A stretch of DNA of 64,000 nt, taken from contig CAZYIM010000001.1 in assembly GCA_964647565.1 (NCBI GenBank), positions 64,001-128,000 on the forward strand, in the 5' to 3' direction. This document shows, in pieces, positions 1-64,000 of this stretch; the first letter of the stretch is position 1, and every line of letters begins with the position of its first letter. Below the pieces are notes generated by a model that was not told where the DNA came from, ran no database searches, and saw only the letters and a list, made by a program, of their open reading frames with translations. A program made the position numbers and the translations under genes. Source of the DNA: an uncultured Methanosarcinales archaeon (GTDB lineage Archaea; Nanobdellota; Nanobdellia; Woesearchaeales; CAZYIM01).

Positions 1-61
1 AGCTCTAGAAAGAATGCTTAAACTTGGATAAGAAAATAAATAATCAAGCACATTTGCGATT

Positions 62-358
62 TTATCCGCAGCATTTGGTCATTTCGTTCATATCATAAAA
101 TATGGTGCAGAAGAAACTGCATGCGGATTTTAGTTCTTTTTCTCCTTTCTTGGTCAGAGAATAGGTTTTTTTCTTGTCTGCAATTATAAGACCTTTGCTT
201 TTTAATTCCTTCAATGCAGGATATATTGTCCCTGGACTGGGTTTTGTGCCTTTTCTTTTTTCCAACTCTTGGGCAATCTCAACCCCTGTCATTTTTTTCT
301 TATTAAGAATCCATAGAATCAGATAAGACAGATAACCTTTCATGTCGCAGCATCCCAT
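62..358 (-). CDS. PadR-family transcriptional regulator
   Basis: wHTH with SPGTIYPALKEL and YSLTKKG PadR motifs; Cys pairs at both termini; divergent from arsM. Confidence 0.9.
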   Translation of the reverse strand: MGCCDMKGYLSYLILWILNKKKMTGVEIAQELEKRKGTKPSPGTIYPALKELKSKGLIIADKKKTYSLTKKGEKELKSACSFFCTIFYDMNEMTKCCG

Positions 359-484
359 AAATACAGTATCGGATAACCTATATATAAGCTTTTCTATATC
401 TAAAAATATATATCTGATTACAGATATATTTAAATATGAGTATCAGTTATACGATATTGGATAGCCGACATCAGGAGGTGGAAA

Positions 485-580
485 ATGAATTGCAAAACAG
501 AAAAGGATGTGAAGACTTTAGGCACGATAAAGGGTGCAAATGGAGAACAGGCAACATTACTTGTGTGTGATAGAATTTAA
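485..580 (+). CDS. Small ORF (31 aa, MNCKTEKDVKTLGTIKGANGEQATLLVCDRI), not in ORF track
   Basis: AGGAGGTG ribosome-binding site at 473-480; stop immediately precedes the arsM RBS (GAGGT). Confidence 0.55.
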   Translation: MNCKTEKDVKTLGTIKGANGEQATLLVCDRI

Positions 581-592
581 GAGGTAAATAAA

Positions 593-1336
593 ATGGAAAA
601 AGAAAAAATAAAACAAACAATAAAAGATACATATGGAAAAATTGCAAGCCAGAAAGATGGCTGCGGTTGCGAATGTGGTTTCGGCCCGTCTGCAGAGGAG
701 GTCTCAAAGAGTTTAGGTTATTCCGATAGTGAACTGGATGCAGTCCCTGATGCAAATCTTGGTTTAGGCTGCGGCAATCCAACAGCACTTGGAGAGATAA
801 AAGAAGGCGAAACTGTTCTCGACCTCGGATCAGGAGCAGGCATCGATGCATTTCTTGCATCAAAAAAAGTGGGTTATTCAGGAAAGGTAATTGGTGTTGA
901 TATGACTCCTGAGATGATCAAGAAAGCCAACAAGAACGCAAAAAAATACGGACACACCAATGTAGAGTTTAGATTGGGCGATATAGAAAACCTGCCTGTA
1001 GAAGATAACTCTATTGACGTAATCATCAGCAATTGTGTGATTAATCTTGCACACGACAAAACAAAGGTTTTCAGTGAAGCCTATAGAGTACTAAAAAAGG
1101 ATGGCAAGATGTTTATCTCTGATATCGTCCTATTAAAAGAATTATCTGAAGAGCAAAGAAACGATGCTGACTTAGTTGCTGCTTGTGTGGGCGGCGCCAT
1201 GTTAAAGGATGATTATCTGAAAACAGTTAGCGACGTGGGCTTTAAATATGAGATCCTTAGTGAGAATACAGGCGTTGGCGACAATCAATTCAAGGATGTG
1301 CCAATCGAGAGCCTGAATCTAAAGATATACAAGTGA
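593..1336 (+). CDS. arsM: Arsenite S-adenosylmethionine methyltransferase
   Basis: NLGLGCGNP, VLDLGSGAGID, VIISNCVINL and ACVGGA motifs. Confidence 0.9.
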   Translation: MEKEKIKQTIKDTYGKIASQKDGCGCECGFGPSAEEVSKSLGYSDSELDAVPDANLGLGCGNPTALGEIKEGETVLDLGSGAGIDAFLASKKVGYSGKVIGVDMTPEMIKKANKNAKKYGHTNVEFRLGDIENLPVEDNSIDVIISNCVINLAHDKTKVFSEAYRVLKKDGKMFISDIVLLKELSEEQRNDADLVAACVGGAMLKDDYLKTVSDVGFKYEILSENTGVGDNQFKDVPIESLNLKIYK

Positions 1337-1395
1337 TGAATTATTAGAAACCTTTTTAAATTCTTAAACCAAATGGATGCTCAGAGGTGATATTT

Positions 1396-1587
1396 ATGGG
1401 AAAAAAATGTTGTGGTCCTGAATGGGTCAACTGGCTGATTGCTGAGATTGCATTTTTCGCATTCTTGTTCTATGCCCAATTCTTGTTAGGTGTAGAGGCC
1501 AATCTTTGGTTGAGCTCTGTAATATTATGGGCATTGATGAATGTTTCAATCATGGCATGTCCAATCACACACAAGTGCTATAAGTAA
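1396..1587 (+). CDS. Small two-TM membrane protein with terminal Cys residues
   Basis: GAGGTGA RBS before ATG 1396; two hydrophobic segments; CC and CP..C motifs. Confidence 0.65.
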   Translation: MGKKCCGPEWVNWLIAEIAFFAFLFYAQFLLGVEANLWLSSVILWALMNVSIMACPITHKCYK

Positions 1588-1731
1588 TTTATTTTCTTTC
1601 TTTTTTTCAGATATAAACGGTTAGAAACCAGAATTTAGGGTTTTAGGCCTTTCTAGATATGTCAGTTTCAGCGCTAAAATATATATCAAACAAGCTTATT
1701 ACTTCTTTAATAATTGGATCGAGAGGTAAAA

Positions 1732-1941
1732 ATGGTAATTATGAAATTTCAAACAAAAGGCATGCACTGCCCAAGCTGCGAAATGCTTGTCGAAGATGAC
1801 TTAGACGAGCAGGAAGGAATAAACCACACAAGTGCAGATCATAAGACAGGCATTGTAGAAGTGGATTTTGACGATCAAAAAATAGATGCTACTAAAATCA
1901 AATGTATAATTGAACAAAATGGATTTAAATTAATCAAATAA
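1732..1941 (+). CDS. copZ: Heavy-metal-associated (CopZ-like) chaperone
   Basis: GMHCPSC HMA motif; GAGGT RBS before ATG 1732. Confidence 0.85.
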   Translation: MVIMKFQTKGMHCPSCEMLVEDDLDEQEGINHTSADHKTGIVEVDFDDQKIDATKIKCIIEQNGFKLIK

Positions 1942-1959
1942 TATAATAGGTGTAATGAA

Positions 1960-3462
1960 ATGACTGAAAACAAAGAACAATTCAAGGCAAAGGGCATGCA
2001 CTGCCCAAGCTGCGAAACATTAATAGAAAAGCAAGTCAATAAGATTAAAGGTGTGAAACATGTCAAGGCAGATTATGTCACTGAGACAGTTGAAGTTGTC
2101 TTTGACTCGAAAATCACCAATCTAAAAGAGATCTATGAAACTATTGAGAAAAAGGGATATGACTGCCAGCTGCTCATCAAACGCATCCCTCTAAAAGGAA
2201 AAAAGAAAGAGGATTCTGATCATTATAATATTAACCTCAAATGGCTCGGCATTGTTTTTGGTTTGATCGGATTGTTAGTCGGAGGGTATTTTATTTTCAG
2301 GATTGCAGAAGGCATAGCGATCCCGACCATAAGCCAGAACATGGGATACGGCCTGTTATTCATCGTAGGCCTTCTTACAGGATTCCACTGCATCAGCATG
2401 TGCGGGGGCTTTGTTGTCAGCTATACAGCAAGAGCTGCCCAGGAAGGAAGAAGTCCATATAAATCACATCTGATGTATGGTGTAGGCAAAGTTATATCTT
2501 ATACAGTCATAGGTGCTGCATTTGGATTGCTCGGCTCCATCATAACATTCACCCCACTAATGAGAGGAATAGCCGGGCTTCTTGCAGGCCTCTTCCTTAT
2601 CATATTCGGCCTCAACATGCTCAACCTGTTTCCCTGGCTTAGAAAGATCAGGATAAAGTCACCCAAGTTTGTAAATAAGTTTGTCGGAAGCGAGGTCAAC
2701 AAGCATAGCAGCCCTCTGATAATCGGATTGCTAACTGGCCTGATGATCGCATGTGGTCCATTGCAGGCAATATATATAATGGCGGCAGGTACTGGAAGTG
2801 TTGTAGAAGGTGCCCGACTATTGCTTGTCTTTGCACTCGGAACCCTGCCAGTTATGCTGGGTTTTGGATTTGTCACAAGCATGATATCAAAGAAAGCCAC
2901 CCACAGGATCCTAAAAGCCTCTGGGGCCATTGTCATAATACTCGGTCTTGTGATGGTGAACAGAGGTCTTGCATTAACAGGCAGCGGACTAGACACCAAC
3001 ACCTTATTAGCATCAGTCTCAGCAACAGGCGAAGATGTGACTGGAGATGTAATCAAGATGGACAACGGCTTTCAGGTAATCCGTATGAATGTTACCAGAT
3101 ATGGCTGGGAGCCTGATAAGTTTGTCTTGAAGACAGGCGTACCTGTCAAATGGATAATCGACGGCCAGGAGATTACTGGATGCAATAATGCAATCCAGGT
3201 TCCGAAACTGGGATTAGAATTTGATATTAAAAAAGGAGAGCAGACCATTGAATTCACACCAGATTCAGAAGGCATTATACCATGGAGCTGCTGGATGGGT
3301 ATGATACCCGGCACCTTTATCGTCAAAGAAGATATTGATCTTGATAATATTGATGAAGTTAAAAAGGAGCTTGAAACAGCACCGACTCCTAAGCCCGCAG
3401 GAAGTTGCGGAGGCAGTTGTGGAGGAGGAGGAGGTTGCGGTTGCGGTTGTGGAGGTAGATGA
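1960..3462 (+). CDS. HMA + DsbD_2/TauE-like membrane domain + cupredoxin fusion
   Basis: [16 protein letters not shown] and ACGPLQ in the TM region; C-terminal GCNN...WSCWMGM cupredoxin; Cys/Gly tail. Confidence 0.85.
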
Positions 3463-5633
3463 TGAGAAAGCTGGAGTTATCTATATCAGGCATGCACTGC
3501 CAAAGTTGTGTTACAATAGTAGAGAAATCACTTAACAAGTTGGATGGTATTGAAACTGCTGTTGTAAACCTGGCAACAGAAAAAGCCAGTGTGAGTTTCA
3601 ATGAATCAAAACTGGTTGAACAGGATGTGATCGAAGCAATATCAAAAAAAGGATTTAAAGCATCTTTGATCAAGGGCTCGCAACAAAAAGATAGAGAAAT
3701 CAAGAAAAGAAAAGCAGAGATCAAAAGACTGAAGAGACTTTTTGTTTTCAGCCTTATCTTTGCAATACCTGCCTTTATCATAGGCATGGTTTTCATGTGG
3801 ATCGGAGTCAAGATTCCCTATGAAGGGTACATCCTTTGGGCTCTTGCTACACCCGTACAGTTCATTGCAGGATTTCAGTTCTATAAGGGAGCCTGGGCTG
3901 CTCTTAAGAATAAAAGCGCAAATATGGACAGCCTAATTGCCATGGGAACAAGTGCAGCATATTTCTATAGTGTATATGTCATGCTTTTCGCGCATGGTTC
4001 AGGCCAGTATTTTGAAGCTTCTGCAGTGCTAATCACCCTTGTGTTGATGGGTAAACTGCTTGAAGCCATAGCCAAGGGTAAGACTTCAGAAGCCATAAGA
4101 AAACTGATGCAGCTGTCACCTAAGATCGCAACTGTAATTAGGGCTGGAAAAGAACAAAAGATTCCTGTTGATGATGTCAAGATAGGTGACATCATAGTAG
4201 TCAAGCCTGGAGAAAAGATACCTGTGGACGGAAGGATTGTTGAAGGATTGTCAGCAGTTGACGAAAGCATGATCACCGGAGAGAGCATCCCAATAGAAAA
4301 GAAAAAAGGGGATGTCGTGATTGGAGCAACTATCAACAAGACTGGCTCATTTCAGTTCAAGGCTGAAAAGATTGGTGCAGACACAACCCTATCCCAGATA
4401 ATTAAGCTTATAGAAGAAGCTCAAGGAAAGAAAGCACCTATCCAAAGATTTGCAGATGTTGTCTCAGCATATTTTGTACCAGTTGTTATCAGCATAGCCA
4501 TCATCAGCTTCCTGGTCTGGTACTTGCTTGTTGGAAAAACCTTTGCATTCTCATTGATTGCTGCTGTTTCAGTGCTGGTCATCGCATGTCCCTGCGCTTT
4601 AGGCCTGGCCACCCCGACTGCTATAATGGTCGGAACAGGCAAGGGTGCTAAAAAAGGCATCCTGATCAAGGGAGGAGATGCTCTTGAGACAGCCCACAAA
4701 TTAAAATATGTTATTTTTGACAAGACAGGCACTATCACAAAAGGTGTTCCTGCAGTCACAGACATTGTTTCTCTGAATAATAAATCCAGGGATGAACTTT
4801 TACATCTGGCCGCAAGCATTGAAAAGGATTCAGAACATCCTTTAGCAGAAGCCATTGTAAGAAAAGCACAAGAAAAGAAGATAAAGCTGGCCAAAGCATC
4901 TGCATTCCAGGCAATTCCTGGCTTGGGAGTCAAGGCAAAAATAGCTAAAAAAGCCTACATCTTTGGTAATGCTAAACTGATGAAACAATCTAAGTTAGAC
5001 ATTTCATCTATCAGGGATCAAATCCATGATCTGGAAAGACAGGGAAAGACTGTAATGATAATCGCAGGTCAAAGGAAGATAGAGGGTGTGATCGCTGTTG
5101 CAGATACCATAAAAGAGAGTTCTAAAGCTGCTGTAAGAGCATTGGAGAAGATGGGCATTCATGTTTTCATGATTACAGGAGACAATGAGAGAACTGCCCA
5201 GGCAATTGCACAGATAGCAGGCATCGACCATGTATTTGCAGAAGTCATGCCAGAAGACAAGGCCAACTATGTCAAGAAGCTTCAAAGAAAAGGAAAGGTT
5301 GCAATGGTTGGTGATGGAATAAATGATGCGCCTGCACTCGCGCAGGCAGACATAGGCATTGCAATGGGCAGCGGTACTGATGTTGCAATGGAATCTGGAA
5401 ATATTGTACTGATGAAAAACAACCTTGACGATGTTCCAAGAGCAATAAGATTAAGTAGATTGACTATGACAAAGATAAGGCAGAACATGTTTTGGGCCTT
5501 GATCTACAACACACTTGGAATCCCGATTGCAGCATTAGGTTTATTGAACCCGATGATTGCAGGGGCAGCCATGGCATTAAGCTCAGTCAGTGTTGTCTCA
5601 AATTCTTTATTGTTGAAAGCAAAGAAACTATAG
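3459..5633 (+). CDS. copA: Cu(I)-translocating P1B-type ATPase
   Basis: HMA CQSC, TGES, CPC, DKTGT, SEHP, GDGIND, YN and MALSS motifs. Confidence 0.95.
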
Positions 5634-5670
5634 GGAATAAGGATAATATATGAGACGGAGGAAAAAACAA

Positions 5671-6117
5671 ATGAAAAAAATAATGATATTATGTTTAGTC
5701 TTAACATTAGCCATCCTGGTAGCAGGATGCAAGGATAATGTAACAGGAAATGCTGTTGCAGATGGATCTGCATCTGATTATGTAAAGATCCCTCTGGCAG
5801 ATGTCTCAAAAACAGCCCAATTCTTCTCCTATGAAGATAATCGGGTTAAGATAAGCTATTTTGCTGTATTGGGCAGTGATGGAAAGCCAAGAGTAGCCTT
5901 TGACGCCTGCGATGTATGCGGCGGATACCAGGGATATGAACAAAAAGGTAATGACATTGAATGTAGAAAATGTGGGAGAGTATTCAGCATCGACGGCCTT
6001 GGCACCAAGAACAAGGGTTATGGATGCTGGCCCAGCTACCTTCCACACGAGGTACAGGGAGATAACATTATGATAAAAATAAGCGATCTTCAGGAAGGAA
6101 GAAAAAGATTCGTTTGA
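5671..6117 (+). CDS. DUF2318-like exported Cys-rich protein
   Basis: Lipobox LVAGC; DACDVC, CRKC and GCWP motifs; GGAGG RBS. Confidence 0.75.
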   Translation: MKKIMILCLVLTLAILVAGCKDNVTGNAVADGSASDYVKIPLADVSKTAQFFSYEDNRVKISYFAVLGSDGKPRVAFDACDVCGGYQGYEQKGNDIECRKCGRVFSIDGLGTKNKGYGCWPSYLPHEVQGDNIMIKISDLQEGRKRFV

Positions 6118-6180
6118 GGGGTACTGAGTAGCAAGCTGCTTGTACATGCTAAAATAAAAAATATTTTAGAGGTAATTAAA

Positions 6181-6894
6181 ATGAGTAAAGAAAACAAAGA
6201 AAATAATGTAATACGAATCAGCAAATCGACTTTATGGATGTCAATCTCTGCTATCCTAGCGGTTTTGCTTGTGATTTCAATATTTACCGGCGGTTTTGGG
6301 GGAAAGACTTCTGCAACAGGTGCTGTTGTAGATGATAGTGCCAAAGCAGCCCAATCTCGAGATGCACAAAAGGCGCCTGGGGATTCAACAGACAACACAG
6401 CTATCGTGGTTGAAGGTAGAGCATTTAAGGGAGCTGAAGATGCCAAAGTAACAATAGTGGAATATTCGAGTTTTTCATGTGGATATTGTAATAGGGTAAG
6501 AGCAACAATAGACCAAATATTGGAAAATTATCCAGATGATGTAAAGATTGTTTACAAGCATTTCACTAGAGGAGGAACCGATAGTATGACTGCTCAAGCA
6601 ACTGAGTGTGCAGGAGATCAAGGAAAATTCTGGGAAATGCACGATATCATATTTGACAAAGGATCCTCTGGCGATGTTAAAGGTTATGCTAAAGATATCG
6701 GTTTGGATGCTGACAGTTTTGCAGAATGTCTTGATTCAGGAAAATATGCTTCAAGAGTTAATGAAGATACTTCAGAAGGACGTTCTTTGGGCATAAGAGG
6801 AACTCCAAGTTTTAATATTAATGGAGAACTTGTAGTTGGAGCCCAACCATATAATGCATTCCAACAGGTAATCGATGCAGAGCTCGCAAAATGA
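6181..6894 (+). CDS. DsbA-family membrane-anchored thiol-disulfide oxidoreductase
   Basis: N-terminal TM; CGYC; GKFWEMHD; GTPSF. Confidence 0.9.
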   Translation: MSKENKENNVIRISKSTLWMSISAILAVLLVISIFTGGFGGKTSATGAVVDDSAKAAQSRDAQKAPGDSTDNTAIVVEGRAFKGAEDAKVTIVEYSSFSCGYCNRVRATIDQILENYPDDVKIVYKHFTRGGTDSMTAQATECAGDQGKFWEMHDIIFDKGSSGDVKGYAKDIGLDADSFAECLDSGKYASRVNEDTSEGRSLGIRGTPSFNINGELVVGAQPYNAFQQVIDAELAK

Positions 6895-7256
6895 AACTAA
6901 AAAGTATTTATTTTTTTTTAATTTTTATTCTTTTAATAGTTGTAGTAGTTTTCCTTGTTAACCGCTCCAATGGCCCTGGCAAGTATGACACTTTTGCTCA
7001 GTGCCTAAGTGAAAAAGGAGCGGTTATGTATGGTACTGAAGCGTGTAAATACTGCCAGTCACAAAAAGAGGATTTTGGCAGATCATTTAAGCATATTAAT
7101 TATATTGGTTGCGATTATTCAAGAGAAGCTTGTTTAAGGGCTGACATCACGAACTATCCAACGTGGATTATCAATGAAACAAAACATACTGGAAGGCTAC
7201 CATTATACAACCTGGCATCATTATCAGGATGTGAGTTAGTAGAGGATCTAGAATGA
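6891..7256 (+). CDS. Membrane-anchored thioredoxin-like protein
   Basis: TM; FAQCL...MYG..CKYC..QK..FG; YPTW. Confidence 0.8.
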   Translation: MKLKSIYFFLIFILLIVVVVFLVNRSNGPGKYDTFAQCLSEKGAVMYGTEACKYCQSQKEDFGRSFKHINYIGCDYSREACLRADITNYPTWIINETKHTGRLPLYNLASLSGCELVEDLE

Positions 7257-7861
7257 AAAAAACATACAAACTGATCTTACTGGCCATGATTTTTGGCTTA
7301 TTAGCAGGCACCCTTGCATCCCTGATAGTATTTAAGATCACAACCTCAGAAAACAATTTAGCTAAAGACTATTATCGAACAGAAACTCTGCTGCATGTAA
7401 GTCCTCACCATTTAAGGAAAGCAATGGACAAGGGAGATAACAGTTTCATTCTTGTAGACTTAAGGAGTCCCGAAGAGTATGAGAATGAACATATTGTTGG
7501 TGCCATAAACATTCCAGCTTATAGGGATCCTGATACTTCAGCATATAGTGATGTTGAAAGAATAGTTAAGATGTTCGATGCTCTTCCAAAAGACAAGGAT
7601 ATCATTGTCTACTGTTACAGCATACCCTGTATGACAGGCCGAAAAATCGGCAAAATGTTGGCAGAGCACGGGATTCTTGTTCAACAGCTGGGAATCGGAT
7701 GGAATGAATGGAGATATTACTGGGATCTTTGGAATCATGAACATGAATGGAATGTTACTAATGTCAAAAATTATATCATAAATGGAACCGAACCCGGGAT
7801 TATTAAGCAAAACATTAATAAGACTGAAAGTTGTTCTATTAAAGGGGAATATGGTTGTTGA
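7253..7861 (+). CDS. Rhodanese-domain protein
   Basis: LVDLRSPEEYENEHIVGAINIP; IIVYC. Confidence 0.85.
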   Translation: MKKTYKLILLAMIFGLLAGTLASLIVFKITTSENNLAKDYYRTETLLHVSPHHLRKAMDKGDNSFILVDLRSPEEYENEHIVGAINIPAYRDPDTSAYSDVERIVKMFDALPKDKDIIVYCYSIPCMTGRKIGKMLAEHGILVQQLGIGWNEWRYYWDLWNHEHEWNVTNVKNYIINGTEPGIIKQNINKTESCSIKGEYGC

Positions 7862-7935
7862 GGGAAATAATCTAAGATTGTCTTTCAACTATGTAAAAAA
7901 TGGGCTATATTGAAAAGCAAAGAACCCTGATAAAT

Positions 7936-8499
7936 TTAATGAAACTGCCGGCATTTCTGGTCACAATTTATCTGTTTCTCATTGTCATAGTCAATGTTAA
8001 GCGGCAGGATCAGATCATTGGCTGAACTGATGACAATATTCATCTCCATGTCCTTGACCTTGGGATTGCCTCTAAGGTGACAGTTGACTATGCCTTCAAG
8101 ACGTTTTAGATTAGTCGCCATGAAAAAAAGGCAGAGATTGTACTTGCCAGACATGATAAGTGCATTGATGAAGAAAGGACAGTTCTTGAATTCGCTTATG
8201 GTTGCGGCTGTATCTGTAGAGTTGACCTCTATCTTGGCCAATCTAAGATCGACCTTCCTGAAATTGACTCCGCTAAGATTACATAATATGCCTTTTTTCC
8301 TTAATCTCTTCAGTCTAGCTCCAACAGATGGCTGCGAAAGCTTGATCTTCTTGGCTATCTCTTCCTGTGAGATATGGGGATCCTTTTGGATCATTGATAA
8401 GATGGTGTTATCCCTGTCATCCAGACCAAGCTTTTCGTTGAATTCCAGGTTTTTCTTGAACTTCTCAATTTTTTTGTAATTTTGTTCTCGTCGAGCCAT
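7936..8499 (-). CDS. Lrp/AsnC-family regulator with Cys residues
   Basis: LDDRD..IL...SQEEIA..LSQPSVGARL HTH; SGKYNL RAM domain; C-terminal CDQKC. Confidence 0.85.
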   Translation of the reverse strand: MARREQNYKKIEKFKKNLEFNEKLGLDDRDNTILSMIQKDPHISQEEIAKKIKLSQPSVGARLKRLRKKGILCNLSGVNFRKVDLRLAKIEVNSTDTAATISEFKNCPFFINALIMSGKYNLCLFFMATNLKRLEGIVNCHLRGNPKVKDMEMNIVISSANDLILPLNIDYDNEKQINCDQKCRQFH

Positions 8500-8634
8500 T
8501 TTACAATCATAGATAAATACTAACTAATATATAAATTTTTCCTTTGAAATATAAGTTAATATACGATATTCACATAAAATATAGCGGTTATATTTATATA
8601 TTTATATATTAAATATAGAAATTGGTGTTAAAAA

Positions 8635-8847
8635 ATGGCTGCAAAACAAAATATCATAAACAAGGATATGCTAATAGGTGACGTAATAAAGAAGCATCCT
8701 ATGCTTGTTGAGACCATGAGGGACCATGGCATGAACTGTGTTGGCTGTCATATTGCCAGTTGGGAAACCATTGAACAGGCAGCCGAGGGACACGGTATCA
8801 ATGTTAACAGGCTAGTGGATGAACTTAACAAGAACAGGAGTGAGTAA
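8635..8847 (+). CDS. DUF1858 / hybrid-cluster-associated domain protein
   Basis: GMNCVGC...ETIEQAA..HG motif. Confidence 0.85.
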   Translation: MAAKQNIINKDMLIGDVIKKHPMLVETMRDHGMNCVGCHIASWETIEQAAEGHGINVNRLVDELNKNRSE

Positions 8848-8848
8848 A

Positions 8849-8986
8849 ATGGAACAAGAAATCGTCTGCCAAAAAGGCCATTGCGAAGATGTCTATGATC
8901 CGAACACTGAAATAGAACATATTTCTGATCCTGACAACATTGTCGATCAGATCGAACAGGATCTGTTTTCCACGATGATCGGATGA
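8849..8986 (+). CDS. Small acidic ORF (45 aa, MEQEIVCQKGHCEDVY...), not in ORF track
   Basis: ATG 1 nt after the upstream stop; GGAG RBS; CxxxHC. Confidence 0.55.
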   Translation: MEQEIVCQKGHCEDVYDPNTEIEHISDPDNIVDQIEQDLFSTMIG

Positions 8987-9025
8987 ATAGCCCCCACGCG
9001 CCCCCGCGCCCTTGGCTATTCATCC
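8981..9025. repeat. 12-bp perfect inverted repeat with C-rich loop
   Basis: GGATGAATAGCC (8981-8992) / GGCTATTCATCC (9014-9025). Confidence 0.7.
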
Positions 9026-9103
9026 TGATATTCCAAATCTAAAAATACAGTTAGTAAAAACTTACTAGTATTGTCTATAATACAAATCTGGGAGGTAAAG
9101 AGA

Positions 9104-9571
9104 ATGACATGGCTATCTGAAATAATGCTGAATGATCACTGCCAGATTGAACAGCTTCTAAACAGGCTAAGGGTCAGTATGGAAGTAGATGATGGAGATA
9201 AAGAAGAGAATTTCCAGAAATTCAAATGGGCTCTGGAAAAGCATTTTTTTATCGAGGAAAATGCAGTTTTAGATCTCTTCAAAAACCCACATATCGGAGT
9301 ATATCGAGAAATTTCAGGAATACTAAAGGATCATGACAGGATATTAAGGTTATTGAAGGAAAAGGAAAACCAATTTGAGGAAACAGGACAGTTTGAGATG
9401 TCAGACCTAATCAAGGTCTTGTTGAAGCACAAGCAATACGAAGATAAGCATATCTATCCCTTATTAGATACAAAACTCAGTCCTGAACTTAAAAATAAGA
9501 TAATCCACAGAATCGACAAAGAAAATAAACGTCAGCAATTCACAAAAATAAATAATCTGACAGGAGGTTAA
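9104..9571 (+). CDS. Hemerythrin-domain protein
   Basis: DH...HFFIEE...DH...HKQYED..YP pattern; GGAGGT RBS. Confidence 0.85.
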   Translation: MTWLSEIMLNDHCQIEQLLNRLRVSMEVDDGDKEENFQKFKWALEKHFFIEENAVLDLFKNPHIGVYREISGILKDHDRILRLLKEKENQFEETGQFEMSDLIKVLLKHKQYEDKHIYPLLDTKLSPELKNKIIHRIDKENKRQQFTKINNLTGG

Positions 9572-9572
9572 A

Positions 9573-9716
9573 ATGTGTTATGCATGCAGTTCAGCTGAAA
9601 GCCAGTATAAGTCAAATGCTGTTTCAGAACTGGCTAGGAGTATATGGGCGGGCATGACCGTCATAGCAACGTATCATCGAGACGTTTCAATAGGTACAAG
9701 TATGTACAAGGGGTGA
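9573..9716 (+). CDS. Small ORF (47 aa, MCYACSSAESQ...), not in ORF track
   Basis: AGGAGGT RBS; N-terminal CxxC; fills the gap between operon genes. Confidence 0.55.
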   Translation: MCYACSSAESQYKSNAVSELARSIWAGMTVIATYHRDVSIGTSMYKG

Positions 9717-9722
9717 GTTGAT

Positions 9723-10004
9723 ATGAAAAAAACAAGGATGGAGGATATTTTACCGGAATATGAAGGGGCCTGCAGTCCTAGAGTTGAAGCTTATGCAAGA
9801 AAAGATCCTGATGAACTGATCATCGATCTTAAGAACAAGAGATTCTTACCTGCAAGGGAGATAGGATACCTTATCGGAGTATATAAGAGGTTAGATCAAC
9901 ACGGAGGAGAAGTCAAGCTCGTCAATGTCAGCAGGCCAGTCGAGAAGGTGCTGAATATACTGAATCTTCAAGATAAACTAATATATAACCAGGAGGTAAG
10001 ATGA
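9723..10004 (+). CDS. STAS-domain protein
   Basis: LIIDL...IGYLIGVYKRL...GGEVKLVNVSRPVEKVLNILNL. Confidence 0.75.
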   Translation: MKKTRMEDILPEYEGACSPRVEAYARKDPDELIIDLKNKRFLPAREIGYLIGVYKRLDQHGGEVKLVNVSRPVEKVLNILNLQDKLIYNQEVR

Positions 10005-10393
10005 TGGATGCAATCAAAAAACGGAATTTTGTCATCACTGGTATGAGCTGCGGACATTGTGAGCAGACTATCGAAGAGATACTTTCTGCCATTGATGGCG
10101 TAACAGAGGTTAATGCAAACAGCGGGTCAGGCGTAGTCAATATAGAGTATGATCTGGGCAAGACCAATTTCCAGGCTGTTGAGAATGCTATTGAGGAATC
10201 AAGCTACAAGCTCTCAAAAAAATTCTCAGAGAAGCAAAAGAGACAAGGGATTCATTTCACAGAGCAGCAGGAGTTTAATAAGATGAACCAATATGAAAAA
10301 AACTGCGGTGGTTACAGCTTCAATTTCTATTGTGGTGAACAAGATAGAAAGCTGACCAACCAGATCGATAAGGTTATGGAGAAACTAAATTAA
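10001..10393 (+). CDS. HMA-domain protein with C-terminal extension
   Basis: GMSCGHC motif. Confidence 0.85.
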   Translation: MMDAIKKRNFVITGMSCGHCEQTIEEILSAIDGVTEVNANSGSGVVNIEYDLGKTNFQAVENAIEESSYKLSKKFSEKQKRQGIHFTEQQEFNKMNQYEKNCGGYSFNFYCGEQDRKLTNQIDKVMEKLN

Positions 10394-10443
10394 ATAGATA
10401 AAATTTAAAAACATAGGTTACTAAACTCCAAGCAGGGGGTATT

Positions 10444-10944
10444 ATGATGAATGAGGAACTTGCTAATGCACTAAAGACTGCCTTGGAGTTTGAGGAGAAA
10501 GGGTACAAAATCTATGAACAGGCTTCTAAAAAAACCAACAATCCTATTGTTGCCAAGACCTTTGCATATCTGGCAGAACAGGAACTGAACCATATAAGCG
10601 AGATAGAAGGATTTCTGGACAACAATGAAATTGATCTTAAGGGCGACAAGCCTGAAGAGACCAAGAAATTCTTCATGATGACCACAGATGAATTCAAGGA
10701 GAAGACTGAGCTTTCTGATGATGACATCCAGGCTCATGAAACCGCAATGGAACTTGAAAAAATTGCATATGAATTCTACAAGAAAGAATTGGAAACTGTT
10801 GAGGATTATGATTTGAAACTGTTCTTCACATTCCTTATGGAACAGGAAAACGCTCATTTCATGCTCGTGCAAAAGGCTCTCGACTTTATCAAGGATCCTA
10901 TTGATTTTTTTGCACAGGAGGAGGAATGGATGTTTGAAGGTTAA
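10444..10944 (+). CDS. Ferritin-like (rubrerythrin family) protein
   Basis: Duplicated E..G..Y / E..H diiron motifs. Confidence 0.85.
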   Translation: MMNEELANALKTALEFEEKGYKIYEQASKKTNNPIVAKTFAYLAEQELNHISEIEGFLDNNEIDLKGDKPEETKKFFMMTTDEFKEKTELSDDDIQAHETAMELEKIAYEFYKKELETVEDYDLKLFFTFLMEQENAHFMLVQKALDFIKDPIDFFAQEEEWMFEG

Positions 10945-10945
10945 A

Positions 10946-11665
10946 ATGACTGAACATACTGGCGAACTGGTGGAAATCAGGGATGAGACTCTGGATGTAA
11001 GGACATTCAGGATAAAACTAGATGATAAAGTTAATTTTATATCAGGCCAGTACTGCATGGTCTCGATTCCAGGTTCAAACGTAAGTGAGAAAAAACCTCT
11101 CACATTTGTAAATTCCCCCACAGAAAAAGGCTATGTCGAGCTGACTGTCAAGAAGATAGGCAAGTTCACGTCCTCACTTTTTGAGTTAAAGCCAGGAGAT
11201 GAATTAAAGATTGATGGTCCGATGGGAGAGAACTTGAATTTTGATGGGCATGTTAAGGAGGATGTTGTGTTCATTGCAGGAGGATCTGGCATAACCCCCT
11301 TCATCTCTAGCATAAGATATGCTGTTGCAAAAGGGCTTTCTAATCATATAATCTTGTTTTTCAGCAACAGGAGTGCAAAAGACATCATTTATAGTGCAGA
11401 ACTCCAGAGCATTAATAAAGACAATATAACAATCATCAATACATTATCAAATGAATGGCCAAAAGATTGGAAAGGTGAGACCGGCTGGATTGACAAGGCC
11501 ATGATCACGAAGTATGTTAAAAATCCTGAAAAAAAGATCTGGTATCTCTGCGGTCCGCCACCAATGGTCCATGCAATGCTTAGCCTTCTTCATGAGATGG
11601 GTATTTCTGATCAAAATATAAGAGTTGAACACTGGGAGATACCAGGAAAACAAAGGCAAGAGTGA
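10946..11665 (+). CDS. FNR-like FAD/NAD(P)H oxidoreductase
   Basis: GQY, G.F.S.L, IAGGSGITP, YLCGPPPM. Confidence 0.9.
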   Translation: MTEHTGELVEIRDETLDVRTFRIKLDDKVNFISGQYCMVSIPGSNVSEKKPLTFVNSPTEKGYVELTVKKIGKFTSSLFELKPGDELKIDGPMGENLNFDGHVKEDVVFIAGGSGITPFISSIRYAVAKGLSNHIILFFSNRSAKDIIYSAELQSINKDNITIINTLSNEWPKDWKGETGWIDKAMITKYVKNPEKKIWYLCGPPPMVHAMLSLLHEMGISDQNIRVEHWEIPGKQRQE

Positions 11666-11670
11666 ATAAA

Positions 11671-12189
11671 ATGGTAAAACTTTGGAGATGTAAGATTTGC
11701 GGAGATCCTTATATAGGAGACGAACCACCAAGCAAGTGCCCATTTTGCGGCGCTTATCAAAATTTTATAGTTGAAGCTAAAGACTATAAGGAGACTTTTG
11801 ATATTGAGCTGAATAAAAAAGATAAGGCCAATGCTACAAAAGCCCTCGAGGTAGAGATATCAAATGCACAGTTCTATTTCTGTGCTGCTGGAAAGACAGA
11901 TGATCCAGAAGGAAAACAGCTCTTCAAGGCTCTTGGCAAGGTTGAGGCAGAACATGCATCTATCTGGCGAAAGATCCTAAAACTGCCAAAAGAGTCCAGC
12001 CTTAAGTCTGAAGAATGTTCAACCAGCACTCACGACAACCTGGAGGAATCTCATGCAAGGGAAGATAGAGCCATAGAATTTTACAGGCAGGCTGCAAAAG
12101 AATCTAAGAACCTCAGGGTAAAGCAGATATTTATTGCCCTGGTGCAAATAGAAACAGATCATCTAGAGCTTTCAGAAGAGAGACTATAA
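11671..12189 (+). CDS. Rubredoxin + ferritin-like (reverse rubrerythrin-type) protein
   Basis: WRCKICG...CPFCGA followed by EAEH/ETDH. Confidence 0.85.
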   Translation: MVKLWRCKICGDPYIGDEPPSKCPFCGAYQNFIVEAKDYKETFDIELNKKDKANATKALEVEISNAQFYFCAAGKTDDPEGKQLFKALGKVEAEHASIWRKILKLPKESSLKSEECSTSTHDNLEESHAREDRAIEFYRQAAKESKNLRVKQIFIALVQIETDHLELSEERL

Positions 12190-12202
12190 GGAGGTAGTCA
12201 GA

Positions 12203-12430
12203 ATGACCAAGGTAAAAGTTTATTCAACACCGACTTGCCCATGGTGCAAAAAGGTGAAGGATTTCTTAAAAGAGAAAAATGTAGAGTTCGAGGATCTCAA
12301 TGTGGTGGAGAACCAGGATGCCAGAGCAGAGATGATCGACAAGTCAGGGCAGATGGGAGTTCCAGTACTTGATATTGGCGGCGAGATCATAGTTGGTTTT
12401 GACCAGGAAGCCATTGAGAAGCTTCTTTAA
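12203..12430 (+). CDS. Glutaredoxin / NrdH-like redoxin
   Basis: CPWC; SGQMGVPV. Confidence 0.9.
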   Translation: MTKVKVYSTPTCPWCKKVKDFLKEKNVEFEDLNVVENQDARAEMIDKSGQMGVPVLDIGGEIIVGFDQEAIEKLL

Positions 12431-12431
12431 A

Positions 12432-13331
12432 ATGTACGACACAATTATCATCGGCGCAGGCATAGCTGGCTTGACTGCAGCTCTTTATGCAGCCAGGAAA
12501 AGGATGAAATATGAGATCATCTCTACTGATTTTGGTGGCCAGTTCATGGTCAGCGGGGATGTTTTGAACTATCCTGGCATTCCAAAGACCACTGGCGCGG
12601 ATTTTAGCGCAACTCTTGAAAAGCAGATGAAGTTAAACGATGTGCAGGTCAAGATAGAGACAGTCAAGGAAGTCAAGAAAGATGGCAATATCTTCAGGAT
12701 CATCACCAATAAGGCTGAATATGAAACCAAGACTGTTATTATTGCAACAGGTGCTATCCCAAGGAAGCTTAATGTGCCTGGCGAAGAGAGATTGGCCAGG
12801 AAAGGAGTTGCCTATTGCTCTATATGTGACGGACCATTGTTTTCTGGCATGAATGTTGCTATTGTCGGAGGCGGTGATGCTGCATTAGAAGCTGTTGATT
12901 TCATGAAGGACATTGCAGCCAAGATCTTCTTGATTGTCAGGGGAGACGAATTCACAGCCCATGAATACCTGCAGGAGGCTGTCATGAAATTGAAGAACCT
13001 CGAAGTGATCTATAACGCCAGCACAAAGGACGTTCTTGGGAAAAAGTTTGTCACAGGCCTTAAGTATGAGCAGGATGGTAAAGAGAAAGAGCTTGCTCTG
13101 CAGGGTGTGATCATTGAGATTGGAAGAGTACCCAACACAGAAATCTTCAAGGACTTGGTTAAACTGGACGATCATAAACATATCCAGATTGACTGCAGGA
13201 CCTATACATCTGTAGAGGGCGTCTTTGCAGCAGGCGACTGCGCCTCAGGCCACGAATACCAGTATGTGATTGCTGCGGGACAGGGCTGTATGGCTCTGAT
13301 AAAAGCAGCGAGGTATCTGGCAGGAAAATGA
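12432..13331 (+). CDS. trxB: Thioredoxin-disulfide reductase
   Basis: GAGIAG; CSICDG; GGGDAALE; FAAGD. Confidence 0.9.
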   Translation: MYDTIIIGAGIAGLTAALYAARKRMKYEIISTDFGGQFMVSGDVLNYPGIPKTTGADFSATLEKQMKLNDVQVKIETVKEVKKDGNIFRIITNKAEYETKTVIIATGAIPRKLNVPGEERLARKGVAYCSICDGPLFSGMNVAIVGGGDAALEAVDFMKDIAAKIFLIVRGDEFTAHEYLQEAVMKLKNLEVIYNASTKDVLGKKFVTGLKYEQDGKEKELALQGVIIEIGRVPNTEIFKDLVKLDDHKHIQIDCRTYTSVEGVFAAGDCASGHEYQYVIAAGQGCMALIKAARYLAGK

Positions 13332-13588
13332 ACAGATCAATACTAAACTATATCATAGATGTGGGATTGGCAATCACCTTTCTTATTTCAGCTGTCACAG
13401 GCATCATCAAGTTCCCTGAGCTGACTAAGTATTTTAGGGCAGTATACTTAACGATCCCAGCAAGGACCCTTAACTTTTTGCATGACTGGTCAGGTATTGT
13501 GATGACCGCGTTGGTTTTGGTACATATCATTCTTCACTGGAAATGGATAGTTGCCATGACCAAGAAGATATTTGGGAAGAAGAAATAG
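13328..13588 (+). CDS. DUF4405 membrane protein
   Basis: TM helices with HDWSG...HIILHWKW. Confidence 0.8.
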   Translation: MNRSILNYIIDVGLAITFLISAVTGIIKFPELTKYFRAVYLTIPARTLNFLHDWSGIVMTALVLVHIILHWKWIVAMTKKIFGKKK

Positions 13589-13598
13589 GTGTTCAACA

Positions 13599-14459
13599 AT
13601 GAAAAATCTCATATATATTTTAATTAGTCTGGCACTGATCATAGCTGGCTGTACCTCTGGGCCTGCAAATGATACAACAGGTTCGCCAAAGGGAAGCATC
13701 ATGATAGAGAAGATCGGCAGCTTTGATTTCAATGTTTCAGATATAAAGACCATACGGCCGGATATATTTGTAGATGGGCAGTTCTCTGTCTTTGATATCC
13801 TTGCTCATCTTGATGATCAGGGGCTAATCGATATGGAATATGAATTTGATCAGACCATGAACACCCACGTCATTGAATCCATCAATGGAGAATCAGATTG
13901 GTGGCATATGGTATATTATGACGGCGGCTGGCCAGAGAACAATGTTTTTAGGATGGACCACTATCCTTACAAGCAGAAGATGTACATAAGGGTGATGAAA
14001 GAGGACAAGCCTATGCTGGATGAGATGTACGACATCTTCAGCAAGGAAGTGATGCGAAAGGAACAGAACAATGAAAAAGTAATAATCCCTGAAGTAATCA
14101 TCAAGGGTCCAAAGACCAATATCCGGCTTAATAATGTTGAAGTTGAAGCCCATGATTTGAGAAATGACACATTCCAAAAAGGCGTGATAACTGCTATTGA
14201 TGTCATCATGAGCCTCCAGGACCAAAAGGAACTTAGTTATGATCTTCAATGGTATGAATCTATTGGCAGTGCCAGGATTGTCAAGAGCTATTGGGTGGAA
14301 AGGATCAACGAGGATCAGGCGCATGGCAGGTGCGGCTTTGTCTATGAAGCAGGATCAAAGCAGTACTCTGGATTCAGGGGCAACCACATTCACTTGCCAT
14401 CAGATTCAAGAGTGCTCAACTCACCAGAATATGTCGAATTTTTTTGGATATGCTTATAA
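13599..14459 (+). CDS. Lipoprotein with an internally duplicated domain
   Basis: Lipobox IIAGC; two repeats (RPDIF..GQFSVFDIL / RNDTF..GVITAIDVI). Confidence 0.7.
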   Translation: MKNLIYILISLALIIAGCTSGPANDTTGSPKGSIMIEKIGSFDFNVSDIKTIRPDIFVDGQFSVFDILAHLDDQGLIDMEYEFDQTMNTHVIESINGESDWWHMVYYDGGWPENNVFRMDHYPYKQKMYIRVMKEDKPMLDEMYDIFSKEVMRKEQNNEKVIIPEVIIKGPKTNIRLNNVEVEAHDLRNDTFQKGVITAIDVIMSLQDQKELSYDLQWYESIGSARIVKSYWVERINEDQAHGRCGFVYEAGSKQYSGFRGNHIHLPSDSRVLNSPEYVEFFWICL

Positions 14460-14530
14460 AAAAAACGAGGTACTGAGAAATCAAAATAGGTTTGGTACTA
14501 CAAGAATCAAAGATTAGTGAGGTAAATAAA

Positions 14531-14908
14531 ATGGAAAAGAACGATGTATACAAATGTAATTTGTGTGGAAATATTGTTGAACTAGCGCATGTCGGAGGCG
14601 GACAACTGGTCTGCTGCGGACAGCCCATGGAGGCTTTGGAAGAGAAGACCTCTGAATTAGAAGGCAATGAAAAACACGTCCCTGTGGTTGAAAAGACAGA
14701 GAAGGGAGTGCTTGTAAAGGTCGGCTCTGTTGCTCATCCAATGGAAGACGATCATTTCATAGAGTTCATTGAACTGATTGTAGGGGATAGGGTGCTAAGA
14801 AAATATCTCAAGCCAGGCGATGCTCCAGAAGCACTTTTCTGTGTTTGTTCAGAAAGCGAGATGACTGCCAGAGAATATTGCACCAAGCACGGTTTATGGA
14901 AGAGTTAG
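14531..14908 (+). CDS. dfx: Desulfoferrodoxin (superoxide reductase)
   Basis: [24 protein letters not shown]. Confidence 0.95.
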
Positions 14909-14913
14909 TTTTT

Positions 14914-15657
14914 TTATTTTATTTCTATCTCTGTAAAAAGAGGATAGTGATCTGAGAACAAGGGCTTTTTTATCACTCTGCTCTTGATTGTTACCCTGTC
15001 AGATGAATTTATATTGGCAAGGATATAATCTATCTTATCATCTGTCTTTGATGAAAGATTAGATGTCTGGGTTGCATATTTATTTGATAAGGAGTAAGTA
15101 TTTTCATTATTAAGATCTGGTTCAAAAAGCACGTTGTTCCTTAAGAAAAGATCATAGGACAAATTTAGATCTCCTGCAAGGATTGAATTATTACCACGAC
15201 ATAACATGGATAATAGCCTGAATTGGCTGAGTGTAATTTTAAGCTCATTCGGTTGATTAGCTGAGTAAAGATGGGTATTGAGAATCAATAGTGTGCTGTC
15301 GCCAAATGGAATCTCTGTCATCAAGAATCCCTTTTTAGCCAGTCGCTCGACAAGATTGTATTTTTCAGTGATTCCGAAAAAATGGAATTCAAACAGATAG
15401 GGTCTTTCCTTAGTGAATATCACAAGGCCAGGAGCATTGATGAACCTTTTTGGGAAGGCAGAGACATAATAATCACCCAAGCTTCGATGAAGCCGTTTTA
15501 TATATTTGCTTAAGAAGACCTCCTGAAGGGTTATTATATCAGGCTGAAGCTCCTTGACCATCTTGATAAATCGCGCAAATCTTTTTTTCTGGTCTCTTGC
15601 AAACGGTTTTGGAAGAAGCCATAGATTAAGATTTAAAATAGTAATCTTTTTACTCAT
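14914..15657 (-). CDS. Endonuclease/exonuclease/phosphatase family protein
   Basis: LQEV, NTHL, GDLN, IDYI, SDH. Confidence 0.9.
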   Translation of the reverse strand: MSKKITILNLNLWLLPKPFARDQKKRFARFIKMVKELQPDIITLQEVFLSKYIKRLHRSLGDYYVSAFPKRFINAPGLVIFTKERPYLFEFHFFGITEKYNLVERLAKKGFLMTEIPFGDSTLLILNTHLYSANQPNELKITLSQFRLLSMLCRGNNSILAGDLNLSYDLFLRNNVLFEPDLNNENTYSLSNKYATQTSNLSSKTDDKIDYILANINSSDRVTIKSRVIKKPLFSDHYPLFTEIEIK

Positions 15658-15730
15658 ACAACCACCGGATTTAATTTATGAACAACCTTTTGTGATAATA
15701 AATTGAAAATAGTATATTAATCTATTGGTT

Positions 15731-16966
15731 CTATAGCTCTTCCTCGATCTCTTCTGTGAAATCAGGTTCTGGATAGAACTTGTTGAACAGGTTTATGTAG
15801 TCCAATAGATGTCTTGTGGAAAGGAAGTTTCTCTTGACATGGTCATGACCCTGTTGACCCAGCTTTTGGCGAAGATTGGGATCTCTTAAGAGTTTCAAGC
15901 CTTGTTTTATTCCCTCCTGTCGATTTCTTATCAGAAATCCAGTCTTCCCATTCTTTATCTGCAAAGGGATTCCGCCAACAGGAGTGCCGATGACAGGAGT
16001 TTTCTTCCATAAGGATTCTGAAACTGTCAAAGCAAATCCTTCCTTGACTGAGTTCTGGAAGACAAAAGCTGACTGCTGCTGCAGCACATTGACCAATAGG
16101 TCGTTTTTTTCTGTTATCAGGTGCACACCAGGTATGGTCTTAGCCAGGTTCTGGATCTTGTTATAGATTATTGGGCTCTGAGGATCATCTGAGGGCATGT
16201 CGCCCATCAAGATCAACTGGCAGTCTTCTTTTTCCCTCATCTTCTGATACATCTTAAGCACACCGACATGATCCTTCCAGGGATCAAACCTTGAAATCTG
16301 GGAGATTATAGGCTTATCCATGTCAATGCCCTTGCTTGCCAATAGTTGCTTGCATTTGGCATTGGCGACTTTCTTGTTCTTTTGGGACAAAGGATCAATG
16401 CTGGGATGTATTATGAACTGAGGTTTTCTGATGTGTTTGATCTTGAATTTCGGATGAGAAACAATGATGCCGTCATATCGTTTTATGAAAGGTCTGAGAA
16501 AGTTTAGCACATCTCTGTTTGGATGCGAGATGTCTATATGGCATCTCCATATCCAGTTGGTCTTTTTCGCGTATTCTGTGACCATGCCTGCCGGCTGAGG
16601 ATCGTGGATGACAACAATATCATGGTCCTTGATATGTGTTACAATAGAGTTCCGCCTGCAGTATTCATTATAGAGCTTCTGCCTGGATGGAGTCATCTTC
16701 CATTTTTGGCCCTGCAGCGCATTATGCATGCCCTTGGTGATCTTGAAAAAAGAATGGCTTCCAAACATCACACGCCAGCCTGTGTTAATGCCCAGGTCAT
16801 TCATCAGGAATATCAGGGTATTGAGTATCTCAGCGACGCCTCCGCCTGCAGCAGTGGCATTGACATGCACTGCATGCTTGCCTTCTAATGGTTCAGCTGC
16901 ATGCCTGATATGCTCTATAACTTTTTTGCCTACAATAGGCTCATAGTCTTTGAGTTTAGGTATCAT
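15731..16966 (-). CDS. treT: GT4 glycosyltransferase, trehalose synthase TreT-like
   Basis: HVNATAAGGGVAEIL, IHDPQP, WRCHID, SRFDPWK, EGFALTVSE. Confidence 0.8.
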   Translation of the reverse strand: MIPKLKDYEPIVGKKVIEHIRHAAEPLEGKHAVHVNATAAGGGVAEILNTLIFLMNDLGINTGWRVMFGSHSFFKITKGMHNALQGQKWKMTPSRQKLYNEYCRRNSIVTHIKDHDIVVIHDPQPAGMVTEYAKKTNWIWRCHIDISHPNRDVLNFLRPFIKRYDGIIVSHPKFKIKHIRKPQFIIHPSIDPLSQKNKKVANAKCKQLLASKGIDMDKPIISQISRFDPWKDHVGVLKMYQKMREKEDCQLILMGDMPSDDPQSPIIYNKIQNLAKTIPGVHLITEKNDLLVNVLQQQSAFVFQNSVKEGFALTVSESLWKKTPVIGTPVGGIPLQIKNGKTGFLIRNRQEGIKQGLKLLRDPNLRQKLGQQGHDHVKRNFLSTRHLLDYINLFNKFYPEPDFTEEIEEEL

Positions 16967-17022
16967 AGATAGATTTTCAGGGTTATTGTTATTTATATTT
17001 TGCGATATAGATGAATTAATTA

Positions 17023-17064
17023 TTTTGCCACTTAAAAGTAGTAAAAAAGCGAAAGATTTATAAA
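17023..17064 (+). promoter_or_regulatory. Palindromic operator + BRE + TATA
   Basis: TTTTGCCACT-TAAA-AGTAGTAAAA, then GCGAAA and TTTATAAA (17057-17064); ATG 23 nt later. Confidence 0.7.
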
Positions 17065-17086
17065 TAGTAGTTGACAGAATAGCTAT

Positions 17087-17851
17087 ATGGCGTACCTATT
17101 AATGGATCTTGATAACACTATATTGTCCAAACAGCAAATAGACGATATAGGCTATAAGATAGTCAGCAAGAAAGTATTGGGTAGAGAGATATCCATGCTC
17201 AAGCATCCTGTAACTGGCGAACCTGATAAAGAGTTCACCAAGCACTCCAATCATGAGATATGGGAATATAAAATACAGCAGGTCAAAGAGAATAATGAAA
17301 ACCTCGGGAATGCTTACAATATCGACCAACTCGTAGGCATGGCTGGAGCTGCATCTTGCGAATATATTCGAAGAGGCAAGACCTGGAAGTCGAAGGTTGA
17401 TGTGTTTCTACAGCCTGTTTCTGTAAAAAAGCTGAGAAATGCCACTCTAGATATTGGCGTGGCCACATCTGGTGCTAAAGAGGTTCAAACAGAGATCCTC
17501 TCACAACTGGGATATTTTGAAGCTGGAATCAATCCAGAACTAAGCACATATGCTGACGAAGGTCAGGATAAGATAGAGCTTATCCAGAGATCGATTTCAA
17601 AATACCTGGAAATCAACTCAGGATTACCCAAGATGCTGATATATATAGGCGATTCTGCAAAGGATATGGAAGCAGTCAGGATTATTCAGGACTCTGAAAT
17701 GTATCCAACAACTTTTATTCCAATCGCCGTGCTTACAGGCAATAATAATTCAAAAGAGCTCTTTGAATCAGGAGCCCTCGCAGTATTTTCAACTCTTAAG
17801 AATCATAAGAATATTGATGCTTTGAATTGTTTCGTGAGGAAATTCAAATGA
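17087..17851 (+). CDS. HAD-superfamily hydrolase
   Basis: DLDNT motif I; ATS; K; IGDSAKD motif IV. Confidence 0.85.
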   Translation: MAYLLMDLDNTILSKQQIDDIGYKIVSKKVLGREISMLKHPVTGEPDKEFTKHSNHEIWEYKIQQVKENNENLGNAYNIDQLVGMAGAASCEYIRRGKTWKSKVDVFLQPVSVKKLRNATLDIGVATSGAKEVQTEILSQLGYFEAGINPELSTYADEGQDKIELIQRSISKYLEINSGLPKMLIYIGDSAKDMEAVRIIQDSEMYPTTFIPIAVLTGNNNSKELFESGALAVFSTLKNHKNIDALNCFVRKFK

Positions 17852-18786
17852 AAAATAGAAAATACGATGTTGTCGGACTTGGCGCATGCGGAATCGACCA
17901 GATAAGCAATGTTAAGCAGTTTGCAGACAATGACAACAAAGTAACCTCTGATAATCATATTAACCAGGAAGGAGGCGTCACTGCCAACAACATTGTTCAG
18001 TCTGCAAGATTGAGCATGAAAACTGCCTGGTGCGGCTGCCTTGGCAAGGATTCTAAAGCAGATCATCTACTCAGGAAATTCAAGAGAAGCAAGGTGAAGG
18101 CTTTTGCAAAAAGGCTAGGACAGACCCAGAACTGCTGGATAGCTGTTGACAAGAATGGAGAAAGACAGATCTATGTCTTTCCTAATTCTACTGCAAGCTT
18201 AAATGCATACGCTGTAGAGGAGAAATTTAAGAAAGTTATAAAACAGTCAAAGCATTTCCACACTGAAATTGCTGTAATACCACTAAATGCTGCTATCCGC
18301 GGTGCTGAAATAGCTAAAAGAGCCAAGTCATGGGTATTCCTCGATGTTGACGGAGATATTGACTATCTTGTGAAAAAAGTAGGTATCGGCTCTATGTATG
18401 AAGTTGAAAGGCTCATGGGCCTGGCAGATGTTGTCAAGCTGTCAGAGTCAGCTGCAAGACAGTTATCAAGAAAAAAGGATCTTAACGATATCATAACAGA
18501 ACTGCTAAAAAGTTCAATCATAGTCGTTGTAACCCTTGGAAACAAGGGCTGCATCATTGCAAGCAAAAAAGAACGGCATATGTGCCCTGCGTTCAATGTG
18601 GAGTGTGTTGACAGCACAGGCGCTGGCGATGCATTCATGGGCGGATTGTCATATGCTATCCTAAAGAAACTTCCATTGAAGGAAGTTGGAATGTTTGCAA
18701 ATGCTTGTGGAGCCTACTGCTGCACCAGAAGAGGCGCAAGAGGTTCAGGCAACCTGGATAAGGTAATGAAAGTAAGATTCAGATAG
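17848..18786 (+). CDS. PfkB-family carbohydrate kinase
   Basis: GGVTAN; VTLGNKG; DSTGAGDAF. Confidence 0.9.
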   Translation: MKNRKYDVVGLGACGIDQISNVKQFADNDNKVTSDNHINQEGGVTANNIVQSARLSMKTAWCGCLGKDSKADHLLRKFKRSKVKAFAKRLGQTQNCWIAVDKNGERQIYVFPNSTASLNAYAVEEKFKKVIKQSKHFHTEIAVIPLNAAIRGAEIAKRAKSWVFLDVDGDIDYLVKKVGIGSMYEVERLMGLADVVKLSESAARQLSRKKDLNDIITELLKSSIIVVVTLGNKGCIIASKKERHMCPAFNVECVDSTGAGDAFMGGLSYAILKKLPLKEVGMFANACGAYCCTRRGARGSGNLDKVMKVRFR

Positions 18787-18796
18787 GAGGGAAAAA

Positions 18797-19051
18797 ATGA
18801 ATGATAATAAAAATTATGACGGAAATGCTGGAAGCACATATATGCCAATACCAGAAGGAGAAATGTTCCCATCAGGCTCTAGGCCGAAGCTTTGTGCTGA
18901 ATCCTTAAAGATCATGGAGAGTTATTTCAGACTTTTAAGGGAACCTGCCGATAAAAGGACTTACCTTATAGTTACAACCAATAACCCGGACAGGATCGAT
19001 CCAGAAATCAAAAAAAGGTTATTCGAAGCTCCAAGAAATATCAATTCTTAA
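18797..19051 (+). CDS. Hypothetical protein with an AAA sensor-1/SRH-like segment
   Basis: GGAGG RBS; IVTTNNPDRIDPEIKKRL. Confidence 0.6.
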   Translation: MNDNKNYDGNAGSTYMPIPEGEMFPSGSRPKLCAESLKIMESYFRLLREPADKRTYLIVTTNNPDRIDPEIKKRLFEAPRNINS

Positions 19052-19071
19052 ATACAAAAAAGATTATAAAA

Positions 19072-19965
19072 ATGTTAGAAAAAGTAACCACAGAAAGTCT
19101 TTCAGAAAAGATTTATAAGCTTGAAAAGAGAAATGCTACGCTTGAAGACAGCAATAAAAAGCTTGAGAAGGAAAGGGAATTGTTGATCCAGGACAAGGAA
19201 CTAGCAATGAGATCCCTTGCAGCAGGCCTCGCTCATAACTTCAATAATAATATGGGCGGCATCCAGGGTTATATAGAGATGTTATTAATGGATGCCAAAG
19301 AGGGTGTTTTAGATCCTGCATCCGCAGCAGAGGACCTCGAAAGAATCATGAAAATATGCAAGAAAACTACCCTGCTAACAAACCAATTGCAGGCATACAC
19401 TGGCAAGAGTGTCACTAATCAGGTCATCAAAGAGCTGAATACAATTGTTGAAAACTTCTTAGATCTGGAGGAAGGTTATGCTAATATTAAACAGTTTGTC
19501 AAGTTTGAGCCTAAAGCCAAGAGCTTTGTAAACAGGGACAAGGGGCAAATAGAGCTTCTTGTTGGAATGTTAGTTGATTATGCAAAGGAGAACATACCTG
19601 ATGTTGGTTATGTGCATGTAAAGACAGAAGATGTATCACTCGATAAAAAGATCAAGAACAGGATAAATGATATTCCCAAAGGCGAATATGTGGTTTTATC
19701 AGTAAGTTATAATGCTAATAATATAAAGGATGCAGATATCGGAGTACTTTTTGAGCCTTTCTATTCCAAACAAAACATGATGGAGAATCTTGGATTAGCA
19801 CCTGTAAAGGGCATCCTGAAGGGCCACGGCGCATATGTTGACATCGAACGGTCTGAAGACAAGACTTCTTTTAATATCTATTTCAATTCTGTCAACAAGG
19901 AAATGCATGAACTAAGACAAAAACTGGTTGATACCATCCAGTATGGTGTCGAGAATAAGAAATAA
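19072..19965 (+). CDS. Histidine-kinase-like protein with degenerate ATPase domain
   Basis: Coiled coil; H-box LAHNFNN; FEPFYS and LGL remnants. Confidence 0.8.
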   Translation: MLEKVTTESLSEKIYKLEKRNATLEDSNKKLEKERELLIQDKELAMRSLAAGLAHNFNNNMGGIQGYIEMLLMDAKEGVLDPASAAEDLERIMKICKKTTLLTNQLQAYTGKSVTNQVIKELNTIVENFLDLEEGYANIKQFVKFEPKAKSFVNRDKGQIELLVGMLVDYAKENIPDVGYVHVKTEDVSLDKKIKNRINDIPKGEYVVLSVSYNANNIKDADIGVLFEPFYSKQNMMENLGLAPVKGILKGHGAYVDIERSEDKTSFNIYFNSVNKEMHELRQKLVDTIQYGVENKK

Positions 19966-20004
19966 GCCGTAAGTTTTTTATAATTAATCATCTATCTTTT
20001 AGTT

Positions 20005-20901
20005 ATGGACATCAAACCTATTTACACCCAATCTGAGGGTCCACTGAATGTCATCTGCTTTGGTTCTGGTTCTGGAACAACTATCGAGGCCCTGATTGCT
20101 GAGCAGAAGAGGCAGGAATTTATGGGGGAGCCCTTCTTCATGATCAGGGGCATCTTTGTCAATAAAAAATGTAGATGCATAGATATAGGTGAGAAGAATG
20201 ATATCCCTGTGATCTATAACAGCAAGGTACGATTCTTTAAGGATAGAAAAAAGAAGTATTCAGACAGGGATACCCTGATAGAATATGACAAGAAGAATCT
20301 TGAGATGCTAAATAAACAGTCTAAAAAAGATGGCTTCACTATTGACCTGATTGCTCTTGCAGGCTATTGGTCAATTGTTTCAGATCCAATACTAGAAGCG
20401 TTTCCTGATAAGATCATCAATAGCCACCCTGCAGACCTATCGATCCTTGATAAAAATGGAAAGAGGGTGTATGCAGGAACCTATGGCAGTGATTCGATCT
20501 ACCAGGCTATGCTGAGAGGGGATAAAGGTACAAAGACCTGCATCCATCTAGTCACAGCAGGTATTGATGAAGGTGAGATCCTGGTGACTTCTGAGCCCCT
20601 CACATTCTTCAAGGAAGTTGAGGAACTTAAGAATAAAAAATATGTACGGGGTCGAGGTACTCAGCAAGTCTTTAATGCTGTCAAGGAAGCTGGCCTCAGG
20701 GCTGCTTCAAGATATCATCAGGAGCTTCAGAAGCAAAGATGCGACTATCCTGCCTATATTACTGCAATGAACCTGATTGCTTTAGACAGGTTTTCGATTG
20801 TGGAAGAAGAGGGTGTCAGGCCTATAATCTTCGAAGATGTAGCTGATGAGGTAGAGTTGCCTTATCAAGGATATGACATGGCCAAACGCGGACCTTTCTA
20901 G
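20005..20901 (+). CDS. Formyltransferase (PurN-like)
   Basis: FGSGSGT, LAGY, NSHP, IHLVTAGIDEG. Confidence 0.8.
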   Translation: MDIKPIYTQSEGPLNVICFGSGSGTTIEALIAEQKRQEFMGEPFFMIRGIFVNKKCRCIDIGEKNDIPVIYNSKVRFFKDRKKKYSDRDTLIEYDKKNLEMLNKQSKKDGFTIDLIALAGYWSIVSDPILEAFPDKIINSHPADLSILDKNGKRVYAGTYGSDSIYQAMLRGDKGTKTCIHLVTAGIDEGEILVTSEPLTFFKEVEELKNKKYVRGRGTQQVFNAVKEAGLRAASRYHQELQKQRCDYPAYITAMNLIALDRFSIVEEEGVRPIIFEDVADEVELPYQGYDMAKRGPF

Positions 20902-21878
20902 AATACTCCTCCTCTCCAGAGTATGAATACAAGATAGATTAAATACATGACCACAAAGATAACTCCCTGATATACATCCAGCTGCTTTTTTTTCTTGCCC
21001 ACGAACATAAAGGCGAACAATAAGAATGTTGCAAAGAGCAGGTAGATGATGTCTATAGATATGTTGCCAGGCACTGCAATGGGCTTGATTAATGCGCTTG
21101 CCCCGAGCACATATGCAATATTGAAGACATTTGATCCTATTATGTTGCCAACTGCCATGTCAACCTTGTTCTTCTTGGCAGCAACAATACAGGTTACTAG
21201 CTCTGGAAAAGATGTGCCCAATGAAATTATGGTTGCGCTTATCAGGAATTCTGACATGCCCAACTGCCTTGCCATCACAACCGCCCCGTCCACAATCCAT
21301 TTGCCACCCAAGAAAAGACCAATAATTCCTACAACAATCATTCCGATGGAAAGCCAGATATTTCTCTGTTTCACATCAAACATATCACTCTCAACCTGGA
21401 GGCGGGTTTTCTTCACCATCTCATAAGCATAGTAAAGGAAGATGAAAAAGAACGCAAGCATCATAATTGCGTCTGACCTGCTGAATACAGATGTCTGCAG
21501 ATTGTCAATGACCTTGTCATGCACAGCAACGAACAATATCAATGTCGCCAGGAAGCTGAAAGGTATCTCTTTCCAGACAGTAGAATGGTGTACGTCGATA
21601 TGATGTACTAAGGCAGTCACGCCTAATATTAATAAAAGATTGAAGAGATTACTTCCAATGATATTACCAATAGCAATGCCCCCGCTGCCATTCAGGGCTG
21701 CAATCACATTAACTACAAATTCAGGCATGGATGTGCCAAAAGCAACCACTGTCAAACCAATGACCAATGCAGAGACCTTGAATCTCTTGGCAATAGAAGA
21801 TGCACCCTCAACAAGAAGGTCTGCACCCTTGATGATAAAAAAAAATCCTATTACAAACAGTATATAAGTTAATATCAT
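20898..21878 (-). CDS. Calcium/sodium antiporter (YrbG family)
   Basis: Two GTSxPE / GNIIGSN alpha repeats. Confidence 0.9.
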   Translation of the reverse strand: MILTYILFVIGFFFIIKGADLLVEGASSIAKRFKVSALVIGLTVVAFGTSMPEFVVNVIAALNGSGGIAIGNIIGSNLFNLLLILGVTALVHHIDVHHSTVWKEIPFSFLATLILFVAVHDKVIDNLQTSVFSRSDAIMMLAFFFIFLYYAYEMVKKTRLQVESDMFDVKQRNIWLSIGMIVVGIIGLFLGGKWIVDGAVVMARQLGMSEFLISATIISLGTSFPELVTCIVAAKKNKVDMAVGNIIGSNVFNIAYVLGASALIKPIAVPGNISIDIIYLLFATFLLFAFMFVGKKKKQLDVYQGVIFVVMYLIYLVFILWRGGVF

Positions 21879-21919
21879 ATATGACTCTCTAGAGTTAAGC
21901 TTTAAAAAGTTTGTTGTAG

Positions 21920-22408
21920 TTACAGTCGAATGCTAGGATCCACAACTATCCTTATGTTTGCTTCTCTGACGAATTTCTCAGCAAGCTCAAAGTTATATGA
22001 CTGATTCTGCAGCTTTGGAAGAAGGATATGGTTAGCCTTATCCTGGTAGATTTCGTCAGGAGTAACCAATTTCTCTATACCTGCCTCGACTATGGCTCCA
22101 GCACATGTTGAGCAGGGAAACCATTCGTTCATATGTATAGTACCTCCGCCCAATACATAACCAGCTTGTGCTGCATGTGAAATGCCTTTTATTTCTGCAT
22201 GGATGCCAGTACAGAGTTCCATGCCTTCACCAGAAGGATAACCCGCCCTTAGGCAGCCATCATGCGGAATGCCTCTTGTAGGAGGTCCGTTCCAGCCAAG
22301 AATATAATTGTGCGATACAGTCTCGATCACAACTGCAACTGCATGTTTCTCGCAAACTTTCTCCAAAAGAGCTTTATTAAGTAAATCTCTTATTTTATTC
22401 ACTAACAA
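21920..22408 (-). CDS. dCMP deaminase-family zinc deaminase
   Basis: GWNG; HAE; PCSTC. Confidence 0.85.
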   Translation of the reverse strand: MLVNKIRDLLNKALLEKVCEKHAVAVVIETVSHNYILGWNGPPTRGIPHDGCLRAGYPSGEGMELCTGIHAEIKGISHAAQAGYVLGGGTIHMNEWFPCSTCAGAIVEAGIEKLVTPDEIYQDKANHILLPKLQNQSYNFELAEKFVREANIRIVVDPSIRL

Positions 22409-22464
22409 CCACCCCTGGAATCTAGGATAATCAAAATAATATATATTCTTTTCTATGCTCGATA

Positions 22465-22698
22465 CTATAGTTTAGCTTTTGCTTCCTTGCCCCAGCGAAC
22501 AGAATTCCACGCCCGTTCATGTATATAGTAGAAGAGCATCTTAAGACTTATCTCAAAGACACTGACACCTAATGTCAATGTGAAGCTGCCAGTAAAGATA
22601 TAGACCAGGATTGCAGTGGTCAACGATGCTATGACCCTCCAGGTTATTGCCTTTACAACGCTCCTTTCATGTTTCTCCTTGAATAGTTTTTTAATCAT
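22465..22698 (-). CDS. DUF2061 membrane protein
   Basis: RSVVKAITWR...YYIHERAW..VRWG. Confidence 0.85.
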   Translation of the reverse strand: MIKKLFKEKHERSVVKAITWRVIASLTTAILVYIFTGSFTLTLGVSVFEISLKMLFYYIHERAWNSVRWGKEAKAKL

Positions 22699-22784
22699 TG
22701 AACGCACCTCTTGTAAGAGTTATTAGGAAGTTCTGTTTAATATTTTTCGGTAAGGTTTATATATGTGTTAGATTTAAGATAGTT

Positions 22785-23114
22785 ATGGAAGTGAAGAACA
22801 AAGCAGTGGGAACCAAGGGCTTCAAATTGTTTATTGAGATAAACGGCAAAGAGCTGGCCAGGGCATATCTTTATGTGCTCAAGAATAACCTGCACCGCCA
22901 GCCTTTTGGCCTGATGGAAGATGTCTTTGTCGCTGAAGAATGCAGGGGTAAAGGTATAGGGTCTGAATTGGTCAAACAAGTCATTGTAAAGGCTATCTCA
23001 ATGGACTGTTATAAGCTGATCTGTACCTCAAGGCATTCCAAGCCAAAAGTCCACGAGCTCTATCTCAAGCTGGGTTTCAAGGATCACGGCAGGGAATTTA
23101 GGCTGGACTTCTAA
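22785..23114 (+). CDS. GNAT N-acetyltransferase
   Basis: EDVFV..CRGKGIG; LYLKLGF. Confidence 0.9.
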   Translation: MEVKNKAVGTKGFKLFIEINGKELARAYLYVLKNNLHRQPFGLMEDVFVAEECRGKGIGSELVKQVIVKAISMDCYKLICTSRHSKPKVHELYLKLGFKDHGREFRLDF

Positions 23115-23151
23115 AAAGCTTTTTATATGGACTTGTATTTCCTCTTCTATA

Positions 23152-23454
23152 ATGGAACCTGAAATTAGAGTAGTTGATGGAAAATTGGTCTGTGACTATG
23201 GATCACACTGCTGGGCTGAAGGTGTTATCGATGGAAATATTTTTAAGATCACTTATCACGAACCAGAACACATAATGATAGGCAGTGTTGAAGGTAATCC
23301 TAATGATATTAAAGAATGCACTATCGAGCACAAACTCGACTGTTTACCCGCAGATCGGATGAAGAGTGCAAGGACAATCTTCAAAAGGGACCTTGGCTAT
23401 GTTGCCAGGATAAGCGGAGATCAGTTTCCACCGATGGATTATTTCTTCATGTAG
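23152..23454 (+). CDS. Hypothetical protein
   Basis: ORF with a TATA-like box upstream. Confidence 0.6.
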   Translation: MEPEIRVVDGKLVCDYGSHCWAEGVIDGNIFKITYHEPEHIMIGSVEGNPNDIKECTIEHKLDCLPADRMKSARTIFKRDLGYVARISGDQFPPMDYFFM

Positions 23455-24122
23455 AACATTCTTTTCTTTTCATCAAACCTTTCTATAGCATATCTAAGCA
23501 TGGTCCTGGGCATATGCTTGTAGTGTTTTATTAGGAATCTTTCTTCAACTGCCTGGTCTTTCTTACCTATCTCCCTTAGCATCCAGCCAACAGCCTTGTG
23601 GATCAGGTCATGCTTGTCTTTTAACAGGATTTCAGCGATTTTCAATGAGTCATTGAAATCTTCCTCTCTTATGAAATAGAAGGTTGAGATAATTGAGATG
23701 CGTTTTTCCCAAAGGTCTTTTGATCTGGCTAGTTGGTATAGTATTGATCTGTCCTTGTCAAACAGGTAGTGCCCGACAACATGAGGAGATGTAACATCGA
23801 CCAAGTCCCAGTTGTTGATTCTATTAGTGTTTTTTAGGTAGAAATCATAGTATTTTTTCTTGTCTTTTGATTGTTTGTATTTGTTGACTAACACAATCAA
23901 ACCTGTCATCCTGTGCTCATGGACTTTACTGTTGAGCAGGGCTTGGATCTCAGTCAATGAAAGCTGAGTGAATTTTTTTGCTATAGCTCTCTGCTCAGGC
24001 ATAGTAACTCCGATGAACTTGTCACCTTCACCATACTGACCCTTGCCTGTCTTGAAGAATCTTTGTAGAATTTTGGCCTTGTCGGGCCTTGCATGTTTTT
24101 GCAGCTCTTTTTTTATATCCAT
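23439..24122 (-). CDS. AlkD-family DNA alkylation repair protein
   Basis: FFKTGKGQYGEGD; NNWDLVD; KAVGWMLRE; RYAIE. Confidence 0.9.
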   Translation of the reverse strand: MDIKKELQKHARPDKAKILQRFFKTGKGQYGEGDKFIGVTMPEQRAIAKKFTQLSLTEIQALLNSKVHEHRMTGLIVLVNKYKQSKDKKKYYDFYLKNTNRINNWDLVDVTSPHVVGHYLFDKDRSILYQLARSKDLWEKRISIISTFYFIREEDFNDSLKIAEILLKDKHDLIHKAVGWMLREIGKKDQAVEERFLIKHYKHMPRTMLRYAIERFDEKKRMFYMKK

Positions 24123-24174
24123 GTTCCAAGTGTAAAACATATTATTTATAAATTTTGAGAAATTCCCTTTATTT

Positions 24175-25089
24175 ATGTATGATCTGGTTGGTCTGACCAA
24201 TGCTATCACAGACGTGGTTGTTGGGGTAAAGGAAAAGGATTTAACAAGGTTTGGTCTAAATAAAGGAGTCTATAATCGAAGAAGTGAAATCCCTTTTGAT
24301 GAGATTCTCAAATTTATGTCTTTGAGTGATTCTGTATCCATTCCAGGAGGCTCGCCAGCCAATGTTGTGCACGGAGTTGCTAAACTTGGTGGCAAGACAG
24401 CCCTCTTTGGCACTGTTGGCAAGGATAACTATGGCACCTTGTTCAGAGAGCATATTGTCAGTGCAGGAATAGATCCATTCATAAGAACAGTCGAGGGAAA
24501 AAGTGCGGTATGTTATATTCTAGTTACACCTGATGGAGAAAAGACCCCCTTTGCAGACCTTGGTGTTGCAAACCAGTTTGAATATACTAAGGAACTGATG
24601 GCAAATACAAAGATGTTTCACACTTCCGGCTATGAGCTGGTCAACAATCCAGAGAAGACTAGGGAGCTAATTGAATATGCATTGTCAAGAGGCGCCATTT
24701 TGAGCTATGACCTGGCAGCGCCCATTGAGATTGCAAAAGAGAGGAAACAGGTAGAGGATTTATTGGCTGAGGTTGATGTGCTCTTTTCTACAGAGGAAGA
24801 ATGCACAGAGATAATGGAGATGGAGCTTGAGTATGCAGAGGCACAATTAGCAGATATTGTACCGGTCCTGGCCTTGAAAAGAGGTGCAAGGGGATCCACT
24901 GTCTATAAAGGCGGGAATAAACAGGACATACCTATAGTTGATGTGAGGATTATAAACAGAAACGGTGCTGGCGATGGCTATGCAGCTGGTTTCCTGAGCG
25001 AATATCTCAAAGGCTCAGATGTTGAAACTTGCGGCAAGAAAGGCAGTGAATATGCTGCGTATGTTTGTTCTAGAGTGCAGCCGTTTTAA
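24175..25089 (+). CDS. PfkB-family (adenosine kinase-like) kinase
   Basis: PGGSPAN; GTVGKDNYG; NGAGDGY. Confidence 0.85.
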   Translation: MYDLVGLTNAITDVVVGVKEKDLTRFGLNKGVYNRRSEIPFDEILKFMSLSDSVSIPGGSPANVVHGVAKLGGKTALFGTVGKDNYGTLFREHIVSAGIDPFIRTVEGKSAVCYILVTPDGEKTPFADLGVANQFEYTKELMANTKMFHTSGYELVNNPEKTRELIEYALSRGAILSYDLAAPIEIAKERKQVEDLLAEVDVLFSTEEECTEIMEMELEYAEAQLADIVPVLALKRGARGSTVYKGGNKQDIPIVDVRIINRNGAGDGYAAGFLSEYLKGSDVETCGKKGSEYAAYVCSRVQPF

Positions 25090-27365
25090 GGGTAGGTTTC
25101 AGTCTTATGCAAGAAAAGTGAATCATAATCTTTAGCTAAACTTACATCATAATAGTGAAGACGCTCACCTAGCTCTTCAGGTCCAAAGAAATGTTTTGTC
25201 CCATCTGCTTTTGGAAAGGAAACTGCTATATTAAAATAGCTGCATACTGCCCTGAAGAGTTCTTCAGGATATCTGTCAAAAGAACTTGTTCCCAAGCATT
25301 TCCCAAGATCATATTCACTCTGGTTATGGGTAACCCCGACGAGTTTTGTTTTGTTAATCCTGTCTTCATACATCTCGATCTTGAGTTTTGTGTACTGCAG
25401 CTTGAATTGGTCAATGCCTGCAGGAACAAGACCTGCTTCATGTGACAAGGGCTCCATTACAGTTACATTATCAGTGTCAAGGTATGACTTGATCATTTCT
25501 GATGAATCATTGACATCCTTATAAGGCAGAACATAAACCTTACCACCTTCTTCAATATGTCTATCAAGATCTGGTTTCATGCAGAACTCATTGTACTGAT
25601 ACCATTCATTGTCTAGATGTGTTTTGGCCAGATCAGGATGCAAGATGATATAGGCTTCATATTTCCGGTCTGCAGGTTCTGTTTCGCCTGTAAGCATCTT
25701 TTCCTGGGTTATTGCTGTGATCTCAAGAGGTTTTATATCTTCAACGAACTTTTTACTTTTCATTTGTGCAATTCTACCCCTGAGTTCCGGCAAAGGGATG
25801 CCCATGTTGAATTCCAATAATCTCAATATGTTTCCACAAGCCTGATCATCCATTTTCTCGAAATACCAATATCTTGCGCCAGATAAAACACCTAAAAGCA
25901 CATCGTATTGATAAATTTCATCCAAAGTTTCAGGAGTGACAGTTTCCCCTTTTAGTTCATTCTGAGTGACCTTCAAAAGATGAGCTTTCCACTCTTCCTG
26001 ATATGGCAGTAAGTTTTCCTCACCACCATGTTTATTATAATGACGTTCAGTTGTAACATCTTCACCACTATTTATCTTATCTATATTATCTTGAGATTCT
26101 CTACTGTAAACATGACCATTTATCATTCCCCTGCTAGTGCATTCAAGATAATAATGTATGAAATCACTGCTTAAATTTTCATAATAGTACCTTATCTTTC
26201 CTGCCACCTCAGGATTGAACTTGACAGCTGTATGGCCGATGTCTTCATAGACATAATGAAGGTCATTCCAATTGCCTAATTGGTCTACATTAAGCTGTGT
26301 TAATAAATAGTCAAGCAGGCCCATGCCAATCACTCTCTTTTGGTCTGGAGTGATCTTGTCTTTGATTTTGCTCATTCTAAAATGCATTAATCTGAAATGG
26401 ATGCTCAGTCCTTGATCGATATTATCAATAACCTTATGATAGATTTTTGTAGCTTCTTCGTCTACAGCACCAGTTTCATCAAGCACTTTTTCTTCCAGTG
26501 ATTTTTTAAGAAGTTCTTTAACTGGATTTTTGGTTCCATACAGATGATAGAATGCGCCTATCGGCTCATTAGATCTTTTAACTATGGCTTTTGTTTCTTG
26601 TTTGGGTATTTCTACGCCATATTGAGGGAACAAGGATAATGATTCATCTGACAATGCCCTGAAATCATAAATGCCAAGCCATCTGTCCCAGAGTGAGCTT
26701 TGCCCTCTGTGATCAAAAAAGCCTGGAATCTGTCTTTTTACCAGTTCCTCATAGAACTTGATATATCTGTCATCAAACTTCTTGATATCCAATGGCTCCA
26801 GCTTAACTGATGCTCTCAATGGATTGAATGTAGTAGGTAATAGTAAAAGATTGACTCCATAATAATCCTTCAGCTCATCTGGAAGCAGATTATATTCTGG
26901 AACTTTTAATAGGGTTTTTTTAAGGTTTCTAGCAGAAATATCTGGGTTGGTCCAGGTCTTGCCCTTTTTTTCCAAGATGCCTGATTCAAGAAGAGCTCGA
27001 GGGATATTACTGGAGATTTCTGTGGCAGCTGTGTCCAATTCATTAAAAGTCTTGAATTCACCTGAATATCCTTGAAAAGATTTGAAGAGTGATGTTGCAA
27101 TAGCAAGATATATTGGAAATTTGAAATCTGGTAGAAGAATGCCAGGAATCCTATTAAGCCCTTGAGCAAGTTTCCTTATCCTATCCAGCTTGCTCTTATA
27201 CTCACCTTTTTGAAATTTGTTGTAAGCCCAGTCAACTTCTTGATCCAGGCCAAAGAATCCAAAGTCCGGCGGTGTATCTGCTGGGAAAAACAGTTCCTGA
27301 CCATCTTTATCAAGGGCAATGTTCCTAAGATCTGGAACGTCCGAATTCCTTTTTACAGGTAGCAT
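25086..27365 (-). CDS. Large hypothetical protein (~759 aa)
   Basis: Long ORF; start reassigned to ATG 27365 from TATA spacing. Confidence 0.75.
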   Translation of the reverse strand: MLPVKRNSDVPDLRNIALDKDGQELFFPADTPPDFGFFGLDQEVDWAYNKFQKGEYKSKLDRIRKLAQGLNRIPGILLPDFKFPIYLAIATSLFKSFQGYSGEFKTFNELDTAATEISSNIPRALLESGILEKKGKTWTNPDISARNLKKTLLKVPEYNLLPDELKDYYGVNLLLLPTTFNPLRASVKLEPLDIKKFDDRYIKFYEELVKRQIPGFFDHRGQSSLWDRWLGIYDFRALSDESLSLFPQYGVEIPKQETKAIVKRSNEPIGAFYHLYGTKNPVKELLKKSLEEKVLDETGAVDEEATKIYHKVIDNIDQGLSIHFRLMHFRMSKIKDKITPDQKRVIGMGLLDYLLTQLNVDQLGNWNDLHYVYEDIGHTAVKFNPEVAGKIRYYYENLSSDFIHYYLECTSRGMINGHVYSRESQDNIDKINSGEDVTTERHYNKHGGEENLLPYQEEWKAHLLKVTQNELKGETVTPETLDEIYQYDVLLGVLSGARYWYFEKMDDQACGNILRLLEFNMGIPLPELRGRIAQMKSKKFVEDIKPLEITAITQEKMLTGETEPADRKYEAYIILHPDLAKTHLDNEWYQYNEFCMKPDLDRHIEEGGKVYVLPYKDVNDSSEMIKSYLDTDNVTVMEPLSHEAGLVPAGIDQFKLQYTKLKIEMYEDRINKTKLVGVTHNQSEYDLGKCLGTSSFDRYPEELFRAVCSYFNIAVSFPKADGTKHFFGPEELGERLHYYDVSLAKDYDSLFLHKTETYP

Positions 27366-27389
27366 ATATGCAGAAAAACACACTTCCTC

Positions 27390-27431
27390 TTTATAAAGGT
27401 TTTGATTTTTTACCACTAATGGGTGATAAAA
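27390..27431 (-). promoter_or_regulatory. Palindromic operator + TATA
   Basis: TTTTACCACT-AATG-GGTGATAAAA (27408-27431); TATA 27390-27397. Confidence 0.7.
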
Positions 27432-27432
27432 C

Positions 27433-28113
27433 TCAAAGCCTGTTTGTCTTTAAATACCATTCCTTGCGGAACTGGATTAAGAAGGATCTCATAAATGTAT
27501 GACGATCTTCTGCAAGCTTATGCGCAGTCTCTGTATTCATGTTATCCTTTAATTTCAGCAGTTTATCATAGAAATGATGTATTGCAGATGGTTCTGCAGC
27601 ATCATGCTCATCATATGTTGCTTTTTCCTGTACCAGATCAGGATTCCAAAGAGCCATCTTGTGTGCCCCTGCATAGGAAAAAGCCCTTGAAACGCCTATA
27701 GCCCCTAATGCATCAAGGTTGTCTGCGTCCTGAACAATCAAAGTGTTGATGTCAGTGACCTGGTTGCCTTTTTTAGAGAATGAATAGTTCTCGTGATGTT
27801 CTATGCAGTAAAGGATCATTTTTTGCTTATCCAATGGCATCCTGCACTCATCCAGAATAATCTTGGCTTCACCTAAAGATTCCTTGGGAGAAACATATTG
27901 TTCCCTGTCAACAGACATGAACCTGTGCAGGTCATGGATAGAAAGGGCAGTACCGATCACCAATCTGTCGCCACCTTCACGCTCCTGTATATAAAGGCCT
28001 AGATCTCGTGCTCTCTTGTGATGGTAGAGATCATGATCAGGCGAAAAACAATCAGTATACAACTCCATATGCTTGTCCAGAATCATGAATAATTGTTCAA
28101 GCTGCTCTTCCAT
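27433..28113 (-). CDS. HD-domain phosphohydrolase (YedJ-like)
   Basis: HD..H, HD, QDADNLDALGAIG, HFYDKLL. Confidence 0.9.
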   Translation of the reverse strand: MEEQLEQLFMILDKHMELYTDCFSPDHDLYHHKRARDLGLYIQEREGGDRLVIGTALSIHDLHRFMSVDREQYVSPKESLGEAKIILDECRMPLDKQKMILYCIEHHENYSFSKKGNQVTDINTLIVQDADNLDALGAIGVSRAFSYAGAHKMALWNPDLVQEKATYDEHDAAEPSAIHHFYDKLLKLKDNMNTETAHKLAEDRHTFMRSFLIQFRKEWYLKTNRL

Positions 28114-28576
28114 AAGATTGGGAAAAATTAACTAGTTTATAATCCTTTCTTTTAAGGCGGACATACATCCTCTCGTAAGGGAATTGTTTGGTTCCAAAGC
28201 CATGCTCATCCCTAAGATAGAGTGCCCTGTTTGAGTCAAAAGCCACCTTGAAATGCGGTGTTTTCTGAGCCCATATAGACTCATAGCAGCTTGGTCCAAA
28301 ATGTATGAATTCGACAAGATGATCTTTCTGCCATTTCCGTTCCATATGGCAGTATTCTAATACGCTTGGTTTTCCCCAGTCCGGTTGTATATCGTCCTTG
28401 AAAAGATCATCAGAAGTGGATGATTTACCTTTTCTCGAATAGAATTCTAATTTCGTTCCCTTGGGTTCAAACAGCTGTTTAAGTTGTTCTTCAAAAGCCA
28501 GGAAGTTATCATACATAAGATCATAAGGTTCCATTGAATTAACTAGTTCTACCAATTGATTGTGGTTAAGAGACAT
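28097..28576 (-). CDS. Hypothetical protein
   Basis: ORF overlapping the HD gene start. Confidence 0.65.
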   Translation of the reverse strand: MSLNHNQLVELVNSMEPYDLMYDNFLAFEEQLKQLFEPKGTKLEFYSRKGKSSTSDDLFKDDIQPDWGKPSVLEYCHMERKWQKDHLVEFIHFGPSCYESIWAQKTPHFKVAFDSNRALYLRDEHGFGTKQFPYERMYVRLKRKDYKLVNFSQSYGRAA

Positions 28577-28649
28577 AAAAAAGGGAAAGATGAGGTAATA
28601 TTTAATTATTTACGTTAAATTTTTAATATATTTTATCTTTCTCTCCTCT

Positions 28650-29174
28650 ATGAACGTAAAAGAAGCTATTGAAAAAAGAAGGAGTATTAGGAAGTATGAT
28701 GACAAAGAGGTTACCGAAGAGGTTTTAAGGGAGCTTATCGACGCTGCTAGACTGGCGCCGTCAGGCAACAATGCCCAGCCATGGTATTTCAAGATAGTTA
28801 CCAGTGCAGAGGACAAAAAGAAACTGAAGGATAGTAATATGTATCCGCAGGACTTTGTCTATACTGCACCAGTGCTTATTATTTGTTGTGCAGATCCAAG
28901 CGTCTATCCTGCTGGCGAATTCATCAAGGGCATGGATCATCCAAACCAGGTAAGGGCCATAAGGGACCTGTCGTTGGCTTGCGAGAATTTAGTGTTAAGA
29001 GCTGTTGAGCTTGGACTTGGCACCTGCTATATTGGATGGATGGACAAGGAAAAGGTCAAGGATCTGCTGGATATACCAAAGGATTACATTGTTCCCTACA
29101 CAATAACTGTAGGCTATCCTGCTGGTGGAGCCGGTGAGCCAAAGAAGAAGAGTGCTGACGATATTTTACTTTAG
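28650..29174 (+). CDS. Nitroreductase family protein
   Basis: RRSIRKY; APSGNNAQPW; GLGTCYIG. Confidence 0.9.
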   Translation: MNVKEAIEKRRSIRKYDDKEVTEEVLRELIDAARLAPSGNNAQPWYFKIVTSAEDKKKLKDSNMYPQDFVYTAPVLIICCADPSVYPAGEFIKGMDHPNQVRAIRDLSLACENLVLRAVELGLGTCYIGWMDKEKVKDLLDIPKDYIVPYTITVGYPAGGAGEPKKKSADDILL

Positions 29175-29196
29175 TTGAACATATTCAGGTGGTTAA

Positions 29197-29664
29197 ATGC
29201 AAGAGCTATACATAGATGATATTATTGAGAAGACTAAGAAATTAAGCAAAGAGAAGAAGCATAAGAAGACAAAATTCTATAACTTAATTGGTGAAGTCGT
29301 GCCTGATGAATGCCACATCCATCTTTCTACCAAAGAATGCACTATAATCATATTTGACGAAAAAAAACAGAGCTACACGAAAGCAGCAGTAGATTATAAA
29401 TCAGGATCATATCAAGGTAGAACAATTCTCCCGACAGATGAAATTTTCAGTCTCGATAACTATAAAGCTACCTCCTCAATTATTCCAAGCTATTGCTTTA
29501 ATTATCCTTCTAATAAATGGACTGTTGGCCCGTTTATTCTGTTTGTAAAAAAAATATTCACACACAATCACTCTCCTGTTGCTGAAATCGGACAGTTGAT
29601 AGATAAAGATTATCCTGTAAAGTATTACGCACCAAGAACAGATAAGATACCAACAATAGAATAA
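29197..29664 (+). CDS. IPTIE-tail family paralogue 1
   Basis: MQELYIDD...RTDKIPTIE. Confidence 0.85.
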   Translation: MQELYIDDIIEKTKKLSKEKKHKKTKFYNLIGEVVPDECHIHLSTKECTIIIFDEKKQSYTKAAVDYKSGSYQGRTILPTDEIFSLDNYKATSSIIPSYCFNYPSNKWTVGPFILFVKKIFTHNHSPVAEIGQLIDKDYPVKYYAPRTDKIPTIE

Positions 29665-29666
29665 AA

Positions 29667-30119
29667 ATGCAAGAGCTATACATAGATGATGTGATTGAGA
29701 AAGCACATGATCTAGAAAAACAAAAGAAGTATAAGAAAAAGATTTTCACAGAACGTCTCTTGGCTTTGATGCCAAAAAAAGGTCACATAGTACTCAGCGG
29801 CAAGAGGGGAGATATCATCATTTATGATCAGAAAAGCCAGTCCTATAGAAAAGCTTTATTTGATATCGAAGACGGCAATCCGATTGCAGGAAACCAACTT
29901 TTTGAGATCGAAGATTACAAACCGTCCATACCAATAACTAATGAATACTTGATGGATGAGTTAACCACTGCTAAAGAAGCTGCAAATTTTATTTGTTTTT
30001 TAATAGGATTACATGACAAATACAAATCTCCAGTCATTGAGTTCGGCAGGAGAGCAAACAGATATTTTCCTATAAAGGCTTACTCTCAAAGAACAGACAG
30101 GATACCAACAATAGAATAA
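29667..30119 (+). CDS. IPTIE-tail family paralogue 2
   Basis: MQELYIDD...RTDRIPTIE. Confidence 0.85.
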   Translation: MQELYIDDVIEKAHDLEKQKKYKKKIFTERLLALMPKKGHIVLSGKRGDIIIYDQKSQSYRKALFDIEDGNPIAGNQLFEIEDYKPSIPITNEYLMDELTTAKEAANFICFLIGLHDKYKSPVIEFGRRANRYFPIKAYSQRTDRIPTIE

Positions 30120-30121
30120 AA

Positions 30122-30613
30122 ATGGAAATACCAACAATAGATGACTGGCTGGAAAAAGCAGATCAATTAAGCCAAAAGAAAAAATATAAGAACAAAAACC
30201 TAGTTGAGAGACTGGGCAATATAATGCCTAAAAAAGGTAAGTTTTACCTGTCCGGTAAGCAAGGCACTGTCATATATTTTAATATTCCAAGTGAGAGCTA
30301 TAAGCAAGCCATCCTGGGATTCAGTAATAAACAAGAGGCCCAGTTCGAATATAATTTAGAATATATCTTTCCGGGAGAAAAATCATTCAGTCTTGAAGGC
30401 TATAAAGCAACAATTCCAATAACCAACAAAGAATTTTTTTATTATCCCTATAAGTCAGAAGAAAAGCACAATGGTGCTCAATTCCTTTATTTTATCCTTA
30501 AGTTGTTCAAGGAGTACAAATCACCAATCATGCAGATAGGACAAAAAAAGAACAGGTTCTATCCGTTCCAGTTCTACGGCCCAAGAAAAGACAAGATACC
30601 AACAATAGAATAA
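30122..30613 (+). CDS. IPTIE-tail family paralogue 3
   Basis: MEIPTIDD...RKDKIPTIE. Confidence 0.85.
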   Translation: MEIPTIDDWLEKADQLSQKKKYKNKNLVERLGNIMPKKGKFYLSGKQGTVIYFNIPSESYKQAILGFSNKQEAQFEYNLEYIFPGEKSFSLEGYKATIPITNKEFFYYPYKSEEKHNGAQFLYFILKLFKEYKSPIMQIGQKKNRFYPFQFYGPRKDKIPTIE

Positions 30614-30615
30614 AA

Positions 30616-31107
30616 ATGGAAATACCAACAATAGATGATTACATTGAAAAAGCAGAAGACCTTAAAAAAGAGAAAAGGTACAAGAAGATGGGAATATGGC
30701 AGAGACTTTGCTATGTAATGCCTAAAAAGGGCAAGTGCCATCTGTCTGGAAAGCACGGCACTGTAATCATCTATGACGAAGAAAGCCAGAGCTACAGGGA
30801 TGCTATCTTATTTCATTTTGATAAACCAGAAGAATCATATAATTATAGATCACAGTATTTCCTTGCAGGAGAAAAGACCTTTAGTTTGGAAGGTTATAAG
30901 ATAGATACTCCAATTATAAATAGAGAAGAAAGGGGGACTCCTAGTGAAGAAAATGTAAACAAATCTGTAGTGCATTTCCTCTATTTCTTCCTTAATTTGT
31001 TTGAGGAGTTCAAATCACCTGTCATGCAGATAGGCCAGTTTGAGAACCGGTTTTTCCCCTTCCAATTCTACTCATTACGTACAGATAAGATACCGACAAT
31101 AGAATGA
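30616..31107 (+). CDS. IPTIE-tail family paralogue 4
   Basis: MEIPTIDD...RTDKIPTIE. Confidence 0.85.
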   Translation: MEIPTIDDYIEKAEDLKKEKRYKKMGIWQRLCYVMPKKGKCHLSGKHGTVIIYDEESQSYRDAILFHFDKPEESYNYRSQYFLAGEKTFSLEGYKIDTPIINREERGTPSEENVNKSVVHFLYFFLNLFEEFKSPVMQIGQFENRFFPFQFYSLRTDKIPTIE

Positions 31108-31126
31108 AAATATATAAGGTGATAAA

Positions 31127-31699
31127 ATGCAACAAGCAATATTAAACGATTTTTATATGTTAATCATAGACCTGTCAGCAAAAGCAGAAGAAGAAAAGGA
31201 AAACAAGCCCAAGGGAAAAAAACAGCTAGGTTTTAAGTTTCTGAATAAGAAAGATGTTTCAAAATCTGAGACTAACGAAATTTCCAATAAGATTGATGAG
31301 CTGCTAAAAAATAAGAAATTTCTGCTAAAGACTGATTGGGTAACTTATGTTATAGCAGACGAAGAAACAAAGACCTATAGAATTGCAGAATTTGACACAA
31401 TCAAAGGCCAGCCATGCCCTTCAGGACATTTGGTCAATATGAATGATTACAAGCCGGATACAGAGATGTTTATCACAGGTTTCCCTTGTTCAGAATATCG
31501 AAAGGATGGCGGTCCAAAGAATAGGGAGTCAAATACATTAAATTTTTTCGAATCACTTTTAAAGATGCACAGAGCTGAGATTATAGAGATAGGAACAAAT
31601 GAGACATTAGTGTCTACCCAAGCAATAAAAAAAAGATTCTATCCTATGAAATTCTATGGTCAAAGAACAGACAGGATACCAACAATAGAGGAGATCTAA
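31127..31699 (+). CDS. IPTIE-tail family paralogue 5
   Basis: Ends RTDRIPTIEEI; shares the core pattern. Confidence 0.85.
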   Translation: MQQAILNDFYMLIIDLSAKAEEEKENKPKGKKQLGFKFLNKKDVSKSETNEISNKIDELLKNKKFLLKTDWVTYVIADEETKTYRIAEFDTIKGQPCPSGHLVNMNDYKPDTEMFITGFPCSEYRKDGGPKNRESNTLNFFESLLKMHRAEIIEIGTNETLVSTQAIKKRFYPMKFYGQRTDRIPTIEEI

Positions 31700-32190
31700 T
31701 GAAAATGGAAGAACTATATATTGATGATGTGATTGAAAGGGCAAGAAAACTTCAAAAAGATAAGAAGATGAAGAAGAAAACAGTAGCGCAGCTTATACAG
31801 TCTGTATTGCCAACAGAAGGCCATCTCTATCTGTCAGGAGAGCTTGGGACTGTGATTATTTTCGACGATGAAAACAAGATCTATAAAGAGGCTGTCTTGG
31901 ATGTTCGAAAATGCCAACCACTTCCCGGCAATAAGATATTTAGTCTTGCTAATCACAAGTCCAACTCTCCTATAGAGACTGCTTATTATGATGCAGCAGG
32001 AAATTGGGGATATGATGATAAAGATCGCAGGTTACACGCCACAAGTCTAATATTATCCCTAAGGAAAGCACAACATGATTACGACGGCCAGGTTATGGAA
32101 TTTAGCCGGACCATTGGTGACAGTCATAATAGGCAGATATTATTCAAGACTTACATCCTAGACACAGGCAAGATACCAACAATAGAATGA
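31699..32190 (+). CDS. IPTIE-tail family paralogue 6
   Basis: MEELYIDD...TGKIPTIE. Confidence 0.85.
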   Translation: MKMEELYIDDVIERARKLQKDKKMKKKTVAQLIQSVLPTEGHLYLSGELGTVIIFDDENKIYKEAVLDVRKCQPLPGNKIFSLANHKSNSPIETAYYDAAGNWGYDDKDRRLHATSLILSLRKAQHDYDGQVMEFSRTIGDSHNRQILFKTYILDTGKIPTIE

Positions 32191-32756
32191 AAACACTTAA
32201 GATGGCAAAAATCAATCAGATCTATGGTTCATTGCTCGGATACAAGACAGGAAAGAAGTATCTGGAAAAGGATATCTCAGAGATTAAATCACTTGACGAT
32301 CTTTCAGATATGTCAGTTAAAATGTTCAACCAGAGAAAATTTCGTAAAAAGAAGATCAATAAAATCATGGAGATCTTGGTCCCAAAAGAAGAGGAGCTGC
32401 TGTTGAGCTGGAACGGTTCGACAATCATAATGTATGATAAAGAGCGAAAGAACATGTACACTGCTGCTCTTAATGTCGAGAGATGTTGGCCATTGGTCAC
32501 TGATCAGGTTGTAAACCTTGGCAATCATAGCCCCATCTCAGAGTTGAGCACTGAGATGTTCAAATGCAAGGATAGTATTATCGCAGGTTCCAATCATAAG
32601 AACTCTGTAAGATATGTCTTGAAACTGATGAACATAATGAAAAGATATAATGCTCCGTTCATCCAGATAAATGATCACAAGGGAGATAATTTTTATAGGC
32701 GTTTTGCAAGCAAGGCATATTATCTCAACACAGATAGGATTCCGACAATAGAATAG
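32187..32756 (+). CDS. IPTIE-tail family paralogue 7
   Basis: Ends NTDRIPTIE. Confidence 0.85.
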   Translation: MKTLKMAKINQIYGSLLGYKTGKKYLEKDISEIKSLDDLSDMSVKMFNQRKFRKKKINKIMEILVPKEEELLLSWNGSTIIMYDKERKNMYTAALNVERCWPLVTDQVVNLGNHSPISELSTEMFKCKDSIIAGSNHKNSVRYVLKLMNIMKRYNAPFIQINDHKGDNFYRRFASKAYYLNTDRIPTIE

Positions 32757-32762
32757 GCGTAT

Positions 32763-33665
32763 TTAAGGCTGCACTGTTATCTCAGTCTTGACAGATGGGG
32801 TGGGGACTCTTATTGAAGGAGACAGGATTTTTTGTTTATAGGGTTTTGGTGGTATGGATGCAGAAAGATACCATTTTAGGTTAAAATTCTCACCAAATGT
32901 TGTTGGAACGACATCTGAAGGTATTCTTGTATCGATTGACACCGAGATCTGATCTTCTTCCTGCGGGATGTCCAGAACCTGCTTTATGGTGTCTAGGGTT
33001 GTATCATTATGATAGCCTTTTGCAACTGCACGTTCAACTGAATATAATTGCAGATGCAATTTGCTGTTGTGGGTTTTGGCCCTGTCTGTAATTTGTACTT
33101 TACCAGATATATTATCTCCACGATTAAATGCAGTCTTTTCGAGAATCAATTGGATCTCAAGATCTTTTGAAGTATAGGGTATTGGATAAAACTTATTGCG
33201 TTCTTCTTCTGGCTCATCTTGTTTCTTTTTTGGGGGAGGTTCCCTTTGTATAGTTATGCCAGAAACATCGACAAGATCAATTCGAAGAGGAATATCTGCT
33301 CGTGTTTTTAACTCATAACTTACAGATGCTTTTTTACCCTTATAGCTGGGAGTTATCTTTTCAGGCAGTTGGATTGAGAAATCTATCATGTGCACCCCTC
33401 TCTTAAAAAGCACATATTGATTCCACTCACCATTCTGGCGCTTCTTTACCACTGCTTCGAAAAGATTCATCCGAGTTGCCCAGACCTCATTGATTTCCTT
33501 GTGTGTAGAACCTGTATAGATCTCTGTGATTTCTGTTCCTGTAAGCTTAAGGTCCAAATCCCTGATCATAAGTCTGTTGTTGACATCGAACATCAATTGA
33601 CCTGTTACACAGTCATTTGGAAGATATTCTTTCTTCTCAAGCAGTATCTCAAGTTTGTTTGCCAT
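32763..33665 (-). CDS. Arrestin/Spo0M-like two-domain protein
   Basis: LEKKEYLPNDCVTG...FSIQLP...PSYKG...VSYEL, repeated as LEKTAFNRGDNISG...IPSDVVPT...LKWYL. Confidence 0.7.
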   Translation of the reverse strand: MANKLEILLEKKEYLPNDCVTGQLMFDVNNRLMIRDLDLKLTGTEITEIYTGSTHKEINEVWATRMNLFEAVVKKRQNGEWNQYVLFKRGVHMIDFSIQLPEKITPSYKGKKASVSYELKTRADIPLRIDLVDVSGITIQREPPPKKKQDEPEEERNKFYPIPYTSKDLEIQLILEKTAFNRGDNISGKVQITDRAKTHNSKLHLQLYSVERAVAKGYHNDTTLDTIKQVLDIPQEEDQISVSIDTRIPSDVVPTTFGENFNLKWYLSASIPPKPYKQKILSPSIRVPTPSVKTEITVQP

Positions 33666-33726
33666 GCTTAAAATAGAATGCGCTATAATTTAAATAAGTT
33701 TCTATCATAACCACTCAAAAGTAACA

Positions 33727-34509
33727 CTAAATCTCCTTTAACAACAGCTCTTCAGCAAGATGCAAGATGAACCTTAGGCTGTCCTTGAGCTTCTTTGTGT
33801 GCCACTTGGGAGCCCACTCCAACTCTGCGATGATGTCGCTGATGGCAAAGACAGAAGCCAATTCTACTTTGCGGTATTTTGCAACTGCAAACAATGCAGA
33901 AGCCTCCATCTCAACAGTAAGCACTCCATCTTTTTTATACTGCAGCGTCTCATCAATAGTCTCCCTGTAAGGCGCATCTATTGTCCAACTGGTACCGCAG
34001 ATGAACTTTTTCTTTTTTTCTTTTAGAAGTGTTTTTACTTTTTCAGTGAACTCTTTATCAGGAAACGCATATTTAGAAGGCTTGATATAGTGGTAAGAGG
34101 TCCCTTCATCTCTAATTGCTCTTTCACAGACAATGATATCACCTGCCTTCAGATTGGATTGAAGGCCGCCAGCAGCACCAATGGACATGAACTTTTTCAC
34201 ACCTAAAGCAATGAACTCTTCAAATACTGCAGACGCAACAGGAGCACCAATACCAAACCTGCCAACCGCAGCAATCTTTTTCCTTCTGCCTGGAAGATAA
34301 CAAACTGTCGCACCAAATGCCTTGGTCTTCTTCACGCCCTTGAGTTTGCATATGTAGTTCATCAGGTTCCTGTCATAGCAAAGGATGACAGCTTCAGGAA
34401 CCTTTAACAAGGCAAGTCTCAGGTCTATCTTCTTGTAATAGTTGACAAACTGTTTAGGCTCCAGAGTAGATTTTTTCAGATGTTTATCCTTGAAGTTTGG
34501 ATACGCCAT
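33727..34509 (-). CDS. Nucleoside (uridine) phosphorylase family
   Basis: GIGAP; RDEGTSYHY; DAPYRET; VEMEASA. Confidence 0.9.
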   Translation of the reverse strand: MAYPNFKDKHLKKSTLEPKQFVNYYKKIDLRLALLKVPEAVILCYDRNLMNYICKLKGVKKTKAFGATVCYLPGRRKKIAAVGRFGIGAPVASAVFEEFIALGVKKFMSIGAAGGLQSNLKAGDIIVCERAIRDEGTSYHYIKPSKYAFPDKEFTEKVKTLLKEKKKKFICGTSWTIDAPYRETIDETLQYKKDGVLTVEMEASALFAVAKYRKVELASVFAISDIIAELEWAPKWHTKKLKDSLRFILHLAEELLLKEI

Positions 34510-34567
34510 TGCTCAGAAGGATTTTATTCTCTTAATAAAGTTTTTCAGAATTAGCAATAGCTCCTAG

Positions 34568-35179
34568 CTAGAGATCTTGATAGTTATGTTTTTCTCTCAG
34601 CATATCGATAGCAGAATCAACATGTTCAACAATAGAATCGTATGTTTTCCTGGAAAGGCCGATATTTGGAAAACCGTAGATGTCCTTTATGACAGAACAA
34701 TCAGGCTGTTCATGCTTTTTCATCCTCGAATACATGATCCAGAGCCACTTCACCTTTTTAGGATCATTGACTTTTATTATCTCCCGAATCTCTTCATAAT
34801 CATGCGCCCCACCTTGATAGAACCTGTTCTCTAGTTGGGAGCAGATAGCATCCACAGCGCCTGCTTTCATGGCATCTGTATCTGCATGATCATTGGGCTT
34901 GTTGAACATCTGATGATGATACTGGTTAATCTGATGGCACTCGATGGAGGGAAGCACATATTTCTCAAAGAAATCATGATTATGGCTTCTGTACTGCATT
35001 GAAAGACCCTCTATTACAGGCCAGCTGAGCTTGCTGCCCTTGCCATCCAGATCATGAGGCCTCTGCGGATCACGGATACCGACATCCAGATGTTCGTAAA
35101 AGAACTCAACTCTGCATGAATGTTTAATTGTCTGCAAAATCCAGCTCCTTACTTCGTTTGTGCTAGGCTTTATAACCAT
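34568..35179 (-). CDS. Hypothetical protein with HD-like His/Asp motifs
   Basis: H..RV...HD...K; H...YHH; D. Confidence 0.65.
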   Translation of the reverse strand: MVIKPSTNEVRSWILQTIKHSCRVEFFYEHLDVGIRDPQRPHDLDGKGSKLSWPVIEGLSMQYRSHNHDFFEKYVLPSIECHQINQYHHQMFNKPNDHADTDAMKAGAVDAICSQLENRFYQGGAHDYEEIREIIKVNDPKKVKWLWIMYSRMKKHEQPDCSVIKDIYGFPNIGLSRKTYDSIVEHVDSAIDMLREKHNYQDL

Positions 35180-35265
35180 ATGGGAAGGGAATATGATCTT
35201 AATTAAAGGTTTTTCGAAAAAATTAAGATAAATATATAAGTATAAACCCATTTCAATTTTCCAGT

Positions 35266-35652
35266 GTGTTAAAGACCAAATCAATATTGGTTGAGCCAGA
35301 TGAAGGGGATGGCTTGAGGATATGTGTAATGCGGAGTCTTCAGGGACTGAATCGAGTCAGAAGAAAATATAATATCCATTATGATATGCATTTTAAATCG
35401 TTGGCACCATCAAAGGAATTGATGCAGCAATATGTTAAAGAAAAGAGCATTTCTTGGCAGGATTATGTTAATAGATACCATGCAGAAGTGCTTAAACTGC
35501 AGTTTGATCTGATACATCTGATATCACATATAGCTTTAGAAAAAGATATTACTCTACTATGTTCTGAACGTGAACCTAAATACTGCCATAGGAAATTGCT
35601 TGCTGAAGAATGCAAGATATACAGGCCTGACCTGGAGGTGATTGTAAAATGA
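35266..35652 (+). CDS. DUF488/YeaO-family protein
   Basis: DGLRICVMR; LAPSKEL; TLLCSE...CHR. Confidence 0.85.
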   Translation: MLKTKSILVEPDEGDGLRICVMRSLQGLNRVRRKYNIHYDMHFKSLAPSKELMQQYVKEKSISWQDYVNRYHAEVLKLQFDLIHLISHIALEKDITLLCSEREPKYCHRKLLAEECKIYRPDLEVIVK

Positions 35653-36299
35653 AACTTAAGAATGTAAATTTTGAAAACATGAGCGATCTCGGCTATGTAC
35701 TGAGAAGACCGATGGATAACATCAAGTTCCCAGGGGCTAATGAAATGGTTAAGATCATGGAAAATGTTGAGCAGAAGATCACAGTGCATCTCTATTCTGT
35801 CTGGGGAGCGCGGAAAAGAAAGAGGCTTCAGGATTTTGACAACGACGTAAAGGCACAATTATACATAGCCATTGACAATGACCGGATCTATGCTGGCAGG
35901 GGAAGCGGTACTGGAAGCGGCACAAGAGAAGAACACAACCGCTTTATTGACGCTTTTCTTTCAAGGCCAGATTTACAGAAGGATGTTCCGACAGCAATTT
36001 TAATAACAGGCTGGGGGAAGCACCTTGGATATTATTTCTATGAGCATTATGCATACCAGGATAATGTAATTGGATTCAACTGGGATATCAACTCAGATAT
36101 TTCGATAAGAGACGCCCTAAAAGAGGCCAACTTACCCCGTTCATACACAGACTATTCTATTAACAAGAGCATATTCCGTAACACAACCATCTTCTTTGAG
36201 AACAAGGGCGAGAAGGTATTGGTCTATAAGGCGCTAAGAGAGGATATTGTGACTAGGAAGTTCGATAAGACCATAGCCAAGATGAGAGAGAATCCTTAA
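35649..36299 (+). CDS. Hypothetical protein
   Basis: ATGA overlap with upstream gene; GGAGGTG RBS. Confidence 0.7.
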   Translation: MKLKNVNFENMSDLGYVLRRPMDNIKFPGANEMVKIMENVEQKITVHLYSVWGARKRKRLQDFDNDVKAQLYIAIDNDRIYAGRGSGTGSGTREEHNRFIDAFLSRPDLQKDVPTAILITGWGKHLGYYFYEHYAYQDNVIGFNWDINSDISIRDALKEANLPRSYTDYSINKSIFRNTTIFFENKGEKVLVYKALREDIVTRKFDKTIAKMRENP

Positions 36300-36370
36300 A
36301 CTAGTTAATTCTTTTGTAACAGCTTAAGCTGAAATCTGAAAAGGTTAGATTAGTTATTCTTTCTAAACAA

Positions 36371-36535
36371 GATGCAGAAAAATCCTACTCCGCTCAACTC
36401 GCTTTGCTCGTTGAACTACGCCGCACCAGTTGCGTTTACTTTGTAAACGACAATCCTAACGGCACTGAGAAATTACTTCGTAATTTCTGGTGTCTCGTTC
36501 GTATACTCGGAGACAGCAACGGCTTTTTCTGCATC
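36371..36535. repeat. 165-bp multi-hairpin element with terminal inverted repeats (MITE/REP-like or ncRNA)
   Basis: GATGCAGAAAAA...TTTTTCTGCATC enclosing four internal hairpins. Confidence 0.75.
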
Positions 36536-36551
36536 AAGGAAGGTGATATAA

Positions 36552-36944
36552 ATGACAGTGGATCAATATGTAACCCAAGACTATCCAATTGAATGCAAAG
36601 GAAGGGATGCAAATATGCAGGAGGTGCTTGATGAGGCTTTAGAAGTTACAGTACATATACACAAGAGCCCTGGCAGCAGCATGATATCAAGCAATGTTGA
36701 CTGTCCATATAATGTTGGCGGCCATGGAGACAGGTGCAAAGCCTCGCATCCAGATGTGCACAAGATAGGCCGAGGCGTTGGCTGCCCATACAGCTTTGAC
36801 ATCCCATATGCGCTCGAGTACTATCCTGAAGAAGAAATAAAAGAAAGAGAAACACTTAAGGCACTGCCATTTCCAGTTAAAACAGAGCTGATCAGATGCC
36901 TGCCCGATGCATGCCAGACTCGATATAGACTACTGACGGATTAG
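36552..36944 (+). CDS. Hypothetical Cys/His-containing protein
   Basis: AAGGTGA RBS; CPY..GHG.RC...H...CPY. Confidence 0.65.
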   Translation: MTVDQYVTQDYPIECKGRDANMQEVLDEALEVTVHIHKSPGSSMISSNVDCPYNVGGHGDRCKASHPDVHKIGRGVGCPYSFDIPYALEYYPEEEIKERETLKALPFPVKTELIRCLPDACQTRYRLLTD

Positions 36945-37203
36945 CTACGATCTCTGGAAGCTTGTCATAGGATGTTTGGACAAAATAGAAATTATCTAAA
37001 GCAGTTGTCTGCCCGGGAAATTTAAGATTATGCTTGCCAGGTTTTGCCTTGATGGACGCATTAAAATACATTCTTCTCACATCCACCTGCCCTATTTCCA
37101 GACCAACACCTTCGACCATTCCGTGGAAGGTATGGTTTATGTGAGCATCAACCTTATCACTTTCTAATGCTTCCAATACACTATCATTTATTATACTATC
37201 CAT
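36892..37203 (-). CDS. Hypothetical protein
   Basis: AGGTGG RBS; TATA upstream. Confidence 0.65.
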   Translation of the reverse strand: MDSIINDSVLEALESDKVDAHINHTFHGMVEGVGLEIGQVDVRRMYFNASIKAKPGKHNLKFPGQTTALDNFYFVQTSYDKLPEIVANPSVVYIESGMHRAGI

Positions 37204-37255
37204 ATTACCACCTGAAAAACTGAGAAAAAATAATTATATTTAAATCCTTTGGAAA

Positions 37256-37687
37256 TCAATAGTTTTTCTTAAGAAAAGTAGGAGATATTTGTTTCCTTTC
37301 AGATACTACCGGAATAATGCCATTTTTTTCAAAATCCTGCTTGATTGCAACAGTGATTAATGTTTTTTGCATTCTTTCGCCATAAACCAATCCGCAATTT
37401 ATACCTACCTCAATTGGTTTATTGTCCTTATGGACACAGACAGTAGCTGTCGAATTTTGTAGATTAAGCCTTGTAGAATGATAGACAGTCATTTTTTCCC
37501 CATCAACAATATATGGCAAAGAAGTATTTATGTGGCGAGGTGAAACAATCTCTGTGTGTTCCATACCTAAAGCATTTCTGACAGTGGCATCAATATCGTC
37601 TGGATCGCCGTCTGCCCATGCAATAAATGCAGCTCTCATGCCGCCATTATCAAGCGGTTGGTAATGTACTAATTTTTCATCAATCAT
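37256..37687 (-). CDS. Hypothetical protein
   Basis: Downstream of operator/TATA at 37708-37749. Confidence 0.7.
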   Translation of the reverse strand: MIDEKLVHYQPLDNGGMRAAFIAWADGDPDDIDATVRNALGMEHTEIVSPRHINTSLPYIVDGEKMTVYHSTRLNLQNSTATVCVHKDNKPIEVGINCGLVYGERMQKTLITVAIKQDFEKNGIIPVVSERKQISPTFLKKNY

Positions 37688-37798
37688 ATGTACTAGAAAA
37701 AAATGTCTTTATAAAGTTTGCGATTTTTTACCACTCATCAATGATAATAATTTCTGTGAACGGATAAATATTAATAAATAAAGAAAAAAAAGAGAAAA

Positions 37799-38485
37799 TT
37801 AAATGAGACCAACATCAGACAGTTGTTTCCACTCAGGATCTTTCATTTCTTCTGGAAGGTTATTATAACCAAGTACACGCTTCTCGATGACCAGGTTCTT
37901 ACCCGTCTGGTTCCATCGATCATACCCGCCAACAAGTTCGGTCAGCTTAGGTTCTAAAAGTACAGGCACGACATCATTGTAATCAGCACTATCAGACTTT
38001 CCAACACCCTGCGAATATGCTTGTGCAAGGGTTCCTACAACCCTATCAACAACTTCTGCAGGAAGTGCTTTATCTGCGTAAACATTGCATGATTTTTCCA
38101 TAAAATATCTTGTACCATTTGGCGATTCCCTTTGACCACTCCATTCAGGTGCAAGAATGGTTATTTTTGCACCATATTCAGGCAGCTCAAATGAAACACT
38201 CTGAGACCAGATAGAACCATCTTCTGTTTTCACATTAAAAGAACTTACCTCAAGTGGTTTAAGCTCCCCTTTCTTAAAACCAAGGGTATCCCTGCTCGTT
38301 ATTTGATTAACAACAGTCTGCAACAGAATCCCTGCAACCTGACGAGTATTCATTATCACGTTCAAGTCATCTATGCTCTTAACATCTTCTTTCGAATATT
38401 GGATTGGAAAGTCTTCATTCAAAGGGATTCTCATTTCAGGCAGATTCCTAAAATCTAATTTTTTTTTCATAAAGAGATTAACCAT
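37799..38485 (-). CDS. Hypothetical protein
   Basis: GAGGTGA RBS; operator/TATA at 38540-38581. Confidence 0.7.
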   Translation of the reverse strand: MVNLFMKKKLDFRNLPEMRIPLNEDFPIQYSKEDVKSIDDLNVIMNTRQVAGILLQTVVNQITSRDTLGFKKGELKPLEVSSFNVKTEDGSIWSQSVSFELPEYGAKITILAPEWSGQRESPNGTRYFMEKSCNVYADKALPAEVVDRVVGTLAQAYSQGVGKSDSADYNDVVPVLLEPKLTELVGGYDRWNQTGKNLVIEKRVLGYNNLPEEMKDPEWKQLSDVGLI

Positions 38486-38580
38486 TTTAAATTTTCACCT
38501 CAATTTTTAAACCTATTTATATCAATATGTTATTTAATCTTTATAAAGTTTTCGGTTTTTTACCACTGGATAGTAGAAAC

Positions 38581-39246
38581 TTACTCGAACTCTATCGCAC
38601 CCTTGAGAAAGACACCTTTGTCCAATCTAACAGGCCTCCATTTGTCAAGAATCAGCTTGGCATCAAGCCAGTCTGCGAGCTCCTGCGGATTGCCTATAGT
38701 GGCAGAAAGTGCAACCAGTTGAAGTTTGGGAAGCAACTGCCTCAATAATGTCATGACCACTTCCAGAGTAGGCCCTCTTCCATGATCGTTCAGCAAATGC
38801 ACTTCATCGATAACAACCACTTTTAAGTTCTGGATCCATGCAGCCTTGTGTCTCATCAACGAATCCAGTTTCTCACTTGTTGCAATAATCAGGTCATAGT
38901 TCTTCAGGTATGAATCTGCGCTGTCAATATCTCCAGAGCTGATAGCCACCTTGAAATCCTTGCCATATAATCTCTGGAATTCTTTGTACTTTTCAGATGC
39001 CAAAGCTCTCAATGGTACAACATAGACTGCCTTGCCTTTATCGTGATAGATTGCATTAAGGATCGCTAGCTCTGCAACCAATGTCTTGCCTGATGCAGTC
39101 GGCGTGCAGACAACCAGGTTCTTGTCCTTGAATAATCCTGCATTAATGGATTTAGTCTGGCAAGGCCTCAGAGTCTTAAAGCCTCTCTTGGAAAGAACAG
39201 AGTATATCTTAGCAGGTATCTTTTTTTTATACTTTGAGAGCTGCAT
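38581..39246 (-). CDS. Hel308/Ski2-like helicase, first RecA domain only
   Basis: Q motif, PTASGKT, VPLRALASEK, TSEK.DS, DEVH, LSAT, WRPV, then stop. Confidence 0.85.
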   Translation of the reverse strand: MQLSKYKKKIPAKIYSVLSKRGFKTLRPCQTKSINAGLFKDKNLVVCTPTASGKTLVAELAILNAIYHDKGKAVYVVPLRALASEKYKEFQRLYGKDFKVAISSGDIDSADSYLKNYDLIIATSEKLDSLMRHKAAWIQNLKVVVIDEVHLLNDHGRGPTLEVVMTLLRQLLPKLQLVALSATIGNPQELADWLDAKLILDKWRPVRLDKGVFLKGAIEFE

Positions 39247-39340
39247 AGATAATGAAAATCAATGTATGGTTTAAAATTTATTGGTTTTTAAGCGAAAAAT
39301 TTATATTATATAAGTATATACCATAGTATAAATATATAAA

Positions 39341-39610
39341 ATGCAAAAGCAAGTATTACATTATCCCAGATTGGACACAATCTTGAACGTGGAGAATGTT
39401 GTTAAACAGGCAAAAGAGCCTCTCTCAAAAAACGAGATAGATAGACGGCTAAAAAAGAAGATCATGCGACCAACCCTTAATCTTATTCTGAACTATCTGG
39501 AAGAGTCCGGAAAAATCGCCATACTCGAAGAAGGCATAATATGGATTTTCCGGGAAGACATCAGTAAGACACTTAAAGCCAAGCTTCGAAAAGGAGTTAA
39601 TGTCCTTTAA
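39341..39610 (+). CDS. Putative antitoxin (wHTH-like)
   Basis: Small protein overlapping the start of a RelE-like gene. Confidence 0.65.
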   Translation: MQKQVLHYPRLDTILNVENVVKQAKEPLSKNEIDRRLKKKIMRPTLNLILNYLEESGKIAILEEGIIWIFREDISKTLKAKLRKGVNVL

Positions 39611-39980
39611 GACCAAAAAAGAAGTTTTTGTCCGATTTGATGAAGAAGCCTATAATGAGTATAAAAAACTCAAGGAGGCAGTTTCAAGGGGAGAAAAGTC
39701 TAGGCAAGAGCCAACATATGAACAGCTTCTTAATTCAATTAACAAGGCAATAATAAACCTTAAGATTAATCCCCATTCAGGGGATTTGATACCAAGAAAA
39801 TATATACCCAAAAGAACTGTGAAAATATATGGAACCGATAAAATATTCAAGGTTAACCTTGTCGGTTATTGGAGGTTATTATACACTCTCATCGGTTCAG
39901 AATTAAGGATAATTGCATTTATTCTCGAATATATGGATCATTCTAAATATAATAAATTGTTTGGTTATAAGAAAAAGTAA
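39600..39980 (+). CDS. RelE-like toxin
   Basis: NPHSGD..P; L.GYWRLLYT; DHSKY. Confidence 0.7.
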   Translation: MSFKTKKEVFVRFDEEAYNEYKKLKEAVSRGEKSRQEPTYEQLLNSINKAIINLKINPHSGDLIPRKYIPKRTVKIYGTDKIFKVNLVGYWRLLYTLIGSELRIIAFILEYMDHSKYNKLFGYKKK

Positions 39981-40664
39981 TCATTTCCTGTTCAAGATTA
40001 TTATATTACCCTTGCCTTTCTTAATCTTATGGAGATAGTTCTTGTCCTCTAGATCTGCAATGATCAGGCTGATCTTGGCTTCTGATTGTGGGAAGTTTTT
40101 TCTTATCTCTTTTTGTGTTGTCCGGCCGCCCTCTTTCTTGATGTACATCAATACCTTCTGGCTTTCCTCGTCTAACTGCCAGAACTTGTTTATCCTTTTC
40201 CTTTGCTTCTTGATTAGGACAATCAGGATAATAATGCCTATGATCAGGGCTGCAAGCACTATGCCTAATACAGTAAAGTTAAAGCCCTTCTCAGAATATG
40301 TCACATCAGGGATGACAACATCCTCATCAAGGAGTTCATCACTATCAGAAATATCTGGAAACAATATCATGTCAAGCACATAGTCGCCGTCATCAAGTAT
40401 AGAGAATTCCTGTTCATCAACATATACTGTTCCCTTATCATTATAAGCAGCCCTTATATAATAGGTGCCGGGCGAGAGTGTGAATGTGAAAGTGCCGTCT
40501 TTTGAGACAAAAGTCTGTTCTGGTGTCGAGTTGATAGTCAATACAGTATTAGGCAAAAGGTCAAGGCTGGAATCGTAGATTGAACCTGTAACTGTTGCTG
40601 CAGAGACATAGGATGAAATTACCAATAGAAAAATTAGCATGAAAATAGTGATTCTCTTTAGCAT
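39981..40664 (-). CDS. Membrane-anchored regulator: extracellular beta-sandwich, TM, cytoplasmic wHTH
   Basis: Signal peptide; TVTG...DGTFTF..PGTY; TM; GGRTTQKEI...SEAKISL..DLE. Confidence 0.75.
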   Translation of the reverse strand: MLKRITIFMLIFLLVISSYVSAATVTGSIYDSSLDLLPNTVLTINSTPEQTFVSKDGTFTFTLSPGTYYIRAAYNDKGTVYVDEQEFSILDDGDYVLDMILFPDISDSDELLDEDVVIPDVTYSEKGFNFTVLGIVLAALIIGIIILIVLIKKQRKRINKFWQLDEESQKVLMYIKKEGGRTTQKEIRKNFPQSEAKISLIIADLEDKNYLHKIKKGKGNIIILNRK

Positions 40665-40851
40665 GCTCTTATTTCGGATATCAAGTTTAAAAATTTTACT
40701 GTAAAGTAAAAGAAGGTCAAATAAAGCTTTGTAAAGGGTAATAAAGTATTTTTCGCTTCTAATTTGGTCAGTTATGTAAGTTTATTTATAAACAACCTTT
40801 GCAATCTAATGCTTAAATGATTTGGAAAAAGATAACAAAAGGTGATAAGCG

Positions 40852-42492
40852 ATGAAAAAAATATATGTATATTTTGTTTTGGCATTGCTGGTTATGGCGA
40901 TGATACCAGCAACAATAGCCCAAACAAATGATAATGCGCCAACCCCCCGGGCCGTCAGGGCACATAATGTTAATGCCAGACAGGCTGTTGAAGGCCAAAG
41001 GCCTGACGCCCCGCCAAGAGCAACCCCTGCAAGAAATATAGCCCAGCAAGGTATTGCAAACAGGCTTAGGGTTTGCCACGATTTTCTGAAAAAGAATGAT
41101 CTGGCAGAGAAACCAATCGAGGCATGTAAAAAGATTCTTGACAAAGAGTTGGATTGTGTTGAGTTCCTTACAGATAAGGGTGTTGATGAACCCGTTGCTA
41201 AATGCGACAGGTTGTTTGCAGCAGGTGCAAAGATGATAAAAGCAAGATCACATCTTAGTCCAGCTGTGACAAATGCATTAAAAGAGAATAAGCTGAAAAA
41301 TCTAGATAGGTTTGTTGATGCACATCCTGAAGTAGAGGAATTTGTCCAAAGCCTGGAACCTGAAATGGCTGAATTGTTTGCACACCTACCTAGAGGCATC
41401 CAAATAAAAATAGCAGATTCAGACACTCCGTTAGAAGATCTGTCCAAATATGAACTGCATACTGTAGCTCAAGGACAGTTATTCAAGGCCAGAAAAATCG
41501 GCGCAGGTGTTTTGGCTAATGCAAAAGCTGCATTCAACAATGCAAAAGAAGGCTATAACCAAGCCAACAATATATATAATGAGAAAAAAGAAAATTTTCT
41601 CAAAGTCAAGAATCAACTTGAGGCTTGCAAGGGTCAGGATACAGAAGAATGTGTCAACCTCAGAAACAAGGCAATGGAAAATGCCCAGGCATTTGTCGCT
41701 AAGACAGGTGAGATGGCCATAAAGCATCTTGAGAAGATCAAGAGCAAGGCAGAAGGCGCTGAGAATCTTGACCAGGAAAAAGTTGACGAAATAATCGCAG
41801 ATGTAGATGCTGCAATTGAAGAGCTTCAGGCCGCGATAGATGAAGTCAACGCAGCCACAACAAAAGAAGAAGTCCAGGCTGCAGCAAAAAAGATTGATGA
41901 AATCTGGAATAGGATACGGCACAAGGGAAAGCTGGCCGCTGCCAGGATTGTCAATGCAGCTGTCGGTGAGATCATTGACAGGAGCGAACATCTTGAGTCC
42001 AAGCTTGACTGCACTTTGGCTGCCATGGAAGAGCAGGGCATTGATGTCAATGCAATTGACCTTTTGGTCGAGGATTTTTCCATGAAGATACAGGATGCCA
42101 ATGAGAAATATGACCTTGCACAGGAATACTTTGAACAGGCAGAAGATCTTAAGACAGAGAATCCTGATGAGACTGAAATCCAGGAAGTGATGAAGCTGGT
42201 CAACAGAGGCAGAGAGCTTATGCGACAGGCACATACAGATCTTAAGGATGCACACCAGGTGCTCAGGCATATCCTAAGAGAGATAAGGGCCAATGGAGGC
42301 AATATCGAAGCCTGTGAAGAAGAAGGCGAAGAGGAACTTGTTGTTGAAGAGTTGGATGATGACTCCGAAGAAGAGGAAGAAGAGACTGAAGACGATGACA
42401 CAGAAGACGAAGATGAAAATGATGAAGAAGAGGAAGACGAAGAAGACAATGACAACGACGAAGATGATGGAGACAACGAGACCAGCAGCTAG
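40852..42492 (+). CDS. Secreted helical protein with acidic C-terminal tail
   Basis: Signal peptide; heptad-rich; ~55-aa D/E tail; AGGTGA RBS. Confidence 0.8.
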   Translation: MKKIYVYFVLALLVMAMIPATIAQTNDNAPTPRAVRAHNVNARQAVEGQRPDAPPRATPARNIAQQGIANRLRVCHDFLKKNDLAEKPIEACKKILDKELDCVEFLTDKGVDEPVAKCDRLFAAGAKMIKARSHLSPAVTNALKENKLKNLDRFVDAHPEVEEFVQSLEPEMAELFAHLPRGIQIKIADSDTPLEDLSKYELHTVAQGQLFKARKIGAGVLANAKAAFNNAKEGYNQANNIYNEKKENFLKVKNQLEACKGQDTEECVNLRNKAMENAQAFVAKTGEMAIKHLEKIKSKAEGAENLDQEKVDEIIADVDAAIEELQAAIDEVNAATTKEEVQAAAKKIDEIWNRIRHKGKLAAARIVNAAVGEIIDRSEHLESKLDCTLAAMEEQGIDVNAIDLLVEDFSMKIQDANEKYDLAQEYFEQAEDLKTENPDETEIQEVMKLVNRGRELMRQAHTDLKDAHQVLRHILREIRANGGNIEACEEEGEEELVVEELDDDSEEEEEETEDDDTEDEDENDEEEEDEEDNDNDEDDGDNETSS

Positions 42493-42516
42493 TGTTGCTG
42501 AAGAGAGGTGTATAAA

Positions 42517-42756
42517 ATGCAAAAAGCAACACTATTGGTAATAATTGCACTTGCTGCAATGCTGTTAGTCACTGCCTGTGCCAAGACAACAGAAGAGATT
42601 GGTGAAGATGACACTGGTGCTAAGGATGCTGGAGAGGATGATTCAATCAACCTTGAAAATGCCGGCAATCCTGATGACATCGACGCCATAAGCAATGAGC
42701 TGGAAGACGAAGAACTGGACGAGATAACAGGTGAGATTGCTAACATCGACTGGTAA
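42517..42756 (+). CDS. Small acidic lipoprotein
   Basis: Lipobox VTAC; GAGGTG RBS; followed by an oligo-T tract. Confidence 0.7.
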   Translation: MQKATLLVIIALAAMLLVTACAKTTEEIGEDDTGAKDAGEDDSINLENAGNPDDIDAISNELEDEELDEITGEIANIDW

Positions 42757-42831
42757 TAATTATTTTTTATTTTTTTTAATTTTTTTCTTAATCAAAAGTT
42801 TTTTAACCATATCCTGCTTCTTAACACTCAC

Positions 42832-42927
42832 GCCAAGGTCGCATAATCCGGTATTGCGGCGGTCTCGAACAATCTTTCGAGCTAACCGCTCCCTTGGGGA
42901 TTCTCGGTTCGAATCCGAGCCTTGGCG
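42832..42927 (+). tRNA. tRNA-Ser(CGA) with a 14-nt intron at 37/38 (42870-42883)
   Basis: Acceptor GCCAAGG/CCTTGGC, G discriminator, anticodon stem GCGGT/ACCGC, long variable arm TCCC-TTG-GGGA, T arm CTCGG-TTCGAAT-CCGAG; relaxed BHB (CTCG/CGAG helix, AAC and CTA bulges); no encoded CCA. Confidence 0.9.
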
Positions 42928-42988
42928 TAACGAAGTGAAGTCAAGCTCGGGCCCAGCAACTCTGTTGCTCGTGTCCGAGCCTTGGCGT
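42914..42988 (+). repeat. 15-bp direct repeat of the tRNA 3' end
   Basis: TCCGAGCCTTGGCGT at 42914-42928 and 42974-42988. Confidence 0.9.
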
Positions 42989-43134
42989 TTTTTCTTCGAA
43001 AAAACTTAAGTCCTGATTCGAACATCTTCGCAAAACAAGTTTTACTTGAGTTACTCGAGCTAAGGAGCAAAGGTAAGAAATTCCTCAAGAAGTACAAGGT
43101 CATAAGGAAGTTTGTCGACAGTTTCAGGGTATAA
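42982..43134 (+). pseudogene. Possible orphan 3' gene fragment (...SPDSNIFAKQVLLELLELRSKGKKFLKKYKVIRKFVDSFRV*)
   Basis: Protein-like open frame with no good start, directly after the tRNA repeat. Confidence 0.35.
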
Positions 43135-43137
43135 ATT

Positions 43138-44082
43138 CTAGAAATCTGTTGTCCTTGTCAGCATGAATTGAGTATCTTTATTTCCACCTGTCAGCCAGAG
43201 ATAGTCATTGATGCCCATCTGGGTTGCTTGGATGTTATATAGCTCTTCTGCAATATATTTTACTGCCCAGATCGTGTTTGCTCTTATCTCATTGACATAT
43301 ATACCCCTGGTCGCTAATACCACTCTGTTTTCTATCTTTTCTTCCAGCTCAGGGCTGTATTCCAATATTTTCTTTTCATATAACTCTTTTGGCACAATAT
43401 AATCTGCAAGAGCAGTAAGTCGGTCAATATTAGTAAGTTTTCTTAGGAATGAGTGCGTGCTCTGGACCAGAGCCTGTGCTCTTTTCTGGAAATAGATGGT
43501 CTTTTCTTTATATTGTGCTGTGTCTGAAAATGATGGAAACTCTTCTGTGATTATATCAAGGAGATCAACTGCATCATCATTTGAAGCTGCCACCACATCC
43601 CTAAAATCACCATCATATTTATCCTTTAATGATGAACCGACTGATTGCAAGATTTCCAGTCTCTCTTTAAATAAAGGTATTTGTCTGTTTGCCCTAAGCA
43701 TTATTCCTAGATCATCTTTTGATATTGAGGATTGATAATCCGCATCAAGGATAGGCAAACCTTCTTCTCTTGCTCTTAGGATTGAAGCAACCAGGCTCCA
43801 TGAACCTCGTTTAAAAGTTTGGTTCTGATAATGTACCTGCCAATAGGGAGTTCCCCAGTACGAGAAGCTGAGTGCATTGAAGAGCAAGACAAAGTTAGCT
43901 TTCTCTTTTTCATCCAAAACTTTCAGGTCAAATGGCGTGTTTTCCAGCCAGTTCAAGGATATGTTATCAATCGATTCAATATTATCACAGAATTTTTTTA
44001 TCTGGCCTTGGTTTATCTTGACATGTTCAGAATTATCCACAACATATCTGGTGCTTTTTAGGATCTTTTCTATCTGGATCAT
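43138..44082 (-). CDS. Queuosine salvage family (DUF2419/QNG1-like) hydrolase
   Basis: FSYW; FPSFSD; YFQKRAQ; LTALADY.VP; EIRA; YLW. Confidence 0.85.
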   Translation of the reverse strand: MIQIEKILKSTRYVVDNSEHVKINQGQIKKFCDNIESIDNISLNWLENTPFDLKVLDEKEKANFVLLFNALSFSYWGTPYWQVHYQNQTFKRGSWSLVASILRAREEGLPILDADYQSSISKDDLGIMLRANRQIPLFKERLEILQSVGSSLKDKYDGDFRDVVAASNDDAVDLLDIITEEFPSFSDTAQYKEKTIYFQKRAQALVQSTHSFLRKLTNIDRLTALADYIVPKELYEKKILEYSPELEEKIENRVVLATRGIYVNEIRANTIWAVKYIAEELYNIQATQMGINDYLWLTGGNKDTQFMLTRTTDF

Positions 44083-44747
44083 GCAACCACCTTTGCATAT
44101 ATAGCTATGTTATGCTGTACCTTTGAACTTGAAACCTCAGTTGAGAGATTCGCATCTCCAAGTTCACAGAATATTTCTCTTGCTGTTTGGAGATTGGAAA
44201 ACTGGAAATAGGTCTGGATGATCGAGACTTTTGAGAAATGATTTGATAGAAGCCAGTCCTGGATCTCCTCATTTGATGTGTTATTCTTGATTATCTGTTC
44301 AAACTCGCAACCACCATTGTTTTCGATAACATAAATAGGATTCCCTTTCCTGATGACACGCTCTGCTTCAGAAAATGCCTGATTCCTTGTTTCAAGATCA
44401 GAGATTGCCCCAAAAGCCCAGGCTGCCAGGACAATATCTACAGATTGATTGGGCAGAGGCATATCCTGAGCTGATGAGCAAAAGAATTTGGTGTTTTGAC
44501 AAAGCTTTTCTCGGGCTATCTTCAGTTGTTCTGTCGCGATGTCCAATCCATAATAACATTTTGATACGGGTGCCAGTAATTGAGCGTATTTGCCAGTGCC
44601 ACAGCCAAGATCAAGAACAATCTTATCCTCGATTTTTGGCTTAATGTATTTGGCGATCAACTCGGGATAGTCTTCAGCCTGGCTAAATGAATCATATATT
44701 ATGGATTTTTCATAATAGGCTTCAGATATTGATTTGTAATCACTCAT
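44079..44747 (-). CDS. Class I SAM-dependent methyltransferase
   Basis: VLDLGCGTG; 4-nt overlap with the QNG1-like gene. Confidence 0.9.
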   Translation of the reverse strand: MSDYKSISEAYYEKSIIYDSFSQAEDYPELIAKYIKPKIEDKIVLDLGCGTGKYAQLLAPVSKCYYGLDIATEQLKIAREKLCQNTKFFCSSAQDMPLPNQSVDIVLAAWAFGAISDLETRNQAFSEAERVIRKGNPIYVIENNGGCEFEQIIKNNTSNEEIQDWLLSNHFSKVSIIQTYFQFSNLQTAREIFCELGDANLSTEVSSSKVQHNIAIYAKVVA

Positions 44748-44840
44748 AAATAGTTAAATAATTTTATTTGTTTATTAAATTATGCATCAATATTTCCACA
44801 ATAATAAAGTTTATAAAGCCAGAAAGTTTATTATTATGTA

Positions 44841-45785
44841 ATGATAGATAAAATTGACAAAAAAATACTTTTGGCGCTGATCACGGACTCAAGAACTCCA
44901 ATCAGCACGATTGCCAAGAAAGCAAACATCTCAAGGGATGTAACCAATTATAGAATTAACAGGATGCTAAAACAAGGCATCATCAGGGATTTCATAACTA
45001 TAATAGACACCCAAAAACTAGGCTACACATCTGCTTTGTTCTTTGTGTCAATCAATGCTAAAGTTGAAAGGGAGTTTATAGAATACATCAACCATCTCGA
45101 CTTCGTCTCATGGGCAGGCACACATCTGGGCTTCTGGAACATGGGAATGGCCATATATGGTAAGAACAATGATGAAGTTGAGAAAAGGTTCCAGATCATA
45201 CTCAAGAAATTCAAGGAACATATCATCAACCATCGATTTGCATTCTATAAGAATACAAAGTTCTTTACAGAAAAGTATTTTGGCGCTAGTGTTTCAAGGC
45301 TTGCCCCTAAAGTTAAGGTTGAAGAATACAAGATAGATAAATATGACAAGATAATACTGAAAAATTTATCAAAGAACGCAAGAGTGTCAAGTGTGGAGCT
45401 TTCAAAACAGATTCCGCTTACTGCTCCCGCAATTAGCCAGAGGATCTCAAAGCTCAAGAAAAGTGGATACATACTTCAGTTTTCAGCATACATCAATGTT
45501 TTCAAGATAGGCATGTACCAGTTCATATTCTTCATCACCAACAGGAAATTAGACGATAGGAGAAAACTGTATGAATTCCTGGAGTTCCATCCTAAAGTTC
45601 CCTTGTTGCTTGACTATGTTGGAGATCCATTCATCGAATTCGGCATATTTGCCCAAGATCCATACGAAGCAAGGGCAAGCCTACAGGAGATTAAAGAGAT
45701 GTTCCCTGACAGCCAGCTGGTTGATTTCTTCATGTCACAGGAGGACTTTATATCCTATGGAGCTCCTGATTGTGTCTTTGAATAA
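44841..45785 (+). CDS. Tandem (double) Lrp/AsnC regulator
   Basis: Two IDK.D..IL..L..(D/N)(S/A)R HTH units. Confidence 0.85.
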   Translation: MIDKIDKKILLALITDSRTPISTIAKKANISRDVTNYRINRMLKQGIIRDFITIIDTQKLGYTSALFFVSINAKVEREFIEYINHLDFVSWAGTHLGFWNMGMAIYGKNNDEVEKRFQIILKKFKEHIINHRFAFYKNTKFFTEKYFGASVSRLAPKVKVEEYKIDKYDKIILKNLSKNARVSSVELSKQIPLTAPAISQRISKLKKSGYILQFSAYINVFKIGMYQFIFFITNRKLDDRRKLYEFLEFHPKVPLLLDYVGDPFIEFGIFAQDPYEARASLQEIKEMFPDSQLVDFFMSQEDFISYGAPDCVFE

Positions 45786-45787
45786 AA

Positions 45788-46528
45788 ATGTACAAAACAA
45801 AAAGTATTGATGGCGAAGAGCTGCAATATCTGCACAAAGGAAAAGGAGATAAGGTAGTTTTCCTGCATAGTTTTGGCTGTCCTCCGCACGAGTATAGGCT
45901 TCTTGATCTATTGGCAGAAGATCATGAACTGATTGCGCCTAAAATGTACAGCATGAACTATCTTAAAAAGCAGCCCACAACTCTAAAGGGTTATACAGAT
46001 CTTACAAGGAAATTCATTGAGAGTTTTAGCTGGAAAGAATATCACATAGTCGGCCATTCAACAGGCGGCACAGTGGCCTATCTGTTGGCAGATGAAAAAG
46101 CTATTGATGTTGCAGGATTGGATCCGCTAATGCCTGTCGATTATGGATTGTTCCAATTTGCTTTGAGAGGCACTCTTCTTGGCTTAAGGGAAATGTCAGG
46201 CATCGCAGCAGGATGGAAGAGCGTGAAATTCACCAACAAGCTGGCCTTGCCTCTGGTTGTGGATTTGTTTCGAAACCTGCCTGCAACTCTAAAAGTAACC
46301 AAGGATATCTGCAGGTTTAATTATTCTAATCTAAATGTTAAGAAAAAAGCAGTATTATTGATGGGAGCGCATGATGAATACTTCAAGGTCACTGAAAAAA
46401 GCAAGACACAGCTGAAGCAATCATTCAAGCAAATCGAAATAAAGATCCTGAAGGGAAAGAACCATGACTGGCCTATCTTTTATCCTAAGATGGCAAAAAA
46501 AGAATTGAAACAATTCTGGAAAAAGTAA
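45788..46528 (+). CDS. Alpha/beta hydrolase
   Basis: VFLHS; GHSTGG nucleophile elbow; D; H. Confidence 0.85.
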   Translation: MYKTKSIDGEELQYLHKGKGDKVVFLHSFGCPPHEYRLLDLLAEDHELIAPKMYSMNYLKKQPTTLKGYTDLTRKFIESFSWKEYHIVGHSTGGTVAYLLADEKAIDVAGLDPLMPVDYGLFQFALRGTLLGLREMSGIAAGWKSVKFTNKLALPLVVDLFRNLPATLKVTKDICRFNYSNLNVKKKAVLLMGAHDEYFKVTEKSKTQLKQSFKQIEIKILKGKNHDWPIFYPKMAKKELKQFWKK

Positions 46529-46601
46529 TCATCCAGTCAAAGCCAGGGCATTAATTTCTTTAATCGAAATATTTATAAGCTTAAGTACATTTTTATACCT
46601 T

Positions 46602-47216
46602 ATGGTAAATTATTATACCTACTTGGAAATTTATCTAGATAATCTAGATAAGCATGTGAACCTTAATGAGTTTGAAAAACATTTCAAGAGACCTCATCAG
46701 ACAATAAAGAGATATTTGGACAATCTTGTAAAGAACAAGATCCTTTTAGAAGAGAAAAAAGCCAGGTTTAGGTTCTATACGCTTAACAAAGAAAACCAGC
46801 TCATCTTTGAATACATCTCAATCTGCGAGAAACAGAGATTGTTCAGGCTATTGGAAAAACCTCTTTTAAGAAGGCTTTATGATTTCTTAACTCCCCATTT
46901 GGCAAATAATAAAATATTAGTATTCGGCTCATCGCTGACCAAGAAAAGCTTCAGCGATATAGACTTGTTGATCCTATCTGACGATGCAGAGATTCTTGAA
47001 ACACTCGATAAGTTCCAAAAAACGTATTCTGTAGAAATTCATGCTATCCAAACATCTTCCGAAAATCTTGGCCAAGCTTTTATTAAGGAGATTATCCAAA
47101 ATCATGTCATCCTAAATAGGCATGATTATTTCGTGAAACTTTTGTACAAGAATGACATCCAAAATTCACTGGTGCATCCAAAAGAAGAGAGGAATCAAGT
47201 TTATCGAGCCAAATGA
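46602..47216 (+). CDS. wHTH + minimal nucleotidyltransferase (MNT antitoxin-like)
   Basis: VFGS...SDIDL. Confidence 0.85.
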   Translation: MVNYYTYLEIYLDNLDKHVNLNEFEKHFKRPHQTIKRYLDNLVKNKILLEEKKARFRFYTLNKENQLIFEYISICEKQRLFRLLEKPLLRRLYDFLTPHLANNKILVFGSSLTKKSFSDIDLLILSDDAEILETLDKFQKTYSVEIHAIQTSSENLGQAFIKEIIQNHVILNRHDYFVKLLYKNDIQNSLVHPKEERNQVYRAK

Positions 47217-47622
47217 CAATCTATCTGAGGAGTATTATTCAACAGCAGAAGAGACTTTAAGGATCGCTAATCAGATAAAAGACAGCGGATCAAATATGTG
47301 GTTAGCCACACAAAAATATTATACAGAATATTTCGCTGCTTATGCGCTTCTAATGAAGATCGGCATAAAATCCGAGATGCATAGCTGCACAATAGAAGTT
47401 ATTAAACTCCTGGAAGAAGAGAAACTAGTTGATTTTGATTTTACATCTATTTTAAACAAAGATAAGCAATTGCGAATAGACAACCAATATTATCTTAAGA
47501 ACAGATCAGTTGAGCTTGATTCAAAAAAGCTTGCTGAATTACTGCTAAGGATCAGAAAAGTGCTTGATGAGATAGATATGGAAATAATAAAAAAATTAAG
47601 GAAAAAGATAAATATGCTATAG
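47152..47622 (+). CDS. HEPN-domain protein
   Basis: YY..Y.A.YALL..IG..S..H; R...QY. Confidence 0.8.
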   Translation: MTSKIHWCIQKKRGIKFIEPNDNLSEEYYSTAEETLRIANQIKDSGSNMWLATQKYYTEYFAAYALLMKIGIKSEMHSCTIEVIKLLEEEKLVDFDFTSILNKDKQLRIDNQYYLKNRSVELDSKKLAELLLRIRKVLDEIDMEIIKKLRKKINML

Positions 47623-47707
47623 AATTCTTATGTAACTAATTTTTTAAACAATTAGTAATCTTTGCAAAAGTGAATGATAAGTCTGTGTTCCGCAAGTGAG
47701 CTATTCT

Positions 47708-48070
47708 TCAGTATTGCTCAAAATTATAATCTTGATCCAAAAGACTCTGCTGCTGGCAAAACCCGCATTCTACTTTAGGCAAATCACTTTCGGCATGCCG
47801 CATTTCCTGCTCGAGATGTTCTCCAACATAAGTCCATTCACACTTTTTTGTGAAAGCGTCGCACATAAGCGCCATCGGAGGATGATTATCATCATAAGCA
47901 AACATCCGCGGAGTTCCTCCATGTCTTGCCACAATTAGCTGGCCATCGTAATCAGTCATTCGCATGACACTGGAATTTTCTGGAGGCAATGGTGTGGAAG
48001 CTATAATTTTATCTAAATTACTCATATTGATTAATTCTATATTTAGTAATGGTTGTTTTGGTTTTTTCAT
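47708..48070 (-). CDS. Hypothetical protein with Cys motifs
   Basis: C.....C and CGFC. Confidence 0.55.
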   Translation of the reverse strand: MKKPKQPLLNIELINMSNLDKIIASTPLPPENSSVMRMTDYDGQLIVARHGGTPRMFAYDDNHPPMALMCDAFTKKCEWTYVGEHLEQEMRHAESDLPKVECGFCQQQSLLDQDYNFEQY

Positions 48071-48185
48071 AGTATATCCCCTCTTTAATTGAGAATAATG
48101 TAAAAATAACCGCCTCTGTTATAAGGGTTTGTGGTGCTACCCAATCACCACAAGTTTTTTATATGAAAACAACATTTCATATATT

Positions 48186-48929
48186 ATGTCGCTGGAATCC
48201 TTACAGGCACTAGGCTTGACTGCAAACGAGAGCAATATATATCTTTGCCTATTGAAAAGGGGAAGTAGTCTGGCAGGAGAGATTACAGAAAAATCAGGCA
48301 TACACAGAAGAAATGTATATGATTCCCTGGAGCGGCTTATCCAAAAAGGCCTGGTCAGCTTTGTTGTAATCAACAAGAGGAAATATTTCTCTGCAACTGA
48401 TCCAAAAAGATTCTTAGGTATTATCGGGGAACAGGAATTGGCGCTCGAAAGGCAGAGACAAGAAGTTCAAAAAATGATTCCTCAGCTTATCCAACAAAAA
48501 GACAGCGAAAAGTTACTGCAGGATGTTCATTTTTTCAGAGGGGTTGAAGGATTAAAATCGCTATATGAAGAGATACTGCAAACAGGAAAAGACTATTTCG
48601 GCTATGGTCCAGGAGACCGGCTTGAAAAGATTCTCAGGTTCTATTTTGACCATTTCCAGACCAGGAGAAAAGCAAGCAGAATACATGCACGATTAATTTA
48701 TGGCGAAAAAGCAAGAGGAAAAAAATACAGTGCAACCAACCAGCTCAACAATATAAGATTCCTGCCAGAGGAATACTCCAGTCATGCAGCGCTTAGGATA
48801 TTCGGCGACCATGTAGCCATACTATTGCTTGAGGAAGACCAGCCCCTGGCCATTGTAATCAAGAACAGGCAGATAGCACTGGGCTACAAAAAATACTTCG
48901 AAGTCATATGGCAAACAGCCAGGGAGTGA
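48186..48929 (+). CDS. TrmB-family transcriptional regulator
   Basis: LQALGLT.NE..IYL.LL; R.NVYD.LERL.QKGLV; PLD-like effector domain ending FEVIW. Confidence 0.9.
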   Translation: MSLESLQALGLTANESNIYLCLLKRGSSLAGEITEKSGIHRRNVYDSLERLIQKGLVSFVVINKRKYFSATDPKRFLGIIGEQELALERQRQEVQKMIPQLIQQKDSEKLLQDVHFFRGVEGLKSLYEEILQTGKDYFGYGPGDRLEKILRFYFDHFQTRRKASRIHARLIYGEKARGKKYSATNQLNNIRFLPEEYSSHAALRIFGDHVAILLLEEDQPLAIVIKNRQIALGYKKYFEVIWQTARE

Positions 48930-48938
48930 GGGCTATTT

Positions 48939-49964
48939 TCAAGGGGCAGGCTCTGTATGGCCCAGGCTTCTATGTTGTTCTAGATAGAGCCTCAATTCAT
49001 TGTTCAGCTTATCAACCAGATTCTGGTCGTATCTCTCTGTCTTGAAAAGCTGCTCTGCTGTGCTCTTGCTCAATAGTTCATGCCTGATATCAGTCATCCT
49101 TCCAAAAAAAATATTGGCTTCAACAGGTATTATATCCTTTCTCGGATTATAGGGTGAACTGGTCTTAAAGCCTTCTATCTCTATATCTGTCCAGTCATCC
49201 CAGAAATCCTCGCGATATGAGGATGTTTGAATGATTTCAGTCTTCTTATTTAATTCAGGAAATTCCAGCTCGTATTCTGTGAAAGATCTGTACCCGATGA
49301 TCCAATCAGCAATCTCTTTTACCAAATAATGATCTTTGTCATCAAGATCTTTTTTATTCAATAGATGCAATTTCTCGAGTTGATTTTTTCCTTTTTGTTT
49401 CAAGCCAGTAAACTCACTCCAGCCGCAGGGTATCTTAAGCTTAGCATATCTATCTTCAAAGCGCTTGTCCTCTGCTAACCAGCTTTTAGTCCCATTTACA
49501 GGTTGATGTCGCTTGAGAATTTTCTTCTGCTGCCTTCTGACATCTGTATCAGCTGTCAAGACCAGCCAATCACCATCCATCATTATCCTTACAGCAGCAT
49601 CATACTCATTATGCCAGGAAGAATCTTCCCTGTTTGCTGAAAAATACTCAATCCTTATGTCATCTTTTGCTGTTTTCTCATATATGCTCATCAGGCTTAT
49701 ATCATCATATCCGCCCCATTCCCGCCAGCGATTGGGTATCCTGTCTGTTGATGACAGGTAGATAAGGCTTTTTCTGCTGTTCTTTTTTTGCTCAAGATAA
49801 TCTGATAACTCATCAGTCATCTTTGCCAATTTTATATCTGAATCTGATTTGTTCGGATAGAAATAAGCCATGCAACTCCTGTTTTTGTTGGCTTCTTTAA
49901 AGTCTGCATTGGCTTTTTCCCAGTCAAACTGGCTCTTGATAAGGTTTTTCAGGTTTTTTTTCAT
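48939..49964 (-). CDS. Hypothetical protein
   Basis: 341-aa ORF; GGAGGT RBS. Confidence 0.7.
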   Translation of the reverse strand: MKKNLKNLIKSQFDWEKANADFKEANKNRSCMAYFYPNKSDSDIKLAKMTDELSDYLEQKKNSRKSLIYLSSTDRIPNRWREWGGYDDISLMSIYEKTAKDDIRIEYFSANREDSSWHNEYDAAVRIMMDGDWLVLTADTDVRRQQKKILKRHQPVNGTKSWLAEDKRFEDRYAKLKIPCGWSEFTGLKQKGKNQLEKLHLLNKKDLDDKDHYLVKEIADWIIGYRSFTEYELEFPELNKKTEIIQTSSYREDFWDDWTDIEIEGFKTSSPYNPRKDIIPVEANIFFGRMTDIRHELLSKSTAEQLFKTERYDQNLVDKLNNELRLYLEQHRSLGHTEPAP

Positions 49965-49966
49965 TT

Positions 49967-50653
49967 TCAGTTACCTCCTATGATTTTCTTAGAATTTCTT
50001 TTTAGCTCAAAATCAAGAATCTCCCTGGAAGCATAAGCAGTATGATTCGTAGTTTCCCATCTAATATCTGCTTCACTTGTCCAGTCAAAATATTTCTTTG
50101 TTGAAGTCTCAGATCTATCAGGCCCAAAAGTCAACCGTAGATCAACGCTGTCAGCCTCTAGATGCAAGGGTTGATATAGTCTAATCCGGGGAACAATAAT
50201 ATTTGTATAAGGTTCTGTCCGGACTATTTTTATCAGGTCGTACAAGGATTCATAGGATTGCTTAATCTTTTTTTCCATTTTGCAGTCTTCAGTGATTGTT
50301 TTCTCCCATTTTATTGCTTGTATAGGCTCGATTAGCTTATGCCTGCGAGTGTTGGGAAATGTTGTAAACGGCATTAAATATTCATAAGCCATACTGGCCT
50401 TGGACCACGGGGGATGAACGCTTTTCCAGCTATGTTCATAATCCATATATGCAAGCTCACTATATCGATATATCCGATTCCTTATAGTTCCAATACTGCA
50501 GTTATTTTGACATGCGTTGCTGGTCTCTCGGTTGTTGTATTTCCTGACAAGTTCCAGGTCGATAATCCTTGTTAAAAAGCTGTCAAAGCAGTTGGGTTGT
50601 TTCTGGAGTTTAACATGAACAGGATCAAGCCATCTCAATTTTTGTTGTTCCAT
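49967..50653 (-). CDS. Hypothetical protein
   Basis: 228-aa ORF; GGTGA RBS. Confidence 0.7.
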   Translation of the reverse strand: MEQQKLRWLDPVHVKLQKQPNCFDSFLTRIIDLELVRKYNNRETSNACQNNCSIGTIRNRIYRYSELAYMDYEHSWKSVHPPWSKASMAYEYLMPFTTFPNTRRHKLIEPIQAIKWEKTITEDCKMEKKIKQSYESLYDLIKIVRTEPYTNIIVPRIRLYQPLHLEADSVDLRLTFGPDRSETSTKKYFDWTSEADIRWETTNHTAYASREILDFELKRNSKKIIGGN

Positions 50654-50754
50654 TGTTTATCACCAATAATAGGAGTAATTCTAGAGATTTAGTAATGATT
50701 GATATGAATCATATCATTAATATCACAACATTTAAATATAAGCTATGATATCAT

Positions 50755-51630
50755 ATGCTCATGAGACGGAAATTGATCCGGCAAGGGCGAGGGGGACTCA
50801 CCTTTTACATACCAAAGCAGTGGACAGAGGAGCGGAAACTGACTGCGGGGGATGAAATAGACGTAGAGGAGGTTGAAAATAACCTCCTTATTTCTTCTGA
50901 CAAGAGGCACAAGCAAAAAGAGATCGCATTAAGTCTAGGCAATGAAAGCCAGGAATTTATCCGGAACTACTTGAACCAGCTATACAAGTTGGGCTATGAC
51001 AAGATAAGCATAAGCTCCAAGAGTGCGTCAAAGCTCTTATTGTGCAAGAAGTTCACAAGCATGTTTTTACTCGGGTTTGAGGTAATAGAGGACAAAAAGG
51101 GTCTGTTGGTTCTTGAGAACATAACAGGCCCAAAGAACGAGAAGGAAGATATCCTCTTAAGGAGGATGTTCTTTCTGATTCGGGATTCATACAATATGCT
51201 GATAGATGACCTGGAGAACAAACAATCCGAACATCAAAAAGACGTCTTCAGAAACACCAGGAAGGTAACAGAGTACGACAACCTGCTCAAAAGAGGATTG
51301 GTCACCCAGAATTTTGCATTTGGCCACCAGTTCTTCAAATGGGAGATGTACTCATCTCTGGTATTGATACAGCACCACTTCTACCACATCTATGCTCAAT
51401 CGATGAATATCACAGACAGAGATTATCTTGATCAGTTATTTGAAAATTTCAACGGCATCTACGAAGCATTCTACAAGAACGATCAAACTAGCTTAGACAA
51501 GCTCCAAAAAGAGGCCAACAGGCTCTGGGTTGAGGGACTGACGAGCCTTTTGGCTGATTTCGCAAGACTGCAATATCTATTGTGTACGCCTATAATAGGA
51601 TTGAAGACAAAAAGCAAAGAAGAAAAATAA
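50755..51630 (+). CDS. AbrB-domain phosphate-uptake regulator (PhoU-like)
   Basis: RRKLIRQG...IPKQW..L.AGDEI; YKLGYD; GFEV; LRRMF. Confidence 0.8.
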   Translation: MLMRRKLIRQGRGGLTFYIPKQWTEERKLTAGDEIDVEEVENNLLISSDKRHKQKEIALSLGNESQEFIRNYLNQLYKLGYDKISISSKSASKLLLCKKFTSMFLLGFEVIEDKKGLLVLENITGPKNEKEDILLRRMFFLIRDSYNMLIDDLENKQSEHQKDVFRNTRKVTEYDNLLKRGLVTQNFAFGHQFFKWEMYSSLVLIQHHFYHIYAQSMNITDRDYLDQLFENFNGIYEAFYKNDQTSLDKLQKEANRLWVEGLTSLLADFARLQYLLCTPIIGLKTKSKEEK

Positions 51631-51634
51631 GAAA

Positions 51635-52456
51635 TTACAATTTTGTTAGTGTACAGACCTGTGGCCCACGTTCTTTTACATAAGTCGTATAAGAGTCTAC
51701 AAGTCTCTTGCCTAGAACAGCGATTGAGTTATTGTATTGCTCTGCGGTCTGGGATAGAGTCTTAACAGGATCATGCTCTATCTTAGCAGGTCTGAATTTA
51801 AGATCATAGACTGGATCTAACATGAAATTTGCAAAGTTGAAGCCGATCTGTCTCCAGCCATCCATTAACACCTCGTTTAAGATAGTAGATGCGATGATTA
51901 GACCTTCCTTCATACTTCCAAGCTCTTCATTAAGGCTTGTGCTGACAGTTGACATCGTATACATCATGTCTATTGCATCAGTAAGGTAGTTCTTGAAATT
52001 CTCTGATTTTGGGAACATTTCCCTGATTGCAGACTTAATATTTTGGTCATGTGCCAGCGGCTGTTGTTCCATTGCCTTACTCATATTTTCTCGCACTTCC
52101 TCACCAGCCTCAAAGGCCTGCATAAAGCTTTGGATTGCTTCGAAACACTTTAATCCCTGCAAACTTGACCCGAGGGTCTTATACTGAGTATAAAGTTTAT
52201 TCATATCACTCTCTCCTAAAATACCTTCCAGATATGCCCTGTATGCTTCCTGCGGAGTCTTAGGATTACATTGCTCTGTCAGAAGCTTTTGGGCTGAAAT
52301 CCTTCCAACTTGATTCAACTCATCAATTTCCATTATTTCAGCTATCACATCAAGATACTTTGTTTCCTGTACTTTGAAGATTCCAGAGTGTTCTTTAGCA
52401 AAATTATCTAAATGTGATGTTAGATATCTGCCCATATTTTCTACTACATTTTCCAT
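51635..52456 (-). CDS. Hypothetical helical protein
   Basis: GGGTGG RBS; degenerate operator/TATA at 52501-52542. Confidence 0.7.
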   Translation of the reverse strand: MENVVENMGRYLTSHLDNFAKEHSGIFKVQETKYLDVIAEIMEIDELNQVGRISAQKLLTEQCNPKTPQEAYRAYLEGILGESDMNKLYTQYKTLGSSLQGLKCFEAIQSFMQAFEAGEEVRENMSKAMEQQPLAHDQNIKSAIREMFPKSENFKNYLTDAIDMMYTMSTVSTSLNEELGSMKEGLIIASTILNEVLMDGWRQIGFNFANFMLDPVYDLKFRPAKIEHDPVKTLSQTAEQYNNSIAVLGKRLVDSYTTYVKERGPQVCTLTKL

Positions 52457-52540
52457 TTATTACCACCCGAATATGTTTTAAAAACAGAATAATTATAAGC
52501 TATTTAAAACTTTCTACAATTCATAACTATGAAGTGAATA

Positions 52541-53680
52541 CTACTTCCTTAGTACGGGCGCCAGCTTATCAAGAACTTCTGCATAATCAATGCCTTTTGA
52601 GCTGTCTACTGCATGATAAAAACCGTGATGCATCGATGCCTGGCCTGCTTGTATCATCTCTTCCAACTTGCCATTAGGCATCTGCAGTTTCAGCTTATTG
52701 TCGAGATGCTGCAGGTCAAGATTATCCCTTTCTTTGCATCTCCTGATCCTTTCAGTAAAATCACAATTAATCAAGATGCAATTATAGTTGACATGAGGTA
52801 GCATGTTATATTCGACTATATAAGCAGCATCCACCAATACGATGCTCCTTTTCTTGAATCTGTATTCTGCCAGTTCCTCCTCAAACTGGACATGTGAAGG
52901 GATACCGAAGATACTGTTCAGCTTCTGCATGGATTCATGATTGCCAAAGGCTATCTTAGACATCTTTTTTCTGTCAATCTTATCTGCAGTTATAATACCT
53001 TCACCGAAAATTTCTATCATTTGCTGTCTTGCCTGCTCATATAAAGGTCCCTCTTTTTCAAACACCTTTTTTCCAAAGGAGTCAAAATCAATATGGAATA
53101 AATTATCATAGCCTGCTTTTTTTGCATATTCAATCAATTCCTGGCAAAAGGTAGTCTTGCCTGAGCCCATGTTTCCTGTCACACCTACCAAAGTCTGGTT
53201 CCATATCTTCTCTTCAAGGCCTTGTTTGACAGCAGGATGCACATAGTCATGTACAAAGCTGCCTGATTTCACTATTGCCTTGACCATGGTTGAACTTACA
53301 TCCCTAAAGCCGTTTGGAGCAGGAATAACAAAGGTCTGCAATCCAAATTCATTGTTAAAGTCAGATAGTCTCTGTTCATACTCAAAATCCATAGGTTTCC
53401 TTGAACCTCTTATTATGAATTTGGCGCCCTTTTGCACTACATAATTCCGTAATACACCCTCAAAACTCTCCACTATCACATTCTCTACGCCAGCAGTTTT
53501 GACTGCCTTTTTAGCCAACTGTATCCTTTCACTCATACTAAAGAGGCAGTTCTTTTCTGGATTGGGTCCTATTGAGAAATATATCTTTTCAAAGAGCCTT
53601 GATTTGGCAGCCGCACTCAAAGTATAGATGTGGCCATTGTGTATGGGATCTGCAGATAAAGGATAGACAGCTATTGCCAT
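52541..53680 (-). CDS. coaD-coaE: Bifunctional phosphopantetheine adenylyltransferase / dephospho-CoA kinase
   Basis: YP.S.DPIHNGH, IIRG.R..DFEYE, SSTMVK; then GVTGNMGSGKT, DFD, IDRK, RI.R...RD. Confidence 0.85.
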   Translation of the reverse strand: MAIAVYPLSADPIHNGHIYTLSAAAKSRLFEKIYFSIGPNPEKNCLFSMSERIQLAKKAVKTAGVENVIVESFEGVLRNYVVQKGAKFIIRGSRKPMDFEYEQRLSDFNNEFGLQTFVIPAPNGFRDVSSTMVKAIVKSGSFVHDYVHPAVKQGLEEKIWNQTLVGVTGNMGSGKTTFCQELIEYAKKAGYDNLFHIDFDSFGKKVFEKEGPLYEQARQQMIEIFGEGIITADKIDRKKMSKIAFGNHESMQKLNSIFGIPSHVQFEEELAEYRFKKRSIVLVDAAYIVEYNMLPHVNYNCILINCDFTERIRRCKERDNLDLQHLDNKLKLQMPNGKLEEMIQAGQASMHHGFYHAVDSSKGIDYAEVLDKLAPVLRK

Positions 53681-53777
53681 TTTTTATCACCAGTCCTATA
53701 ATCCCCCAGGAAAATATAATTCTATTCTATAAAGAAATTTAAAGAAAGTAAAAAGTTTAAATAAGAATGAATAAAAG

Positions 53778-54086
53778 TTATTTAGTCAGAATGATGCTTT
53801 CAAGCTGTCGCTTTATTTTGCCTGCTTCCTTTCGGTCATTGTTGGGTTCAAAGATCTCAAAATGAAGATGCTCATGCTCGTAATGCAACTTCAGTCTGCA
53901 GCCGTCTTTGAGATTATATTCCTGACGTGCAGGTATTCCCTTAAAAGAATTCTGTTCCTTCTCGCCTTTATAATCTTCATAGTTCAGGCTGTTTTCCTCG
54001 AGATATTCCTCAAGTTTTGACCAGCGATCATCATGTATCAGGATATAGTTGATGATCTTGTCAATGATGGGTTTTTCCTTGCTCAT
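53778..54086 (-). CDS. Hypothetical protein
   Basis: ATGA coupling to the upstream gene. Confidence 0.65.
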   Translation of the reverse strand: MSKEKPIIDKIINYILIHDDRWSKLEEYLEENSLNYEDYKGEKEQNSFKGIPARQEYNLKDGCRLKLHYEHEHLHFEIFEPNNDRKEAGKIKRQLESIILTK

Positions 54087-54421
54087 TTGTTTAGCTCTAT
54101 AAGTTGACATATGGGTCGTCTAATTTGAGTTGCCTGTCTCCAGCCTAAAGCTGAATAGACACCGACTTGTAAAGAATTATCTCTCCTGGTCAGGTAGATT
54201 TCTGAAGCTGTTTGGGGTAAATCAAAAATATATGTGGTCTGTATGACCTGGCCAGGCATATTTGATGATAGGTTGGCCTTCTTGTTGATTTTCAGCCTCT
54301 TTTTTCCACCCTGATCGTTAATATAACTCTCAATTTGCGGCCATAACGAACCAATCGTGTCTGCACCTAACTTCTTATAAGATTTTGATGTTTGTGTTTT
54401 TTTCAAAATTGCCGGCGGCAT
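54083..54421 (-). CDS. Hypothetical protein
   Basis: Start reassigned to ATG 54421, 23 nt from TATA 54444-54451. Confidence 0.65.
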   Translation of the reverse strand: MPPAILKKTQTSKSYKKLGADTIGSLWPQIESYINDQGGKKRLKINKKANLSSNMPGQVIQTTYIFDLPQTASEIYLTRRDNSLQVGVYSALGWRQATQIRRPICQLIELNK

Positions 54422-54570
54422 GCCAACAAAAAAGATATTCCCCTTTATAAATATTCTCATTATTTACCACTTAAAAGGGGTGATTAAGCACACTAGAAAA
54501 GATTTATCATAAAAATCATTTTGATTTCTATGACTTCGCTTTGCTCGTTCCTCAACTTTTGCTATATGCT

Positions 54571-54586
54571 AGAAAAATTTTATAAA
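54571..54586 (+). promoter_or_regulatory. BRE/TATA promoter of the leader-ileS transcript
   Basis: AGAAAAA-T-TTTATAAA; ATG 23 nt downstream, the same spacing as other apparently leaderless genes here. Confidence 0.7.
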
Positions 54587-54608
54587 TACTACCGATTTCT
54601 ACTACTAC

Positions 54609-54674
54609 ATGGCTACTGTAATAGCAAAAGAGTTAAAAACTATTGCCAGTATTATTTCTATCATTATCATGTGA
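54609..54674 (+). CDS. Putative Ile-rich leader peptide MATVIAKELKTIASIISIIIM
   Basis: 7 of 21 codons are Ile, with an IISIII cluster before the stop; 68 nt upstream of ileS. Confidence 0.7.
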   Translation: MATVIAKELKTIASIISIIIM

Positions 54675-54742
54675 TTAGCTGGTTCTTTCTAGGACTGGCA
54701 GCCGAATGATGGTAGAATAAAGAAGATAAAGGTGCATTTCAA

Positions 54743-57700
54743 ATGAAAATCGAAAAGAACTATGATTTCAAAAAGATAGAAAACGAGGTCCATGCGCTCT
54801 GGAAGCGAATAAAGCTGTTGGAGCTTTGGCAAAAACAGAATGCAAAGGGCGAGAAATACTTTTTGCTGGACGGACCGCCGTATGCCAACTATGTCCCGCA
54901 TGTAGGTCATATCAGGAATACTGTCTTTAAGGACATGTATATCAGGATCGCTTTTCAGGAAGGCAGGAATGTCTTCTTCCAGCCTGGTTTTGACACCCAC
55001 GGCCTGCCTATCGAGAATATGGTGGAAAAAAAGCTTAAGCTAACATCCAAAAAGGATATCCAGAAGATGGGCATAAGAAAATTCATGAAAGAGTGCAGGG
55101 ACAGCGCCGCCCTAAACAAGGACCTCTGGCTGGAAGCCTACAGGAACCTGGGTTCAGTATATGCATGGAACGATCCCTATCTGACTTATGAGAACAGCTA
55201 TATCGAATCTACCTGGTGGTCTTTCAAGCAACTCTGGGACAAGGGCCAAACGTATGAGGGTAAGAGACCTGTATTCTGGTGTCCAAAGTGTGAAACTGCT
55301 TTAGCAGGCTACGAGGCTACAGACTCTTATAAGAATGTTTCAGACCCTTCTGTGATTGTAAGATTCAAGGTAAAGGGAACCCAGGACGACTATCTATTAG
55401 TCTTCACAACAACACCCTGGACTCTTCCTGCCAATGCAGCTATTGCAGTCAAGAGTGATGAGGATTATGTTAAGGTCAAGACAGAGCAGTGGGATAACCT
55501 CATACTGGCCAAGAACTGCCTAAAACTACTAGACCAAATAAAGGTCAAATATGATATTATTGAGACCTTCAAGGGTGTGAAACTTGACGGAATGAAATAC
55601 GAATCATTATTGGATGTACCCTGTCAAAAAGAGCTGCAAAATAATCCAAATGCATTAAGGGTCTATTTGTCAATCCCTATCCTAAAAGAAAGAGTGGCCT
55701 CAAAGGTTGGAGCAAAGAAGGGCATCACAACAGGTGATGTATTTGAGGATTTTGTCACAGTCGAAGACGGAACAGGTATGGTCCATACTGCGCCAGGACA
55801 TGGAAAGACAGACAATATGGTAGGTCTTCACTATAAGATTCCTGAGATCAGTCCCCTTGATGATGAATGCAAGTTCACAGATGAGGCTGGCAAGTATCAG
55901 GGCATGTTTGTCAAGGATGCAGACCATGTGATCGCAGAAGACATGCATCAGCAAAAGAAGCTTGTGCACTTTTCAAGGATAGAGCACTCCTATCCATTAT
56001 GCTGGAGATGCAAAGCACCTTTAATTTTCAGAATGTCCAACCAATGGTTTTTGAAAATCGATCCTGTAAGGGAAAAGATGTTAAAGGCTAATGAAGAGGT
56101 CAACTGGCAGCCTGAATTTGCAAGAGACAGGTTTAGGGACTGGGTGGCCAATGCAGAGGACTGGAACTTCTCAAGGCAGAGATACTGGGGCATCCCTATC
56201 CCTATCTGGAAGTGTGAATGCGGAGATATGAAAGCTATTGGCTCTGTAGAGGAACTAAACAAGGATGCTGTTAAGAAAGTTGATGAAAAGTTCGATCTTC
56301 ATACTGTCAATGATGTGAAATTAAAATGTAAGTGCGGAAAGGAGATGACCCGGATCAACGAGATCTTTGATGTCTGGTATGACTCTGGAAGCTCACCTTA
56401 TGCAGCTATGGGATATCCGTTCAAGAACAAGGAACTTTTCGAAAGCCACTTCCCTGTAGACAGGATTAATGAATCCCAGGACCAGGTAAGAGGTTGGTTC
56501 TATTCCCTTATGTTCTGCGGCATATCTGTCTTTGGCAAGGCCCCATACAAAACAGTGTCCATGCCTGGCTGGGTAGTTGACAAGATGGGCGATAAGATGT
56601 CAAAATCAGTAGGCAATGTGGTCTTTGCAAAGGATGCACTGAATGATTTTGGTGCAGATGCACTACGCTTCTATTATTGCTGGGATATTGCAGCATATAG
56701 TCTGCAGAAGTTCAACACTGAAACCATAAAGACTGAAGTCTCTAAGTTATTCAATATTCTCTGGAACCTGCACAACTTCGTATTGAATCATGGCGAGCAG
56801 ATGAAAGAGCCAAAAACTGAGAAGATAGAGGACAAATGGATTCTCTCAAGATTAAATAGTGTAATCGGTTCTGCTAGGACGAACCTGGCAAGCTATGAGA
56901 TACACCTTGCTGGCAGGAACATCTATGACTTTATTTTGAACGACTTATCAAGGAGCTATGTACAGATCATAAGGGACAGGTTGGAATATGACCTTAATCC
57001 TATATATCTGATAAATTATTGCTTGAAGAAGATGGTGACGCTGATGGCACCGATATCTCCGTTCGTAACAGAGCAAATCTATCAGGACCTTAAGCAGGTC
57101 AATGATGGATTGAAGGAGTCTGTTCATCTTGAACTATTGCCAGACGCTGGCAAGTCAGATGAGAACTTGGAGAATGAGATGAAGGCTGTCTTTGATATCA
57201 TGGGTGCTGTACTCTCTGCAAGAGACAAAAGACAATTAGGAGTAAGATGGCCCTTGCAAAAAGTTGTTGTGGATACTGCGGACAAGACAGTTGTCAAGGC
57301 TTTGACAGATCTAAAAGAGCTGTTTTTAAAACAGGTCAACATCAAGGATGTCAAGTTTGAATCCTTTAAGGTAAATCTGAAGATCAAGCCCAACTATAGG
57401 AATCTTGGAAAGGCCTTTGGCCAGGAAACCGCAGACGTCATCGGCGCTATAAAAGAAGCTGAAAATGCTATTGTCAAAGAGTTAGAAGCTGGCAAGGAAG
57501 AGTTTTCTGTTGGCAAGTACAAGATCAAGAAGGATCATCTTGAGATCACGAAAGAGACTTCCGAGGATTTTGAGATGGCTGAATTCAAGAGCGGTTGTGT
57601 CTTTATTGAGACTCATCTGACTCCTGAATTAGAGGCAGAAGGCTTTGCGCGGGAGGTTATGCGAAGGGTTCAACAGCTTAGAAAGAAAGCTGATCTGCAC

Positions 57701-57892
57701 AAGAGCAACATGATAAAGCTAGCTGTTGAGACTGATATGCATGACACTTTAGGCAAGTTCGCAGATGAGATCAAGGGCAAGGTCGGTGCAGAAGAGATCT
57801 TGATAGTTGAAAAAAGCGACAAAAAATATGCATATATTTCAGAAGAAAAAGTGAAAGGCAGGGTTTTCAAGATACTCCTGGAAAAAGTATAA
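54743..57892 (+). CDS. ileS: Isoleucyl-tRNA synthetase (archaeal/eukaryotic type)
   Basis: DGPPYAN..HVGH, GFDTHGLP, TTTPWTLP, SRQRYWG, DQVRGWF, KMSKS, EGFARE. Confidence 0.97.
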   Translation: MKIEKNYDFKKIENEVHALWKRIKLLELWQKQNAKGEKYFLLDGPPYANYVPHVGHIRNTVFKDMYIRIAFQEGRNVFFQPGFDTHGLPIENMVEKKLKLTSKKDIQKMGIRKFMKECRDSAALNKDLWLEAYRNLGSVYAWNDPYLTYENSYIESTWWSFKQLWDKGQTYEGKRPVFWCPKCETALAGYEATDSYKNVSDPSVIVRFKVKGTQDDYLLVFTTTPWTLPANAAIAVKSDEDYVKVKTEQWDNLILAKNCLKLLDQIKVKYDIIETFKGVKLDGMKYESLLDVPCQKELQNNPNALRVYLSIPILKERVASKVGAKKGITTGDVFEDFVTVEDGTGMVHTAPGHGKTDNMVGLHYKIPEISPLDDECKFTDEAGKYQGMFVKDADHVIAEDMHQQKKLVHFSRIEHSYPLCWRCKAPLIFRMSNQWFLKIDPVREKMLKANEEVNWQPEFARDRFRDWVANAEDWNFSRQRYWGIPIPIWKCECGDMKAIGSVEELNKDAVKKVDEKFDLHTVNDVKLKCKCGKEMTRINEIFDVWYDSGSSPYAAMGYPFKNKELFESHFPVDRINESQDQVRGWFYSLMFCGISVFGKAPYKTVSMPGWVVDKMGDKMSKSVGNVVFAKDALNDFGADALRFYYCWDIAAYSLQKFNTETIKTEVSKLFNILWNLHNFVLNHGEQMKEPKTEKIEDKWILSRLNSVIGSARTNLASYEIHLAGRNIYDFILNDLSRSYVQIIRDRLEYDLNPIYLINYCLKKMVTLMAPISPFVTEQIYQDLKQVNDGLKESVHLELLPDAGKSDENLENEMKAVFDIMGAVLSARDKRQLGVRWPLQKVVVDTADKTVVKALTDLKELFLKQVNIKDVKFESFKVNLKIKPNYRNLGKAFGQETADVIGAIKEAENAIVKELEAGKEEFSVGKYKIKKDHLEITKETSEDFEMAEFKSGCVFIETHLTPELEAEGFAREVMRRVQQLRKKADLHKSNMIKLAVETDMHDTLGKFADEIKGKVGAEEILIVEKSDKKYAYISEEKVKGRVFKILLEKV

Positions 57893-57973
57893 ATCATCGA
57901 CGCATGGAATGGGACTCCAAGTGAAACGAAGGACGTCCCATACTAATCTCGGTGTCAATGGACGAAACCATTG

Positions 57974-58024
57974 GAAGAAACAGTCAAAAGCAGAAAGTTC
58001 AAGATATTTCTAGAGAAGATATAG
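57974..58024 (+). pseudogene. Diverged second copy of the ileS 3' end (EETVKSRKFKIFLEKI*)
   Basis: Aligns without gaps to 57842-57892 (EEKVKGRVFKILLEKV*); 11/16 aa and 37/51 nt identical by hand count. Confidence 0.75.
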
Positions 58025-58180
58025 ATTTCCAAATTGTATCCCATAACTGTAATATTTAATTATTTGTAGCCCATAACTTTTGTATTGTAAGGGGTGAAAT
58101 AAAACTAACATCGAAGATTAATGTTAGTTTAGAAAAGGTTTAAATATAACTTAGTTTTTATCAGTTTTAGGTGGTTGAAC

Positions 58181-58615
58181 ATGAATGTACAAGAATCTGC
58201 AATAGATACCTATGTAAGAAAGATCATTCCAGAATACAATATTTCTGCTTTAAAGATTGAAGAAAAACCTGAAGATATAAGCCTACATCTTCATGCTAAG
58301 AGACAGCATAAAATGTGGTCCAGCATGTGGGGACCGACCAAGCTAAAACAAGCCCTGGACTCTGCAGGATTACCTTATAATATAGGTCATGGAAATATTT
58401 GCTGTACTTTATATAATGGAAAATCTGATGAATTGGGAAACTTCAGTCTGCAGGCAAAATGGGGAGCAGATCTATTCTTTACACCTGTACCCATACATGT
58501 TGGTGGCGGCCCTTCTTTTTACGACACTTTCTGCCTGAAGATTGAGAATGCAAGAAACGTTCAGGAAGTCAAGAAGTTAGTTGGTATTGTCAAGGATATG
58601 GTTGTTAAAAAATAA
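58181..58615 (+). CDS. Hypothetical protein
   Basis: AGGTGG RBS; TATA near 58139. Confidence 0.65.
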   Translation: MNVQESAIDTYVRKIIPEYNISALKIEEKPEDISLHLHAKRQHKMWSSMWGPTKLKQALDSAGLPYNIGHGNICCTLYNGKSDELGNFSLQAKWGADLFFTPVPIHVGGGPSFYDTFCLKIENARNVQEVKKLVGIVKDMVVKK

Positions 58616-58627
58616 GCTGGCATATTT

Positions 58628-59374
58628 TCATCTGAGATTTATTGGAAAGTACTTGCCATTCGCATGATCGAGTTTTACTATCTGCTCTTCGATCTGCCTT
58701 ATCTTGGGTTCGATGACTGCTATTATGAATCCATCTCTTAATGTTTCCATATTATTAGAATAAATCTCATTAGCAAGTTCACAATGAGCACTGTCAATAG
58801 AGTTAGGGTTAAAAAAAAGTTTGCCCCATTTAGTCTGAGCAAGTTTGATATGATCTTTGGTATGATCCAGGACATTGAACTCAGGTTGCATTTTCAACTT
58901 ATTTCCTTGATTGTCATAACCAATGAAAATTTCATCGACACCCTCGTCAACTGCTGAGAAGAGCAGTCCATATTTATTCTTGACAAGCACATTAAGGCTC
59001 TTATACCTAAGTTCTTCACTATCTAACCTCTCCTTTTGTTCAAGCAACTCCAGATCAACGTTATTACCTGAATAAGGATCAATATAATCGATAAATTTTG
59101 TGTTGCCAAATGCTTCAGTTAGACTGTCTGCAAATTCATCCATGTATTCTATTATCATAGAGGAAACTGGCGCCTTGGTTTGGCAAAGTTCTCTTAACTG
59201 TTCGACACTCTCAGTCAGCTCATACCTTTTGAACTGATAGTCAGAAGCGAGCTCACGCAAAGGAGTTTTCTTTTCACTCTTTGTATTATGCCGAGAATTA
59301 TCACTGGCGACACCATAAGCTAGCAAGATAATTGAACAAATCGTAGTTAGGATCTTTTTCTTAGTCAATGCCAT
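58628..59374 (-). CDS. Hypothetical exported or membrane-anchored protein
   Basis: N-terminal KKK + hydrophobic segment. Confidence 0.7.
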   Translation of the reverse strand: MALTKKKILTTICSIILLAYGVASDNSRHNTKSEKKTPLRELASDYQFKRYELTESVEQLRELCQTKAPVSSMIIEYMDEFADSLTEAFGNTKFIDYIDPYSGNNVDLELLEQKERLDSEELRYKSLNVLVKNKYGLLFSAVDEGVDEIFIGYDNQGNKLKMQPEFNVLDHTKDHIKLAQTKWGKLFFNPNSIDSAHCELANEIYSNNMETLRDGFIIAVIEPKIRQIEEQIVKLDHANGKYFPINLR

Positions 59375-59394
59375 GATGTCACCGGAATAAAAAA

Positions 59395-60075
59395 TTAAGC
59401 TGCGCCTGCTGGATTTTTTGAATCTTCTTTTTTCTCAGGATTATGTTTAACGAGATTAGACATTCTCGAATACAAGGAGTCCTTTATTTCTATAAGACCA
59501 ATAACAGGTTCAGAATCTTTTCCAGTATCATCCTTGTTCATAAAATTTTTAATTTCCCGAGCAATCAATCCACCTGCAATTGAACTAAGCATCCTCCTTT
59601 CTGGTAAAAGATGGGATCTTAAGAAAGGATGCGTATAACGCTCACACACAATTGGCCCGCCAAATAGAAGATCTTGATTCCATTTAATATTTTCCAATTC
59701 TAAGTATGGATTCATCTGTACAAGCACATGATTATCATATCCCCTTTCTTCTCTTTTTGCAACAGTCTCGGGATCTTCTACGCCGTGCCGCTTTAGAGCC
59801 ATGTTCACAAATACAAAGTCTCCTCTTGTACCGTGCTGCTCGTATTTTTCGAGAGTCTCCATAACTCCAGCATCGTTCATGTCGTTTCTCAGGTGGTCTC
59901 TTTGAGTTCCTTTTTCCATAGCAGAGTTGATGGTCTTGGCCCTTCTCAGCTTCTTGAAGGTCCATCCGACATTTGCACCATGAAGAAAATTACCTATAGC
60001 CTGGTAAAAATTATTTGTATTATCTACTCTTGATTTCAATCCCAAATCTTTTTTATGGTTATACATTAATTCCAC
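59395..60075 (-). CDS. Hypothetical protein
   Basis: Operon member. Confidence 0.7.
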   Translation of the reverse strand: MELMYNHKKDLGLKSRVDNTNNFYQAIGNFLHGANVGWTFKKLRRAKTINSAMEKGTQRDHLRNDMNDAGVMETLEKYEQHGTRGDFVFVNMALKRHGVEDPETVAKREERGYDNHVLVQMNPYLELENIKWNQDLLFGGPIVCERYTHPFLRSHLLPERRMLSSIAGGLIAREIKNFMNKDDTGKDSEPVIGLIEIKDSLYSRMSNLVKHNPEKKEDSKNPAGAA

Positions 60076-60080
60076 CTCAA

Positions 60081-60689
60081 TTATTTTGTTTTATTATTGT
60101 CACACTTGTATTCTGGGAAGATTCTCTGGACATCCTGCATAGTTTGTTTTTCATGCATATCCCTGATTCTTTTTTCAGATACTAAGTCTATATTCCCTTT
60201 TTTGGATTGTTTTTTTGCTGCATCATATCTTTCAATTGCATTTATTTGTTTTTCCCGAGCAGCCATATAGTTTTTAGCAGTTTTGAATTCTGATCTTACA
60301 GCTTCATCAAAAGTTTCAACTTCGCCTTCATGAGAAAAGAGACTTTTATAGAATTCTAGTTGGCCTTTGAAAGCATCAAATTCAGCGTCTATTACAGGTT
60401 GATATTGTTCAATATTTTGAAAAGTTCCTGCATGATGATTACTAACCACTGTTGCCCGGACAGCAGTATCATCAATTTCCGCGTCTTTAAATTGATAAGC
60501 TGCTTCTATGATATGTTTTTGTTTTTCAAAAACAATATCTCGATAATTTTTTTTGTTTAACTTTATCGCTCTATAAATAAGATTTATAGCTAGAAATACA
60601 GGGCTATGTGTGTTGAGTTTCGCCCATGTATCATTGTGTTTTTGTCTTTCAATATCAATAACATCCTCAAGTAATGCCATATTTTCCAC
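60081..60689 (-). CDS. Hypothetical helical protein
   Basis: Operon member. Confidence 0.7.
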   Translation of the reverse strand: MENMALLEDVIDIERQKHNDTWAKLNTHSPVFLAINLIYRAIKLNKKNYRDIVFEKQKHIIEAAYQFKDAEIDDTAVRATVVSNHHAGTFQNIEQYQPVIDAEFDAFKGQLEFYKSLFSHEGEVETFDEAVRSEFKTAKNYMAAREKQINAIERYDAAKKQSKKGNIDLVSEKRIRDMHEKQTMQDVQRIFPEYKCDNNKTK

Positions 60690-60694
60690 CTCGT

Positions 60695-60943
60695 TTATTT
60701 TATAGAATATGCAAATATGCCTCGTTTAGATTTAATGACTCCGCTAACACCTTCGGAAGTTTTCACTTCATTTAAAGTAGCATCAGCTCCAAAGACATGC
60801 TGAATAAGGGCTGGGTCACAAGGGTCTGCAGCTGCTGCCTGCGGCCCGAACATGCCTCCAACACAATACATTCTATCACGCATCTTTTTTTGGAGCTGTT
60901 CCATAGCTTCAGGATTTTTTAATATATCATAGTTAGGTGTCAT
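60695..60943 (-). CDS. Hypothetical protein
   Basis: First gene after operator/TATA at 60969-61010. Confidence 0.65.
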   Translation of the reverse strand: MTPNYDILKNPEAMEQLQKKMRDRMYCVGGMFGPQAAAADPCDPALIQHVFGADATLNEVKTSEGVSGVIKSKRGIFAYSIK

Positions 60944-61041
60944 TTTAGTCTATTTATGGATTTGCTAGTATATAAATGTTTCGGTTTTTTACCACTATTT
61001 AGTGATGAAAAGGTTAATTTTAAAAAGGACAAAGGCCTTCT

Positions 61042-61590
61042 ATGGCCATAATGAGCGAGAAAAAGCTAACTATGGCCGAAATCAAGCATGTCATAGATTC
61101 TAACAATACAAGACACGTGAAGAGATTCATGAGGGAAAACTTCCCGACCATAGAGAATCTGGAGAACTGGAAACATCTTGAAGAGATCAAACTAAAGGAG
61201 ATCTGGGTCGGCGTCAGTCTGGAATATCTCTATCCAGATCGACATACTTCAACCCCCATTGATGACTTGGAAAGAGTGCTGCCTGGCGGAAAAAGAGGAT
61301 TACCAGACATACAATGGGAGCCTGTTGTGCACATGCATTACGAGGCATTCACCCAAAGCGAGGATTTCTATGCCCATCTTTGGACTCTGCAAGCAGAAGA
61401 CCAACTTATAAGAGAAGGCATCGTCGATAGGAGAGGGGAATTAAGGAGTCTTTTCCAGGGCTGCACAGTATATCCCAGTTATGCAATGAGAGATTACAAA
61501 AAAATGAACTTCAGGTGCGCCAGGGACATAATCAAAGACGGTTGCCTGGATGTCCAGCTCAAAGTCTACAAGGCATGGCAGACCAACTAA
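61042..61590 (+). CDS. Hypothetical protein
   Basis: 182-aa ORF divergent from the 60943 operon. Confidence 0.7.
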   Translation: MAIMSEKKLTMAEIKHVIDSNNTRHVKRFMRENFPTIENLENWKHLEEIKLKEIWVGVSLEYLYPDRHTSTPIDDLERVLPGGKRGLPDIQWEPVVHMHYEAFTQSEDFYAHLWTLQAEDQLIREGIVDRRGELRSLFQGCTVYPSYAMRDYKKMNFRCARDIIKDGCLDVQLKVYKAWQTN

Positions 61591-61633
61591 ATTTCAATAA
61601 AGCTTAAATAAAACAAACCATTAAAATTTGAAA

Positions 61634-62578
61634 ATGAAAACTTCACAATTCATAAAGTCAATGATCAGCTATTTTGCAAAGACAGTTCCAGGTTCAATTG
61701 TAAGCACAGTAACTAAAAAACAACCTGAACTGGAAGAAAATGAGTATATTGCAGACCTGCACGCACACCCCTATATTGTGAAGGAAAAAGACTTGATAGA
61801 CACCTTGGACATAATGGCGGACAATAATGTCAGCTTGCTGTCCATAACCAGCCACGGCCAGGGCCATAGCAATGAATGCGACCTGAATATGGCCAAGCAG
61901 ATTCTAAAATATACAGATTTTGCTAAAAATACTGATTATTTAGAGCTAGAAAATTCTATTCATCTTAACCATCGCGGAAAACAACTCACACTTATAGGCG
62001 GATTCGAGTATAGCCTGGCTGTTGAAGGTATAAAAGGCAAGATGGATTTTATTGCGCTTATGCCTGACCCGGAGTTTGATAGAAGTCTTGATCCGAAGTT
62101 TGTGACTTTTGAGCAATTCATATCTGCCAGCCAGGAATATAATGCAATAACCATGGCAGCACATCCCTACACACTCTCAGACCCTTACGGCCCATTCGGC
62201 TTTTTCAAGTTTAGATTGGCAGATCAAAAAGAAAGGGAGATAATCAGAGATAATGTTTTTCCAAATGTAGATACTGCAGACCTGGTGGCATCCAACTGTG
62301 CATGGATGGTCTATAGCAATGAACAGGTTGAAGAAGACTATCACGGCAAGCCATTGACTAATTCAGACACTCATGGAGTAAATCACTACACCAGAAAAGA
62401 GATCGGCAGGGCAGGCAACATATTTTCATTTCCCAGAGAAAAAAGCGATGAAGCCCTCTTAAGAGAAAAACTACATGAAAATATCAAGCTTGGAAACTTC
62501 AGGTCTTATCTCAACTATACCCCGTCTCTGCAGTTCATTACAGGTGTTGCCTTCAACAAGCTTATGGTGCGACGCTAA
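61634..62578 (+). CDS. PHP-domain metallophosphoesterase-like protein
   Basis: ADLHAH; ITSH; GFE; AAHPY; NSDTH. Confidence 0.8.
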   Translation: MKTSQFIKSMISYFAKTVPGSIVSTVTKKQPELEENEYIADLHAHPYIVKEKDLIDTLDIMADNNVSLLSITSHGQGHSNECDLNMAKQILKYTDFAKNTDYLELENSIHLNHRGKQLTLIGGFEYSLAVEGIKGKMDFIALMPDPEFDRSLDPKFVTFEQFISASQEYNAITMAAHPYTLSDPYGPFGFFKFRLADQKEREIIRDNVFPNVDTADLVASNCAWMVYSNEQVEEDYHGKPLTNSDTHGVNHYTRKEIGRAGNIFSFPREKSDEALLREKLHENIKLGNFRSYLNYTPSLQFITGVAFNKLMVRR

Positions 62579-62913
62579 ACAGCAGGTCTATTTGGCTCAA
62601 CAACCTTAATCTCAATTGACTCTGTAGGTATTAGCTGGGTCTTGCCTTTTTCTACAACCATAGGTCTTCTCTTGACAAGTTTGAAATAACCTTCATTTAT
62701 TGCAAAGAGATCCTTCTTATTATCAACCAAATCACCCATTCCTCGCATGAACTTAGGAACATTGTCTGATTTCCATATGTAGATAGATGTATGATAGTAT
62801 TGGTGGCCTGTGTCATACTCGCTGTTCATCTTAGCCTCATGGATCTCTATTCCACTATGAGAAAGCTGCCTCATCACAGTCATGCCAAGATCAGGGGGAT
62901 TGTATTGTTCCAT
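62575..62913 (-). CDS. Hypothetical protein
   Basis: 112-aa ORF. Confidence 0.55.
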   Translation of the reverse strand: MEQYNPPDLGMTVMRQLSHSGIEIHEAKMNSEYDTGHQYYHTSIYIWKSDNVPKFMRGMGDLVDNKKDLFAINEGYFKLVKRRPMVVEKGKTQLIPTESIEIKVVEPNRPAV

Positions 62914-63006
62914 TTTATTCTAATAAAACTTCAGTTTTTCTTAAGTCTTTCTGTTTTAGTCTTCAAAAGGGCAAATATTATTAAATTCAAGCTCATTTCC
63001 TATTTT

Positions 63007-63681
63007 ATGCAGGATTTTCATCGATTGGTCAAAGAGGCTTTGGAAGAGGACAGAGTCAAGAATTTTCTAAAAGACTGGAATGCAGACAAGAACATAAAGC
63101 TATCTCTTTCTCCCGCATATGTACATATAAAAAAAAATGCATTTTTCAAGGACACCAGCGGAGTCAACTCTTTGCAGCACATCTATCAAAGAAGCAAACA
63201 GACCAATGATGAGATTGCCTTCACAGCCATCTTTGATCCAGATTTCCTGACTATCCACGAGATCATCAAGGGAAGAACAGGCGACAGCAATGCTTGCGAC
63301 TGGAACAAAGGAAACCTTCTCAAGGAATCCTATAAACAGGCGGATATTGTCAGGTACAAGGTCATGCTCTGCCATACACATCCAAAGAAGAAATGGACAA
63401 ATGGCAAGCCTAAGCCATATGGAGCAATATGTTCTAAGATCAAGTGGACAAAAAAAGATTTAAAAGCAGTTCATGATGACGGTATTGCCAAGAAGATGCT
63501 TGATACAGGCATCTATAAGACATATGGCGGGGATTATTGTGAGATGTACATGAGGGCAAAAGAAGAAGAAAAAGTCTGTGACCATTTTCTTATCATAAGC
63601 CCCAGATGCAATCAACTCGGAATTTTTAAAATCAAATCTAAAGGTAGAGTGGTCTATCATCCCTGGATATTGATAGATTAA
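63007..63681 (+). CDS. Possible JAB/MPN-like metalloprotein
   Basis: E (NDEIAF)...CHTHP...S...D; FLIISP strand; start set at ATG 63007. Confidence 0.5.
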   Translation: MQDFHRLVKEALEEDRVKNFLKDWNADKNIKLSLSPAYVHIKKNAFFKDTSGVNSLQHIYQRSKQTNDEIAFTAIFDPDFLTIHEIIKGRTGDSNACDWNKGNLLKESYKQADIVRYKVMLCHTHPKKKWTNGKPKPYGAICSKIKWTKKDLKAVHDDGIAKKMLDTGIYKTYGGDYCEMYMRAKEEEKVCDHFLIISPRCNQLGIFKIKSKGRVVYHPWILID

Positions 63682-63692
63682 AAAAAGAAAAA

Positions 63693-64000
63693 TTACATGC
63701 CTGGAGGCATACCGCCCATTCCAGGAGGAGGCATTCCACCTGGTGGCATACCGCCACCGCCGCCCATGCTGTCGCCTGCTATGACATCATCAATCCTTAA
63801 TATCATAATTGCAACTTCTGAAGCACTTGAGACTGCCTGGGTCTTGATCTTTAATGGCTCTATGACACCTGATTTCCATGCATCCATTGCCTTGCCTGTA
63901 AAGACATTCACTCCAGCCCACTTCTGTCCTTTATCATGAGCTGCTTTAAGTTCTGTCAGGACATCGATTGGGTCAAGGCCTGCGTTTTCTGCCAAGGTCC
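63693..64000 (-). CDS. ths: Thermosome (group II chaperonin) subunit, C-terminal part (runs off the window)
   Basis: [38 protein letters not shown] tail. Confidence 0.95.

Follow-up and report, generated by a model that had tools for sequence, protein, structure and literature searches.

The ileS gene in the window (the whole 64,000-nt stretch of DNA that was analysed) is preceded by a 21-codon ORF ending in a run of isoleucine codons, and comparison with related loci suggests that this leader probably senses amino-acid supply by way of the ribosome, a type of sensor so far undescribed in archaea. We lean towards the view that the ORF is translated, responds to the level of charged tRNA-Ile and thereby controls ileS in cis. 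The downstream gene encodes IleRS (TIGR00392, 804.5 bits versus a cut-off of 621.4). When the sequence was re-read, every feature that an earlier note had described in this region was found in its place. The region is arranged as follows.

54572-54586, + strand: promoter P1, made up of a BRE-like purine-rich stretch (54572-54578) and the TATA box TTTATAAA (54579-54586).
54609-54674, + strand: leader ORF of 21 codons plus TGA, with 7 Ile codons.
54642-54733, + strand: extent of the match to covariance model R1, the sole match in the whole genome.
54644-54650 and 54694-54700, + strand: arms of helix C, a proposed competitor.
54651-54668, + strand: putative sensor run, Ile-Ile-Ser(TCT)-Ile-Ile-Ile; Met and the stop codon come next.
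54656-54667, + strand: 5' arm of helix A, over the run codons, present in the MFE structure.
54678-54699, + strand: hairpin B, 9 bp including 3 G-U, beginning 3 nt past the leader ORF stop.
54706-54717, + strand: 3' arm of helix A; relatives have GATAGAAA there, directly 5' of a TATA-like element.
54714-54722, + strand: AGAATAAAG, a degenerate remnant of P2, the proximal promoter-like element of relatives.
54731-54734, + strand: Shine-Dalgarno-like motif GGTG, with 8 nt between it and the ileS ATG.
54743-57892, + strand: ileS, isoleucine--tRNA ligase, 1049 aa.

Five of the seven Ile codons lie within the last seven codons of the leader ORF, and its stop is separated from the ileS ATG (54743) by 68 nt. 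A genome-wide scan covered ATG-ORFs of 6-45 codons at most 250 nt upstream of 2432 crude gene calls. Four Ile in the last seven codons were found in 11 of these uORFs, and five in only two, namely the ileS leader ORF and one lacking a TATA box. The leader ATG at 54609 lies 23 nt past the end and 30 nt past the start of its TATA box. Throughout the genome, the start of the TATA 8-mer shows a sharp peak 30 nt before start codons, with 164 genes at exactly 30, and the distance from TATA end to ATG is 19-22 nt in 13 of 14 leaders. Because the leader ORF sits at exactly the modal distance of the genome, promoter geometry implies that its AUG would be at the 5' end of the transcript and read as a leaderless start. 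The GGTG motif before ileS also precedes other leadered genes in the same genome.

Leader ORFs of this design recur across the class. A locus was counted as positive when a TATA-led short ORF at leaderless distance carried at least 4 cognate residues in its last 8 codons, and the ileS set consisted of non-redundant upstream regions from the Nanoarchaeota/Woesearchaeota-like class, 149 at first and 189 after 40 were added. Ile-run leader ORFs were found at 20 of the 189 regions (14 of 149 in the first set), including 5 of the 35 ileS loci from other orders of the class. Most ileS loci (169/189) have no leader, and the closest IleRS relative (L038, 73% identity) has none. A metagenome scan for closer relatives, with 26 of 58 loci examined, gave none above 73% IleRS identity, and its sole positive, L312, duplicates the L059 leader.

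Moreover, the identity of the run follows the downstream synthetase. At the 149 ileS loci, no run ORF of this kind was found for the other 19 amino acids, and Ile-run ORFs were found neither on the reverse strand of these regions nor in the upstream regions of 29 leuS and 29 valS genes. Correspondingly, 4 of the 29 leuS loci, that of this genome included, carry a Leu-run ORF of the same design; run ORFs for any amino acid besides Leu are absent from the leuS loci, and the valS loci have no run ORFs at all. Over the 207 loci, the pairing of Ile with ileS and Leu with leuS is never crossed (Fisher p = 0.012 for Ile and 3e-4 for Leu). Both comparisons proposed in the earlier note, a search for a conserved Ile-rich uORF in relatives and a scan of other synthetase genes for cognate uORFs, turned out in its favour, and the AT-richness artefact that it had feared is contradicted by the reverse-strand, leuS and valS controls.

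Among the aaRS genes of this genome, the run-ORF design is restricted to ileS and leuS, plus a valS leader that opens with a leaderless ORF whose tail is masked by a run of 10 N. As a third case, valS was rejected, a Val-run uORF being present in 0 of 28 relatives. Of the other aaRS genes, the seven whose promoter-to-start distance could be read lack a uORF and have TATA at about -30. A short SD leader precedes the ThrRS gene, and the 150-nt leader of an AspRS-like gene contains no uORF.

Covariance model R1 gave 1 match in the 2.68-Mb genome (G000:C1:118642-118733, E = 2.6e-7) and one match each in 12 of 151 genomes of the order. In each of the 12 genomes the match precedes ileS on the same strand, and 8 of the 12 were outside the training set. 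In addition, the leaders differ in length (12-25 codons) and in sequence outside the C-terminal run; what stays constant is the leaderless spacing of the ATG and an in-frame stop within 0-2 codons of the end of the run. In the three run codons after TCT, the differences between leaders are 282 synonymous versus 82 non-synonymous.

The predicted RNA structures were examined in the same leaders. The MFE of the whole leader is ordinary (z = -1.04; 28 of 200 shuffles fold as well). Hairpin B is present as the earlier note had drawn it (p = 0.056 versus 300 shuffles in the window) and is general across leaders, a hairpin starting 2-9 nt downstream of the stop being found almost everywhere. This post-stop hairpin has p < 0.05 in 10 of 23 leaders and a median z of -1.76, with a Fisher value of 6e-12 that is overstated because the loci are phylogenetically related; the shuffles used here were mononucleotide. 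Helix A has 12 bp including 2 G-U in the window and a duplex energy of -12.6 kcal/mol (p = 0.028 versus 500 dinucleotide shuffles). It encloses hairpin B and the two are compatible, unlike mutually exclusive helices in series (2:3 versus 3:4); this nesting recurs in the leuS leaders L120 and L133, whose sequence is quite different. If hairpin B promoted termination, stalling would lower rather than raise read-through.

Helix A, whose 5' arm the earlier note had placed over the Ile codons, is indeed present. About half of the leaders keep it (p < 0.06 in 6 of 14), and RNAalifold predicts it, but covariation gives it no support. Its 8-bp core has 95.3% of cells paired across 16 leaders, with only 1 compensatory change, and values like those observed arise in 91 of 500 shuffles. 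In 6 of 14 leaders helix A is undetectable, and leaders that lack it still have the Ile run. Within the 3' arm lies AGAAA, which is the BRE consensus in this genome. Since this arm matches the BRE consensus and directly precedes a TATA-like element in relatives, the conservation of helix A may be driven by promoter function. The competing helix C of the earlier note is no better than shuffled sequence in the window (p = 0.21) and has p < 0.05 in only 4 of 23 leaders, and it was dropped. Comparison shows that the ORF and hairpin B recur, that the run is cognate to the downstream gene and that the two arms of helix A are complementary. The idea of an attenuator worked by stalling on Ile codons is thereby retained as a cognate-codon sensor, and its structural details fare less well.

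Our preferred explanation would operate as follows. Transcription would begin roughly 30 nt past the first base of the TATA box, placing the AUG at the 5' end as a leaderless start. When Ile-tRNA is plentiful, the ribosome would clear Ile-Ile-Ser-Ile-Ile-Ile, reach the stop, briefly melt hairpin B and leave, whereupon the run codons would pair with 54706-54717 and a composite of helix A and hairpin B would form just 5' of the ileS SD. When Ile-tRNA is scarce, the ribosome would stall in the run, so that helix A would be blocked and hairpin B would be folded at the leading edge of the ribosome. The stalled state would raise ileS expression from the long transcript. The step involved could be processing or factor-dependent termination in the stretch from the uORF to ileS, or else the stalled ribosome could shield the 5' end.

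Several candidate outputs were considered. No terminator-like site was found on the + strand from 54000 to 55200, in agreement with the earlier note, which had seen no classic hairpin-U terminator. An oligo-T termination signal after the stop was rejected, T-runs of at least 4 within 35 nt past the stop showing no enrichment over control windows (8/23 leaders versus 172/506, 34%). SD sequestration was not supported either, the predicted mean unpaired probability of the SD and AUG in the window being 0.63 in the free and 0.66 in the stalled state, and across 13 leaders no consistent change in predicted SD/AUG accessibility was found between the two states. The earlier note had offered translational control as a possible output; in simulated stall folding, the stalled ribosome does not open the SD. 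Programmed frameshifting into ileS was rejected as well, the ileS frame being open for just 27 nt upstream of its ATG. Rfam gave 0 matches at gathering score over the whole window, T-box included, and at 54000-55200 only chance-level matches to unrelated families (E >= 2.5). The output of the sensor is most likely co-transcriptional or exerted via RNA stability, and SD unmasking, as modelled by folding, appears less likely.

The same sensor could have another output. In many relatives, P1 and the P2-like element form putative tandem promoters about 110-140 bp apart, with a short upstream unit that would end just before P2. On this account, the P1 unit would read across P2, the source of a leaderless ileS mRNA; a ribosome at the stop would melt hairpin B and P1 read-through would occlude P2, whereas stalling would let hairpin B fold, P1 transcripts would end before P2 and P2 would fire, so that upstream termination would turn ileS on. 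A TATA-like P2 element 26-42 nt before the ileS ATG is indeed present in 10 of 20 positives and in 8 of 8 model-found leaders, preceded in relatives by GATAGAAA with its BRE consensus, and an SD-like motif is missing in 14 of 20 positives. From general knowledge of ribosome footprint sizes, a hairpin 2-9 nt past the stop would be within reach of a terminating ribosome and beyond one held at least 2 codons earlier, and the expected physiological direction is obtained with no antiterminator. However, the window's own remnant AGAATAAAG fails the TATA pattern that those 10 positives match, and since P2 is degenerate here and the GGTG SD is present, the long transcript must be the productive one in this genome. 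U-tracts after hairpin B are not enriched, P2-like and SD-like motifs are not anticorrelated among the 20 positives, and to our knowledge it is not established that archaeal RNA polymerase terminates at hairpins. We consider promoter occlusion an unlikely output.

A doubtful alternative, to which we give somewhat less credence still, is that conservation acts on a DNA or RNA motif that is not translated, and that the ORF is incidental; the inverted repeat TTTCTATC ... GATAGAAA, for example, could be the binding site of a regulator or have a link to P2. Both arms are conserved in sequence with no covariation, the 3' arm is BRE-like, and the Ser codon of the tail pattern is TCT in 23 of 27 leaders despite the six Ser codons available. 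Against this reading, leaders of differing length and sequence share the leaderless-distance ATG and the in-frame stop, changes at third positions preserve Ile (282 versus 82), the Ile run persists in leaders that lack helix A, and the leuS leaders present the same design with Leu codons in unrelated nucleotides.

It is very improbable that the product of the ORF is a small hydrophobic peptide with an independent role, such as a membrane micro-protein, and that the ORF merely adjoins ileS. The tail is strongly hydrophobic, and elsewhere in the genome a small hydrophobic ORF rich in Val lies before an unrelated gene of 118 aa, but conservation is limited to the C-terminal run in peptides of 12-25 residues, and the run changes with the synthetase downstream. 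Chance in AT-rich intergenic DNA, where ATH codons are common (genome G+C 38.4%; 11 uORFs with Ile-rich tails), is the least credible account, given the absence of Ile cases on the reverse strand (149 regions) and at 58 leuS and valS loci, the single genome-wide R1 match and the position of all 12 matches in 151 genomes upstream of ileS.

Leader-peptide attenuators are well known from the trp, his, leu, ilv and thr operons of bacteria and, among aaRS genes, from pheST. Like these, the ileS leader has a short ORF at the predicted transcript start that is rich in the cognate codons of the downstream gene, and the position of the ribosome on those codons is proposed to exclude an RNA helix. In contrast, the bacterial leaders have an SD-led start, serial 1:2/2:3/3:4 helices and a hairpin plus U-tract terminator, whereas the archaeal leader would be leaderless, has helix A nested around hairpin B and has no such terminator before ileS. 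Repression of a promoter by upstream transcription is likewise known, as in yeast SRG1-SER3, which resembles many relatives in their putative tandem promoters and short upstream unit before the downstream promoter but differs from the window, where P2 is degenerate; we know of no ribosome-dependent version of it.

Another parallel is found in the leaderless polycysteine short-ORF attenuators of mycobacteria, whose multi-locus design was named a 'ribulon' (Canestrari et al., 10.1101/834739). They too have a leaderless first-cistron sensor ORF with consecutive cognate codons at several loci and a duplex blocked by the stalled ribosome, as is proposed here; there, however, the duplex sequesters the RBS of the next gene in bacterial biosynthetic operons, whereas here predicted SD accessibility is unchanged and the genes are archaeal aaRS genes. 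T-box leaders are known from bacterial ileS itself, for example the translational T-boxes of Actinobacteria (PMC1262725); they share with our proposal the gene and the sensing of uncharged versus charged tRNA-Ile, but they bind tRNA directly with no ORF, and no Rfam T-box match occurs here. In the searchable full-text literature, no cognate-codon leader-peptide regulator from archaea was found. A 2014 archaeal transcriptome paper, in its passage on attenuators, notes no direct in vivo support for them in Archaea, and archaeal Ribo-seq papers, in their remarks on uORFs, raise these merely as a possibility.

On a broader view, which we hold at about even strength, this Woesearchaeota-like DPANN class would run a 'ribulon' for its branched-chain aaRS genes, in which the position of the ribosome on leaderless cognate-run ORFs, ending in Ile codons for ileS and in Leu codons for leuS, would signal tRNA charging and adjust the level of the synthetase. 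It would be the first ribosome-mediated attenuation in Archaea, and in place of a bacterial-type terminator it would rely on RNA stability, on factor-dependent termination or on lifting the occlusion of a promoter. In bacteria, leader-peptide attenuation is a textbook example of what follows from coupling transcription to translation, and archaea couple the two as well. The candidate is recurrent across the phylogeny, cognate-specific, of defined anatomy and transferable to a genetically tractable archaeon, which makes it testable whether archaeal genes are regulated by ribosome stalling on hungry codons, and by what output. Genome-reduced DPANN cells are generally held to lack amino-acid biosynthesis, and the leader suggests how such cells may match synthetase levels to amino-acid supply.

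The gene downstream of the leader is ileS: its product scored 804.5 bits against TIGR00392 (cut-off 621.4) and contains the Pfam domains tRNA-synt_1, Anticodon_1 and DUF5915, and its nearest named relatives are from MAGs titled Nanoarchaeota, Woesearchaeota or Pacearchaeota archaeon. An earlier note had placed an Ile-rich upstream ORF (uORF) and alternative RNA helices between a TATA box and this gene, and on re-reading the sequence all its coordinates were confirmed:

54579-54586, forward: TATA box, TTTATAAA
54609 (ATG)-54674, forward: leader ORF of 21 codons with 7 Ile, 5 in the last 7 codons
54644-54650 and 54694-54700, forward: arms of helix C, proposed competitor of hairpin B
54656-54667 and 54706-54717, forward: arms of helix A, pairing the Ile-run codons with a downstream element
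54678-54699, forward: hairpin B, past the stop codon and inside helix A
54731-54734, forward: GGTG, Shine-Dalgarno (SD)-like
54743, forward: ileS ATG (gene 54743-57892), 68 nt past the uORF end

The uORF ATG and the start of its TATA are exactly 30 nt apart, a spacing most naturally read as a leaderless start. The window is positions 64001-128000 of contig C1. In the genome as a whole (2.68 Mb in 86 contigs, completeness 86.9%, contamination 1.85%, G+C 38.4%), the start of the TATA 8-mer shows a peak 30 nt upstream of start codons (this exact distance in 164 genes, and 28-36 nt in 465 of the 2432 crude gene calls), and a BRE, (C/A)(G/A)AAA, precedes the TATA, which is an archaeal promoter signature. 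When ATG-ORFs of 6-45 codons up to 250 nt upstream of the 2432 crude gene calls were scanned, only two uORFs had five Ile among their last seven codons, namely the ileS leader and one without a TATA.

The ileS upstream regions of relatives were collected from 30 same-order genomes, 20 genomes with the closest IleRS type, 32 named archaeal records and 80 further same-order genomes, and finally from 40 genomes, of which 35 belong to the class but not to this order. After exclusion of duplicates and of L042, L043 and L053, whose starts were unreliable, 149 and later 189 non-redundant loci remained, with gene starts picked by rule. The fixed criterion was an ATG-ORF of 5-60 codons ending before the gene and within ~300 nt of it, with at least four codons for a given amino acid in the last eight and a TATA-like motif 15-40 nt upstream of the ORF.

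Loci whose uORF ends in a run of one amino acid, by upstream region
ileS, 149 loci: Ile 14; none for any of the 19 others
ileS, reverse strand, 149 loci: Ile 0; Lys 3; Arg 1
leuS, 29 loci: Leu 4; every other amino acid 0
valS, 29 loci: none for any amino acid

Ile-run uORFs were enriched at ileS (14/149 vs 0/58, Fisher p=0.012) and Leu-run uORFs at leuS (4/29 vs 0/178, p=3e-4), both values being inflated by locus relatedness. All leader-bearing organisms here are uncultured MAGs with related loci, and p-values are indicative only. The Ile-rich uORF was conserved at 20 of 189 ileS loci, 5 of them among the 35 from outside the order. The count is a minimum: at one further locus, L020, the leader is over 300 nt from the gene, and only the RNA model detected it. 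The leader occurs with both IleRS types of the order, which are 56-73% and 35-44% identical to the N-terminal 300 aa of the window enzyme; this bimodality suggests that the order holds two lineages of IleRS. The leader is missing at 169 of 189 loci, among them that of the closest relative, L038 (73% IleRS identity), where the upstream TATA and a 70-nt leader are retained with no uORF and no hairpin. L038 looks like an ileS leader from which the sensor part has been deleted; it also retains a AATAGAAC remnant, a ATATAAAG element and GGTG.

Two other kinds of ileS upstream region were observed. Ten loci (L071-L075, L077, L079, L080, L082 and L331), from records titled Aenigmatarchaeota, Nanoarchaeota, Woesearchaeota or uncultured archaeon and one metagenome contig, share a different conserved leader, in which the start region of a TATA-led ORF of 7-11 codons is conserved and the ORF mostly contains just one Ile codon (in one, Val). 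A stretch of ~60 nt 3' of the short ORF is conserved in L077, L080 and L082. The leader of these ten loci may represent a second kind of regulatory leader for ileS. At L046 (genome G230), ~130 nt composed of three strongly self-complementary segments are inserted between the TATA and the ileS ATG; the sister genome G164 lacks the insertion (L048).

Across 27 leaders, the ORF is 12-25 codons long with a variable N-terminal sequence, while the tail is kept: usually Ile-Ile-Ser-Ile-Ile-Ile, then 0-2 codons and the stop. Pairwise differences in the three codons after Ser were 282 synonymous vs 82 non-synonymous, and the Ile codons were ATT 86, ATC 37 and ATA 16. For Ser, 23 of the 27 tails use TCT, across orders (54657-54659 in the window), which points to an additional nucleotide-level constraint in these sequences. 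TCT lets the run pair with AGA in the GATAGAAA element downstream; its conservation may reflect such pairing of the RNA, a need of the peptide, or another cause.

Cognate-codon uORFs, which the earlier note suggested seeking at other aaRS genes, were found at leuS (4 of 29 loci). In the genome under study, leuS (C4:69524-72214) encodes a protein with a LeuRS editing domain that scores as bacterial type (TIGR00396, 976 bits). Its leader (C4:69403-69523; positions 1380-1500 of locus L120) contains a 16-codon ORF that lies at leaderless distance from a TATA and has six Leu in the last eight codons. A 7-bp hairpin starts 1 nt past its stop, and then comes a GATAGAAAA-plus-T-rich element. Leu-run ORFs of the same design occur in 3 of 28 leuS relatives (L133, L143 and L147), and the nesting of helix A around hairpin B recurs in L120 and L133 with unrelated nucleotide sequence. 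Other aaRS genes of the genome were located by Pfam searches. At seven of them (MetRS, SerRS-like, ProRS-like, GlyRS-like and three more), the ATG follows a TATA by ~30 nt and there is no uORF; ThrRS has a short leader with an SD, and the promoters of three further class II matches (two on C58, one on C15) were unreadable. The AspRS-like gene (591-aa tRNA-synt_2 protein, contig C5, L304) has a leader of ~150 nt without a uORF; it is G+C-rich and self-complementary with GGTG before the ATG, and may be a structured regulatory RNA. At valS (C26, L150, minus strand), a long leader holds a TATA-led leaderless ORF ~205 nt upstream whose tail falls within a run of 10 N; no Val-run uORF was found in 28 valS relatives. 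At C15:5100-5250 (L301), a hydrophobic ORF of 19 codons, five of the last seven being Val, lies behind a TATA and is followed by a hairpin and a gene for a 118-aa protein with no Pfam match; it could sense Val or encode a small membrane peptide.

A covariance model (R1) built from eight leaders (alignment A1) gave a single match in the whole genome under study, the ileS leader (E=2.6e-7), and matched 12 of 151 genomes of the order once each, this one counted, a tally that may include genomes flagged unpublished. Four other tallies, among them those behind the closest-IleRS-type set and the last 40 genomes, do include such genomes, and none of the statements made at sequence level depends on them. 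Four of the 12 are training sequences. In all eight others, tblastn placed IleRS downstream on the same strand, 20-45 nt away for six of them and ~260-300 nt away for the other two. An Ile-run ORF is seen in seven, and the eighth is cut by the contig end.

Of the structures claimed in the earlier note, hairpin B proved general, helix A was found in about half of the leaders without proof by covariation, and helix C was unsupported (p=0.21 in the window; p<0.05 in 4 of 23 leaders). The post-stop hairpin starts 2-9 nt past the stop in most leaders and reached p<0.05 in 10 of 23 against 300 mononucleotide shuffles (median z -1.76; Fisher combined p 6e-12, overstated as the loci are related). Helix A lies within the MFE structure of the window, L039 and L034, and RNAalifold predicts it as TTTCTATC/GATAGAAA; of 14 leaders compared with dinucleotide shuffles, 6 gave p<0.06 for it, while in 6 it was undetectable. 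In 16 model-aligned leaders, 95.3% of cells pair but there is only one compensatory change, with 91 of 500 shuffles as good; the complementarity is therefore conserved, but covariation does not prove the helix.

Three points are supported. The uORF is a candidate cognate-specific, leaderless sensor and is probably translated; hairpin B is so placed that melting it would take a ribosome at the stop or the last codons; and, in about half of the leaders, a ribosome on the run would exclude helix A. Hungry Ile codons would stall the ribosome and block helix A, raising ileS expression from the long transcript, either co-transcriptionally or via RNA stability. The main rival, which we regard as unlikely, retains the sensor but has upstream termination relieve occlusion of a proximal promoter (P2). 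The relatives agree with this model better than the window does. In relatives, the 3' arm of helix A, GATAGAAA, is directly followed by a TATA-like element whose end is ~21-33 nt from the ileS ATG (the genome under study has AGAAA as its BRE consensus); this TATA-like element is present in 8/8 model-found leaders, and an SD-like motif is missing in 14 of the 20 positives. A strict P2 pattern occurs in 10/20 positives vs 105/169 negatives, whose ileS is evidently leaderless. In the window, however, P2 is degenerate (AGAATAAAG, 54714-54722) and GGTG is present, as at other leadered genes of the genome. Other outputs lacked support: SD unmasking (predicted accessibility 0.63 free vs 0.66 stalled in the window, with no consistent predicted change over 13 leaders), U-tracts after the stop (8/23 leaders vs 172/506 control windows), and a bacterial-type terminator, none being found on the + strand in a scan of 54000-55200, in agreement with the earlier note.

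No cognate leader-peptide regulator in archaea was found in full-text searches of a literature library with few subscription journals. A Thermococcus transcriptome paper describes direct in vivo support for attenuators in Archaea as lacking, an M. jannaschii promoter study gives a random uORF frequency, and Methanosarcina and Haloferax Ribo-seq papers name uORFs just as possible regulators. Among described systems, the leaderless polycysteine sORF attenuator of mycobacteria (10.1101/834739) comes closest, and T-box control is typical of bacterial ileS (PMC1262725). On the sequence evidence, we lean towards the view that the archaeal uORF senses Ile charging and regulates ileS, with lower confidence in any particular output.
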